Shown piece by piece: positions 1-64,000 of a stretch of DNA of 64,000 bases. The position numbers were made by a program, and so were the translations under genes. Below the pieces are notes generated by a model that saw only the letters and a list, made by a program, of their open reading frames with translations, ran no database searches and was not told where the DNA came from. How positions within the stretch are numbered: position 1 is the stretch's first letter; each line of letters opens with the position of its first letter. The DNA is from Dictyostelium discoideum. Lineage: Eukaryota. The stretch covers positions 7,712,001 to 7,776,000 of the forward strand of contig CM000151.3 in the NCBI GenBank assembly GCA_000004695.1. The letters run 5' to 3'.

Positions 1-1576
1 AATCCCAACATCATTCTTTACAAATACAGGTAGTTCATTAAAAACTTTAACATTGTCACTATCACAACCAAGTTCCGGAGTTTGGACCCAAATAAATTCA
101 ATTGAGAATTTAAATTTAATTTTTTATGGAACAACTGTAAATCCCAATAATATTTTAAATATTAATGGAGCTTATTATCAAAAATTATCCAAATTGTAAG
201 TTTTTTTTTTTTATTTAAAAATTATTTAAAAATTAATTTTTTAAAAAAATTAAAATTTTATCTTTAAACAATAGAATTATATCTGGTTTAAAATCAAAGG
301 TAACAATTTCAGAAATGAGTTACTTGGAAAATGTCTCTATTGAATGTATGGGAAAAGATGACAACTATAAAGATTTCATTTTTCAAAATATAACAAGTAT
401 GGATAACTTAGTTTTTAATGGTTGCTCAATTAATAGTTTAAGTTTTCCAAATTCAAATTTAACTAATTTGTAGGTATTAGTAATATTGTATTTTTTAAAT
501 TTTTTTTTTTTTTTTTTTTATAAAAAAAAACAATAATAATAATATTAATTATTTTAATATTAAAATTTTAAATAATTATTAAAAATAGGGAAATTAATGA
601 TGGTGCATTAAGTACAACAAGTCCACCATCATTTCCAAAGAATGTTGAAATTTTAAAAGTTAATTCAACAGGATTTAAAAATTTTCCAAAAACAACTGAA
701 ATCCCAAATATAAAACAATTAATAATAACCAATGGTATTTTCATTTCACCAATTCAATCACTTGCACCATCATTATCAATTGCCAATGTTATTAATAGTG
801 GTTTAAATGGTGAATTACCACAATCATATTGCTCAGTGAATCAAATTAATTTATCATCAAATAATTTCACATCAATTCCTGATTGTTTCCTTTGTCATTG
901 GTCATATACAAATCAATGGTTTTCAAATAATGTACCAGTTAATTTATCCCCAAATTCAAGTTTTATTTGCAATTTTGGAATTGTTGGAAATAATAGTGGT
1001 AGTATTATTAATATTTTTGATAATTCAACAAATAGTACAATCACAACGTTTAAAGTATTAACCTATGGTGAAACTATTAAATTCAATGGTATAAATTTGG
1101 GTTGGAATTTTCAAAATCAAACAACTGGTTTAAAAATGATAAAACCAAATACACAATTTTCCTATGAATTCCCACCGGAATCTTTTAATAAAACAAATGA
1201 AACTTTAATATTTTCAACTGGTAGATCAATTAAAATCCAATGGATTTATTATCAATATGGAATTGAAAATGTTGATTTCATTCAAAAAACTGATGGTGTT
1301 TTTGCGAATTTCACAGGTTTATTTGATAGTTCATCAATTATTTCAATTAATGGTATAGTTTATTCTCCATTGGTTTTATCAAGTAGGAATATTCAAATTC
1401 AATTTAATAATTCTTTCCCTGAAGGTCCAATTCAATTTGATTTACAAACATTTCAAACTTATAAATTTAAATATTTAAAAAGCTTTTCAAGGTCTTATCC
1501 ATTAATTACATCTGCCTCAATTATTTCTGTAAATGATAGTAAAGTTACAATTTTTGGTTCATTCTTTAATAATGAA

Positions 1577-1608
<32 letters not shown>

Positions 1609-2758
1609 AATTAAACCAATTGTATTAATTAATAATATAAATTGTGATATTGTTTCATCAGATAATTTAAGTATAGTTGCAAGTATACCAAAGTTTAGTC
1701 AAGGTGGTTTTACAAATTTAACAGTTATTGATAATGGATATTATTTTTCATCACCATTGATAATATTTTATGAAAAACCAAAACCAACGGAATGTAATCC
1801 ATCTTGTGAAAATGGTGGTAAATGTTCCCAAGGATCTTGTGAATGTGTTGGTGATTATTCTGGTGCAACATGTTCATTTATTAAACCTTCAAATTCAACC
1901 TATAGTTTAATAATTGATAAAACAAAACCAAATGCAAAATATGATATGGAAAAGGGTGCATTTGATTTCTCTTTAACAAGTGTTCAAGAATTGGATCTTA
2001 ATAAGAATGTAGTGAAACAAATTAACATAACCCAATGGGATTATTTACCAGATCAACCTGTTGAAGGTTTAGGTAATTGCTCATTGTATTTCACAAATGA
2101 ATCAAATGTACTCATACAAGTTTATCTTTTCATACCAACAGATTCTGTAAAATACAATTTCGCTGGTTATTCATTAAATATTGATTCAGGTCAAGTTAAA
2201 GTTTTGGTTAATATAAGTAATTGGCAATATGAAACATCATTAAATGTTTTACGTGCAGTTTTTAAATCTTCATCATTACCATCGAATAAAACCTCATCAA
2301 GCAATAGTTGTGGTGATTCTGACACTAGTACATTAGAAACTACAAATAATCAATATAATGCATTGTTATCATTTACATTCCAAAGAAATGGTGTAATTCT
2401 ATATGGAGTTTTCATTGATAAAATGCTATCAAATGGTAGAGTTGCAATATCAACCGTAGAGTCTTTACCTGATTATGGTGATTCCAATAATAATTATTTT
2501 GGAATAAATATGCCTCATTGTACCATATGTTTATTAGATCCAAATTTAGGACCTTTAGTTAATCCAGGTTTTGATTGCTCTGGAAGACCTTGGGTATTAC
2601 CTGTGTCATTAGTGGTTTCAATAGTTGGTGCTCTCATAATTTCAGTGAGTCTTTTTGTTACTTTTAAAAAATATTATATTATTGCTCGTGATGGTAAAAC
2701 AATTAAATTCTCTAGAAGAAGAAAATCTAAAAGTAGTTCAAAAATGTCCACTCAATAG
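1..2758 (+). CDS. Type I transmembrane glycoprotein with an LRR-like N-terminal region, an EGF-like module (CNPSCENGGKCSQGSCECVGDYSGATC), one C-terminal TM helix and a short basic tail. The 5' end is partial and the gene continues upstream of the window. Exons are <2..195, 275..469 and 589..2758.
   Basis: An open frame runs from nt 2 (IPTSFFTNTGSSLKTLTL...). Intron 1 (196..274) has a GTAAGT donor and a caatag acceptor. Intron 2 (470..588) has a GTAGGT donor and an aaatag acceptor. Phases are consistent: tt|a gives Leu and tt|g gives Leu. The hydrophobic stretch PWVLPVSLVVSIVGALIISVSLFV is followed by KKYYIIARDGKTIKFSRRRKSKSS. The ORF-track 'start' at 836 is a GTG inside exon 3. Confidence 0.6.
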
Positions 2759-3082
2759 TTTTTATTTTAAAAAAGTAATAAAATAAAATTAATTAATTTT
2801 TTAAAATTGTTTTTATTTCCTTTTTTTCATAATGTTAATAAATTTTATAGATACATTAATCAACTTAGTTTTAATTTTTTTTTATATTATCAATAGTTAT
2901 AAAAGGTATTTTTTTTTGAGAAATTCAATCGAATAAAATTGTAATTGATTATTTTAATGCAGAGTATGTTTTGAAAATTCTGATCCTGGAATACAATTTT
3001 GCTAGTTTTTTTGTCTTATTAAAAAAAAAAATGAGTGTCCCAAGAAAACTAAAAACTTAGATATCCCTTAGATTTGATTGAA

Positions 3083-3093
3083 GGAATCGAACT
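3083..3093 (-). promoter_or_regulatory. External B box (exB) downstream of tRNA-Asp. The minus-strand sequence AGTTCGATTCC matches the B-box consensus GGTTCGANTCC at 10 of 11 positions.
   Basis: It lies about 27 nt 3' of the tRNA end. Dictyostelium tRNA genes characteristically carry an extra downstream B box. Confidence 0.6.
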
Positions 3094-3119
3094 AGCGATC
3101 TATTTTGATTTTTAAAAAG

Positions 3120-3191
3120 CTCCCTGTCCGGGAATTGAACCCGGGCCTTTCGCGTGACAGGCGAAAATCCTCACCACTAGACCAACAAGGA
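3120..3191 (-). tRNA. tRNA-Asp, anticodon GTC
   Basis: The reverse complement is TCCTTGTTGGTCTAGTGGTGAGGATTTTCGCCTGTCACGCGAAAGGCCCGGGTTCAATTCCCGGACAGGGAG (72 nt). It has a 7-bp acceptor stem, an anticodon loop CTGTCAC, a TTCAATT T-loop and discriminator G. A T5 run (CTTTTTA) follows immediately downstream. Confidence 0.9.
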
Positions 3192-3598
3192 AAAGCTGAT
3201 ATTCTGTGAATAAAATATGTAAAATTTGTATAATTTATCTAATTGAGTGATGTTATTAAAAAAAAAAAAAAAAGTATAATTTATCGATTTATTGAAGAAA
3301 AAAAGGGTGGAAATTAAGAACTAAAAAAAAAAAGTAAATTTGAACCAAGATTGATGAAGAAATTTTTGGATAATGCAATTTTTTGTTACTTCTCTTTGAG
3401 ATACTTGCTCTCATTTTATTTAGAGTTTTTTTCAGTTTTTTTTTTTTTTTTTTTTTTTTTGTTTTAGGGACTAGTAAAGAAATAGAGTCAGCAGCAGACT
3501 GACAAATTTTTTTAACTTTAATTCTTTCGTTTTAAAACTTTGTTGAAATACCATGTTTTTTTTTTCTTTTTAAAATCCAATTTTTTATTTTCAGAGAA

Positions 3599-3630
<32 letters not shown>

Positions 3631-3790
3631 TAAAAAAATTAAATTTGAAAAAAAAATTGGAATTAAAATTTCATTTCAAAAAAAAAAAATAAATTAAATA
3701 AACACAAATAAATAAAAAAAAATGGTAGATATTTATTACTTTAAAAACAAATTTTATTGATATGAAAAAAAAAAAAAAAAGAAAAACTAA

Positions 3791-3797
3791 TAATAAT

Positions 3798-3880
<83 letters not shown>
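3791..3880. repeat. (AAT)n microsatellite of about 30 units, probably inside intron 1 of the elongin-B-like gene
   Basis: Direct reading of aataataat... The ORF-track poly-Tyr ORF at 3803..4015(-) is a translation artefact of this repeat. Confidence 0.9.
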
Positions 3881-3895
3881 GTCATTATACTTTAG

Positions 3896-4318
3896 AATTA
3901 AAAGAAATGAACAAACTATATTTTTATCAGCAGAACCAAATGATACAATTTTAAAATTAAAGAATGACGTTGCAAATATTAATAAGTTGACAGATGGTAA
4001 TATCTCTGAATACATTAGATTCTTTTTCGGTGGAAGCCCATTAGATGATAAAAAGACAATCTCTCAACTCCATGTCCCAAATGACTCTATAATTTTTATG
4101 GTATATAAAAATGGTAATATTTTTATTATTTTTATTATTATTATTATTACTATTATTAGGATTATTATTAGTATTTAACTATTTTTCTTACTTTATTCAA
4201 TAATAATACTAAATATACTAATTCACCCTATAAACTTTTAACTAAAAATAAAAATAATAATGATAATAATACAGGTGATTCATACGAAGAAATTGCCCCA
4301 TCACTCCTTAATCCATAA
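3896..4318 (+). CDS. Elongin-B-like ubiquitin-like protein (exons 2-3). Exons are 3896..4113 and 4275..4318. A candidate first exon, ATGGTAGATATTTATTACTTTAA at 3722..3744, cannot be joined with a canonical donor.
   Basis: Translation gives IKRNEQTIFLSAEPNDTILKLKNDVANINKLTDGNISEYIRFFFGGSPLDDKKTISQLHVPNDSIIFMVYKNG|GDSYEEIAPSLLNP*. This aligns with elongin B ([51 protein letters not shown]...). The donor is G|GTAATA at 4114 and the acceptor is aatacag| at 4274, both phase 1. Acceptor tttag| at 3895 needs an upstream exon that ends in phase 2. Confidence 0.55.
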
Positions 4319-4423
4319 ATAAATAAAAATAAAATAAAATAAAAAAATAAAAAATAAAAAACTTACAAAATAATAAGTTTCATCAATATTCTTATTTTTT
4401 TGAACTTCGATTATTCAAACAAA

Positions 4424-4478
<55 letters not shown>

Positions 4479-4537
4479 TTATACTTTGCAAGGGCTTTCT
4501 GCAAGCACAGCAAAAAAATTTTAATTTCATTTTTTTT

Positions 4538-4576
<39 letters not shown>

Positions 4577-4837
4577 TTTATTTTTTTAATTTTTTAATTT
4601 TTTTTTTTTTTTTTTTTTTTTTTTTCCATAATTAAATAATCATCACATATTATTTTATATATTTGATTTAAATCACACTTTGTAAAGCCAGTTGTGTTTT
4701 TTATAATATATTTATATTAATTGTTTATTCCAAACCAATTGTGTTGATATAAAACAAAAATTTAATTTATTACTCAACTTTTTTTTTTTTTTTTTTGTAA
4801 GTTCAATACATTCATAACACTAAATAATTTTCGTCTG

Positions 4838-4878
<41 letters not shown>

Positions 4879-5197
4879 CAAAAGAATCACAAAATAAAAC
4901 AAAAAAAAATATTACAATTTTTTATTATTATAAAATTATATATTTTTTTATTTTTTTTATTTTTTTTTTTTTTTTTTGTGTTGAAAATCATTTTGATTTT
5001 TTTTTTTTTTTAATTTTTTAATTTTTTAAAAATTCATTTCACTCGCAATAGCAATATTAACATCTCATATTTTTTATTTATTTATTTATTTATTTTTTTT
5101 ATTTTTTTATACTTTAATCTAAAAATTAATTTTTAATAATTAAAATCAACATTAGATACAAATAGGGATTTGTATATAAATATATATATATAAAGAA

Positions 5198-10630
<5,433 letters not shown>

Positions 10631-10744
10631 ATAAAAAAAAAATAAAATAAAATAAAAAAAAATAGTATAATAAAATAAAAAAAAAAATTAAAAAAAAAAA
10701 AATTTACCTTTGTCTAATCTTTGTTATTTTTTTTTTTTTTTCCA

Positions 10745-10870
10745 TTGTAATTTTATTTATTTTTTATTTGTTTAAATTGGGGTGTTTATTTTTTTTTTAT
10801 TTTTTGTTTGAATTGGGGTGTTTAATTTATTTTATAAATAGGATTGATAAAAAAAAAAAACAAGGGTGTT
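10745..10870. repeat. Tandem, imperfect ~45-bp repeat of two and a half copies containing a TTGGGGTGTTTA core, immediately 3' of the chcA stop
   Basis: The copies are tttattttttatttgtttaaattggggtgtttatttttt and ttttttgtttgaattggggtgtttaatttatttt, followed by a related caagggtgttgatttt. Confidence 0.6.
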
Positions 10871-11057
10871 GATTTTATTTTAAAAAAAGATTAAATTTTA
10901 ACAAATAAACAATTAAAATATTTTAATTAATAAATTATTATTATATTTTTTATATTTTTTTTTGGGTATAAAATGAAAAAAAAATTTATAATTTCATTTC
11001 AAAACAAATAAAAAAAAAACAAATAAAAAAAAAAAGTTTAATACATCTTTGAAAAAA

Positions 11058-11540
11058 ATGAAATCAATAGTTTTAATATTACTTGGTTTGTTGTTAACAA
11101 TTGCTTTCGTTGCTGCTCAAGAAGAGGATAGAGGTAGACCACCATATCAATGTCCAAAGAATTGTGGTGGAGGCCATACCTGCCATATTAAAAATAATGA
11201 CTGCCATTGTAGAAAATTTGGTGATATCAATGATATTAAATTAGAATATTGTAGATTAAATTCATGGGTTGATGGAGCATGCGGTAAAACTTATACCCAA
11301 TGGGATATTAAAATTGTAAATTGTGGAGATTGTGATTTACATGAAATTTATATTGGTTATGATTACACATTAAGATTAAGAGATTCAAGTTCAATTTGGA
11401 ATATCGCTCGTTTACCATATGGTGTCTTAACTCTTCCATCATATCAAACCTCAATTAATGCTGGTGCCTCTTATACATTTGGTTTCATTATTGAAGGTAC
11501 TCAAAAACCAAATTTAGACATTTTATATGTCAGATTTTAA
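11058..11540 (+). CDS. Small secreted cysteine-rich protein with a signal peptide, a Cys-rich N-terminal module and a C-terminal beta-rich domain. Function unknown.
   Basis: The ATG is at 11058; the ORF-track start at 11049 is TTG. The protein begins MKSIVLILLGLLLTIAFVAAQEE, followed by CPKNCGGGHTCHIKNNDCHCRKFGD...GACGKTYTQWDIKIVNCGDCDLHEIYIGYDYTLRLRD... It is one exon of 160 aa. Confidence 0.6.
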   Translation: MKSIVLILLGLLLTIAFVAAQEEDRGRPPYQCPKNCGGGHTCHIKNNDCHCRKFGDINDIKLEYCRLNSWVDGACGKTYTQWDIKIVNCGDCDLHEIYIGYDYTLRLRDSSSIWNIARLPYGVLTLPSYQTSINAGASYTFGFIIEGTQKPNLDILYVRF

Positions 11541-11792
11541 TCTTTAAAGATTTAAAAAAAAAAAAGAAAAGATATTAAGGTTTAGAAAATATTTCTTTTT
11601 TTTTTTTTTACCACATCATTAATTTAATAAAAATTAATCACTTTATTATTAAAAAGAATTAATATTTGTTTTTTTATTTTTTTTTTTAATTATTATTTTT
11701 TTATTTTTTTTTTTTTGTTTATTTTTTTTTTTATTTTTTGTTTTATATATAAATATATATTATTATTTATCTTTTTTTTTTTTTTTTTTAAA

Positions 11793-14700
11793 TTATTCTT
11801 CATCATCAAACTCGCTAACTTCTGTGGAATCAACAACATTATCATCTTCAAGGAAAACATCGTCAAGATTAACTGAATATGGACCAGAAGTAATTCTATC
11901 GAAACCATAGATTTCATTTATAGTATTTTTAACTTCTTCAATTGAAGGAGATGGTGGAGGAGATGGAATTTGATAAGTTCTTGAGATGATATCTTTAAAG
12001 AATTCAGAGTTTTCAGATAATACTACAAAAACAAATTTTAAGAAAAGGTTGATATCTGGATTGTTTTGGTTGAAAGAGATCTTTACATGTTTTGATTGTT
12101 GAACTGCATTGGTATCATTGGTTGGGTTACCATTTTCATCCAAGAACTCAATACCAAAGGAATCAGTGAAAACCAAATCAACATATGGACAAATATTTTT
12201 AAGGGTAATATTTTCATCAGGTGATATAGATTGACTTTGTAAAAATTTGGAAAAGTAATTAACAAAAGAATATTGTTCAGGTTTACCTGGAATAACAGTA
12301 TTATCGATTAAAATTGATTTAAATCTGTAGAGATGTTTCAAAGATTCAACAACTTTTTCAACGGCCAATAAAGATTTAAGATTATATTCTTCGGTGGCTT
12401 TATCTGAAGAACCACCATTAATCATATCGAATGAATCTTGAATTGAGTTCAAAAAGATGAATAATTCTTTGTCGATAAAGTTTGAAGGAATAAAACAGAA
12501 ACCAGATTTATTATCATGAGAGATAATGAATTGATAATGATCGGAAATGATTAAATTAATATTCTTCCATTTGAAATCAGATAAACGTTGACTGATAAAT
12601 TGAATGGATTCTTTCCATTCAACATTGGTTGAACTCTCTTCTGAAGAAGCACCTGACAATTGATCTTGAATTCTTTGGAAAATGGATACTTGTTTTTGTG
12701 GTTTTTGTTCGTCAAGATTTGAAAGTTTTGAGAAGAAGTCATCTAAATCTGATGAAATACCTGGTGAGTTTTTAGCATCTTTAAGAATGGATTTGATATT
12801 GAGTGAAGAGACTTGAGTAGTAGGGGTGGTATTTTGATCTTTTGCTAATGTATCATCGATATTTTTTGTTGACATAAAATCAATTGTAGATACAATATCT
12901 GGTTTAATAATATTAGTGGCTTCAATTGGAATAATATTATTTTGACCAAAGACAATATTGGCTTCCTTGGCATATTGTTTGGAATCACTATCGATAGTGT
13001 CTTCTTGAGATTTTTGAGTTTTAATAGTGGTGAATTTATCAAGTTCTTTCATTTCATTTTCAAAATCTTTATTTTTTGAAAATGAATTTCTTAAATCAAG
13101 TTTATCGGCAATGGTTGAATTACTTGGATCGGGGATTTCTGAATCGATGTGAATTGGTGTATCTTTATCAAGATTACTTTTTTTGAGGTTTGGAAGTCTT
13201 TCTTTTAATGAGACCAATGGATGAGGAATTGGTTTTTGAGAGAGAAGGAATGGTACATCAGTTGGTGTTTCAAAGAGTTTAGTTAAACGTTCAACGGATG
13301 ATAAAGACTTTGTGATGAATGGAGTTGTTTGAAGGGAATCAAATTGATTTCTATTGACAAGAGTCAATGGTTTTTCACGAAGATCTGAAGTAGTTGGTTG
13401 AGCTTCAGGATTGGTAAGCTTTTCCATGGTTTTATGAATACGTTCTATTTTTGTACTATTTGATTCTTGTAATGGAACACGAGCGTCTTTAACAAAATCT
13501 TCTTCACGAGAGGCGATATATTCAATCTTCTCTTGAGTGTTTGTGATGACATTATTGATTTTCCAACGTTGAAATTCGATATCTTTAAAGTTGGTCAATG
13601 GTAATTGTTTCCAAGCTTCTGCCTTGACAGAGTCTAACAATTGAACCATTGGAATTTTCAATTCACCAACCAAGGTCAAAGAACTATTAAAAGTATCACG
13701 TACTTTCTCCATAGTTTTTTGATTGATTGAGAAGAGATTCTCAACGACGACACTACTTGAACCTAGTAAATTCTCTAATTTAATGGTTTTCTCTTCCAAT
13801 GCTTTATGATTATTATCTACGATGGAGAAGATATTTTTAAAGTTATTGTTGGTCTTTGGAATTACAACATTCTTAATGTAGGTCAATGTCTTTACTGGAC
13901 TGAAATCTTTCTCCAATACAACGAAACCTTTTGCTGTTAATGTTGGTTCCATAATATTGTAGAATTCTGGATTGACAATAGCAATTGGTAATGAACTCCA
14001 TTCTTGGAATTCCAATGCTAATAAATTCTCTTTCAAATGAACGATTTGAAGCTCTGCTTCCTCTCTAAGATTGAGACTACGCATTATATCGATATCACCC
14101 TTTGCATTCTCTCCAAAGTAAAAGAAAACTCTATTCTCTTGGAATTGATCCATAAGTCTTTGATGTTCATATAAATGATGTGATGTTAATCTATCTTGGG
14201 TAACTGGGAATTGCTTAATGAATTCATCCAAATCTGTTGTTATTGATGCCTTTTTATCTGGATTCTCTGCATAATATTCTTCCCATGGATCATCATAAAT
14301 TTCTTTTGAAACTGGTTCTGGATTTTTTAATAATTCTTTTTCTGCTTTTGAAACACCAATACCTGATTTCTCTATTAATGAAAAAATTTGTCTATAAATC
14401 GAATATCTATAAAAATAATAAATAATAAAAAATAATACATATATATTATATATATATATATGTCAATATAAATTTATATAAAATTAAATTCATTATAATT
14501 CAATCAATTTGTTTTTTTAAATATTACCTTAATTCTGTAACATATTGAACTAATGAAGATTTTGAAGTTAAAATTGAATCAGGAGCATCAATAAAATTAA
14601 AATCTTGACTGATTTCAACTGTACCACCATCTTCTTCATATTCAACAATGAAATTTAATGTTGATTGAGTTGGAATTTTATCTAATTTAGTGATGACAGA

Positions 14701-15267
14701 ATCTTCATTTTCAGATACTTCAACGTATTCTTCCAATGTACGTAATAAATTGTTCAATTTGGTTAAAGATGCTTGATTGATAGCTCTAGAGGTTTCATCG
14801 TTGTGGAAAATATCTGGATGTACTTTGATAAAGAAACGATTTAAATAGGAACGTAATGATTTTTCAATTTTTTTTGATGTGTGATAGTATGGTGCTTGTT
14901 GATCATTTATTTCGATCTTTGGTGTTTCAATATGGATTTCTTCGTCAAAGATCTTTTCTTGATCTCTACCTGCTTGATTTGGTTCAAATGATTCGAATGA
15001 TTCGACTGGTTTAAATGTTTTTGATTTATTATAATATTTGAGTAATGCTTCCTCACCTTCTTGAACTGATTTAATATAACCAAGATTTATTGGTTGATCT
15101 GATTCGTTAACATTTGATGATGATGGTGTTGTTGAATATAATCTATTGGAATTAAATTTATTTAATGGTGAAAGAACATTATAATATTGAGTGTTGTTGT
15201 TGTTTGAAAATCTAACTAATAATGTCTTTTTTTCAACTTTACCAAATAGTCTACGAATTTGACTCAT
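11793..15267 (-). CDS. Large protein (~1120 aa) with an N-terminal J-domain-like segment carrying an HPD motif, a possible mitochondrial presequence and an acidic C-terminus. Exons are complement(14528..15267) and complement(11793..14406).
   Basis: Exon 1 encodes MSQIRRLFGKVEKKTLLVRFS...KKIEKSLRSYLNRFFIKVHPDIFHNDETSRAINQASLTKLNNLLRTLEEYV, which follows the helix II-HPD-helix III pattern of a J domain. It ends ...LVQYVTEL with the donor AG|GTAATA (phase 2). The intron spans 14407..14527. The acceptor ttttatag|ATATTCG lets translation continue (R)YSIYRQIFSLIEKSGIGVSKAEKELLKNPEPVSKEIYDDPWEEYYAENPDKKASITTDLDEFIKQFPV..., which runs straight into the 812-aa ORF-track ORF. The ORF-track 'M' at 15279 is GTG, and the first ATG is at 15267. 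Confidence 0.6.
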
Positions 15268-15344
15268 TTTCTTATTCACACAAACATATATATATTCTCA
15301 AACAATATATATGACCTGTGAATTTGTAGAAAATAATATTAATA

Positions 15345-15385
<41 letters not shown>

Positions 15386-15569
15386 AAAAATTTTTCGTTT
15401 TTGTGGAAAAAAAAAAAAAAAAAAAAAATGAAAAATAAAAAATTAAATAAAAAAAAAAAAATAAAAAAACAATCAAAAAATAAATTCGAATTTCAGTTTT
15501 CACTGTTTCATTTTTATTTTTATTTTTATTTTTTTTATTTTTAGTTTTATTTTTTAGTTTTTATTAACT

Positions 15570-16144
15570 TTACATTAAATTACAAGATGATGATGATGAT
15601 GATGAAGTTGATGATAATTTCGAATTTATTGATTTTTCAATTAATTTAATTTGATTTTGTGGCATTTTTGAAGAGAATTCTAATGTTCCAGCCAATGAAT
15701 ATAATTGTTGAAGTGCAGAGGGCTGATAAGTTGCTTTATTATTTAAATCGGGTATTAAATCATTTTGAAGTAGTGCTATTGCAATTGGTTTCATTGGATC
15801 ACGTTTACGAATCTCTGTGAAATAATTTGTAAAGTTATTATATGAATTACTTGAACCTTGTAGAGTGAAACACACAATAAACAAATCTGTAGTATCAAAA
15901 TCCGATTGTGATAATGATGTTGATTTCTCTTTAAATCTAAGTTTACTATTATATGATTTACCTACATAGTTTAAATTATTTACAAATGTAGTTTTACCAA
16001 TTCCTGAATCACCAATTATATAAATTATTTTCTCTTTATTTGTCACTTTATTCTTTTTTATTGTTTCTAAATTTGTTTCATTAATGATTCTACTTTCAAA
16101 ATCAAATAATTTCATTGAATTCATTGATGAAGTTATTGTTAATG

Positions 16145-16176
<32 letters not shown>

Positions 16177-18093
16177 GTTGATTTACCATCAGTTATATTT
16201 GATTCTACAATTTCTGCTCTTCTTTGACCACCAACTCTAAAATTTTCAAAATAACCAGTATTTGAATTATAAACAAATTTTGGATCAACTTGAAGATTTG
16301 GATTAATTTTATACCATGGCTCATTTACTTTAATATATGATGGTACACCATATTGTTTAAAAATGACATTATTCTTTGGAGTGGTTGAAGTTGTAGTAGT
16401 GGTCGTAGTAGTGGTAGTAGTTGTTGTTGTAGTTGTTTTTGAAGAATCATTATCATTATCATTTTCATTTCCTTTAATTACAGTAAAATTATCTTTATTT
16501 AAATCATCTAAAATTTCATTCATTTCTTCACAAATATCACCTTGATCTTTAATTTCATTTTGATATTTATCAAATTGTTCTTTTGAACTTTCACGATAAC
16601 AAATTGCTAAAAACATTTGAGTGATTAATTCAAACTTTTTAAAATTAATACATACACCACCTGATCTTTCAGCCAAATCTGAATAGAATATACTTGTACC
16701 CAATGCTCTAACACCATAGATTTTAATACCTCTATCAAAGAGATCATCGCATTCTTTGAACCAATTTATATTTAAATTTGTGTAGGTTGGTTCATGTGGA
16801 TTTGAATCACCAATCATTACGAATGCTTTTGAAGTATGTTCAGACCAACTTAGCTCCTTTGCACGGTAAAGCGCATATTCATATGCTTCAGGTTCATCAC
16901 CACCAGATGTATTTGGCACCATATTGATGAATGATACGATCTCGTCAATGTTGGATGAAAGATCCAATACTTTTAAAACGTTTACACCATCACAATAATC
17001 ACCCATACCCATAATACCAATTTTAATATTTGGAATATCTTTCATTAATCTATTTACAGTTTGAACGATTTGAGTACGAACTGATTTAATAATGGTTGCC
17101 ATTGACCCGGTTGTATCAAAACAAAATACAATCTCAACATCTGCTGACATTGACGATTGAACGAAATTCTTTAATAAATAATCATCTTCCATCTTCTCTT
17201 GTTCTTTTTGAATTCTTTCTCTTTCATTTCTTTCTTCAATTTCTTTTTCAATTTCATATTGTGATGGTTTTGATGATCCTGATCCTGTTCCTGATCCTGA
17301 TGATTTACCATTATATCTATTTCTATATGATTCACTATCACTATCACTATCACTTGATGTATCACTTTCATAACCTTTAGTTTTACTATAATTATTATTA
17401 TTATTTTTATTATTATATTTATATTTTGATAGTGGTTCTTTTTTATTTAATGTTGATCCTGTTGTTGTTGTTGTTGTCGTTGTTGTAGGTAGTGGTGTTC
17501 CAATTTTCATATCAATAGTATCATAACAATTAATATTCTCTTGTAAACTCATACTCTCTGTATATTTAGTATCTGTACCAGTTTTATATAAACTAACAGA
17601 GTTTAAATATGAACGTAATAATGGTATTTGAGTTTGTAATGATGTTCTAATATGACTATTTAATTTTAATTTTAATTTTAATTTTAATTTTAATTTTAAT
17701 TTTTTTTTTAAAAATGTTAATATTAATGATAATTGATCTGATAAAATAACTATATATATATACATATATATTAAAAACTTACGATACTAAATGTGAAACT
17801 TTTAAACCTGCATTATTTGGAATTTCAACTGGATAATCTTTATCTAAATATTTAATAGTTAATTTAATCTCTTTAATTAAGATCATATGAATTGTTGACT
17901 CTTTTTTAATACCACATGCTCCAATTGCTTTTGATAAGATATTTGATAAAACATCACCAGCAAAGTGTAATTGAAATTGATAGCTTTTATTTTTTGTTCT
18001 CTCTGCAACCTTGTTATATAATACTGACAAGGTATCTGAAATTTCAATATCCAATGAAAATGTTATAGTTGGTGTTTTAATTAAAACTAACAT
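15570..18093 (-). CDS. Multidomain protein of ~798 aa. It has an N-terminal ubiquitin-like domain, a Thr-rich linker, a vWA domain with a MIDAS DxTxS motif, a divergent Ras-like P-loop domain and a C-terminal CaaX box (CNLM). Exons are complement(17783..18093) and complement(15570..17655).
   Basis: Exon 1 encodes MLVLIKTPTITFSLDIEISDTLSVLYNKVAERTKNKSYQFQLHFAGDVLSNILSKAIGACGIKKESTIHMILIKEIKLTIKYLDKDYPVEIPNNAGLKVSHLV, and ends TC|GTAAGT (phase 2). The intron spans 17656..17782 and contains (AATTTT)7. The acceptor ttaaatag|T gives TCT=Ser and then HIRTSLQTQIPLLRSYLNSVSLYKTGTDTKYTESMSLQENINCYDTIDMKIGTPLPTTTTTTTTTGS. The acceptor position satisfies the phase (17766-17655 is divisible by 3). The vWA domain reads VEIVFCFDTTGSMATIIKSV...NTSGGDEPEAYEYALYRA...FVMIGDSNPHE. 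The GTPase-like domain reads IYIIGDSGIGKTTFVNNLNYVG...LFIVCF...PIAIALLQNDL...SSKMP, ending ...SSSSSSCNLM*. Confidence 0.7.
17641..17700. repeat. (AATTTT)n hexanucleotide microsatellite of about 7 units inside the intron of the UBL-vWA gene
   Basis: Direct reading: taattttaattttaattttaattttaattttaattttaat. Confidence 0.9.
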
Positions 18094-18559
18094 TTTTTTT
18101 TCTTCTTCTTTTTTCCAATCAATTGATATTATTTAGAAAAAAAAAAAAAAAATGAAACAAAAAAAAAAAAAAAAAAATTGTGGTGAGAAAAAATTGAAAA
18201 AAGGGTTTCAGTTATTTTTAGGAATTTTGTAAAATAATTCTTTGAATTATTTTAAAATAAAAAAAATAAACTAATTTAATTAAAAAAAAAAAAAATTAAA
18301 AATTTAGAATATCTTATACTAAAAAAAAGGTTTAAATAAATCTAGTTAAAAAAAATAGATTATTAAATTTTTTGTTTTTTTTTAGTATTTGAGCATTTTT
18401 GTTTTGATTAACAGGTGGTCTTATGCAATGGATAAATAATTAAATTCTTAAAATTAACTTTTTGGTTAGAAAAAAAAAAAAAAAAATTAATGTTTTTTTT
18501 TAAAAAATAGATTTTTAAAAAAAATTAATAATCGAGTTTTTGTTTATTTTTTGTGCTTC

Positions 18560-19265
18560 GTAAATTATTTTAGAATATGGGAAATTGGTTAAAGGAGTAT
18601 TATAAAGATATACACCACTAACTGATTTTGGTATTTCACTTATTGCTTGATTAAATCCTTCTAATAAATATAAACATTCAACACTATTTGGTATTGAACC
18701 TTTTAATAAAGGTTTTTAATTGCACCAACAAATAGATGTAAAATTGATTGTGGTAGCATGCCTTCTGTTGGTTTAACATTGGATCCATCAAGTAATATCA
18801 CGAGATAGAGAATTATCAATTTCAAATATTTCTTTAATTAAATCTTTAACTTGTTCCTATTATTTACAATATTTACATTTTTATATTGATTCATCAATTC
18901 TTTGATTTTATTTTCATTTTGATTATCTTTTATTAATAGTCTTAATTGATAACAATGTTTAATATTTCATTATGTTGATCACTATTATTATTAATGATTT
19001 GGTCGATATCTATTTGATTTATTGTATGTTTATATTTATTTGAAATTAAATCAATATTATTTAAATTATCATGTATAATGGTTGAAATGTTTGTATTGAT
19101 ATCTTTATGTTCATCATAGAGTTTTACTAATTGTTTGATTTTATCAATTTCTATGATTGGTAATAATTTGATGAGTTCTTTAAATTCTTCTGTGAATGAA
19201 TTCACATTTTCAGTGTGTTTATCTTTTGTTGATTTAATAATTACCTCACATTTGGTACAAATCAT
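18560..19265 (-). pseudogene. Degenerate coding region. A 107-aa ORF (MICTKCEVIIKSTKDKHTENVNSFTEEFKEL...) is followed on the same strand by three protein-like open segments in different frames, separated by single stops or frameshifts. It is a possible pseudogene, or a small gene with a decayed 3' part.
   Basis: The minus-strand segments are ...NKLKDLIKEIFEIDNSLSRDIT*, then (L)DGSNVKPTEGMLPQSILHLFVGAIKNLY*, then KGSIPNSVECLYLLEGFNQAISEIPKSVSGVYLYNTPLTNFPYSKIIYEAQK. There are no GT..AG pairs that would restore a single frame. Confidence 0.35.
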
Positions 19266-19361
19266 TTTAATATCTTGCTCTTTATGTATCGAACATTGTT
19301 ATCATTTTTATTTATATTTTTTTTTATTTAGTTTTTTAGATTTTAATTATTACCAAAAGAG

Positions 19362-19404
<43 letters not shown>

Positions 19405-19825
19405 TGTGATTGTCAATAAAAATAAAAAAACCTAAAAAGAAAAAATAAATCTAATCTTAAATTTTATGTTTAAACAAATTAATTAAGCCAAAATAATTTT
19501 TTTTTTTTTTTTTTTTTTAAATTTATTTTAGCCTAATTAATTTCTGTAAATATAAAATTTAAGATTATAAAATTGTAATCAAATAATATTTTTTTTTATG
19601 TGGTGGTTGGAAAGAGGGGTGTTTGTTTCTAATAAAAAAAAATAAAATAAAATAAAAAATGGTGACGTGTTGCGAAAATGACATATAATGGAATTAATGA
19701 TGTTTTGTTAATATCAATTTTCCCTTTACCAAATTAATAAATAGATTTTTTTTTTAGTTTTTATTTTTTTCCTCTATCAGTAATTTTTATTTTTTTATTT
19801 TATTTTATTTTTTTTTTAATTTAAT

Positions 19826-20209
19826 TTATAAATCTGTGATATGTTTATATTTAATTTTATCATTTTCTTTTCTTTCAGCGATTTCTTTTGGTGTAACAAT
19901 ATATTGTGGGTTTTGTCTAAGGAATTCAGTGATTGGATTCTTTTTAACAATTTTTTCGACTACGTGTGCTTTTCTCTTTGAAACTGGTGCACATTCTCTA
20001 AAGTGAACTTGATCACCAACTGCACAAATATCATTTGGATCGTGAATCATATATTTGGTAGTTTTATAATTTAAAGCTGAATATTTTCCTTTATCAAAAT
20101 ATAATCTCTTTACTTGACACATTGCTGTTTTAGTATGTGTCTTTGAAATACAAACACCTGAAATAAACTTTTGATGTTTATGAACAATTTCAAAAATTTT
20201 TGAGATCAT
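19826..20209 (-). CDS. mrps17: Mitochondrial ribosomal protein S17 (bacterial-type uS17)
   Basis: The 127-aa product starts at ATG 20209. Its core, KTAMCQVKRLYFDKGKYSALNYKTTKYMIHDPNDICAVGDQVHFRECAPVSKRKAHVV, matches the uS17 signature (...[30 protein letters not shown]). Confidence 0.8.
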   Translation of the reverse strand: MISKIFEIVHKHQKFISGVCISKTHTKTAMCQVKRLYFDKGKYSALNYKTTKYMIHDPNDICAVGDQVHFRECAPVSKRKAHVVEKIVKKNPITEFLRQNPQYIVTPKEIAERKENDKIKYKHITDL

Positions 20210-20528
20210 TTTTTTTATATATTTGATTTTTCTTTTATCTTCTTTTTTTTTTTTTTCTTTTCTTCTTTATTTAATATATTTTTTTGACAAATAATCTGAT
20301 TGAAAATTTTGTGTGTGAAAACGCTGTTAATGAAAAACAAAAAAAAAAATAAAAAATAAAAATAAAAAAAAAAGAAAAATAAAAAAAAAAATGGAAAAAA
20401 AAAAAAAAAAAAAAAAACGAATAAAAAAATGAAAAATAAAAAAAAAAAAATAAAAAATTTTCAATAATAGTTTGTTTTAAAAAATCCCCTTTTATAATTA
20501 ATTAATTCATTCATTCATTCTTATAAAA

Positions 20529-21206
20529 ATGGATAATAACAATATATTTCCAAATAAAGATAAATTTATAAATGAAAATGAAATTGAAAATCAAGAAAAT
20601 GAAAATGAAAATCTTGATAAATTTAATGAATTTAAAAATAAATTATTATTTTTTTCAAATTTAAAATCAAAAGAAAAAGAATATAATAAGATAAAGAGTA
20701 ATGTATTAACCAATTGGGAGAATATGAAAAGTGAAGATATCATATTAAATGATTTATATAATGAAAGGAATCAATTAATATTAGAATATAAAAGATATGA
20801 ATCAATTTTAAAGGATGTTCAAAATGATATATTTAGAATTGAATCGATAATAGTTGAATCTAAACAACAAAGAGAACAATTTAAAAAACAAGTTTCAATG
20901 CAAACTGATATTGAATTAGTCCCATTAAAAGATGAAATCGATTCAATGAGAATTCAAATTCAATTACCACAATTACCACCAATTGATTCAGAAAAAGATA
21001 AGTTAACTTCAAATTATTTAACAAATCGTTTAAATGAAGAAAGAATTAAACAACAACAACAACAACAAAATAAATTAAATCAATCTTCAAATAATAATAA
21101 TAATAATTTTATTGATAATAACAGTAATAATAGTGGTAGTGGGGGTATAGATTACCCTAATAGTGGTTCTAAAAGAGGAAGAAAAAAGAGAATAAGTTTA
21201 TCTTAA
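20529..21206 (+). CDS. Coiled-coil protein of 225 aa with a C-terminal basic NLS-like tail (KRGRKKR). Function unknown.
   Basis: ATG at 20529. The sequence shows heptad-like, charged, low-complexity character (ESIIVESKQQREQFKKQVSMQTDIELVPLKDEIDSMRIQIQ). It lies divergent from mrps17, about 320 bp away. Confidence 0.6.
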   Translation: MDNNNIFPNKDKFINENEIENQENENENLDKFNEFKNKLLFFSNLKSKEKEYNKIKSNVLTNWENMKSEDIILNDLYNERNQLILEYKRYESILKDVQNDIFRIESIIVESKQQREQFKKQVSMQTDIELVPLKDEIDSMRIQIQLPQLPPIDSEKDKLTSNYLTNRLNEERIKQQQQQQNKLNQSSNNNNNNFIDNNSNNSGSGGIDYPNSGSKRGRKKRISLS

Positions 21207-21299
21207 GATAATGTCAAACAAAATGTAAAAATAAAATAAAAAATTTCATTTTCATGGAAAATTGTGTAAATAGGAAAAATTCATGCCGTTTTCGCATTT

Positions 21300-21331
<32 letters not shown>

Positions 21332-21652
21332 CATTTTTTTACTTTTTTTTTTTTTTTTATTTTTCATTTTTTTTTATTTTTTGCGAGTTATCAAATTCAC
21401 ACTAATAAAGATAATTATTGTTTTGAAAAAAAAAAAAAAAAAAACTTTGTTACTTTATTTTTTATTAAAATCTAACATAATAGTCTTTGAAGGGTTCAAT
21501 AACTAAAATATTAGAATAATAATAAAAAAGTGTTTTTGATTTTCGATCATTCCCTCCAAAAATAACCCCCTAAAAAAAAACAAATAAAAAAAAAAAATAT
21601 AAAAAAAAAAAAATATAAAAAAAAAAAATAAATATATAAAAATTCATTGGAA

Positions 21653-21698
21653 ATGATAGAACTTTTAAAAGAAGATGACGCTCCAAAGAAAATGTAAG

Positions 21699-21734
<36 letters not shown>

Positions 21735-24700
21735 TAAATTTTTTTAAAATATTAACACTATTTATTTATATATACATATGAATTAAAGTGGTCATATTCA
21801 ATTTGGTTTATTATCAGAAGATGATATAGTTAGATTATCACATGTTCAAATTGTTAATAGAGAATTATTTGATTTAGTAAAGAGAAAACCAACACCATAT
21901 GGTGTATTAGATAATAAATTGGGTACAAGCGATAAACAAGCAATGTGTACAACATGTGGATTAAGTATTGTCGATTGTGTTGGTCATTTTGGATATATTA
22001 AATTACAATTACCAGTTTTTCATATTGGATATTTAAAGAATATTATGAACATTTTACAAATGATTTGCAAGAGTTGTTCAACCATTCTATTGAATGAAGA
22101 GAAGAAACAATATTATCTAAGAAAGATGAGAAATAAAAAGATGGATAATCTACAAAGGAAGTCATTATTGAAAAAGATATTTTTAGAGTGTAGAAAAACC
22201 AAAGAATGTTTGAAATGCGGTTCAACCAATGGTATGATTAAAAAGAGTGGTGCATTCAAGATCATTCATGAAAAGTATAAAGGAAAGACAGAGTCATTGC
22301 AAGACTATTACGCATTGTATGATGACGCCATTAAATACAATCCAGAGATGAAATCACATATAAAGAAAGCACAAGACGATTTGAACCCATTGGTGGCCTT
22401 GAACTTGTTTAAAAAGATCTCTTATCAAGATATTGAAATTATGAATATGGATCCAGTGATTGGTAGACCTGAAAGATTGATCCTAACCTATATGTTGGTG
22501 CCACCGGTATCAATTCGTCCATCGGTACCAATGGATGGTGGTAGTGGCACCAATGAGGATGATTTGACAATGAAACTATCAGAGATATTGCATATCAATG
22601 AACATATTAGATCCAATGTGGATAGAGCAGAGATGTCTGCAATTATGGAGGATTGGGATTATTTACAAGCATCATGTGCAATCTATATCAATTCAGATGT
22701 TCCAGGTTTACCATTACAAATGAAACCAACCAAAGCAGTACGTGGTTTATCACAACGTCTCAAGGGTAAGACAGGCAGATTTCGTGGTAATCTATCGGGT
22801 AAACGTGTTGATTTCTCTGGTCGTACTGTAATTTCACCCGATCCAAATTTAAATATCGATGAGGTTGCAGTACCACAATTGATTGCATTGACAATGACTT
22901 ATCCTGAACGTGTAACCGATTATAATATTGAACGTCTTCAAAAGTATGTTATCAATGGTCCAGATCGTCATCCAGGTGCAAACTATATCATCTATGCCGA
23001 TGGTGTAAAGAAATGGTTGAAATTTGGTAATCGTGAAAAGTTTGCAGCAGAATTGAAAATTGGTGATATCGTGGAACGTCATATTATCGATGGTGATATC
23101 ATGTTGTTCAATCGTCAACCTTCACTTCATAAACTTTCGATTATGTCTCACAAAGCAAGAGTTATGCCATGGAGAACACTTCGTTTCAATGAATGCGTTT
23201 GTACACCTTACAATGCAGATTTCGATGGTGATGAAATGAATATTCATTTACCACAAACAGAGGAAGCCAGAGCAGAGGCAACCATTCTCATGGGTGTCAC
23301 TAACAATTTGATCACTCCAAGAAATGGTGAACCATTGGTTGCAGCAACTCAAGATTTTCTTACTGCTTCCTATTTGATTTCACGTCGTGATGCTTTCTAT
23401 GAAAGATACCGTTTCGCTCTAATGTGTACTCACTTTGCAGATGCAAATGAACATATCGATTTACCACCACCTGCCATTTTGAAACCAGTTGAACTTTGGA
23501 CAGGTAAACAAATTTTCGAAGTACTCTTACGTCCATCGGTCAAATCACATGTTTTATGCAATTTTGAAACTCGTTCACGTACCTATTCAAAGAATCTCTA
23601 TATGTGTCCAAAGGATGGTTATGTTTATTTTAGAAATTCCGAATTAATGTGTGGTTCAATCGATAAATCAATCATTGGTGGTGGTAATAAGAATTCATTG
23701 TTTCATATTCTCATGAGAGATTTCTCACCAACCATAGCTGCCAATTGTATGACACGTTTAGCAAAACTTTGTGCTCGTTTCCTTGGTGATCAAGGTTTTT
23801 CAATTGGTATACCCGATATTAAACCAGCCGAAGATTTAGATAGAAAGAAACGTGAAATCATTGAAACTGCCTACAAGAAATGTGCAGTATTCTTAAAGGA
23901 TTATGAAAGTGGTAGTTTACAATTAAGTAGTGGTTGCTCGATGGAACAAACATTTGAGGCGAAAATGAATCAAACTCTATCACAAATTCGTGATGATTGT
24001 GGTAAGCTTTGTGTTAATGATTTACCAAATTACAATTCACCATTGATTATGGGTCTATGTGGTTCAAAAGGTTCAAACATTAATATTGCTCAAATGATCT
24101 GTTGTGTAGGTCAACAGATTGTCAATGGTACTCGTATTCCAAATGGTTTCACCAATAGAACTACACCACATTTCAAACATTTTGCAAAGAATCCAAAATC
24201 AAAAGGTTTCGTTTCAAATAGTTTCTATACTGGTATGATTCCAACAGAATTCTTTTTTCACACTATGGGTGGTAGAGAGGGTTTGGTAGATACTGCTGTA
24301 AAAACTGCTGAAACTGGTTATATGCAACGTCGTCTAATGAAAGCTTTAGAGGATCTTTCAACTCATTATGATTATACTGTACGTGATTCAATTGGTGGTA
24401 TTGTTCAATTCATTTATGGTGATGATGGTTTAGATCCAGCAGGTATGGAAGCAAAAGATAGACCTGTAGATTTCCTCCGTGCAATGATGAGTGTTAAATC
24501 AACTCGTCAATGTAGAAATGAACCAGAAATGAAACCATTTGAAATTCGTAAACTCGTTGAATCCATTATTGACAGCTCTAAATTTGAAGCTTGTACAGAT
24601 TTATTCAAAAATGAAATTAGAGTTTTCTTTAATGGTAATGAAAAAACAAAAGGTTATATTCAAGAATTAATTAGTTTACGTAAACAATTTAAATTATCAT

Positions 24701-26100
24701 CTTTTGATTTAAATGATAATGAAGATGAAATTATTATTGAAGATAATTCTCCAATGGATATTAGTACTACTACTACTACTACCACCACCACCACTACAAA
24801 TAATGCAGTTAAAATAACTAATATCACCACAGATATTGAAATGAATGAAAGTAATAAAGAAGAAAATGATAAAATTGAAAAAGAAAGAATTGAAAAAGAA
24901 AAAGAATCAAAAAGATTAAAATTATTAGGTGAACGTTTTGCAAATGAACATGTTGTAAATCAAATTCATAGAATTACTAAAACTCAAATCGAATTATTTT
25001 TAGATATTTGTTTAGATAAGTACAGTAGAGCTAGAATTGAACCAGGTACAGCAGTTGGTGCAATTGGTGCTCAATCAATTGGTGAACCAGGTACTCAGAT
25101 GACTTTGAAAACTTTCCATTTTGCTGGTGTAGCTTCTATGAATGTAACATTGGGTGTACCTAGAATTAAAGAGATTATCAATGCCGCTAAAAACATTTCA
25201 ACTCCGATCATTACCGCAAGTTTAAATTGTGACTATGATATTAGATCTGCAAGAATTGTAGCTGGTCGTATTGAAAAGACTACATTGGGTCATGTTGCAA
25301 CACACATTAAAGAGGTGGTAAAAAGAGCAGGTTGTTATCTTTCAATTAAAATCGATAAAAACTTTGTAGATTCATTACAATTGGAAATCAATTCAAAAAC
25401 TATCAGTCAATCAATTGCCTCCACCAAAGGTTTGAAATTAAAACCCGAACAAATCACTACCAATGGTGATTACAAACTTAGAATCGTACCTCCAGCCAAT
25501 ATCAGAGAGGGTTCTTTATATTATTTACAATTCTTAAAGAATAATTTACCAGCAGTAATTGTTAAAGGTATTCCAACGGTCAATCGTGTTGTCATTTCAA
25601 AGGTTGATGAAAAACAAGAACGTTATCAACTTTTGGTCGAAGGTTATGATTTACGTGCTGTAATGGCTACACCTGGTATCAAAGGTACTCATACAACTAG
25701 TAATCATATTATGGAATGTGAAAATACTTTGGGTATTGAAACAGCTCGTAATACCATTATGTCTGAAATCGATATGATTATGACAAGTCATGGTATGTCC
25801 ATCGATATTCGTCATGTTATGTTATTGGCTGATCTCATGTCTTTCAAGGGTGAAATCTTGGGTATCACTCGTTTCGGTATCGCTAAAATGAAGGAATCCG
25901 TACTTATGTTGGCTAGTTTTGAAAAGACTACCGATCATCTTTTCGATGCTGCCGTACATCACCGTCAAGATGATATCGTTGGTGTTTCTGAATGTATCAT
26001 TATGGGTGTTGTTATTCCTTTGGGTACAGGTTTATTCAAATTACTCCGTAAATCAAATAAAAATAATTTACCAAAGAAATCTTTACTCTTACAAGATTAA
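21653..26100 (+). CDS. rpc1: DNA-directed RNA polymerase III largest subunit (RPC1). Exons are 21653..21693 and 21789..26100.
   Basis: Exon 1 encodes MIELLKEDDAPKK and ends AT|GTAAGT (phase 2). The acceptor aattaaag|T at 21789 gives (I)GHIQFGLLSEDDIVRLSHVQIVNRELFDLVKRKPTPYGVLDNKLGTSDKQAMCTTCGLSIVDCVGHFGYIKLQLPVFHIGY..., collinear with POLR3A. The catalytic NADFDGDEMN and FDGDE motifs are present. At about 1450 aa with no CTD heptads, it is Pol III rather than Pol I or II. A lineage-specific T13/N-rich insertion lies at 24766..24797. Confidence 0.93.
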
Positions 26101-26633
26101 ATAAAAGATTAAATAAAAGTAAATAAATATAAAAAAATAAAAAAATTAAAAAAAATAAAAATAACAAAATAAAATGTATTTGTTGAATAAAAAAATATAA
26201 TTCTATTTCATTAAGTTTAATGAATTGTCAATTATAAATAAATATAAAATTATTGTAAAAACTAATTATAGTTTTTGTGAAAATTATAAGTTACAAGATG
26301 TTTTAGAATATGTCCAAAAGATTTTATTTCACCTGAAATTAAACAGTTTTTTTTTTTGTTGCATTACATCTTTTGCTTCCTGAATTATTGTATATTTATT
26401 TTGGGTCGACTGGTTTGGTTGATTTGATTGACTTGATTGGTTCGGATTAGTTTGACAGGTTTGGATTAGTTTGGCTGGTTTCAACATGCAGTGCTCTCCT
26501 CGAAAATACACACAATCCCTACAATATTAACAGATTAATAAAAAAAGGTTGGAAATGTTTGATTACTTTTTGATACCAAAGTCTTGGATTTTATTGTTTT
26601 TGGCTTTTGCGTGTGTCTTCACAAATTCCAAAA

Positions 26634-26666
26634 GAGAATTGAACCTGTGGCTTAAGACACAGGTTC
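26634..26666 (-). promoter_or_regulatory. External B box downstream of tRNA-Leu (minus strand AGGTTCAATTCTC), embedded in a perfect 9-bp inverted repeat (gaacctgtg-gcttaaga-cacaggttc)
   Basis: It matches the B-box consensus at 9 of 11 positions and lies about 30 nt 3' of the tRNA. The palindrome at 26641..26666 was read directly. Confidence 0.55.
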
Positions 26667-26675
26667 AAAAATTAT

Positions 26676-26757
26676 TGTAAGCTAAGGGATTCGAACCCTT
26701 GTATCAATGATATTGCAGCCTTAATGCAACCCCTTAGACCAGCTCGGGCAAGCTTAC
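26676..26757 (-). tRNA. tRNA-Leu, anticodon AAG (type II, long variable arm)
   Basis: The reverse complement is GTAAGCTTGCCCGAGCTGGTCTAAGGGGTTGCATTAAGGCTGCAATATCATTGATACAAGGGTTCGAATCCCTTAGCTTACA (82 nt). It has a perfect 7-bp acceptor stem, a D-loop GAGCTGGTCTAAG, an anticodon stem-loop TTGCA-TTAAGGC-TGCAA, a 12-nt variable arm and a T-arm AAGGG-TTCGAAT-CCCTT. It is followed by ATAATTTTTG. Confidence 0.88.
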
Positions 26758-26969
26758 TTTTTATGAAAATAATTTTTTTTGGTGCATACCGTTTTTTACT
26801 ATATATTTTTTTGTTTTCCAAATATTGCTATCACCAAGAATTTTTTTGTTTATTTAATAGGGTTTTTTATTTAAAAATCAATTGGGGTAATGAAGTTTGA
26901 TAAGAAAAATATTAAAAAAGAGAATAATTGTAATTTTAGAGAAAATTTAAAAAATATAAATTAAATTTA

Positions 26970-27764
26970 TTAAGCAACGCATTTAAAATCACTACAGTTG
27001 ATGAAAGTTTCACCGACTGGGTCAATTCTTTGCCAACGTACTAATAAAACTGAATTGGAGAAACGAGTTGGTAATGAGAGATTGAAAGCATAACCTTTAG
27101 TGGCAGTGCAAGCTGGATGTGAGAAAGGAATATTAGCGGTATTTGGGAAAGTTTGGAACTTTGTTAAGTCTGACCATTTTAATTCAGTGGTAGCTGGGTT
27201 AAAACCTGGGTTGCTTACATAGAATTCCCAATAGCTTGGCTCGTGGGTAGCAGTAGCACAAAAAGTATAAGTGAAATTAACGTGGGTGGCACCTAATGTG
27301 GTTGGAATGTTTGTAACAGTCCATGGGGCGGCAATAGACATACCACTTTTATCATTTGAGGAACTGGTGGCATATGCAGAACATAAAGCAGATGGAACGG
27401 AGGCTTGTAATGCACTATCACCTTGAGCATAGTTTGGGATATTGATTGAGAATTCATTTATTTGAACAAATTGGAATTGTGCGTTATTTCCCTTGTCATA
27501 TACATGTTTGAAAGCTGCTTTACAAGCATCATCAGTAATACCATCACCATTTGCTGGCCACCAAATATTACCTTTTGGACATCTAAAATATAATAAAAAT
27601 TACCAATTTTAATATTTCACTATCTAGTTTATTTATTTTTTTTTTTTATTTAATACATACAAAGTTTGACGGGCCATTGGATAAATTGAATATCCATGAC
27701 CACTAATCAAAGCAACTGAAATCATTGAAACCAATGATAATAATAAGAATTTTGAGATATACAT
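26970..27764 (-). CDS. Secreted lytic polysaccharide monooxygenase of the AA10 (CBM33) type. Exons are complement(27661..27764) and complement(26970..27582).
   Basis: Exon 1 encodes MYISKFLLLSLVSMISVALISG|HGYSIYPMARQT and ends TT|GTATGT (phase 2). The acceptor attttag|A completes L, then CPKGNIWWPANGDGITDDACKAAFKHVYDKGNNAQ... The mature N-terminus HGYSIYPMARQTLC corresponds to the AA10 His1 signature (CBP21: HGYVESPASRAYQC). Later, TATHEPSYWEFYVSNP and LLVRWQRID correspond to TARHSTTSWRYFITKP and LAVWDIAD. The ORF-track ORF 26970..27341 covers only the 3' part of exon 2. Confidence 0.75.
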
Positions 27765-28559
27765 TTTGTTTAAACAAGAATTTTTAATAAAGTATTAAAA
27801 TCAAATCAAATTAATTCCCTTTTATACTTTTTTTTTTCCCAACACGAAAAAAAAAAAAAAAAAAAAAAATTAAATAATAAAAAAAGAAATTTTAAATCAA
27901 AAAAAAAAAAAGGAAAATATCTTTTGTGGAGGAGTTTTGATTATTTGAAAAAAATCTTTAAAAAAAAAAATGACAATTAGTTCGGCTAATTCAAAAAACC
28001 ATGACACGAAAAAAAAAAAATCTAAATTCCAAAATTAATTGGCCATTTTTTTTAATCATAAAATATTAATTAAAAAAAAAAAAAAAATAAAAAAAAAAAA
28101 AGATATTAATGGGGTTTTTCATTTTGTTTGTCTTTTAAACAAAAATGAAAGGGCAAATGGTGACTTTTGGGTCAATAAAAAAAAAAAAATTGTTTAAAAA
28201 AAAAAATAAAAAAAAGTTTTTTTTTATACATCATCTAATTTAATTGAATTAACATTTAAAACTTTTTTTTTTTTTTTTTAAAAAACCATTTTTTATTTTA
28301 TAATTCAATGTTGTTATTTGATTAGCTAATTAAATCACAATCAATCACCAAGATTTTTTTTTTTTTTTTTTTTTCAATAACAGTTTTAAATAATAAACCA
28401 CAACTCAAAAAAAAAGATAAATCTAAAAATTATTTGAAATCATTGATATTAATTCTATTTAATTTTATTTTTTTAAAAATTTATTTTTTTTTTTGGATAA
28501 ATCTTTATTTATTTTTTGTTTTATTTTATTTAAATATTTATTTATTTAAGTATTTATTT

Positions 28560-28675
28560 ATTTATTTAATTGTTTAATTGTTTATTATTAATTTTATTAA
28601 TTTATTTCTTTATTTATTATTTATTATTTGTTTTATTATGTATTTATTCATTTATTCATTTATTTATTTATTAAT

Positions 28676-28715
<40 letters not shown>

Positions 28716-28720
28716 AACAC
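28560..28720. repeat. (ATTT)n/(TTTATT)n microsatellite block
   Basis: Direct reading: tatttatttatttatttatttatttatttattta. The ORF-track ORF 28628..28843 is spurious. Confidence 0.9.
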
Positions 28721-29462
28721 AAAATTGAAATAAAAAAACCCAAACACAAGGATTATTTTCAACCCTATTTTTATAAAAAAAATTTTTGGCCCGCCACCGA
28801 ATTTCTTTGGAAAACCACCATAAATTTTCTTTTAAAAAAATAAAATTGCCTGATTAAAAATTAAAAAATTAAATTTTTTAAATTAAAAAAAAAACCAATC
28901 CCAATAGGTTAGATTTTTTAAATTTCCCTCCCAAAAAAATTTTGGTTGGAAATTTTTTTTTTTTTTTTTTTTTTTTTTATTTCACCCCCTAAAATTTTTT
29001 TTTTAAATGAAGGAATGGTTGCGTTTGAAAAAAAAAAATAAAAAATAAAAAATTAAAAAAAAAAAAAAAAAAAACTGAAAAGAATTTTTTTTTTTTTTTT
29101 TTTTACCCAATTATTATTACAAAGTTGTAATTGTTTATGTGTTTATTGCGTTGTATTGGTGTAATCCCGATTCTTTGCAAAGTTTTTAGGCTATAGGTTA
29201 AAATTTAAAAAATTAACATTTATTTAATTATCATTTTTATTATTTATTTCAAACCATTTTTTTTTTTTTTTTTTTCACTTTCAATATTTAATAACCATAT
29301 ACATTATAAAAAAAAAAAAAACTACAAAAACACACAAACACACACACACTAACTCACTCATATATATTTATATATAAACCTACACAAACACAAGCAGACA
29401 AACATAAAATTAATTTATAAAATACAATACATATTAAATTTTTAAAAGAAGGAAGGAACAAA

Positions 29463-29497
<35 letters not shown>

Positions 29498-29602
29498 TTT
29501 AATCACATTTAAATAAATAAAAAAAATAAAAAAACTTATTTTTTATAATTATTTATTATTTATTTATTATTATTACTTTTTCTATATGGTAATAAATAAA
29601 AA

Positions 29603-32353
<2,751 letters not shown>

Positions 32354-32600
32354 TTCTTTAATAAATTTTAAATTATATATCATAAATTAAAAAAAAAAAA
32401 AAAAAAAAATGGAAAAAATAAAAATAAACTCCTAACCGATTTTTAGACTTTTTGTTTAAGCATTCGCGAATCTATTTTTTTATTTTTTAATATATTTTCA
32501 TTTTTATTTTCATTTTGGGAGTTTCAGTGGTTTTTTTATGCAATTGTAAGAGTAATTAATTTCGTAATCATTCTATCACAAAATCAAAATTAAAAAAATT

Positions 32601-32640
<40 letters not shown>

Positions 32641-32743
32641 TTTAAAGAGAATTTTTCAATTTAAAAATAAAAATAAAAAGAAAACCAATAAATAAATAAT
32701 TAATTAAATATATAAATATATTAAAAAAAAAAAAAAAAAAAAA

Positions 32744-33848
32744 ATGAGTATTGTTGAAAATAATGATAATTTAGTAGCAGTAACTGGTGCTACAGGTTTC
32801 CTTGGTGCATACATCGTTAGAGACTTATTAGAACAAAATTACAGAGTTTTAGCATTTGTTCGTGATCCATATAATCAAGAAAAATTAAAAACTTTAAAAA
32901 GTTTTGATCCAACTGGCTCAAAATTAACCTTTACTGGTGGTGATCTTGAAACTGTAATTATATATTATTAAAAAATAATTATAAAAATAATAATAATAAA
33001 TTAACTAATTTTTATTTATTTATTTTTTTTAAAAAAAAAAAAAAAAAAAGATTGATTATGAAAAAGAATTAAAAAATGTTAATTATGTAATTCATACAGC
33101 ATCACCATTTAAATATTCATCCCCAGATCCTTGGGGTGAAATTATTAATCCAGCAATTAATGGTACACTTGGTGTATTGAAAGCTGCTTCAAAAATATCA
33201 ACTATTAAGAAAGTAATTGTAACTTCATCAGGTTTGGCAGTGTATGATATTGGAACAAAGAAACCTGAAATTAATGATGATGATTGGAGTAATGTGCAAG
33301 ATCCAATTAACCAACCATATCCATATAGTAAAGTAGCTGCTGAGAAAAAAGCATGGGAATATATTAAAGAAAATAATGAAAATCCATCCACAAATCATTT
33401 TAAATTGGTCGTTATTAACCCATCCTATATCTTAGGAGCGGCTTTATCACCATTAGTGAATGCAAGTGTTGCTACAATCGTCAGACATTTAACATTAGCT
33501 GAAAAACCAAGAAATGTTGCGATTGGTGTTGTTGACGTTAGAGATGTTTCAAGATCGCATTTAATCGCTTTGGAAAATGATGATGCCAATGATCAAAGAT
33601 TATTAGTTAGTGCTAAAGTTGTAACATTTAAAAGTATATCCGATTCAATAGTTCAATTATTTCCACAATTTAAATTTAATACAAATACTTTGAATAATGA
33701 AGATCCTGAACCATTCATTTTCAACTTGAAATCAACTAAATTGGATAAATTAAATTTTGGACAATTCATACCATTTGATGAAACTCTTAAAACTATGACT
33801 AAACATTTACTAGATTTAAAAATAATTAATCCTGAATTAAAAAATTAA
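32744..33848 (+). CDS. NAD(P)-dependent epimerase/dehydratase-family reductase of the extended SDR class, similar to cinnamoyl-CoA or dihydroflavonol reductases. Exons are 32744..32953 and 33051..33848 (335 aa).
   Basis: It carries the Rossmann motif VAVTGATGFLGAYIV and the catalytic YPYSK (YxxxK). Exon 1 ends ...GGDLET|GTAATT in phase 0. The acceptor aaaaag|ATTGATTATG leads into IDYEKELKNVNYVIHTASPF... Confidence 0.8.
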
Positions 33849-34560
33849 TTTTTAAAAATTCTAAAAATAGAAATAAAAAAAATTAAAAATAAAATAAAAT
33901 AAACAAACTAGTAAAAAATAAATAAATTATTTATTTTATATTAAATAAATTCAATCAAAAAATAAGATTTACTTGAAATTATTATAATTATTACTATTAT
34001 TAAATAAACAAGTTAAACAAATAATTTAGGTATTTTTTTAAATTAATTTAATCAAAAAAAAAAAAAAAAAAACAAAAAAAAAGATTTTACCAAAATTATT
34101 TGTTTCACTTGTTTATTTAATAATTATAATAATAATAATAATAATAATTTAGGTAAATTTTTTTTTTTTTTTTTTTTCGAGTGATGCCAATACTCAAAAA
34201 AAAAAGAAAATATTTTTTCACTTGGAATTTTCAAATTGTTTTTTTTTTTTTTGTATGCTTTTGGAACCCTAAAAAAAAACACATCAACAAAACCTGATTT
34301 TTCGCTATAAAAAATTTTATTTTATTTTAATTATTTTAATTTTAAATTTATTTTTTTTATTTATTTTTTTTTTTAAAAAATTTTTTTTTTTTTTTTTTTT
34401 AAATTTTTTTATTTTTTTTTTTTTTTATTTTTTTTATTTTATAATTCCCAAACTTTTAATATTAAATATTATTTTTTTTTTAACACGTAATAAATAATTG
34501 GAAAAAAATAAAAAAAATAAAAAAAATAAAAAAAATAAAAAAATAAAAAAATAAATAAAA

Positions 34561-35278
34561 ATGGCATTTGATAATAACAATAACAATGAAAATGAAAAAA
34601 CTCCATTAGTACAAGCAGCAGCACCACAACCACAAGTACAACCAATTCAAGCTGTACAATATAATAATTTACAACCACAACAATTCTATTACCCACCAAT
34701 TCAACAACAACAACAACAATTTGCTTATCAACAACAAATCCCACAACAACAACAATCACAAACATATGCTGCACCACCACCAGGTTACGTTTATGCACCA
34801 GCTCCACAATACCAAATTGCACCACAATATCAACCAACCCCAATCATTGTTGAAAAATGTCATTCACAAAAATCTCACACATCTAAAGATACTACTGGTG
34901 CTATCATCATTTTCATTTTAGGTGTAAGTATTTTTTTTTTTAAAATAATGGAAAAAAAAAAAAAAAAAAAAAAAAACAGGAATAAAAAACGAAAAAAACA
35001 AAAAAAAAAAAAAAAAAAAGATATTTTTTAGATATTAATTTTTTAATTTTTTTTTTTTTTTTAAAAAATTTTAGTTCTTTGTTTCTTGTGTATGGTTAGC
35101 TGGTTGTTTATATTTCAGATCTAAAGAACCAGTTGCCAGAGGTTTAGGTATTTTATCAGTTGTTCTCTTTGTTATTGGTGTAATTGTTGCTATCATTGTT
35201 CTTTCAGTTGCTCTCGCTGGATCTTCAACCTATTCATACTACAATTATTCATCTGAAAGCAGTAGTTATTATTATTAA
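34561..35278 (+). CDS. Small membrane protein of 188 aa. It has a Pro/Gln-rich N-terminus with a PPxY (PY) motif (APPPGYVYAP) and two predicted TM helices. Exons are 34561..34923 and 35075..35278.
   Basis: The donor is GGT|GTAAGT (phase 0) and the acceptor ttttag|TTCTTTG. Exon 2 encodes FFVSCVWLAGCLYFRSKEPVARGLGILSVVLFVIGVIVAIIVLSVALAGSSTYSYYNYSSESSSYYY*. Confidence 0.6.
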
Positions 35279-35299
35279 TAATATTGTATAATCAAACGT

Positions 35300-35335
<36 letters not shown>

Positions 35336-36047
35336 AACCAACAAAAATTTAATGATCAATGAATCAATTGTAAGAAAAAAAAAAAAAACCATCAAAAAAA
35401 AAAAAAAAATTAAATTAAGATATAATTTTCCAATCTGTAATAAAAAGTACCAAAACAATTTAATGGTAAAAAAAATAAAAATAAAAATAAAATAAAATAA
35501 AAAAAAATAATATTATAAAAATAAAAATAGACTTTATTAAAATAGTTTTTTAACCTTTTTTGGAAATATTTGTTTTTTATTATTTTTAGATTTTTTAATT
35601 ATTATTAAACTTGTAAAAAAAAAAAAAAAATTAATAATAATAATAATCAACAAATAAATTTAAATATGTATGATTTTTTTTTTTTTATTTTTCTTTTTTT
35701 ACAAGTTTAATAGTTAATGATGGTGAGAGTATAATTTTATTAATAAACAAACGAATATATGAATGTATGTTTTATTTAAATCATTAATCAATTTTTTTCA
35801 ATAATAAAAATTATTTTAAACCCCTTCAGATAATTATCTGAAAAAAACCAGTGAACATTTTTTTTTTTCTCTGAAATTATTTTTATTTTATTTTTTTTTT
35901 TGTTTTGTTTTGTTTATTTTTTTATTTTTTTATTTTTTTATTTTTTTTATTTTATTTTGTTTTTTTTTTTTTTTTTTTATTTTATTGACATTAACAAATA
36001 AATATAAAAAATATAATAATTATTAATCACTCATATAAAATAAAATA

Positions 36048-36806
36048 ATGAACAATAATAATAATAAAATAAAAATAGAAAAAGAAATAATAAATGAACT
36101 TTGCATAAAAGAAAATTCATTTTATTTAAAAAATATATTAAAATTAATAAACTACAAATATTATAATAATAATAATTTAACAGAATTACAGAGAGTTCAA
36201 TTAAATAATATTATATTAAATATAAAATCACCATATAGATTAATAAAACAAGAATATTTTAATATTTCAGTTGAAGAGATTGAAAAAAATGTTGACTTAT
36301 TTAATGATTTAAATGATCATATTGATTATATTGAAAAAGTTGCAACCCATTTCTTAAATAATATTGATTTGATTCATATATTTAATAATTTATTAGATGG
36401 TTATTATAATTTTGAAAAAGAATTAATTAAAAGAATTTTTACAAGAAATGAAAATAATAATAATAATAAAAATAAAAATGGTGATATATTTTGTGATATT
36501 GTATCAAATTCTTTATTATTATTTGAAGATTTAAAATATAGAGAACTTTCAATTTCAAATTTAAATAAATTATCTACAATAAAAGAAAATATAAATTATT
36601 TTTCATTTATTGGAAATAGTGATAACTCAAATCTAGAAAATAAAAAAAATCAATATTATTATAATTGTAAATTTGAAAATTCAGAATATTCATTAAAACC
36701 GGCTCATCAAAATGCGACTTACCAATTTTATAATAATTTATTTCCAAATAAAAATGAATTAATATCTCCAACTCAATTAATAATTGGTTTTAATTTATTA
36801 AATCCA

Positions 36807-36853
<47 letters not shown>

Positions 36854-37397
36854 TAATTCAAATAATAATAATAATAATTTAAATAAAAAAAATGAAATAT
36901 TATCATTATTTACAATTAAAAAATCAAAAGAGAAACAAGAGAATTTTCAAAATATTAAAAAATTAATTTTTCATAAACCTGAAATTATTGATAAAATTGA
37001 TATTGAAAGTTATAGTGCACATTTTATAAGTAGTTTATTATTTTTCCAAAATGATTATGAAATTAATTGTTCAGATTTTACAATTAGAGTTTGTAGTAAT
37101 AATAATAATGATGATAATAATTTTCATTCAATTGAAAGGGATGAATTATTTACAATGACAAATAAAGAATGTAAACAAATTAATATTCAAATTAGAACTT
37201 CAAATATTTTATATACTCTTTCAAATTTAATGTCAAAACCAATTCATCAATCAATTGTAAATTTTATTCTCTCACAAAATCCAAATATTTTCATAATGAA
37301 TTGGTTAGTTTCATTATATAATAAACAACAATCAATATATCAAAAAATGTATACTGAATCAATGAAAATAATAACTGATTTATCTTCTATAAATAAC

Positions 37398-37432
<35 letters not shown>

Positions 37433-38051
37433 TAATAATAATAATAATAAAAATAATAATAATAATAATCATATTATAAATAATAATAATATTGGTATAT
37501 TAAATCAATTATTTTTAAATTTTGATGAAGGTTTAATAAAAGAAATGTTAGATAGATTTAAAAAAATTCAAAAAATTTTAAAAAGATCTTTAAATAATAA
37601 TAATAATAACAGTGATAATAATGATAATAGTAATAGTGAAAAAAAATTAATTACACATTATGATTTATTAAAGAAAATAAAACCAGTTACTTATTATTAT
37701 TATATGGCATTATCATATGAATATATTGATCCATATAATAATATATATAAACATGATTATATTGATTTATTAAGAAGGAATCCTCCAAAAGATATTAGAA
37801 AATTTAATAAATTATTATTATCACAAGATTATAGGGAAGGAAATATTCAACATAATAAAATCTCTTTAAAAGAAGCAATTCAAGAATTAATTTTAAATTC
37901 ACCTGTTAAAGATTTTACAATTAAAAATCAACAACAACTACTACAACAACAAAATTCAGAATCATTCATTAAAAAATGGAAATTAATGATTGAATCTTTA
38001 AATTTAACAGACTTTAAATATCATCAATCTTGGTTAAGCCAATCAATTTAA
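36048..38051 (+). CDS. Asn-rich hypothetical protein of 667 aa in a single exon, with no recognisable domain
   Basis: ATG at 36048. There is a continuous ORF with Dictyostelium-typical poly-N insertions. Confidence 0.5.
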
Positions 38052-38159
38052 TTTTAAAAAAGAAAATAAAAACAATAATAATAATAATAAATAATTAAAA
38101 AAAAAAACAAATCAACAACTTTTTTTTTTTTTTTCTCAAAACCTAAAATTATGTTTGAA

Positions 38160-38345
38160 TAAGGAAATATGGTAAAATAAATAAAATAAAAAATAAAATA
38201 AAGAATAAAACAAAACTTAACTCAAATAGGTGATAACATTTAAATACAAAAATTCCCAACCCAATCCTCGGGTAGGTCTCACTCTCTTTTTTTTTTTTTT
38301 CAGATATTTTTTTTTTTTTTGATTACTATTTTTAGATTTTTTTTT
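38160..38345 (+). repeat. Copy A of a dispersed ~190-bp repeat, about 80% identical to copy B at 40265..40470 and in the same orientation
   Basis: The shared blocks are atgtttgaWtaaggaaata ... ctcaaataggtKaYaacatttaaatacWaaaaYtcccaaccYaatcctc...cactcWctc-(T)n-attaYtatttttagattttttttt. Confidence 0.7.
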
Positions 38346-38721
38346 CTTTTACTTTTTTATTTTCCGCCTTAAAAAAAAAAAAAAATTTTTTCATTTGAAT
38401 TAAAAAAAATAAATAAAAAAAAGATTTTTATTTTATTTTTTAAATAAATGAGACATATGATGTCATTAATATTTTTTATTTTATTTTTCCTAGAAATAGA
38501 TATACATTGTTGATATTGCCTATTCAATGAAGTTAACTTTATTTTTTTGAGTCCCAACAAAACTTAAAAAAAAAACTATTATTTTAATTTTTAATTTTTT
38601 TCAAAAAATAAATATCTAACGATATTTTTATAGTTTTTTTTTTTTTATATAAAATTAACATGGTTTTTTTTTTTTATTTTTTTATTTTATTTTCAAACCA
38701 AAACACGTTACACGAAAAAAA

Positions 38722-39531
38722 ATGACTACTATGCTTAAAGAATCATATAAATTAATATTAATATTATTCGTATCATTATTTGTTACATGCTCATTATGTA
38801 TCAATTATCAACCAACCACTGATGATGATTTAAATTCATCTGAACCAACTCAAAAATGTGTATTTGTTGATGATGATGGAAAGACTATTGATTTGACTCC
38901 AATCCAAGGGTACTTATTATAATATAAATTAATTTAAATCTTCCACCCAAACTAACCATTTTTTTTTATTTTTTATTTTTATTTTTTTATTTATTTTATA
39001 GGGGTTACTCTTATTTTGATGCACCAAGCGGTACTGAAGTATGTAGTTAAATTATAAATACATAATTATTAATTTATTTTTTTATTTAAAATTGTATGGA
39101 AAACTTTGTTTTTTAACTTTATTTTTATTTTTTTTTTTAATTTTTATTTTTAGTATCATTATGGAATTTGTTCACCAAATAAATATTGTCAAAAATTATT
39201 AAATACAGATGTTGAAATTGAATCATGTGGTATATTCTCATCACCAAATGTAACATATGCAATTAGTTTATTTGATAGTAATACAAATTCAGTTCAAGTT
39301 TATACAGAAGTTACAAATTTATTTTATTATAGAAATGTTGGTGTAAATGTTTGTCCAGGTAATGGTTTAATGTCAATGCAATTAGAATTAAATTGTAATT
39401 ATTATTTTAATTTTACTGTCCATACTGTTTTACAAGCTAGAACTTGTAATACCATAATTTCAATTGGTACAATTCATGCATGTGAAGCCGGTAGTAAACC
39501 AGATGATACTCATGTTTCTTTAAATATTTAA
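38722..39531 (+). CDS. Small secreted protein of about 200 aa with a possible MRH (mannose-6-phosphate receptor homology)-like domain. Exons are 38722..38909, 39002..39038 and 39154..39531.
   Basis: The signal peptide is MTTMLKESYKLILILFVSLFVTCSLC. Donor GG|GTACTT is phase 2 and acceptor ttttatag|G follows it; donor GAA|GTATGT is phase 0 and acceptor tttag|TAT follows it. The mature region reads KCVFVDDDGKTIDLTPIQGGYSYFDAPSGTEYHYGICSPNKYCQ...C...C, which fits the MRH Cys/Tyr spacing only loosely. Confidence 0.45.
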
Positions 39532-39805
39532 AATAAAATTTAATTAAATAACTATATTTAGTATTTTCTTAAAATAAATCATTATATTTTGAATATAATC
39601 AAAAAATGAGATGTTGTTTTTATACTTTTTTATTATATGTTAATATAGACGTTATTAATTTACAAAATAAAGGTAAAAGTGTTTTTTTTAATAAATGATA
39701 ATTTTTTTTTTATTTTTTAAATAATTTTTTTTCTTTTTTTAAATTACTTATTAAGTTCACAAGTTTTATAAAATTCAAATACCCTTTGAGTTGATATTAA
39801 AGTTA

Positions 39806-40239
39806 TATTTACATATTATTTTAAATCACTATTGTTAGGAAATTGCGATAGCAAATTATTAGAATACATTTTTGCTTTTTCAATAGCCTCATTGGTTAGG
39901 TTGATAGTTTGATCCATTGCAATTTGAATTGAACCACATTGTTAAGTAATTATTTTAACCAAATTAACAAAACTTTTTTCTTTAAATTCTTTTTTGAATG
40001 ATGAACAATCATTTACTAAAATGCCAACTGAACCAATCCAAAAAATAAACTCTTTAAAATTTTCAGAGTATTTAATGTTATTTGATAAAGTAAGATGTAA
40101 TGAAAAACAAGCTATACAATGTCCATGACCACCATCAAGAGCTCTTAAATTTAAATAATAAATAGGTTCATATTTAATAAAACATCATTTGACTTATTAA
40201 TATATTGAGAAAATGATTTTTCAATAAATCTTGAACCCA
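39806..40239 (-). pseudogene. Terpene synthase (class I, microbial-type) pseudogene fragment. It covers only the C-terminal part, including the NSE/DTE metal-binding motif, and is interrupted by stops and frameshifts.
   Basis: The minus strand reads MGSRFIEKSFSQYINKSNDVLLNMNLFII*...DGGHGHCIACFSLHLTLSNNIKYSENFKEFIFWIGSVGILVNDCSSFKKEFKEKSFVNLVKII...AMDQTINLTNEAIEKAKMYSNNLLSQFPNNSDLK*. NDCSSFKKE matches ND(L/I/V)xSxxKE. There is no upstream DDxxD region. It lies immediately downstream of repeat copy B on the minus strand, at the copy's 5' edge on plus coordinates. Confidence 0.5.
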
Positions 40240-40264
40240 TGACCCAATCTTTTGTAATCAAAAT

Positions 40265-40453
40265 GTTTGATTAAGGAAATATTGCAAATCCCAAAATAAT
40301 ATTCTCTAAAAATGGGATTTAATTTTAAAATAAAAATAAAGTCTTTCTCAAAAAAATAGGTTATCATTTAAATACTAAAACTCCCAACCTAATCCTCAAG
40401 TGTGCAACGCACTCACTCATTTTTTTTTTTTTTTTAATTATTATTTTTAGATT

Positions 40454-40470
<17 letters not shown>
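40265..40470 (+). repeat. Copy B of the dispersed ~190-bp repeat (see 38160..38345)
   Basis: Aligned by eye; about 80% identity over roughly 150 nt plus a T-run. Confidence 0.7.
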
Positions 40471-40506
<36 letters not shown>

Positions 40507-40527
40507 AAAAAATATCATTTAATAACA

Positions 40528-42040
40528 ATGAATAAAATTGTAATAATTAAAAATCAAACCATAATTATAAAAATTATAAATTATTTAACATCATTTTGGG
40601 TTAGTGGTGGTAAATTTGGAGATTCATCGTCAAATGAAATGTTTTCATTAGTTTTTATTGGGATAGTACGTGATTTATCAATGGTTTCAAAGGAATGGTA
40701 TAATACAATAATACCAATTGGATTGAAATTACCACAATACTATCTACTAAATGAAAGTGAATTATTGAATAAAGGAATTAAAAGAATGATTAATTCAAAA
40801 TCAATATTCATTAAATTAGGTAGTGTTACAAATGCTAATCATAAATCTAGATTATTAAATGAATTCAGTGATTCGATATCATCGATTACATTAAAACCAA
40901 ATTTCAATGCAACTGATATAAGTAATAGTAACCAATTCAATATTAAACCATGGTGTTTTAAAAATTTACAAAGTTTACAACTAAATTTAGGAGATTATCC
41001 AAATTGGAAAATTTATTTAAATCATTTATTCCCAATTAATCAATTCAATTCACAAATTAATGCTACAAATGATCAATTAGAATTATTAAATAAATTACAT
41101 AATGATTCAAATTGTGTTAATTTAACATCAATTAATGAAATTACAAATAATAATAATAATAATAATTATTATAATTTTGATTGGACAAATCAATTGAAAA
41201 CTTTAATATTAGATTTCACCACTACCACTACCAACACTACAAATGCCACCACTGATTTTGATTTAACAATTTTTGATAATTTCATTAAATTGGGTGGTTT
41301 TTATAAATTAAATACTTTAAAATTGAAATCAAATTTAAAGAGAGTTGATGGTTTATGTTCAGAATTAACCAAAAAAGTTGAAACATTTCAATTATATGGT
41401 ATTAGAATTGATAGTGAACAAATTTCAAAATTACTTGCATCAACTTCAAATAATTTAAAATTCTTTGAAACTTCACAATGTTTACCATTAATTGGATCAA
41501 AATCAATTTGTGAAACTTTGAAATCAATTTTTTCAAATTCAAATAATTCTTGTAAATTAGAATCATATCATCAAACTTCATACTCTAATGAAGATTTAAA
41601 TGATTTAATATCACTTTTATCATCATCAAATAATGAAAATTTTAAATCTTTGAAAATTAATAGTCAAATTGAACTTTCAAAAAATTCAAACTCCAATAAC
41701 AATAACAACAGTGGTAGTGGTAGTAGTATTGGTTATAATCAATCATCAATTCAATATCTATCATTAATATTACCAGACACAAGTTTTTGTAAATTTATTT
41801 TCTCAAAAGTTTCATTTAAATTAACAACTTTAAATCTTAAATTTATAAGATTCTATTCATCAAATTTAAACGATAAATTAAATAATGATACAGAAATGAT
41901 TGATATTATAATTGAAATTTTAAAAAATCAAAATCAATCTTTAAAAATTTTAAAAATTCAAAATACTATTTCAGATTTAGATAAATTAAAACAAAATCCA
42001 ATTAATTGTTCAATTTCAAAATTATTATCTTTTATTTGTG

Positions 42041-42078
<38 letters not shown>

Positions 42079-42672
42079 AATGAAATTGAAATTGAAGAGA
42101 ATCAATTAGAAGAGATTAATTTAAGAAATTTTTGGATTTCAAAAGAAACAATTATAACAACATTATCATCATTTAATAATAATTCAAAATCAAAGGTTAA
42201 ATCATTCTATATTTCAGGTTTATCTGATTTTAAGCCAACTGATATTAGTCATACTTTATTATCAAATGATACAATTTGTAAATTAATTTCATTTGGAATT
42301 TCACTAATGTCAATTAAAGATAGGGATGATAATAGTAAAACCACTACCGCCACCACCACCACCTCTTTAAAAAACAAGTTTTCTTCTGCTTTTAGAAATA
42401 CATTTTCAAATATTAATGAAATTAATGATTGTGATAAAAATTATTTAAAACTTTTAATTGAAATTTTAAAATCAAATAAAATAATTCAACATATTGAAAT
42501 TAATACACCAACACATCAATTCACAACTGGTTTGGAGGAACTAATATCAACAATTAAAAATAATAAAACTATAGTTTCAATTGGTTTAAATATAAATAAT
42601 AATAATTTTATTAATCAATGTTTAAATAATAGTATTTATCCATACTTTAATCCACCATCAATTAATTATTAA
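40528..42672 (+). CDS. F-box-like/leucine-rich-repeat protein, cysteine-containing LRR type, 714 aa in a single exon
   Basis: The ATG is at 40528; the ORF-track start at 40504 is TTG. The N-terminus IIKIINYLTSFW...MFSLVFIGIVRDLSMVSKEWYNTI is F-box-like. Repeated L..L.L..C/N periodicity follows. The region around MFSLVFIGIVRDLSMVSKEWYNTI looks F-box-like by eye. Confidence 0.55.
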
Positions 42673-42831
42673 ATAAAGAAATATTTTAAATAATTGTTTT
42701 TTTTTTTATAATTTTTATAATTTTTTTATATATATTTTTTTTTTTTTTATTTTATTATTTTATTATTTATTTATTTATTTATTATTACCATTTATAATTA
42801 TTATTTAATTATTTAATTATTTAATTGTTTT

Positions 42832-43668
42832 TTAACGATAAAGATAATCAGCAGCAATATTTGAAGCGATTTCAGTTTCCCATCTATCACCATTTGCAAG
42901 TAATTTCTCTTTATTATATAAAAGTTCTAATCTAGTTTCGGTGGTGAATTCAAAGTTTGGACCTTCAACAATTGCATCTACTGGACAAGCTTCTTGACAG
43001 AAACCACAATAAATACATTTAGTCATATCGATATCGTAACGAGTTGTTCTTCTTGAACCATCTTGTCTTGGTTCTGCTTCAATTGTAATTGCTTGAGCTG
43101 GACAAATTGCTTCACAAAGTTTACATGCAATACATCTTTCTTCACCAGTTGGATATCTTCTTAAAGCATGTTCACCACGGAAACGTGGTGATAATGGACC
43201 CTTTTCGAAAGGATAATTTATTGTACATTTCTTTCTAAAAAAGTATCCCATTGTAATATATAAACCCCACATAATTTCTGTCATAAAGAATGCTGTTGCT
43301 GCATCATCAACTACTTTTTTAAATGTTGGTGGTTTATCTTGCTAAAAAATTTAATTATATATATAATTTTTTTTTTTTTTTTATTCAATATTATTAATAT
43401 CCTGGTAAATATTATTATATAAAGCGTATATATTACACAATTTTTTTATTTGTTTTTATTTTTTATTTCATTGATTTTCAGTGATTTTAAGTGATCATCA
43501 AAAATAAAAATATAAAAAATATATATGTATTTTATAAATACTCACTTCTTTTTCCCATCTTGCAAGAGTTGGTTTTGAAGTTTGAAATGATCTAACTCCA
43601 AATTGAATACCACCAATTTGATGTTTATTTTGTGAATTTAAACCTGTTCTTACAAATCTTGATAACAT
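42832..43668 (-). CDS. ndufs8: NADH dehydrogenase (ubiquinone) iron-sulfur protein 8 (TYKY, 23 kDa subunit), 210 aa with an N-terminal mitochondrial presequence. Exons are complement(43546..43668) and complement(42832..43341).
   Basis: Exon 1 encodes [41 protein letters not shown] and ends GAA|GTGAGT (phase 0). The acceptor ttttag|CAAGATAAACC leads into [169 protein letters not shown]. The mature region is near-identical to human NDUFS8 and carries two CxxCxxCxxxCP 4Fe-4S motifs. The ORF-track extension MFYCDLITHIFAI lies upstream of the true start. Confidence 0.9.
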
Positions 43669-43926
43669 TATTGCAAATATATGTGTAATTAAATCACAAT
43701 AAAACACAACAATGACAAAAAAAAAAAAAAAAAATAAATAATAAATTGAAAAAAATCAAAAAAAAAAAAAAAAAAAAAAAATTTTGTTTTAAAAAAAAAA
43801 AAAATAAAAAAAATAAAAAAAAAAAATAAAAAAAAAAAAAATAAAAGTTCGAAGTATAAAAGGATCACTAGTTTTTCATTTTTTTTTTTTTATTTTTTTT
43901 TTTTTTTTTTTTTTTCAAAAATTAAA
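43669..43926. promoter_or_regulatory. Divergent 258-bp intergenic region shared by ndufs8 (-) and the mitochondrial-type CysRS (+), suggesting a bidirectional promoter
   Basis: The two ATGs lie at 43668 (minus) and 43927 (plus). The sequence between them is pure oligo(dA)/(dT). Confidence 0.5.
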
Positions 43927-45898
43927 ATGTTAAAATTAATTTCAAGAAATGCAATAAATAAAAATAAAATAATATTATTTAGATTATATACAACAACAAT
44001 AAATTCATCAAATAATGGTTCAACAATAAGAGAATGGAAAAAACCAAGTTTAGAGAATTCATATGATACTGGTATTATGGTAAAAAATAGTTTATTTAAA
44101 AATGGAAATGTACCATTTTTAATATCAAATTGTAGTGAAAAGAATCAACGTCCAATCAGTTGGTATACATGTGGACCAACAGTTTATAGTAGTTCACATA
44201 TTGGTCATGCAAGAAATTATATGACAGTTGATATCATTCAAAGAATTTTAATAAACTATTTCAGATTTAATATTATTCATGTAATGGGTTTAACTGATAT
44301 TGATGATAAAATTATAAATAAATCAAAACAAGAATTAATATCTGCTTCTGAACTTTCAAAAAAGTTTGAACAAGAATTCTTTGAAGATTTAAAATCATTA
44401 AATGTAAGTCTGGATAATAATAATAATAATAATAATTATAATCAAAAATAAAAAAAAAAAAAAAACAAATTAATTAATTAATTATAAAATTTTATAATTT
44501 CTTTTTATAAAAAAGATTAAACCACCAATGTTTACAACTAGAGTATCAGAACATATTGATGAAATTATTAAATATATTGAAAAGATTAAAGAGAATCAAT
44601 TAACATATGAATCAACTAAATCGGTAATATTTGATGTAAATAAATTTGGTATTGATAGATATTGTAGTTTAAGAGCAGCAAATCAACAAATTAAGTCGGA
44701 TGATACATTGTTGGAAAAGGATAAAAAATCAAGTCAGGATTTTGTATTATGGAAAGCATATAATGAAAATATTGATATCGATGGTACTGGTAATCCTGTT
44801 TGTTGGGATTCACCATTTGGTAAAGGAAGACCAGGTTGGCATATAGAATGCTCTGCAATGATTGATTCAATTTTTAAAGATCATTTAGATGTCCATTCTG
44901 GTGGTGTGGATTTAGAGTTTCCACATCACCAAAATGAAATAGCCCAATGTGAAGGCCATAGTCATTCTCATGGCAGTGGTGATGCTGAATCAACTCAATG
45001 GGCAAATTATTTCTTTCACATTGGTCATTTAATTTTAAATAATGAAAAAATGTCAAAATCACTCGGTAATGTTATAACAATTCGTGATTTCTTATCACGT
45101 TATTCTGCAAATTCACTTCGTTGGATTTGTTTAATTCATAAATATAATGATCCACTCTCTTTTTCTGATGAAACTTTACAATTATGTATTAGTAAAGAAA
45201 TTAAATTTTTAAATTGGTTTAAAATTGTTAGAGTAAGTTTTTTTTAATTAATAATTTATTTTACCTATTTTCCCCTCCCCTACTAATACTTTTTTTTTTG
45301 TTTTTTTATTTTTTTATTTATTTTATTTTATTTAATTTAGTCAAAATTAAAATTAGAACAAACAAGTGTAAATAAAGTTAAAAAAACATTTAATCATTCA
45401 ATTGAATTATTAAATCAATTAAGTGAAACAAAATATTTAATTGAAAAAGATTTAAAGGATGATTTCAATACACCATCAGTTATAAAGAGATTGGAGTTAT
45501 TAATGAAACAAACAAATGAATCAATGAATTCAATCGATACAGATTTATTATTCAATGTTCAAGATTACGTAGAGTCAATATTAAATATATTTGGTTTAGA
45601 AGTTAACAGTGAAATTAGCGATCATAATAAAACTGACGAATCAAATCAATTCTTATTGGAGAAATTATTGGATTTTAGATCTGATGTAAAGAATTTAGCA
45701 AAAAATGAAAAATCATTAGACCAAATAAAATCAAAAATTTATCAAATCACTGATCAACTCAGAAGTGATTGTCAATCCGAAATTTCATTAAGAGTTTCTG
45801 ATATTCCTGATAAAGGTACAAATAAACCTTATACAGTTGATTGGTTAGATAAAAATCATATTCAATTATTAAATATTAAAAAACAATCTAAAAAATAA
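43927..45898 (+). CDS. Cysteinyl-tRNA synthetase, probably mitochondrial because of its N-terminal presequence. Exons are 43927..44403, 44516..45232 and 45341..45898 (583 aa).
   Basis: It carries the class I signatures ...CGPTVYSSSHIGHARNYMTVDII (HIGH) and KMSKSLGN (KMSKS), plus the DALR/anticodon-binding motif DDFNTPSV in exon 3. Donor AAT|GTAAGT is phase 0 and acceptor aaaaag|ATTAAACCACCAATG follows it. Donor AGA|GTAAGT is phase 0 and acceptor aatttag|TCAAAATTA follows it. The product is collinear with E. coli CysS (…ILRPDMEPRATHHIAEII... matches IKPPMFTTRVSEHIDEII). Confidence 0.85.
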
Positions 45899-45942
45899 TA
45901 ATAATATTAATAATAATAATTATAGCCACAATGTAGTACCAA

Positions 45943-45978
<36 letters not shown>

Positions 45979-46119
45979 ACAAATAAAAAAAATAAATAAA
46001 TATTATTATTTTTATTTTTATTATTTTTGTTTTCTTATTTTATTTTTTTTCCCAAATACGGCATATCTAGATAAGTTTTGGTAGTTATTACAAGTATAAA
46101 AAAATAATATAAAAATAAT

Positions 46120-46330
<211 letters not shown>

Positions 46331-46795
46331 ATAATAAACCAATATATTATTTTGGAATCTACTAATAATAGCTTTTTTTAATTAAAAAACTACTATTAAT
46401 AACTGTTGTGGTGAACTGCTTTACTGTTTTTTATTATGTCACAGTTAAAATTAAATTGTTTATTGGTGTTAAATTAAAAAAAAAAAAAAAAAAAAAAAAG
46501 CCAGAAATTGGTGGTGGCAATTATTGCTTGTGTAAAAAAAATTGTATTCTAAAATTAATTTTCCCACATATATTGGTAAATTAAAACATTATCAACACCG
46601 TTAATCATATATATTTAATAAATATAAATAAATATAAATAAATTATAATTATATTATTAAATTCAAAATTATTTGTTTTTTTTTTTTTTGGAGAAAGAAA
46701 AAAAAGTATAAATTGGAATTAAAAAATTATTTTTCATCATTAAATAAAAAAATAAATTATTTGTTTAATAAAAAAGAAATCCTAAAATTAAAAAA

Positions 46796-47151
46796 ATGAC
46801 AATTTTATGTATGTTCAAAAATATGTCTAAAAAAAAAAAAATGTACAAATTAAAAGAAAAAAAACCTAATTCCTTATTTTTTATTTTCCTAAATAAATAG
46901 CTGCAATCACTTCAATTACAAGACCAAATAAAATTAGTAAATCAGTTGTTTCATCAAATGGAGGTGCTTCATTGTCATTGAGTTCTAATTCAGTTGCATG
47001 TGCTACTGCTTGTGGTGGATCAAGTTATTCATACAGCTCAAGTTACTCAAGTTCAGGTTTGGGATATTCATATAACTCAAGCTATTCAAGTTCAGTTGGC
47101 TATAGTTCCTCCGTTGGCGTTGTAATTGGAAGTTGTGGCCATTGCAGTTAA
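46796..47151 (+). CDS. hssA/2C/7E-family small Ser/Gly/Tyr-rich protein of 87 aa. Exons are 46796..46808 and 46901..47151.
   Basis: Exon 1 is ATGACAATTTTAT, donor GTATGT (phase 1). The acceptor aaataaatag|CT gives [87 protein letters not shown]. The MTIL start, a very short first exon and a Cys-Gly-rich tail are typical of this Dictyostelium family. A 3' hairpin AAGGAAATTTATTTCCTT lies at 47198..47215. Confidence 0.65.
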
Positions 47152-47587
47152 TTTAATTAATTAACTCTAATTAATTAATTTATTAATTAATTCAACCAAG
47201 GAAATTTATTTCCTTCGTCATCAAAAAATGTATATATGTAAAAAAAATAAAAAAATAAAAAAATATCAATGTTAAATTGTTTAAAAATTAAAAATACCTT
47301 AATATTTTTCTTTATTCATTTATTAAAAAAATAACTTTTTATTTTTATTTTGGATTATTGATTAAAATGATTATTAAAAAAAATAATTTTTTTTTTTTTT
47401 TTTTGAAATATTGTATGATAATCAGAAATAGTCAATTAATCCAATTTTAATAGAATTATCAAATTATTGATAAAATAATTGAAACATTGTTGATTAGAGA
47501 TAATTTTTTATATGTGTGCGTGGATTAAATCCATACAACTTTTATTTAAAGAAATTTTTAAATAAATAAAACTAAATTTTAAATTTC

Positions 47588-48441
47588 TTAATTTATTTTT
47601 ATTACATATAAATTTTTAAGTTTATAAAGTTCATTAGCTTTTTCTGTCGAAATTAATGTATTCTATTTATAATTAAATTATTAAAAAAAATTAAATTAGA
47701 CCAATATACATTTTTAGAAAAATAAAAAATAATAAAAAAAAAAAAAAAAAGATGAATAAACTTACATTTAAATAAACTTTACATAAAGTTTTACAATGAT
47801 TTAATATTATATCTATTGATTTATCAGTGATTTGATTTGAACTTAAATTTAAAGTTTCTAAACCTTCCCCAACCAATGATAAAACATTTTCTAAAACTTC
47901 ATCATCAATCTTTGTTTTACTGATATTTAAAAATTTAAGTTTATTTAATTTTGAGAAAATTGAAAAACAATTATCTTTTGTTATACTATATAAATAAAAA
48001 TAATTTAATAATTAATATTATTATTATTATTATTATTATTTATAAAAAATAAAAAAAATATACATTACTTCCAATCAATTATTGATAAATCATTTAAATT
48101 TGGGAAACTAATTTCAGGACAAGTTAAGGTATAGGATGAACGAAATGTTTTTAAAGTTTCAGAGTGTACATTAATATTACCAACATTTCTACAAAAGTCA
48201 ATTGATAACTCTCTTAGATTTGGCATGGATTCTAAGGCGGTATTAATTGCACCACCAGTTATTTGAAAATTATTATAAATATTAATCACTTGAAGATTCG
48301 TTAATGACATAAATAATGAAATGAATATATCATTTCTAATAATCATATTAACTAATGTTAAATGAGTAATTTGTTTACATTTATAAAGTTTTTCAAGTAG
48401 TGATGGATTAAATAATGAATCTTTTGACCTATATGATAACA

Positions 48442-48491
<50 letters not shown>

Positions 48492-49384
48492 GATAGGTTT
48501 TAATACCTATAGTTTATTATTATTATTATTATTGATTATCTTTATATACTTACTAATTTTGTTAATAATGGACAAGATTCCAAGTATTTATATAATTGTA
48601 TGGATTCAACAGTACCAGGTAAATTTAAAGAAGTTAAAGAACCTAACTTTTTGAAATAATTTGGAGGTTCGCTTGAAATGAATGTTGGTAATGATAATGA
48701 TACAATCTTTCTTTGATGTGGTGTTTCAAAGAATCCATTGAAAAATTTTATACTTAAACAATCATTAATTGATAAATTTTCAATATTTGACATTGCCACA
48801 CAATTATTTATATATTTGAATACATTTGAAGTGATTTTATATAGTTTATCCATTATTAATGTTTCAATATAAAAACTATGAAAAATTCTTGTTTTTTTAT
48901 TCTTTTTATTTTCTTTTATTATTATTATATTATTATGATGATCATTATTATTATTATTCTCTGTGGTTTCATTATTACTATTTTCAACTATTTCATTATT
49001 ATTATTATTATTTTCATTGTCTTCATCATCTTCATTATGGTTGTTATCATTAGTTTCATTATTATTCTCGCTAATTCTATCAATAAAGTTGAAATTATTG
49101 TTATTAAAATATTGATTAAGTATACTACATAGTCTATAGATAACTTTATCTTGTGCTTCTACCATGAAGCTAAGGTCCATAACTCTCCACCTATTTGAAT
49201 AAAAAAATAATGATCTTAAATGTTTACAAACACTTGACCCAAATCTAAAAAATGTTTTGAAATCCATTTCATTAACAATTGAATCGAATAATGGTTTTGA
49301 AATTTTATTTAATATATTATTACTAATAATAAGGGTTGATACACCCAACCTTATTTCATTGGTTGTTGAACAATTATTATCCAT
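47588..49384 (-). CDS. F-box/LRR-repeat protein of about 499 aa. Proposed exons are complement(48554..49384), complement(48069..48442), complement(47766..47985) and complement(47588..47662).
   Basis: Exon 1 encodes MDNNCSTTNEIRLGVSTLIISNNILNKISKPLFDSIVNEMDFKTFFRFGSSVCKHLRSLFFYSNRWRVMDLS, which is F-box-like and is followed by LRRs. Exon 2 is phase 2 (ends AA|GTAATG) and exon 3 follows the acceptor atttatatag|T. Exon 3 is phase 0 (ends AAT|GTAAGT) and exon 4 follows the acceptor aaatag|AATACATTA. Exon 4 ends ...NTLISTEKANELYKLKNLYVIKIN*. The exon 1 to exon 2 join is less certain. The donor TTA|GTAAGT at 48553 and the acceptor aaaaag|ATG at 48443 are both phase 0, but the acceptor is preceded by A44 rather than a T-rich tract. 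Exons 2-4 could instead be a separate gene starting at ATG 48442. Confidence 0.45.
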
Positions 49385-49648
49385 TATTTATTTTTATTTT
49401 TATTATTAATATTATTATTTTTTATTATTATTGTTGTATTTGATCAAAATTAAAAATAAAAAAAAAAAAAAATAAAACATTCAAATTTTACACTTTTAAA
49501 AAAAAAAAAAAAAATAATTTCATTTTTTTTATTAATTAAAAAAAAAAAAAAAGCCCAGGATAACCAACTTTTTTTTTTTGTTTTGTTTTTTCCAAGATTA
49601 TTTAATTTAAAATTTATTTTTATGGTTTTAATTAAAAAACCAGTATTT

Positions 49649-50287
49649 CTAGTCATATTTAAATTTGAAAGGATCACTATTACTTTGGGATAATAAAGCA
49701 AAATAACATAAAACAGTGAATACACCTTGAAGATACCTAAATACTAAATTACCATTTGATACTATATTTGTCATTGATAATGGTAAATAAGTTAAAGCAA
49801 TAACTAATCCAATATGAAATATTTTAGATTTTAATTTTAATAATACCTAAATGAAATAAATGAAATTATAAATATATTAGAATAAAGTTTTTTTTAATTT
49901 TCTATAATTTAAATGAGGGATGAGTGAGTGAGAGATTAACTTACCGATTCATCATCGTCATCACCATTTATAAATTGATCAGTACTATCAGAATCCAGTT
50001 TATTATTAATTATTGGATATGATATTAATATGAAAGTAACCAAATAAGATAATGATTTTAATATGTTTACAGTGTTTATAATCGATGATGTATCGAATTG
50101 GAAAAAGAATGAATAAAGATTTAAACAAATGGTTAATGTTATTAATGATATATCTGATAACATTGATTCTTCAACCATATACATATATGGTAATAATAAT
50201 ATCATCAATGTACCTAAACTTGATAATAAACTTTAAAATAAAAATAATTTAAAAAATTAATATTTAAATAATTATTTTTTAAAAATA

Positions 50288-50319
<32 letters not shown>

Positions 50320-50841
50320 TTACCATGAATTTAAAGTTGAAATTATATTATAATTAAATATTTGATAAATTATAAAGAAAGAAAGTGAATATGAAAAGAT
50401 TGAAATTAAAATTACAAATGTTTTGAAAATGATATTATTTGAATCACTTGAAATTAATTGATTTGAGAGGGAACGTGATTTGAAAACAATTAATAAAATG
50501 GCTTGATATGATTCTACTGTATAAACTAATAATGGAAATATCCATTGAAAACAATAATAATAGAAATCTATCACTTGATCGGGAATTAATGGGTAGATAT
50601 AATATGATAATGCCAATATTGGTATATCTATTATAAATTTAATAAAATTCCATTTTTCAATTCCACCTTTAACAAATAATGATTGAACTAATAATGATAT
50701 CAATTGACATATCAATAATACTAATGAAATTCTTAATGTTGATCTATAATCTAAAAATATTGATGATGCTACTAATCCAACTAAAGGTGTTGCAAAGAAA
50801 AATAATTTAATTGTCATTAAAATTAATGAAATTATTATCAT
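49649..50841 (-). CDS. Multi-pass membrane protein of about 333 aa with at least 7 hydrophobic helices, family not recognised. Exons are complement(50324..50841), complement(49945..50230) and complement(49649..49846).
   Basis: Exon 1 encodes MIIISLILMTIKLFFFATPLVGLVASSIFLDY... and ends TG|GTAATC (phase 2). The acceptor ttttaaag|T leads into (C)LLSSLGTLMILLLPYMYMVEESMLSDISLITLTICLNLY...DDDDES. The next donor is TCG|GTAAGT (phase 0) and the acceptor tcatttag|GTATTATTA leads into VLLKLKSKIFHIGLVIALTYLPLSMTNIVSNGNLVFRYLQGVFTVLCYFALLSQSNSDPFKFKYD*. The ORF-track ORF 49450..49725(-) is an out-of-frame overlap and is rejected. Confidence 0.5.
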
Positions 50842-51035
50842 TTTTTTATTTGAATTATTATTATTTATTAATATTAATATTATTTATATATTCACTATTT
50901 AAAAATAAAAATAAAAAAAAATAAAAAAAAAAAATTATTTACAACCTTAAAATTGCGCCTTTTCTTACTTTTTTTTTTTTTTTCACTTTTTTTTTTTTTT
51001 CATTTAATAATTTTTTTTTTTTTTTTTCTTTTCAA

Positions 51036-51482
51036 ATGATTCCAAATAATATAAATAACCGAAAAAAATTAAAATTACCAGAATTATTTAAAGAAAAATA
51101 TGGATTCAATAAAAAAGGAATTGAATTAAGATATTGTGATGGTGAAAAAGGTATGGGTATATTTTCAAATAGAAAATTTAATAAGGGTGAAAAGATTATG
51201 AAAATTGAACCATACGTTTGGTCAGTTGCAAAGCATGCTATAGTTTGTGATGAATGTTTAAAGAATAAATTGGATTTAGAAGAAGGTAAAACTTTGAAAA
51301 GATGTTCAAATTGTAAATTGGTTTACTATTGTTCAACTGATTGTCAAACTAAAGCATGGAAAATTCATAAACAAGAATGTAAAATCCTTTCAACAATTCC
51401 TTCAACAACTGATAAAAAAAATATAAATACAAAATCAACTACAATGTTATTAAGATTATTTATAAAAAGGAATTTAGAATTA

Positions 51483-51536
<54 letters not shown>

Positions 51537-51968
51537 GATAACCATATTACTGGTCAATATGAAATTATTGATGGTCTTTTAAATCGTATGTATCCTTTAT
51601 TTTTATTTTTATTCTATTAATGTTAACATTAATTATTAATTTTATTTATATATATATATATATATTAATATAGATAAAGATATTAGATCAGATAATAATG
51701 AATATAAATCATTTTCAAGTGGATTTTGTAGTTTATTAGGTGAAGATCCACAATTAAAAGCACCAATTGTTTTAGAGTATCTATTGAAATTGGAACCAAA
51801 TTGTATAACAATACCAAGATGTGAAGCCTCTTCAATTGGTTTATATCCATTAATGTTATTTTTTAATCATTCGTATGTAAACCTATTTCATTAAAACTTT
51901 TTTTTATTTTTATTTTTATTATTATTATTATTATTATTATTGATATATATATATATTAACTTTTATAA

Positions 51969-52004
<36 letters not shown>

Positions 52005-52280
52005 TTTAGATGTAAACCAAATATATCAATTATAAATAATAGAAAAGAATTATTAATTATTACAAATAAAATTATTGAAAAGGATGAAGAGTTATTTATA
52101 AATTATAGTCCTGCAATTTGTTATAGAAATGAAAGATTGGATAACTTAAAACAATGTTTTTTCTTTAACTGTAAATGTACATTATGTTTAGGTGAAGAGA
52201 AAATAAAATCAAAAGATCTATATATAACTTGCAATATAAATAATTGTGGTGGTAGAATTAATCAAGAAATTGATATTAAT

Positions 52281-52323
<43 letters not shown>

Positions 52324-52910
52324 GCAACAACAACAACAACAACAACAATAGCAATGAAGAGATTTTAAAGTGTTATAAATGTTTAAAAGTTTATAAAGGC
52401 CAAGAAAAAGATGAAATCCTTAAAAAGAAATTAATAATAAAAAATTTACAAAATAAATTATCAACAAATACTGACCAAATTAATATCAACCAAGAATTTA
52501 AATCGTTACTTGAATTATATTGTAAAGAGATTCATCCAACCGATCCATTATTTTATGAAATTGTAAATAAAACTCAATTATTTTATTTAGGTAATAATAA
52601 TAAATTTATAAGTGATAATGAATTATCAACAATATATCACCCAAGATATCAAATAATGATAAAGTATCATCTATTACAAGTTCAAAACTTAGAATATGAA
52701 TATTGTAGACAAATGTTAGATTATGTGAATACATTAGCAACAACAAGTTATTTTAAAGATGCTCTTAATATTTTAACAGATTTAATGTCAAATCATTTAT
52801 CTCAAATCGATTTCTATGGTTTCAATAGAGATGAATTATTATCTTTACTTTATAATTTACAACATGAATATAAAAATAATATAAAGACCAGTCGTAAAAT
52901 AATAAACTAA
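51036..52910 (+). CDS. SET and MYND domain-containing protein (SMYD-type lysine methyltransferase). Exons are 51036..51585, 51674..51872 and 52010..52910 (549 aa).
   Basis: It has a split SET domain with an embedded MYND zinc finger (CDECLKNKLDLEEGKTLKRCSNCKLVYYCSTDCQTKAWKIHKQEC). Joining exons 2 and 3 (TC|GTATGT ... ttttag|A) reconstitutes NHS-CKPN. A post-SET region follows: CFFFNCKCTLCLGEE. Donor C|GTATGT is phase 1 and acceptor taatatag|AT follows it. Both introns carry AT/AAT repeats. Confidence 0.8.
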
Positions 52911-52968
52911 AAAAAATAAAATTAAAAATTACTTTTTTATATTTAATAATTTTATTATTTAATTATTT

Positions 52969-58836
<5,868 letters not shown>

Positions 58837-59056
58837 TGTGGTGTTATTGAAAAATTAAAATGAGGGAAAATTTCAAAATAAAAATAAATAATAATAAAAT
58901 ATAATTTAAAAATAATTTAAAAAAATAAGAAACTATCTCATTGTTTGAATATATGAAATAAGAAAAAAAAATAAAAAAAATAAAAAAATTAAAAAAAAAA
59001 AAAAAATTTTGTATTTACATTAAATCAATTACTTGAACAATTTACAAGATTCCGAA

Positions 59057-59106
<50 letters not shown>

Positions 59107-59868
59107 CGAGTAATCCATTTGTAAATTTTAAAAAAATAAAAATAAAGAAAAAAAAAATAATAAAAAAAATAGAAAAATAGTAAAAAGAAAAGATAATAGA
59201 AAAGGTGTTAATTATATAATCATTTACACAATAAATTAATTTATTTTTTAAAAATTGGGTTGAATAGGATTATTGTGAAAAAACTAATTTAAAAAAAGTT
59301 TAAAAAAATAAATAAATAATTTTTTCTTTTTTTTTTTTATTATTATTAAAATAGTTTTGATCACTAAAAATATATAATTATTTCATTTTTAATATTAAAT
59401 TATAAAATATTGAATGCCAATTATTTTTTTTTATTTTTATTTTTTTTTTTTATTTTTTTTCTACCGAAATAATTGGGAAACCATTTTTTTTTTAATTTTA
59501 ATTTTTTTTTAAAAAATTGGTCATGAGTTTTTTTTTTTATTTATTTTAATTTAAATTAATTTTTTTGATTTTCAGACCATCGTCACAATCAATTAGTCAC
59601 CAATTTCGTTTTTTTTTTTTTGAATTTTAGTATAAATAGGGTCAAAACCAATACCATTTATTCACACCATCACCTAAAAAGTTAACTGTTTGTTGATAAA
59701 CCTATTATTAAACACACAATTTTTCTTTTTTTTAGAATCGATCCTCACAGTTTGATTTTTTCTTTTTTTTTTTTTTTCGTCCCTCGCATATCTTATCTTT
59801 TATTTATTTTTATTTTTATTTTTTTTTCATCCCTCGCATATCTTTTTTTTTATTTTTTTTATACCAAA

Positions 59869-60912
59869 ATGAGTTCTACCCTTAAACAACAACTTGAAGA
59901 ACAACAACAATACTATAACGAAAGAGCAACGTAAAGTATCTTATAGTTGTTTAGTTCTCTATCAAGTTATGGCCTAAATTAATTTATTTTTTATTTTAAT
60001 TATTTTTTTTTTCTATATTTTATATCTTTTTTTCCTCTTTTTTTTCCACTTTTTTATTTTTTTATTTATTTTTATTTTAAATTATGTTTTATATTTAGTC
60101 AATATGATGATTGGTGGCATTTCTCAGGCAGTTTCGACCAAGGAGAACAAGTTAAAGCAGAGGCATTAAAAAACAGAGAAGGATTTTACAATTTCTTTTC
60201 AAAGATCACCGAAAATGCTGGTACTGAAAAATTAAATGTTTTAGAATGCGCTAGTGGTATGTTTATTTTTATTTTTAATTATTTAGGATCTTGTATTTAT
60301 ATTTTTTTTTTTTTTTTTTTTATTATTATTATTTATCAAGGTACTGGTAATTTTACAAAATTATTTTTAAATGAAAAATATAAATTACATTGCGAAGAAG
60401 GTTCACTTCAAATGATTGATGTCCTCAAATCAAAATTTGAAAAAGAAATCAAAGAAATGGGTGATAACTTCTCAATCAACCAAACTGATTTATTCAGTGA
60501 GAAATTTAACCCAGCACCAAATACCTACGATATTGTATTTATGGGTTTCTTAATTTCTCATATTCCACCATCTCTCTTTAATGAATTCTTTTCAAAGTGT
60601 ACTACTGCTTTAAAACCAAATGGTAGATTAGTTTTCATCGATAGTTATTACCATAAAAGCTATAAATTAAAAGTCCACGAATCTGGTAAAAACAATATCA
60701 AGTTGGATGAAAATTTGAAAGATGATGACTATATCATTAAGAGAAAATTATTAGATGGTAAAGAATTCAGCATTTACAAGATTTGTTTCACCGCTGAATC
60801 AATTATGAATACCCTCACTGATGTTGGTTTATTAATGCAAAATAATGATTCAGTTATCATAAATAGTACCTACATTTTTGGAAGTTATTCAAAACCAGGA
60901 TCTTCAAATTAA
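59869..60912 (+). CDS. Class I SAM-dependent methyltransferase of 263 aa. Exons are 59869..59930, 60099..60256 and 60341..60912.
   Basis: Exon 1 encodes MSSTLKQQLEEQQQYYNERA and ends AC|GTAAAG (phase 2). The acceptor atatttag|T leads into (T)QYDDWWHFSGSFDQGEQVKAEALKNREGFYNFFSKITENAGTEKLNVLECASG. The next donor is G|GTATGT (phase 1) and the acceptor tatcaag|GT leads into (G)TGNFTKLF... Motif I is VLECASGTGNF. A TATAAATAGGG element sits about 230 bp upstream, at 59632. Confidence 0.7.
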
Positions 60913-61308
60913 TTTTTTATTTATTTATTTATTTATTAATTTTTAAAAAATAAAAAAACAATTAAAAAAAAATAAAAAAATTAATAATAAATAAAAAAAT
61001 AATAGTTCATATTCTAGAATTATCGAATATTGAATTCACACTATTACATTCACAAAAAATGAATATCTGCAAATCTTTTTTTTTTTTATTTTTTTTTTGG
61101 GAAATAAGTTAAAAAAAAATAAAATATTTATCAATAAATTAAAAAAAAAAAAAAAAAAAAATCATAAAAAATAAACGACTCGGTAATTTAATGAAATCGT
61201 TTTTTTTTTTTTTTTATTTTTTTCTTTTTTTAAATTACATGGTTGAATTAATATATACATATAAATAAAAAAAATAAATAGATAATTTTTAAAAAAATAA
61301 AAAAAAAA

Positions 61309-61521
61309 ATGAATTTTAGAATATTTGACAAAATTGGAAATTCATATAAAAAATCATTACAAAATAGGCCAGTCATCACAAAATCATTAACAGGTACAGT
61401 TGTATTTTTTTTAGGTGATACTTTAGCTCAAAAAATAGAAAATAGAGGATATGATCCAAAAAGAACATTAATGATGTGTACAGTTGGTACATTTATAGTA
61501 GTTCCACAAATTCATTTGTAT

Positions 61522-61561
<40 letters not shown>

Positions 61562-61588
61562 GATATTTTTAATTTAATTAATTAATAA

Positions 61589-61622
<34 letters not shown>

Positions 61623-62020
61623 GGTTTAAATTTTTAGATAAAACATTTACAAAACCAGGATGGGCAGGAGCAATACCAAAAGTTGTAGTTGATCAATTGA
61701 CATTTGGACCATATTTATTTGTATGCAATATGACATCAGTACAATTATTTCATCAAGGTTTTAATTTTGATACTCACCAATGGAAAGATAAAATGAAAAA
61801 AGATTTTTTCCCAGTACTTCAAAAAGCATGGATGATTTGGCCACTTACAAATTGTATATTATTTAGATTCGTTCATCCAGATTATAGAATTTTAATTAGT
61901 AATTTAGTGAGTGTTGGTTGGAATTGTATTTTATCAACTGTTTCAAATAAATCATTTTTAAAAAATAATAATAATAATAATGATCCTTCAATTTCAACAA
62001 TGGCATCATTAAATGAATAG
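61309..62020 (+). CDS. Mpv17/PMP22-family membrane protein of 202 aa. Exons are 61309..61517 and 61621..62020.
   Basis: Exon 1 ends ...VVPQIH-TT|GTATGT (phase 2). The intron holds T40 and A30 runs. The acceptor aaaaaaag|TTGGTTT gives (F)WFKFLDKTFTKPGWAGAIPKVVVDQLTFGPYLF...WMIWPLTNCILFRFVHPDYRILISNLVSVGWNCILS, matching the Mpv17 WYKVLDR...DQ..F.P and C-terminal motifs. The more obvious acceptor, tttttag|ATAAAAC, was rejected because it creates an in-frame TAA and the wrong phase. Confidence 0.75.
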
Positions 62021-62135
62021 AGATAAATAAAATAAAATGTTGAAAAAAAAAAAAAAAAAAAAAAAAATCAAATATTATTATTATTTATATTTTATATTTA
62101 TATTTTATTTATTTAATTTAATTTAATTAAATAAT

Positions 62136-64000
62136 TTATTTTTTTAACATTAAAATTGATTTTAGTGTTATATTTTGTAAAAAAGCAGTTTTTGAAGATG
62201 AAAAGTTTAATTTCTTTGATTTAGTTAAAATGTTGTTAAATGAAGTGGTGGAGGTGGTAAAAGATGAACCATTAATAGATTTGAGAGGTTTAGTAGTATC
62301 ATCAAATAATGAGACTTTAGATTCATTTTCCGAAATTAAATTAATATCATTATCTTTTTGACTAATAGCAGCTTTTGCGATTTTATATTCATTAATGACT
62401 GATCTAATATTATCTTGAGAGAATGGTGATTTGAATTTTGATTTTGGAAGATAATTAACGATAATTTCTCTTTCTTTTAATCTTGAAATATTTAATTCTT
62501 GATAATAACCATCCAATATATCCTTTACATTATAGAGTAAATCTGCTTGATAAGGTGAGAATCTAATTAAATCATAAGCAACACCATATGGTACTTTACC
62601 AAAACCACAACGAATTGTATTTTGATAACGTTGTGAGAAATGAGTTACGATCGTTTTTCTAGCTCTCATATTGTAGGATACATTTAAAGTTTCATCTAAA
62701 GTTGAATGACGTTTTAGGTAAGCTTGGTCTTTTTCATCGTTGGCAAAGGTTGATTCGTGAATTAAGAGATCAGAATCTGCACCAGCTTTCTCTAAAAGTT
62801 GGCAAGGTCTAGTATCACCAGAGAAAGTTAATCTAAAGCCATCATTGAAATCAATGACACAACCATAGGCATTTGGTGCATGTATTACTGGTACATTTGT
62901 GAATGAACTAATTCCAAGGGTTTCACAAACTTGTACCATATTTTGACCACCCGAACCAATGCTTTGAGTTACAAATGAAAGAGATGGATCAAAACTTTCA
63001 CGATATTGAGTGATCCAATTGATGTAGGATGAATGTGAAACCACAAGCATTGGTGAATGTTTACTTCTCTCTTCTTCACTTAATTTGCTCAATGCTTCAT
63101 CCCTTGCTTTGACAATTGATATTAAACCCAAATGATGATCAGCATGTAAATGTGATATCCAAATCATTTTGGTGTCAATTAAAATCTTTTGCAAATCGAC
63201 TCTACCAAAGTATCTCTCCATTTGAATTAGAGTTGATTCACCACAATCCAATATGAAATGATTATTCTCACTACTACTAATGAGAATACCTGTAACATTT
63301 CTATGTTCTGAAGGAACGGATGAGGCAGTACCAAGGAATAAAGTTTTTGGATATTTACTAGCTGGTTTATTCTTTACCAATGATTCCAAATGTCTATCGA
63401 GATCCAACATTGTTTTAGTTTGTTTTTCACCCTCACCTTTCAAGAAATAATCATCATGTTGAAGTTGTAATTCATCTTGGTGACTTATAATATCTTGAGC
63501 CAATATTGGTGCACCACGGAATTGTGTTGGTGTCATTATGACTCTAAATGAATTTCTAGCTGGAATGATTGAATTGAAAATGGTTGATTTCTTTATATTC
63601 TCTAAGGAATTGATTGAAGTTGGCTCCCATTTTGGGGAATCGGTTTTATGGATTGATAATGAGGGTATCAAAATCTTTAATCTACTTCTAAAGAGGTCAC
63701 AAAGTTTAAGGACATCTTGAATTTCTGTGAATTCTTTATGTAACAATATATGTTTAGTTGAACCATACATAACACTACCATCCTCTTCAGTGATTGATTT
63801 CTCCTCATCATTAATATCTTTAAGTTTTCCATAGAATTTGGTGTAGTTATTTTTGGTGGATACATGACTAATCGATTCAATGAATTCCAAATATTTTGGA
63901 TTCTCCATTATATGTGGTGCAGTCTTATGATAGATGGCAGTCAATGGTTTTGTACCATCTTTAATTGAATCCCAAGCTGGATTATTAAATAAATCTTGGA
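62136..64000 (-). CDS. tRNase Z (ELAC2-like ribonuclease Z, long form), C-terminal metallo-beta-lactamase half. The gene continues upstream beyond the window end, so the 5' end is partial.
   Basis: It carries ...FILDCGESTLIQMERYFGRVDLQKILIDTKMIWISHLHADHHLGL (the HxHxDH zinc motif) ... and AGADSDLLIHESTF. The reading frame stays open through 64000 (…SQDLFNNPAWDSIKDGTKPLTAIYHKTAP...). The ORF-track 'M' at 63944 is TTG. Confidence 0.8.
   Translation of the reverse strand, partial: QDLFNNPAWDSIKDGTKPLTAIYHKTAPHIMENPKYLEFIESISHVSTKNNYTKFYGKLKDINDEEKSITEEDGSVMYGSTKHILLHKEFTEIQDVLKLCDLFRSRLKILIPSLSIHKTDSPKWEPTSINSLENIKKSTIFNSIIPARNSFRVIMTPTQFRGAPILAQDIISHQDELQLQHDDYFLKGEGEKQTKTMLDLDRHLESLVKNKPASKYPKTLFLGTASSVPSEHRNVTGILISSSENNHFILDCGESTLIQMERYFGRVDLQKILIDTKMIWISHLHADHHLGLISIVKARDEALSKLSEEERSKHSPMLVVSHSSYINWITQYRESFDPSLSFVTQSIGSGGQNMVQVCETLGISSFTNVPVIHAPNAYGCVIDFNDGFRLTFSGDTRPCQLLEKAGADSDLLIHESTFANDEKDQAYLKRHSTLDETLNVSYNMRARKTIVTHFSQRYQNTIRCGFGKVPYGVAYDLIRFSPYQADLLYNVKDILDGYYQELNISRLKEREIIVNYLPKSKFKSPFSQDNIRSVINEYKIAKAAISQKDNDINLISENESKVSLFDDTTKPLKSINGSSFTTSTTSFNNILTKSKKLNFSSSKTAFLQNITLKSILMLKK

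Follow-up and report, generated by a model that had tools for sequence, protein, structure and literature searches.

Introduction

The nearest described counterparts of the protein reported here are the RhoBTB proteins (Dictyostelium RacA and human RhoBTB1-3), multidomain Rho proteins of the Rac branch in which a G domain is combined with ubiquitin-linked interaction modules; their Rho domain is N-terminal, and its partners are cullin-3-binding BTB domains. RhoBTB3 lacks most of the GTPase domain and keeps the CAAX motif, and the D. discoideum inventory comprises 20 rac genes and one pseudogene (PMC8305917). Rac1 and Rac2 are marked by a P-loop GDxxxGKT, a 'TD(V/L)F(L/I)xCF' strand, the Asp of NKxD and a C-terminal CaaX box. 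Cytosolic or nuclear precedents for a vWA/MIDAS domain are midasin (Rea1), whose MIDAS acts with the ubiquitin-like domains (UBLs) of Ytm1 and Rsa4, and Rpn10, in which a vWA domain is combined with a UIM.

The gene analysed here lies within a stretch of 64,000 nucleotides of Dictyostelium discoideum DNA (the window) and is not among the 20 inventoried rac genes (PMC8305917). Its predicted product resembles RhoBTB3 in that a prenylation box accompanies a degenerate Rho domain, but the Rho-derived domain is C-terminal, beside the CaaX box, and is joined to UBLs and a vWA domain; no Pfam match to a BTB domain was obtained in the protein, and the domain order is also unlike that of RhoBTB. All the Rac1/Rac2 features listed above, the C-terminal position included, recur in the Rac-like domain, which differs from Rac1 and Rac2 in lacking switch I, strand beta2, the Gly and Gln of DxxGQ and the Rho insert, in falling below the Pfam Ras threshold, and in being embedded in a protein of 800 residues. 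The likeness to midasin and Rpn10, in which vWA/MIDAS domains work with ubiquitin-like folds or the ubiquitin-proteasome system, is a lead for UBL-MIDAS interplay; the difference is that UBL and MIDAS share one polypeptide here, and no sequence relationship was found beyond the vWA superfamily. An earlier note on this DNA had described a ubiquitin-like, vWA and degenerate Ras-like protein matching no characterised family, and in agreement with it a literature search on the architecture and on the paralog identifier DDB_G0280503 returned nothing relevant. The protein would be a variant among the atypical multidomain Rho proteins, in a combination undescribed in the literature found.

Gene and predicted product

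One ORF of the window encodes the clathrin heavy chain and shows 100% identity, across 1598 aa, with chcA of D. discoideum AX4. A check of ORFs and motifs found every feature listed in the earlier note correctly placed on the minus strand, including ORFs of 104 aa (17779..18093) and 731 aa (15570..17765). Splicing of 18093..17783 to 17655..15570 (minus strand) gives a product of 798 aa. Exon 1 (17783..18093, minus strand, 311 nt) starts with an ATG at 18093 and codes for UBL1 (residues 1-74) plus the initial 29 residues of a probable second UBL (UBL2); the intron (17656..17782, minus strand, 127 nt, phase 2) runs from GTAAGT to TAG; and exon 2 (15570..17655, minus strand) encodes residues 104/105-798 and a TAA stop at 15570-15572. 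On the sequence evidence, the gene model and the domain identities given below are established for this predicted product, and sequence, profile and predicted structure all support the architecture as it had been read overall.

Rac-derived C-terminal domain

The domain next to the C-terminus (15624..16034, minus strand, residues 645-781) had been taken for a Ras-like GTPase. Pfam Ras reached 18.9 bits against a cut-off of 21.6, over residues 680-743 only, and so failed, but the best matches of the domain in both sequence and structure were Rac proteins, and its fold was that of a small GTPase; judged from these matches, the domain is Rac-derived. Its P-loop GDSGIGKT (15990-16013, minus strand, residues 652-659) proved to be the perfect G1 that had been claimed, and G652, G657, K658, T659 and D736 were invariant in 15 sequences. 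G4, rightly described as weak, is present as LQND (15759-15770, minus strand, residues 733-736), with the invariant D736 kept and Lys replaced by Gln, and G5 (FSSK) keeps S765. The description of G3 as unrecognisable was correct as far as the loss of Gly60 and Gln61 goes, but G3 is not wholly gone, because acidic E680 sits at the position of Rac1 D57, where every dictyostelid ortholog has E or D.

All dictyostelid orthologs share a gap of ~21 residues over roughly Rac1 31-52 (switch I with the Thr35 equivalent, and beta2) and the loss of ~5 switch II residues including the Gly60 and Gln61 equivalents, and the domain is 24-26 residues shorter than in canonical homologs, exactly at the switch regions. 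The exon-2 domains were modelled singly with AlphaFold2, using shallow alignments of 15-16 sequences. For the Rac-like segment, the predicted structure was a P-loop domain of only five strands, with the beta2/beta3 hairpin replaced by a single strand, and one strand with a short helix where beta2-beta3-alpha2 was expected. The Rho insert helix is absent, the region after LQND being short and at pLDDT < 50; homologs P0029, P0030, P0032, P0056 and P0087 do have the insert. Since switch I, strand beta2 and the Gly and Gln of G3 have been lost, the domain is best described as a pseudoGTPase that may still bind nucleotide, and we infer that catalysis has been lost.

With Gln in place of the G4 Lys and switch I absent, nucleotide affinity could be lost altogether, and the domain would then be a pure protein-protein interaction fold, like CENP-M or the pseudoGTPase domains of p190RhoGAP, with its P-loop conserved for structure. 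This is unlikely, since GxxxxGKT, the acid at the D57 position and the Asp of NKxD are invariant while the orthologs are 27-42% identical in the domain, the pattern expected from selection for nucleotide binding. A working atypical switch, in which cycling between GTP and GDP would control exposure of the vWA domain and the UBLs, would fit the intact, invariant P-loop, the acidic D57 position, the conserved G4 Asp and G5 Ser and the small-GTPase fold; it is made quite improbable by the absence of the switch I Thr, beta2, Gly60 and Gln61 equivalents, by shortening precisely over the switches, by the five-strand model and by the subthreshold Pfam Ras score. In the canonical-Rac homologs, such cycling presumably does control exposure of the vWA domain and the UBLs. 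For the window protein, the reading as a pseudoGTPase with possible nucleotide binding is retained below.

CaaX box

The protein ends in CNLM (15573..15584, minus strand, residues 795-798), directly followed by the stop codon and preceded by a Ser-rich tail (residues 782-794). Its identification as a CaaX box held, with Cys at -4 at the extreme C-terminus and the motif kept across the family: the orthologs conserve it as C[SLN][LI]M (C-termini CSLM, CSIM and CLIM), the canonical-Rac homologs end in CLVM, CVVM, CSVM, CIVM or CMLF, and the paralogs devoid of a G domain in CNLM, CNIM or CSIM. Met as the X residue selects farnesyltransferase, and an aliphatic residue at a2 is normal; the caveat that Leu at a2 makes the prenylation class ambiguous was therefore misplaced. 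The tail ahead of the box is poly-Ser and has neither a polybasic nor a palmitoyl second signal, so that stable membrane binding is uncertain; membrane anchoring would follow from the predicted prenylation.

vWA domain and Trp/Tyr-rich module

The vWA domain (16467..17141, minus strand) covers residues about 276-470 and is followed, up to about residue 500, by a helical extension specific to the family. It passed the Pfam cut-offs for both VWA_4 (E 1.3e-8, 35 bits against 27) and VWA_2 (E 3.8e-6, 27.9 bits against 27). The single vWA sequence gave no match in the PDB, and a family profile was needed. The AlphaFold2 model of the domain (pLDDT 80.6, pTM 0.82) was matched by Foldseek to the vWA domain of TFIIH Ssl1/p44 (7.6e-9), to the betaI domain of integrin beta3 (3e-8), to CMG2 and to the alpha2 I domain, the matches lying overall at E 1e-7 to 1e-9. 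With Pfam thresholds passed and a model resembling solved vWA domains, the vWA assignment stands.

The MIDAS ligands are D284, T286 and S288 in DTTGS (17103-17117, minus strand, residues 284-288), E360 in GGDEPE (16887-16904, minus strand) and the later Asp D387 (16806-16808, minus strand), in alignment columns that are invariant across 15-17 family members. The MIDAS had been called intact, as DTTGS with a Thr and an Asp. DTTGS, the Asp and the completeness of the site were borne out, the first Ser being replaced by Thr (T286), but the fourth ligand is not Thr; it is E360 of the invariant GG-D-x-P-E. By its sequence pattern, DxTxS...DxPE...D, the MIDAS is of the integrin-beta type. The betaI domain of integrin beta likewise has a vWA fold with a MIDAS made from D-x-[ST]-x-S-M, the Glu of D-x-P-E and a later Asp, and the family profile aligned with integrin beta over GGDxPE...GDxxPH at marginal values (E 0.008-0.2), 'GGDaPE...ligDavPH' of the family being placed against 'NIDTPEG...vmTDQTSH' of integrin beta8; one homolog had a weak Pfam Integrin_beta match (E 0.046). 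In integrin beta3, the Asp and Glu of D-x-P-E also form an adjacent metal site, SyMBS/LIMBS. The vWA domain of the window protein differs from betaI in lacking the ADMIDAS Asp pair after DxSxS, the specificity-determining loop and the hybrid-domain insertion. Integrin beta is extracellular whereas the window protein is predicted to be cytosolic, and the likeness, at marginal E-values, may be homology or convergence.

A role in adhesion outside the cell or at its surface, comparable to that of integrin I domains or the Dictyostelium Sib proteins, would account for a MIDAS-bearing vWA domain whose motifs recall integrin beta betaI, but it is very improbable and was rejected: the N-terminus is a UBL with no signal peptide, no transmembrane segment was seen in the protein, a CaaX box and a Rac-derived domain both belong to the cytosol, and the fusion partners of this vWA subfamily (RING, WWE, BRCT, PH and EF-hand) are intracellular. 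The adhesion role once suggested for the module is accordingly unlikely in a protein predicted to be cytosolic and prenylated, and the vWA domain is treated hereafter as that of a cytosolic protein.

Between the vWA and Rac-derived domains lies a conserved Trp/Tyr-rich beta module (16236..16367, minus strand, residues 534-577) of the pattern 'EPWY...P.Y.YN...GYF', in which W551 and G571 are near-invariant in the alignment and which AlphaFold2 modelled as strands (pLDDT 73-85). Formal assignment as a WW domain was dropped because Pfam WW gave no match at E up to 10 on 8 family segments; the likeness is one of pattern only.

Ubiquitin-like domains and linker

UBL1 passed the Pfam ubiquitin model (PF00240, residues 4-72, E 1.4e-6, 28.4 bits against a gathering cut-off of 25.4), and the orthologs without exception begin MLILIKTPTITFSLD. 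Its end, ...HMILIKEIKL, runs straight into the next domain; having no C-terminal GG, it is therefore an integral, non-conjugatable UBL. The single ubiquitin-like domain originally recognised was thereby substantiated, but the number is corrected to probably two. The probable UBL2 (17496..17871, minus strand, residues 75-157), a beta-grasp domain, appears to span the intron, on weak but consistent evidence: when the members were searched separately, the segment matched beta-grasp Pfam families only (ubiquitin in 3 of 13, Ubiquitin_4, YukD, PB1 and FERM_f0), its profile matched the UBLs of IQUB, RAD23 and ubiquilin in the PDB at E 0.03-0.8, and mollusc homologs contain two Pfam ubiquitin stretches. 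Pairwise hhalign of UBL2 with UBL1, ubiquitin and the mollusc UBL2 gave nothing significant.

UBL2 is followed by a low-complexity linker (17184..17495, minus strand, residues 158-261) that includes T9 (residues 161-169), an N-run, SD/SG repeats and a stretch of acidic and basic residues, and which is unconserved in the family alignment.

Splice junction

The donor TC|GTAAGT (17783|17782) and the acceptor TAG|T (17656|17655) join TC to T as Ser104, and (AATTTT)7 lies within the intron at 17662-17703; these details, the length of 798 aa and the T9 linker were all found as previously claimed. Among 48 in-frame GT..AG combinations, the consensus donor GTAAGT is unique to the chosen junction, and the intron has a G+C content of 7.9%, against 25-28% in the exons. 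The start ATG of the 731-aa ORF falls in this AT-rich intron, and the first 36 residues of that ORF are junk. The ortholog P0001 is one uninterrupted ORF on three transcript-sized contigs, and orthology is supported by a conserved DUF4460 gene that adjoins the orthologs.

Homology, the composition of the intron and its position, which a paralog conserves, agree in making the UBL ORF and the 731-aa ORF one spliced gene, as had been proposed, and by sequence comparison a single two-exon D. discoideum gene with a predicted 798-aa product was confirmed. The opposing reading of two genes, or of an untranslated UBL ORF with the junction unused, is in keeping with the fact that the 798-, 795-, 731-, 660- and 104-aa products had no exact match in the protein collection (the match lists of the homology searches contained neither the window's own protein nor the group-4 Dictyostelium orthologs), but it is hardly credible and was rejected, given that orthologs from five dictyostelid genera share the UBL start and align over the UBL/exon-2 junction with no gap, that a single exon spans UBL through vWA in the genomic ortholog of P. 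violaceum, that in DDB_G0280503, an annotated D. discoideum paralog, the homologous residue is likewise the site of a phase-2 intron, and that donor consensus, intron G+C and the intronic ATG with its junk residues point the same way. A pseudogene was likewise ruled out, because its reading frame is unbroken and is conserved throughout Dictyostelia.

Decay of the GTPase in the family

The UBL-vWA family was found across Amoebozoa. Homologs outside the dictyostelids share this architecture, and the position of the degenerate domain is taken in them by a canonical Rac; these are bona fide Rac-like, with WDTAGQEDYDRLRPLSYP, and Pfam Ras matched P0027-P0033, P0056 and P0087 at E 1e-41 to 1e-47. 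In other dictyostelid paralogs the P-loop is dead, or the G domain is missing and the protein ends in the same CaaX. As relatives in other amoebae keep a normal Rac, the family shows a GTPase decaying stepwise.

Proposed function

The function of the protein we infer as follows, and we hold the whole account, of a two-exon gene encoding a cytosolic UBL-UBL-linker-vWA-beta-pseudoGTPase-CaaX protein that serves as a membrane-tethered adaptor, to be reasonably probable. The C-terminal Cys would be farnesylated (X = Met) and would keep the protein on the cytosolic side of a membrane. Beside this anchor, the pseudoGTPase probably holds nucleotide and Mg2+ as a structural cofactor; as it can presumably no longer switch or hydrolyse, it would be a constitutive docking and orienting module and not a switch regulated by GEF and GAP. 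The vWA domain may grip a partner protein by an acidic side chain, using its integrin-beta-type MIDAS (D284, T286, S288, E360 and D387), D357 being placed for a possible adjacent second metal site. The non-conjugatable N-terminal UBLs might recruit UBL/ubiquitin receptors or, alternatively, fold back on the MIDAS, as UBLs do on that of midasin. The net function would be that of an adaptor connecting a MIDAS ligand with ubiquitin-system machinery, in a protein probably descended from a Rac covalently fused to its own effector module.

A more far-reaching joint reading is possible, although we consider it doubtful. The family would constitute an undescribed third class of multidomain Rho proteins beside RhoBTB, with a complete living decay series, a non-switching role for nucleotide and a MIDAS truly related to that of integrin betaI. 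It would have arisen in Amoebozoa by fusion of a Rac to a prenylated UBL-MIDAS effector module, and living species would show each stage of the decay: a canonical switch, a domain without DxxG, one that has lost switch I and beta2 but still has its P-loop (the window gene), one whose P-loop is dead, and proteins that retain the CaaX box and no G domain at all. The new role would be that of a cofactor-stabilised membrane dock or, by analogy, of an ATP binder like RhoBTB3.

The gene adds to the Rho-derived repertoire of D. discoideum, from which current inventories omit it (PMC8305917), and it marks out a family in Amoebozoa that combines a Rac, by covalent fusion, with a putative effector module of UBLs and a MIDAS domain. 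In this family the change from GTPase to pseudoGTPase, with lipid anchor and partner domains retained, can be studied as a natural series. Because D. discoideum is genetically tractable, the steps proposed above (farnesylation, nucleotide binding, MIDAS ligand and UBL partners) are directly testable.

Relatives of the UBL-vWA module

The locus also draws attention to a cytosolic subfamily of vWA domains (Pfam VWA_4), so far uncharacterised, whose metal-site motifs are integrin-beta-like and which is repeatedly joined to ubiquitin-system domains in amoebae, Capsaspora, bivalves and bacteria. Its fusions to UBL, RING, WWE and BRCT domains in homologs suggest a ubiquitin-system flavour for the subfamily; PH and EF-hand domains are fused to it as well. 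The genes around a Myxococcus homolog offered no clue to function. The UBL-UBL-vWA-beta module is shared by the window protein, the paralog DDB_G0280503 and UBL-vWA_4 proteins of Planoprotostelium, Capsaspora and bivalves, with 54% identity between the window protein and this group in the vWA region. DDB_G0280503 agrees with the window gene in intron position and in the ending CNLM; it differs, as do the other UBL-vWA_4 proteins, in having no remnant of a G domain, the CaaX box following almost directly after the beta module.

Gene structure and splice junction

On the minus strand, a 104-aa open reading frame (ORF; 17779..18093) and a 731-aa ORF (15570..17765) lie next to each other in the window (G+C content, 23.6%), and the earlier note had joined them in frame through a spliced intron. 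With the donor GTAAGT following ...GTA TC at 17783 and the acceptor TAG preceding T at 17655, 127 nt were removed to give a single open frame of 798 codons, in which TC and T combine to encode Ser104. The intron had a G+C content of 7.9%, versus 25-28% in the exons, and contained (AATTTT)7 at 17662-17703. The chosen donor was the only consensus donor among 48 frame-preserving GT..AG pairs; shifting the acceptor 9 nt farther downstream would cost the product the residues HIR, which are conserved in orthologs.

The joining was borne out by related genes. Orthologs from Polysphondylium violaceum, Tieghemostelium lacteum, Cavenderia fasciculata, Acytostelium subglobosum and two further sources begin with MLIL(I/V)KTPTITFSLD, and the ortholog alignment was free of gaps through the junction (GLKVSHLVSHIRTSL in the window protein, GLKISHLTRQIKTSL and similar sequences in orthologs). 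In the P. violaceum genome the region from the ubiquitin-like domain (UBL) to the von Willebrand factor A (vWA) domain is encoded in one exon, and the sole intron (59 nt) lies elsewhere, after residue 427. A 49%-identical ortholog was found as an unbroken ORF on each of three contigs of 2.4 kb, about the size of a transcript, and in D. discoideum itself the annotated paralog DDB_G0280503 is interrupted by a phase-2 intron precisely at the homologous residue (GLKISTLK/F/QIKNSL). Thus homology, base composition and the paralog intron argue that this junction is used in D. discoideum. The gene is clearly real though uncharacterised.

N-terminal ubiquitin-like domain and a probable second one

The ubiquitin-like domain proposed from the sequence was recovered as an above-threshold Pfam ubiquitin match at residues 4-72; it lacks a C-terminal Gly-Gly and is therefore an integral UBL. 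Residues 75-157, which are split by the intron, are conserved across the family, and individual members gave weak matches that were all to beta-grasp folds (ubiquitin, Ubiquitin_4, YukD, PB1 and FERM_f0). A profile of this region matched the UBLs of IQUB, RAD23 and ubiquilin among PDB sequences (E 0.03-0.8), none of the pairwise profile comparisons was significant, and mollusc homologs contained two clear Pfam ubiquitin stretches. Residues 75-157 are probably a second UBL.

vWA domain, MIDAS and beta module

Profile searches upheld the vWA assignment, with VWA_4 (E 1.3e-8) and VWA_2 above Pfam thresholds. An AlphaFold2 model of residues 262-579 (pLDDT 80.6, pTM 0.82) had the expected alternating beta/alpha core, and Foldseek retrieved the vWA of TFIIH Ssl1/p44, integrin beta3 betaI, CMG2 and integrin alpha2 I (E 1e-7 to 1e-9). 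Invariant columns were D284, T286, G287, S288, M289, G355, G356, D357, P359, E360, D387, P390 and H391. These form a triad resembling that of beta integrins, D-x-T-x-S-M (17103-17117), G-G-D-x-P-E (16887-16904) and G-D-x-x-P-H (16797-16808), all on the minus strand. In the family profile, GGDaPE...W...ligDavPH was aligned to NIDTPEG...W...vmTDQTSH of integrin beta8, with marginal E-values, and one homolog had a weak Pfam Integrin_beta match over the same stretch. In integrin beta3, the metal site (MIDAS) consists of D119/S121/S123, E220 and D251, and the neighbouring SyMBS site is built from D217/P219/E220; by correspondence, the MIDAS of the window protein is D284/T286/S288/E360/D387. The earlier note was thus right that the MIDAS is intact, its ligands being invariant, and its assignment to the 'T' type is replaced, on the strength of E360, by the beta-integrin type, for which integrin-specific E-values are marginal. 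The resemblance of this cytosolic triad to integrin betaI may reflect either common ancestry or convergence.

In the model, the vWA core leads into a pair of helices specific to this family, then into a T16 linker that is disordered, and finally into a small Trp/Tyr-rich beta module (residues 534-577, pLDDT 73-85). The pattern of this module is WW-like, but Pfam WW gave no match, and a WW domain was rejected.

Rac-derived domain and CaaX box

Against PDB sequences, the C-terminal domain alone matched Rac2, RhoU and Rac1 best (E 0.0017), over the P-loop and 'TDLFIVCF...LQNDL' only; a profile built solely from the eight dictyostelid orthologs reached Rac2 (E 1.5e-9), and its leading hits were to Rac, Cdc42 and RhoG. 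The AlphaFold2 model (pLDDT 78.6, core above 90) retrieved Rac1, ROP9 and RhoA first in Foldseek (E about 2e-7). In this model, beta2-beta3-alpha2 of the Ras-like fold is reduced to one strand (LRFKEK, 676-681) plus a short helix, which leaves a predicted sheet of five strands.

Amoebozoan homologs from outside the dictyostelids (Stereomyxa, and several sources that are transcriptomes or metatranscriptomes) share the UBL-UBL-vWA-beta module and continue into a fully canonical Rac domain (Pfam Ras, E 1e-41 to 1e-47) with GDGAVGKT, YVPSVFDNY, WDTAGQEDYDRLRPLSYP, TKTDLR and CSSL, often with the Rho insert, and ending in CLVM, CVVM, CSVM or CMLF. Dictyostelid G domains were aligned to these homologs and to human Rac1. 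Two stretches are missing from every dictyostelid ortholog: about 21 residues comprising switch I (T35) and beta2, and about 5 in switch II (A59-D63, with G60 and Q61 among them). All of them keep G652, G657, K658 and T659, an acidic side chain where Rac1 has D57 (E680 in the window protein), D736 of NKxD (LQND in the window protein) and S765 of G5. A degenerate GTPase with a preserved P-loop, as first read, is sustained; G3 has lost G60/Q61 without being wholly gone, given E680, and the G4 described as weak retains its conserved aspartate, with Gln in place of Lys. Judged as a functional Rho GTPase, the protein failed the membership test. The pattern fits a pseudoGTPase that can no longer switch or hydrolyse, with selection still acting on its contacts to phosphate, Mg2+ and base; a pseudoGTPase devoid of any nucleotide binding is a live alternative.

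The protein ends in CNLM, as had been noted, downstream of a poly-Ser tail with no obvious second membrane signal. Orthologs end in CSLM, CSIM or CLIM, and other members in CNIM (D. purpureum P0011), CSIM (Planoprotostelium P0076) or CVIC (Capsaspora P0095). DDB_G0280503 (P0008, 527 aa; 1501-3277 of the chromosome record L005, CM142509.1) has the UBL-UBL-vWA-beta module and, directly after it, '...SKGSRCNLM'; its G domain is absent altogether and the ending is still CNLM, so that the lipid-anchor signal is a conserved family feature outliving the G domain. Met at the X position directs a CaaX box to farnesyltransferase; aliphatic residues are usual at a2.

Family distribution and evolution

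In a neighbour-joining tree of the vWA (no support values), all dictyostelid paralogs formed one clade, sister to the Rac-bearing amoebozoan proteins, with bivalve, Capsaspora and Myxococcus sequences outside. The dictyostelid proteins were of four kinds: the window type with P-loop and CaaX, a clade in which the P-loop is dead (GDLHIGFST) and the CaaX missing, forms without a G domain, and EF-hand/WWE fusions. The non-dictyostelid P0031 keeps beta2 and beta3 and has lost DxxG, so that living species represent a series of canonical, partial, switch-deleted, P-loop-dead and absent G domains. Within the Rac lineage, the window gene falls in a multidomain branch that is undescribed.

The vWA subfamily comprised 3225 proteins at E <= 1e-5, and elsewhere it is fused to RING, WWE, BRCT, linker-histone and PH domains; most partners are ubiquitin- or PAR-signalling domains. 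Fusions with RING, BRCT+WWE, linker-histone, EF-hands+WWE or PH were seen in P0115, P0117, P0118, P0093, P0037, P0016, P0025, P0026 and P0011. Stand-alone bacterial vWA proteins (Myxococcus P0097 and P0099; P0038, P0039; locus L006) share up to 45% identity and DxTGSM...GGGDxPE...DxPPH with eukaryotic vWA_4. The eukaryotic spread is patchy (Amoebozoa, Capsaspora, bivalves, a chytrid and Lithocolla), which, together with the bacterial kin, suggests horizontal transfer between bacteria and eukaryotes in either direction. The Myxococcus gene neighbourhood (L006) was uninformative on function.

Possible function

Literature searches on the architecture and on DDB_G0280503 found nothing, in line with the remark that the combination was unfamiliar from characterised families. 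A 2021 review of Rho signalling in Dictyostelium counts 20 rac genes and racK_ps and mentions no vWA- or UBL-containing relative (PMC8305917). RhoBTB, especially RhoBTB3 with its degenerate Rho domain, CAAX motif and ubiquitin-ligase link (PMC8305917), is the nearest functional analogy; RhoBTB identity was rejected by the membership test. In the model with the best support, the protein would be an adaptor, farnesylated and placed on the cytosolic side of a membrane. The Rac-derived pseudoGTPase would then serve as a constitutive docking element that bound nucleotide probably stabilises, the MIDAS would bind an acidic residue of a partner, and the UBLs would either engage ubiquitin/UBL receptors or act in cis as regulators of the MIDAS. 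The architecture and its evolutionary interpretation carry high confidence, and this mechanism carries low to moderate confidence. Overall, the original observation was confirmed and its interpretation supported with corrections.

Neighbouring genes and annotation

A DUF4460 ORF (PF14687, E 5e-8) lies immediately downstream of the window gene (14524-15279, minus strand), with a probable further exon at 11793-14231 (minus strand); these 251-aa and 812-aa ORFs may be exons of one gene. The P. violaceum ortholog is likewise followed by a DUF4460 gene (5701-8408 of its genomic locus L004), so synteny is conserved, which supports orthology. The C. fasciculata model P0004 (DFA_12145) runs 48 residues beyond '...SRKSCSII', the stop point of every ortholog (a CaaX of CSIM type), and its end is probably mis-annotated; in the Acytostelium model P0006 the conserved beta module is lost over a stretch resembling a model or frameshift error. 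The ORF at 5834-10630 (plus strand) encodes clathrin heavy chain (chcA), identical at 1598/1598 residues to P25870 of D. discoideum AX4, which identifies the window as chromosomal DNA of that strain. Also located were genes for a ComC-supersandwich-domain protein (836-2758, plus), an RNA polymerase largest subunit of the Rpb1 type (21919-26100, plus), a diacylglycerol kinase with C1 domains (29768-32353, plus), a CLU (clustered mitochondria) protein (52969-58836, minus) and a metallo-beta-lactamase-fold protein (62136-63944, minus).

Follow-up and report, generated by a model that had tools for sequence, protein, structure and literature searches.

Two direct copies of a short segment on chromosome 2 of Dictyostelium discoideum are best explained as the neutral relic of a single old and small intrachromosomal duplication, which took in at least 340–360 bp of ordinary chromosomal DNA; we put the probability of this reading at about 0.8. 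The copies lie in the region around DDB_G0277227, within a 64 kb stretch of DNA that was analysed as a whole (the window) and that shares 99.74% identity with GCA_054883475.1 across 22 kb.

Two collinear copies and their neighbours

The features of the locus, in window coordinates, are:

36048..38051, plus strand: gene for a 667-aa protein (open reading frame; also called as a gene in GCA_054883475.1)
38003..38150, plus strand: A-side left portion of the duplicated unit (end of the 667-aa coding sequence, stop codon and 3' flank)
38151..38345, plus strand: copy A, the stretch noticed earlier (nhmmer match 38148-38287, E 2.9e-27)
38225..38253, plus strand: best-conserved block of copy A, AATAGGTGATAACATTTAAATAC, with the TATA-like TTTAAATA inside
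38254..38269, plus strand: C-rich core of copy A, TCCCAACCCAATCCTC (exact 16-mer match)
38286..38345, plus strand: T-rich tail of copy A (T14, CAGATA, T14, GATTACTATTTTTAGA, T9)
38722..39531, plus strand: MRH-domain gene DDB_G0277227, 200 aa, two introns (splicing worked out; called as a gene)
39819..40270, minus strand: terpene-synthase-like pseudogene piece (PF19086, 37.5 bits, E 2.7e-9)
40263..40470, plus strand: copy B, duplicate of window ~38151-38345 (nhmmer match 40264-40414, E 5.2e-29)
40382..40397, plus strand: C-rich core of copy B, TCCCAACCTAATCCTC (exact 16-mer match)
40528..42672, plus strand: gene for a 714-aa protein (open reading frame; called as a gene), with its ATG ~60 nt past copy B

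The two copies in the same orientation, first described in an earlier note on this DNA, are real, as collinear blocks common to both stand far above chance. The right ends given there hold (~38345 in copy A and ~40465-40470 in copy B, where the common right block ATTAYTATTTTTAGA and its T-run end), while the left starts shift from 38160 to 38151 and from 40265 to 40263, the positions at which the common left block ATGTTTGAWTAAGGAAATAT begins, with a start-to-start spacing of 2112 bp. The figure of about 80% identity is right for the conserved blocks (mean column identity of 80% in MAFFT) but not for the whole unit, which is 69.5% identical over 243 columns of a gapped BLAST alignment (E 2e-27); a 46-nt block around the core is 87% identical. 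Allowing up to three mismatches, the 16-mer TCCCAACCYAATCCTC has three matches in place of the 0.30 expected, and the two exact ones are copies A and B. With its T-runs removed, copy B finds copy A alone in the 64 kb window (E 1.9e-9), the next best match being of low complexity (E 0.002).

Seven copies from four strains were used to build a profile HMM, which finds exactly two matches in the 64 kb window, two in the strain locus L003, two in L004 and one in L002, and no copy in 14 kb of D. firmibasis. The description of the repeat as dispersed is thus unsupported, there being no third copy in the window, and a low-copy dispersed family is excluded only within the 64 kb window and the strain loci. 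A scan of metagenome contigs with a 22-nt core pattern gave 0 matches, and a literature search for the core string returned unrelated papers only.

The MRH protein matches AX4 DDB_G0277227 at 100%, and the 714-aa protein has 100% identity with ACTFIT_004727. Pfam searches found no domain in the 667-aa or the 714-aa protein, and a check for paralogy between the two was negative, so the flanking genes are not paralogs. The terpene-synthase-like piece, which adjoins the left edge of copy B, contains a frame shift and stop codons, and a search for its paralogs gave no usable homologs. It is unannotated and no gene is called there. We also considered the repeat as a promoter or 5' exon of a minus-strand terpene-synthase-like gene and rejected this, as the frame is not conserved across 6–8 nt indels and no minus-strand gene lies downstream of copy A. 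Some copies do show an ATG preceded by an A-run and a possible GT..AG intron.

Extent of the duplicated unit

In the FIW strain the copy-B side reaches ~150 bp further left than in the window. Here L003 9621-9982 aligns with window 38003-38363 over 393 columns at 70% identity (E 3e-42), the homology including the 3' end of the 667-aa coding sequence, which supports a local segmental duplication, one of the explanations that the earlier note had listed. The left ~85 nt of the match, ~90% identical, run from the end of this coding sequence across the stop codon into the 3' flank, so that the final ~45 nt and the stop codon of the 667-aa gene fall within the duplicated unit. The Smith-Waterman score of the left extension is 73, compared with a mean of 20.7 and a maximum of 38 for shuffled sequences (0/1000 shuffles reach 73). 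Since the homology enters the 3' end of the 667-aa gene, the unit consists of ordinary chromosomal DNA and is not confined to the segment seen in the window; the 190–200 bp noticed earlier are the part that survives in both copies of this strain. The duplicate of 38003..38150 survives in FIW only (L003 9621-9766). A residual 3' end of the 667-aa gene at window 40190-40263 was tried as a candidate and rejected, 973/1000 shuffles scoring as well, and a search for rightward homology past the T-runs into the downstream genes found none.

As the left extension is seen in one strain only, it could in principle have arisen by a later A-to-B gene conversion in the FIW lineage and not belong to the original unit. 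Even so, the homology would remain local and non-mobile.

Strain comparison and conservation

Copy A occupies its orthologous site in each of the four strains. Copy B is found in three of them, being present in FIW, decayed in FIY and deleted in FIR, which keeps only its T-rich tail. The FIR gene corresponding to the 714-aa gene is intact (697 aa) despite this loss. The orthologous positions of the copies, in strains whose 714-aa proteins are 91–94% identical, place the duplication before the split of these strains. The outgroup D. firmibasis has its MRH ortholog among different neighbouring genes, and that locus contains no repeat copy and no ortholog of the 667-aa or 714-aa genes.

Copy A is 94, 91 and 76% identical to its counterparts in FIR, FIW and FIY, respectively, the adjacent intergenic DNA 90, 90 and 83%, and the introns 87–96% (FIR and FIW) and 75–92% (FIY). 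Copy A therefore diverges like the neighbouring intergenic DNA and introns and shows no extra conservation. The C-rich core, which is conspicuous because it is the sole non-AT-rich stretch of the surviving copies, has an 8-nt deletion in copy A of both FIR and FIW and a 6-nt deletion in copy B of FIW, and is substituted in both copies of FIY. Most columns invariant across all seven copies fall in the block 38225..38253 and its immediate flanks. Both copies carry the TATA-like TTTAAATA followed ~40 nt later by T14–T16 and then by further T-runs, with the box altered in copy B of FIW to TTTTAGATA. The near-universal retention of the block ATAGGTGATAACATTTAAATAC among the copies leaves room for some function.

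Alternative explanations

Two similar direct pieces of ~200 bp, with a fairly sharp left edge in the window strain, are what remnants of a dispersed transposable element family (solo LTRs, a MITE or non-LTR 3' ends) might look like, and the earlier note had proposed such ends or solo remnants. The evidence makes this highly improbable. In FIW the homology extends into coding sequence at the 3' end of a host gene, no third copy is found in the 64 kb, in the loci of the other strains or among the metagenome contigs, and both copies are fixed at orthologous sites and decaying. A search for terminal inverted repeats around either copy found only complementarity of A-runs with T-runs, and at the end of the unit its own strand has T-runs and no poly(A) tail; the flanks of both copies are T-rich, so that a target-site duplication is not definable. 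Elements of the TRE type were judged by a tRNA gene within ~50–100 bp, and since the only tRNA genes of the window (3119-3191 and 26676-26757) are more than 11 kb from the copies, these are not TRE-type elements. LTRs were judged either by a pair surrounding retroelement genes or by many dispersed solo LTRs with TG...CA ends. The interior here comprises a host MRH gene with introns and the terpene-synthase-like fragment; the former is the intact intron-bearing gene already noticed between the copies and now confirmed as DDB_G0277227, and its presence argues against an LTR pair. There is even less chance that the copies belong to a small ncRNA gene family (Class I-like, snoRNA or a Pol III transcript ending at the T-run), another of the early suggestions. 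On the plus strand a T-run lies past the conserved core, where it would serve to terminate Pol III transcription, and the folding of copy B is stronger than that of shuffled sequence (z -2.55). However, copy A shows no such signal (z 0.64 and 0.01 for its two strands), RNA folding of each strand of each copy revealed no common structure, the hairpins being specific to copy B, and the core carries frame-independent deletions of 6–8 nt in other strains. At gathering thresholds an Rfam search of the whole window finds only the two tRNAs elsewhere, and at E up to 10 the region 37900-40700 yields matches at chance level and no family at threshold. The DUSE, whose consensus is reportedly [AT]CCCA[CT]AA, was searched as WCCCAYAA and is absent from both copies, as is the 11-nt Class I motif (consensus CCTTACAGCAA, up to two mismatches), and window counts of both are at or below chance.

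More can be said for a promoter. The Dictyostelium core promoter is said to consist of a TATA box followed by oligo(dT) before the start site, and the succession of a TATA-like box and T14–T16 in both copies fits the early suggestion of a shared promoter module, which is possible but has weak support. The block containing the box is also the best-kept part of all seven copies, and ~60 nt separate the end of copy B from the start codon of the 714-aa gene. In a functional reading, a plus-strand Pol II module would have been duplicated and retained, with copy B driving the 714-aa gene and copy A the MRH gene. Against this, FIR lacks copy B apart from the T tail yet has its intact 697-aa gene, and in FIW the box of copy B is altered. 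Copy A lies 480 bp from the ATG of the MRH gene, which has its own proximal TATATAAAAT and T-run at 38647-38690, is conserved no better than the flanking spacer, and has no counterpart upstream of the D. firmibasis MRH ortholog. We therefore regard a retained functional module as unlikely. Copy B may incidentally supply the 714-aa gene with an upstream TATA-like box and oligo(dT), and a promoter role for it is possible but dispensable. It is similarly doubtful that the duplication brought a ready-made cassette of TATA and oligo(dT) which was then co-opted in the AX4-like lineage as the proximal promoter of the 714-aa gene. If this were true, a promoter would have been born from a locally duplicated piece of a neighbour's spacer. 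Being still polymorphic among D. discoideum lineages, some of which have it intact, some decayed and some not at all, it would offer a natural experiment in promoter turnover.

Proposed history of the locus

Under the local duplication that we favour, the unit would have contained the final ~45 nt and the stop codon of the 667-aa gene together with ~300 bp of the AT-rich spacer behind it (~38003-38345/38363). Its duplicate would have been placed ~2 kb further downstream, in the interval that separates DDB_G0277227 from the 714-aa gene, possibly by unequal exchange or templated repair near T-runs. Both copies would then have drifted as non-coding DNA, probably with no function as a unit, while copy B was eroded by lineage-specific deletions. 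FIW would have kept the full unit, and the AX4-like lineage would have lost the left ~150 bp of copy B, which the terpene-synthase-like piece now adjoins; in FIY only a decayed copy B would remain, and in FIR all but the T-rich tail would have gone.

The biological weight of the finding is small: it is an example of a decaying duplication that resembles a repeat element or motif in an extremely AT-rich genome, a resemblance that arises because few non-AT-rich blocks stay recognisable. Neither should these loci enter a repeat library nor should the C-rich 16-mer be taken as a regulatory motif before a genome-wide count. The strain comparison also shows that intergenic DNA of the D. discoideum complex turns over rapidly through deletions.

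Comparison with known systems

The complex repeats of Dictyostelium (TRE5/TRE3, DIRS-1, Skipper, DGLT-A, DDT, Tdd and thug), compared here by description, are similar to the copies only in that a non-coding segment of a few hundred bp is repeated, whereas the copies lack tRNA association, terminal inverted repeats, LTR-type ends, poly(A) and multiple occurrences in the window. Class I RNA genes have a DUSE ~60 nt upstream and the 11-nt motif beside a 6-bp terminal stem (PMC7919456). The copies share with these DUSE-driven RNAs a short C-rich motif with three consecutive Cs, an AT-rich spacer and nearby T-runs, but their motif is off the DUSE consensus and is not conserved between strains, and they have no TGTG box at +60, no 11-nt motif and no terminal stem. 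The likeness to a Dictyostelium Pol II promoter is a matter of sequence layout only: both copies have TTTAAATA with T14–T16 ~40 nt on, and copy B is immediately 5' of a gene, but copy B is dispensable in FIR and 480 bp separate copy A from the next ATG. The copies most resemble a small segmental duplication within one chromosome that has left a decaying gene-fragment relic: they are direct and collinear, ~2 kb apart, their homology takes in the unique 3' end of a host coding sequence with its stop codon and flank, they diverge in a neutral-like manner, and lineage-specific deletions have worn down the redundant copy. In contrast to a typical segmental duplication, the unit is very small (~0.35 kb) and is nearly all AT-rich spacer, and in the reference-like strain only 190–200 bp of it are recognisable, so that it mimics a discrete repeat element.

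The two copies and their surroundings

The look-alike stretches A and B are best explained, with a probability of roughly 0.8, as a neutral remnant: a small segment made up of a gene 3' end and its downstream spacer would have been duplicated locally long ago and later trimmed by lineage-specific deletions. Reading of positions 37900-40800 and alignment of both stretches confirmed the two direct copies reported in the earlier note, with left ends corrected by a few bases. They sit in a window of 23.6% G+C (which matches GCA_054883475.1 at 99.74% identity across 22 kb) among the following features:

Features of the window, in order of position
3119-3191, minus strand, tRNA-Asp(GTC)
26676-26757, minus strand, tRNA-Leu(AAG)
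end at 38051, plus strand, 667-aa gene
38151 (ATGTTTGAATAAGGAAATAT) to about 38345, same orientation as copy B, copy A
38722-39531, plus strand, MRH gene, two introns
39819-40270, minus strand, terpene-synthase-like pseudogene piece (Pfam PF19086, 37.5 bits, E 2.7e-9)
40263 (ATGTTTGATTAAGGAAATAT) to about 40470, same orientation as copy A, copy B
40528-42672, plus strand, 714-aa ORF

The two tRNA genes, each found by both Rfam and ARAGORN, are the sole matches of these tools in the window. Located between the copies, the spliced gene of 200 aa is AX4 DDB_G0277227, which encodes an MRH-domain protein, and the 714-aa ORF matches a D. discoideum protein at 100% identity, with orthologs (91-94%) in three other D. 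discoideum or cf. discoideum assemblies. The terpene-synthase-like piece is disrupted by one frame shift and by stop codons in frame; it represents the C-terminal metal-binding region, NSE-type motif VNDCSSFKKE included. No gene is called over 39819-40270 in GCA_054883475.1, neither of two protein searches returned a close homolog, and the 3'-most ~230 bp are also found in strain FIY, while strains FIR and FIW lack the piece. In the stretch that separates copy A from the MRH gene, at 38549-38565, lies a second short C-containing motif, GAGTCCCAACAAAACTT, which reads GGGTCACAAC in FIR, lacks three bases in FIW and is missing altogether from FIY; it resembles the start (TCCCAAC) of the C-rich 16-mer core of the copies, a likeness that is probably due to chance.

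Starting 2112 bp apart, the copies share collinear blocks: ATGTTTGAWTAAGGAAATAT; a poorly conserved AT-rich spacer of 45-70 nt; CTCAAA..ATAGGT..A.CATTTAAATAC.AAAA.TCCCAACCYAATCCTC; a short variable stretch; CTCACTC and then T14-16; and finally ATTAYTATTTTTAGA with a T-run after it. They are far more alike than chance would give. When its T-runs are left out, copy B has copy A as its sole match in the 64 kb window (87% identity across 46 nt, E 1.9e-9), and the core occurs three times at up to three mismatches versus 0.30 expected, both exact occurrences being copies A and B. Alignment of the complete units gives 69.5% identity in 243 gapped columns (E 2e-27); the identity of 80% first given for them holds for the shared blocks but is optimistic for the unit. 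The spacer of copy B contains a hairpin (AAATCCCA-N19-TGGGATTT, 40286-40320), nearly kept in FIW and missing from copy A. This hairpin and GTGTGCAACGCAC at 40400-40412 account for the fact that copy B folds better than shuffled sequence (z -2.55).

The description as a dispersed repeat is not supported, since the 64 kb window holds only two copies. A profile HMM built from seven copies recovered exactly those seven, two of them in the window, and found no third copy in the window, nor any in the 14 kb surrounding the MRH ortholog of D. firmibasis (67% identity; last 14 kb of CM069765.1). This ortholog is located at the end of a chromosome contig amid different neighbouring genes, with no 667-aa or 714-aa ortholog within 10 kb, and synteny around DDB_G0277227 is thus not conserved. 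Scanning metagenomes for a 22-nt core pattern gave no match, and a literature string search for the core returned unrelated papers only.

Extent of the duplicated unit

The copy-B side is longer in FIW, where positions 9621-9982 of the locus (L003) align to window 38003-38363 (393 columns, 70% identity, E 3e-42). [quoted passage not shown] The duplicated unit is therefore a piece of ordinary chromosome, 340-360 bp or more in length, that begins inside the host gene, which favours local segmental duplication, the third of the candidates that the earlier note had considered. A 190-bp element with its own boundaries does not describe this unit. Identity is ~90% in the CDS-derived piece versus ~70-80% in the spacer part, which fits one old event, in which the CDS-derived piece would have been free to drift on its B side only. 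The window lineage has lost the left ~150 bp of the B side, and the terpene-synthase-like piece adjoins copy B instead; similarity of 40190-40263 to the A-side left part is not significant (973 of 1000 shuffles score equally well). To the right of the T-runs no A/B homology was found, nor was any paralogy of the neighbouring genes. Just past the 667-aa stop, an (AAT)n microsatellite (38075-38090) has about 5 units in the window and is expanded to roughly 35-40 in FIW (L003 about 7930-8080).

Comparison of strains

Orthologous 22-kb loci of four assemblies were aligned between the stop codon of the 667-aa gene and the ATG of the 714-aa gene, and all seven recognisable copies were aligned separately. 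Copy A occupies the same place in all four lineages. Copy B occurs in the window and FIW, is strongly decayed in FIY (L004) and is deleted in FIR (L002) save for its T-rich tail. The core is intact in the window lineage only: 8 nt are missing from copy A of FIR and FIW and 6 nt from copy B of FIW, and both FIY copies carry substitutions. Copy A of the window is 94, 91 and 76% identical to FIR, FIW and FIY, and the spacer beside it (38346-38721) 90, 90 and 83%; MRH introns range over 87-96% (FIR, FIW) and 75-92% (FIY), and exons over 89-98%. Since copy A diverges like spacer and introns, copy B is deleted in FIR and decayed in FIY, and the core is altered in the three other strains, the repeat evolves like unconstrained non-coding DNA. 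The interval from the MRH gene to the 714-aa gene measures 996 bp in the window (39532-40527), 489 in FIW, 488 in FIY and 173 in FIR (L002 9828-10000), differences that represent large deletions with T-runs at their bounds.

Alternative explanations

Remnants of a transposable element, also proposed in the earlier note, are not supported: there are no terminal inverted repeats beyond A/T runs, the unit's own strand ends in T-runs and so lacks a poly(A) tail, the nearest tRNA gene is >11 kb away, extra copies are missing from the window and the D. firmibasis locus, and the homology continues into host CDS. Nor is a family of non-coding RNAs. Rfam gave no match to the copies even at E up to 10, copy A has no fold signal (z 0.64 and 0.01 on the two strands) and the hairpins are specific to copy B. 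Class I RNA genes feature a DUSE and an 11-nt motif (PMC7919456), and a search with a consensus string for each gave no match in the repeat.

A TATA box followed by oligo(dT) is the classical Dictyostelium promoter layout. In favour of a functional promoter module, both copies have a TATA-like box and then oligo(dT), and copy B lies directly upstream of the 714-aa gene. However, FIR lacks copy B and that of FIW has a changed TATA-like box. Copy A lies 480 bp from the ATG of the MRH gene, which has its own proximal TATA and T-run, and copy A is conserved no better than its surroundings. Such a module is improbable, as is a dispensable promoter contribution from copy B. A minus-strand reading (ATG after an A-run and a possible intron, into the terpene-synthase-like piece) was rejected, as it has no conserved frame and no minus-strand gene lies downstream of copy A.

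Under the duplication reading, a small local duplication of the 667-aa gene 3' end and downstream spacer would have come first, and lineage-specific deletions would then have trimmed the copies. Copies A and B would thus be a fresh instance of a well-known kind of event.

Follow-up and report, generated by a model that had tools for sequence, protein, structure and literature searches.

The stretch of DNA analysed here (the window) comprises 64 kb of chromosome 2 of Dictyostelium discoideum AX4, with a G+C content of 23.6%. Between the genes for a 200- and a 714-residue protein the minus strand carries a sequence related to terpene synthases (TPS), which we call the relic, and two copies of a repeat are found close by (Table 1). 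The gene for the 714-residue protein, a single exon without a Pfam domain, appears to be a fast-evolving orphan. In a limited word-indexed search homologues of this protein were found in the D. discoideum group alone, with 91-93% identity in strains that are not AX4-like. The T run directly upstream of its ATG is nearly pure, about 80 nt long, and differs in length among all five assemblies compared. Further neighbours include a Cys-tRNA synthetase gene, a spliced NDUFS8-like gene and two tRNA genes; tRNA genes are known landing sites of the Dictyostelium TRE retrotransposons.

Table 1. Features of the window. Positions count from its first nucleotide and asterisks within translations denote stop codons.
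Feature	Position	Strand	Remarks
tRNA-Asp(GTC)	3119-3191	minus	
ORF, AX4 clathrin heavy chain	5834-10630		falls in the 90%-identity cluster
ORF, DDB_G0277197	20529-21206		exact match
tRNA-Leu(AAG)	26676-26757	minus	
Gene, 667 residues	36048-38051		single exon, no Pfam domain
Repeat copy A	38003-38363		between the 667- and 200-residue genes; blastn, alignments
Gene, 200 residues	38722-39531	plus	at the downstream end of the relic interval
Ancestral stop codon TAA	39746-39744	minus	end of the C-terminal half
Relic, C-terminal half	39744-40157	minus	approximately DdTPS8 residues 176-312; profile, PF19086, tblastn
Nonsense TAA, DLK*YV	39816-39818	minus	alignment with relatives
Nonsense TAA, KIIT*QCG	39942-39944	minus	replaces a conserved L/I codon
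NSE/DTE motif VNDCSSFKKE	39987-40016	minus	N-D-x-x-S-x-x-x-E, class I metal-binding; read directly
Putative N-terminal segment 2, KDWVMGSRFIEKSFSQYINKSNDVLLN	40158-40252	minus	approximately TPS residues 37-64; second frame; tblastn
Putative N-terminal segment 1, (I)KSHF*RILFWDLQYFLNQTF*LQKI	40246-40326	minus	third frame; tblastn
Repeat copy B	40263-40503		between the relic and the 714-residue gene; blastn, alignments A1 and A4
T run	40421-40503	plus	
Gene, 714 residues	40528-42672	plus	on the other side of the relic

The minus strand from 39744 to 40326 is a TPS pseudogene of the class I microbial type. Its 5′ part reads as an open stretch, MGSRFIEKSFSQYINKSNDVLLNM, followed by a frameshift and YEPIYYLNLRALDGG; the reading after the frameshift is YEPIYYLNLRALDGGHGHCIACFSLHLTLSNNIKYSENFKEFIFWIGSVGILVNDCSSFKKEFKEKSFVNLVKIIT*QCGSIQIAMDQTINLTNEAIEKAKMYSNNLLSQFPNNSDLK*YVNITLISTQRVFEFYKTCELNK*, with the landmarks ...VNDCSSFKKE...KIIT*QCGSIQIAMDQTINLTNEAIEKAKMYSNNLLSQFPNNSDLK*YVNITL...TCELNK*. 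The stitched translation matches Pfam family PF19086 (Terpene_syn_C_2) with 39.9 bits (E = 5e-10, cut-off 23.7) over profile positions 102-198 of 199, and a dictyostelid profile of our own, built from 11 dictyostelid TPS domains, scores 105 bits against the frame 40157-39760 (E = 1.3e-33, model positions 176-309 of 318). With tblastn, DpTPS6 and DdTPS8 find the C-terminal half at E values of 2e-18 and 3e-18, respectively. The NDCSSFKKE part of the NSE/DTE motif (40013-39987) aligns with NDxxSFxKE of all nine relatives and, because it lies inside the profile alignment, is not a low-complexity or chance match. The arginine of YLNLRALDGG, the diphosphate sensor, occupies an invariant alignment column 44 residues before the asparagine of NDCSS.

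Two elements of a working enzyme are missing. For the aspartate-rich DDxxD or first metal-binding motif, (F/I)I(I/L)DD, none of the frames of 39500-40700 holds a counterpart. The RY pair at the C terminus is likewise gone: the relatives end in ...RY(N/K/S), the relic in ...TCELNK* at the aligned position. Without DDxxD and the RY pair an active enzyme is not possible. A PDB sequence search with the relic returned no match. The preliminary description of this DNA, made from the letters alone, had proposed the similarity to terpene synthases, the NSE/DTE motif and the lack of the DDxxD half; all of these are borne out, the first by scores far beyond chance. It had confined the homology to a stretch of approximately 145 codons, however, and that extent is too small since TPS-derived sequence spans 39744 to about 40326.

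The same description had counted three stops or frameshifts, and the stretch to which it referred does hold exactly three such lesions, one frameshift (at about 40172/40157) and a pair of TAA codons in frame. In the alignment of nine relatives the TAA at 39944-39942 stands opposite L or I in ...KI.T(L/I)Q.GSIQ and that at 39818-39816 opposite K, Q, E, I or D in ...LK.Y. As the relatives have sense codons there and in-frame similarity persists before and after either TAA, these are nonsense mutations, not introns. Further upstream there is a TAG at 40308-40306 and a TGA at 40260-40258, a frameshift together with a small deletion separates segments 1 and 2, and the start ATG has probably been lost, with ATT at 40323-40321 in its place. 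In all, the relic has no fewer than four premature stops, two or more frameshifts and a loss of approximately 110 codons. None of the four annotated assemblies has a gene call on it.

The 173 bp above position 40157 bear on how the DDxxD region was lost. We consider it likely, on the alignments described here, that the relic keeps the first 65 or so and the last 135 or so codons of the gene, and that residues from about 65 to 173, DDxxD included, were removed by an internal deletion with its junction at about 40172/40157. The counterpart of segment 1 is DpTPS6 residues 1-22, MKQHILWDLNNYINQDYTLPKI. In tblastn searches DpTPS6 residues 5-22 (ILWDLNNYINQDYTLPKI) align with 40299-40246 (LFWDLQYFLNQTF*LQKI) at 22.7 bits and residues 37-64 of the first TPS domain from Tieghemostelium lacteum (REWIENIDFFQSKEISKYYNKSNASLLS) align with 40252-40172 (KDWVMGSRFIE-KSFSQYINKSNDVLLN) at 23.9 bits. 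Both matches are individually weak, and the domain scores of the dictyostelid profile for this part are negative; the two are colinear with the main match, each in a different frame. A score of 23.9 bits from N-terminal queries is reached by 0.17% of 3000 shuffles and by one of 1446 natural 173-bp windows (0.07%). No shuffle among the 3000 attains the 46.6 bits of the colinear pair sum, and neither does any of the 1446 natural windows, where the maximum is 40.8 bits.

The alternative is a simple 5′-truncated relic, in which the 173 bp would represent contiguous residues from about 145 to 173, or unrelated sequence, and no internal deletion took place. By eye KDWVMGS...QYINKSN does fit ...KKWVYSVLEYNKNNK... 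of the relatives, two phmmer alignments extend a few residues into the 173 bp, and the negative profile scores of the N-terminal reading point the same way. Yet mid-protein queries on 40158-40330 score 18.1 bits, which 17% of the 1446 natural windows equal, and their pair sum of 28.5 bits is reached by 65% of them. These are chance levels, set against an N-terminal score that natural windows hardly ever attain and a pair sum that no control matched, and we regard simple truncation as unlikely. A mid-protein origin of the 173 bp had been the first idea and was dropped because its scores are at chance level against natural windows. The N-terminal remnant, resting on colinearity and the empirical nulls, is probably genuine and the 5′ truncation absent. 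The MGSRF taken in the preliminary description for a start then aligns with TPS residues from about 40 to 44, and the truncation that it placed at the edge of the repeat gives way to N-terminal codons that run on into copy B.

How old is the lineage to which the relic belongs? HMMER, run exhaustively on 1.84 billion representatives, gave 13 matches at E ≤ 1e-3, and the closest proteins share no more than 30-37% identity with the relic; a word-indexed search had returned no match to the stitched translation, so that the exhaustive one was needed. The ten best matches of single-domain length are all dictyostelid or unnamed, metagenomic dictyostelid-like TPSs included. They are joined among the closest relatives by an 873-residue triple-domain TPS of T. 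lacteum (KYQ93189, E = 2e-11, 30% identity); the other best named ones are D. purpureum DpTPS6 (F0ZDD0, phmmer E = 3e-10, 35%) and D. discoideum DdTPS8 (Q54BE5, phmmer E = 6.6e-10, 34%). Identity between the relic and DdTPS8 amounts to 34% across 132-135 alignable columns; across these columns DdTPS8 and DpTPS6, themselves orthologues, reach just 40%. The collection searched covers annotated proteomes of D. citrinum, D. firmibasis and D. dimigraforme, and of several strains of D. discoideum; with no match above 37%, they presumably include no annotated intact orthologue. Judged by these comparisons, the relic is best described as the last trace of an old TPS family member whose nearest kin are the DdTPS8/DpTPS6 group. 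The T. lacteum protein (KYQ93189.1), a predicted one and the best database match, carries its three TPS domains in tandem and represents either a genuine triple fusion or a gene model into which three tandem genes were merged.

These identities do not sit well with a duplicated gene piece, as the sequence had earlier been described. Alignment with the closest paralogue was suggested at the time as a means of dating the decay; a close functional paralogue that might have served as a recent source is absent, and recent copying is left unsupported. Nor does the 64-kb window hold a second TPS; tblastn with the fragment finds only itself.

Repeat copy B overlaps the first codons of the relic. A whole-window repeat scan is dominated by low-complexity AT/AAT repeats; blastn with dust filtering gave the two-copy result, aligning 40354-40503 with 38224-38363 (74% over 150 nt, E = 5e-21). 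Copies A and B lie 2.1 kb apart on either side of the 200-residue gene and are the sole two copies in the 64 kb, their two short cores, 25 and 20 nt long and identical or nearly so, occurring nowhere else in the window. In the four other strains no position beyond those two shows the repeat, within the approximately 18 kb searched per locus. The ends of the copies fade into poly-T or AT-rich sequence.

Copy B consists, in order, of a 20-nt block, ATGTTTGATTAAGGAAATAT, an AT-rich stretch, the core CATTTAAATACTAAAACTCCCAACCTAATCCTC (40365-40397) and the long T run, which reaches almost to the ATG of the 714-residue gene at 40528. On the minus strand the 20-nt block corresponds to TPS codons from about 12 to 19, such that copy B holds the first 19 or so codons of the pseudogene and a TATA-like/oligo-dT region upstream of them. 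On that strand the core reads TATTTAAAT and is followed by an oligo-dT run; it points at the pseudogene, whose presumed start comes approximately 50 nt further downstream. A TATA element plus a T run is the usual layout of a Dictyostelium promoter, and the core with its oligo-dT run is a candidate promoter of the dead TPS gene. Copy A, positioned upstream of the 200-residue gene, contains the last 48 nt of the 667-residue gene with its 3′ flank. Within copy A, 38151-38170 is homologous to the TPS 5′ codon block and 38237-38269 is the core, and there is a T run as well. We infer that copy A is no transposon but an old partial duplicate of the 5′ end of the pseudogene with the TATA/oligo-dT region upstream. 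The 667- and 714-residue genes are not paralogues and have no Pfam domain, so the repeat is not part of a tandem duplication of those two genes.

The core forms an island richer in G+C (CATTTAAATAC.AAAA.TCCCAACC.AATCCTC; 38237-38269 and 40365-40397) within DNA of 24% G+C, and lies upstream of both the 200- and the 714-residue genes. The island may act as a promoter element that the genes share or that works in both directions, yet strain FIR (see below) is without copy B and has an intact 697-residue gene. An Rfam search of the whole window at the gathering threshold found the two tRNAs alone and a permissive search of 37900-40700 gave only sub-threshold noise; the island thus corresponds to no known RNA gene.

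According to another explanation the relic is a recent duplicate of a functional DdTPS, truncated at its 5′ end by a dispersed mobile element to which copy B belongs. The repeat does begin near the start of the long open stretch and the DDxxD region is absent. Set against this are the lack of a close paralogue (30-37% is the best among 1.84 billion proteins, and the window offers none), the persistence of N-terminal TPS codons inside the repeat, and, as set out below, the presence of the relic at the same syntenic site and with a common nonsense codon in a divergent lineage. Moreover the window holds just the two local copies of the repeat. The four ORFs scanned in its vicinity carry no transposase, reverse transcriptase or integrase Pfam family, and no transposon-related Pfam domain occurs in the genes called at the strain loci over some 8 kb. 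We consider this explanation very unlikely. The repeat of the preliminary description is real, its dispersal is not demonstrated, and the idea that its element moved or broke the gene is not supported, an internal deletion being the best explanation of the missing DDxxD half.

Orthologues of the 714-residue neighbour identify the corresponding locus in three D. discoideum assemblies, FIT (L004), FIW (L003) and FIR (L001), and in one of D. cf. discoideum, FIY (L002). Gene order is identical in all four; the gap between the 200- and 714-residue genes is 984, 490, 174 and 489 bp, respectively. The AX4-like FIT carries the whole relic, which in AX4 and FIT amounts to approximately 580 bp. It is 99.75% identical to AX4 over 39700-40493 in an independent assembly with the same lesions, which rules out sequencing error. 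FIY, whose flanks are 88-90% identical, keeps only 39795 to about 40010, some 200-250 bp of the 3′ part, together with a degenerate repeat core. FIW lacks approximately 39650-40265 and retains copy B, while FIR has neither the relic nor the core of the repeat. What FIW preserves of the TPS gene are the first 17 or so codons, KIKFHF*SILFWDLQYFLN, with the TAG as in AX4. KIIT is followed by TAG in FIY and by TAA in AX4. This nonsense codon, common to AX4 and D. cf. discoideum, means that the gene was dead before the lineages split. At the second AX4 stop (39818-39816) FIY has GAA, and it has a 1-bp deletion of its own; the second TAA and later lesions are lineage-specific.

In FIW the gene body is replaced by approximately 140 bp matching the 3′ end and flank of the 667-residue gene. 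The left 82 bp of this filler are 91% identical to copy A of the same strain, 1.7 kb upstream, compared to 68% for the rest of A against B. The filler could plausibly stem from ectopic gene conversion or repair that ran from copy A to copy B and was anchored in their common TPS 5′ sequence, a proposal on which we stand evenly balanced.

Other differences were noted among the strains. The intergenic region between the 200- and 714-residue genes is a hotspot of deletion and replacement (FIR 7838-7900, FIW 7522-7761 and FIY 7520-7929 of the respective loci, corresponding to window 39542-40457). An (AAT)n microsatellite after the stop of the 667-residue gene is about 80 bp longer in FIW (5960-6035 of its locus) than in AX4 (about 38075-38095; alignment A4).

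Two D. discoideum assemblies without the relic might suggest that the TPS fragment was gained in AX4/FIT and D. cf. discoideum, and was not ancestral and deleted in FIR and FIW. We find this highly improbable. FIY, more divergent in its flanks than FIR and FIW (88-90% as opposed to 93-95%), has the relic at the same site with the common stop. FIW retains its 17 or so TPS codons with the identical TAG, and its gap is filled by sequence with a close match 1.7 kb upstream, which looks like repair. For the polarity, loss in FIR and FIW and not gain in AX4, a single more divergent genome is decisive, that of D. cf. discoideum, the syntenic comparison covering strains of D. discoideum and D. cf. discoideum. 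We also caution that assembly errors in AT-rich intergenic DNA may affect the strain gaps. That the locus is a functional gene, its stops being sequencing errors or intronic, has nothing in its favour beyond a well conserved C-terminal half and can be dismissed given the identical lesions in FIT, the stops at conserved, codon-aligned positions flanked by in-frame homology, the absent DDxxD and RY elements and the lack of a gene call in four annotated assemblies.

We consider the following history of ancestral presence and stepwise loss very probable. A TPS gene stood on the minus strand between the 200- and 714-residue genes, once transcribed divergently from the latter. The nonsense codon after KIIT arose before AX4 and D. 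cf. discoideum separated; a single internal deletion probably removed the middle of the gene, residues from about 65 to 173 with DDxxD, and the 5′ end with its upstream region was probably partly duplicated long ago as copy A. The lineages erased different parts, AX4 and FIT least, FIY more, FIW nearly all and FIR everything, the gene body in FIW possibly being overwritten by copy A sequence through ectopic gene conversion or repair. It is conceivable, though it would surprise us, that the relic marks a tenth or later TPS lineage, extinct in AX4, which survives intact at the syntenic site, between the 200- and 714-residue genes, of a wild isolate or of a sister species within the D. discoideum complex. 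If so, the strains would form a natural series from a live gene to an empty site, an ectopic gene-conversion step included, by which deletion-driven gene loss in an AT-rich genome could be gauged, and which might reveal an extra terpene product.

The small TPS family of D. discoideum, with nine functional genes in the literature, gains one dead member, and its history includes the loss of one old lineage or more and not gains alone. The strain differences offer a small, clean case of a dead gene being erased stepwise, and the interval is usable as a PCR-sized presence/absence marker. The relic is otherwise ordinary, notable solely for the differing portions of it that wild strains have deleted; knowledge of terpene biosynthesis or of Dictyostelium genome biology is unchanged by it.

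Nine full-length DdTPS genes have been counted (PMC6156593, PMC6524965), and a predicted partial D. discoideum TPS beside CYP519C1 and DdTPS2, called ‘DpTPS11’, is on record (PMC6524965, citing Chen et al. 2016). No mention of a DdTPS10 or DdTPS11 was found in the literature searched, which did not extend to Chen et al. 2016. Like the relic, the partial TPS is an incomplete member beyond the nine; unlike it, that sequence is predicted to be protein-coding and has a P450 gene adjacent, whereas the relic is not called as a gene and the genes called at the strain loci over some 8 kb around it include no P450.

The best named matches, DdTPS8 (discoidol synthase, chromosome 6) and DpTPS6, with 77 bits by tblastn, have NDCxSFxxE, NxVKI, QxGSI and (F/Y)PN(N/H)xxLK in common with the relic, and its N-terminal WDLxxYxNQ resembles DpTPS6. 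The relic differs in its chromosome, in its stops and frameshifts and in having neither DDxxD nor the RY pair, and with 33-34% identity over 132 columns it is a copy of neither. The closest parallel in kind is provided by unitary (orphan) pseudogenes, which likewise have no functional parent and carry one common inactivating mutation, followed by lineage-specific deletions and presence/absence polymorphism. Compared to these the relic shows no unusual feature, and its behaviour is the standard one.
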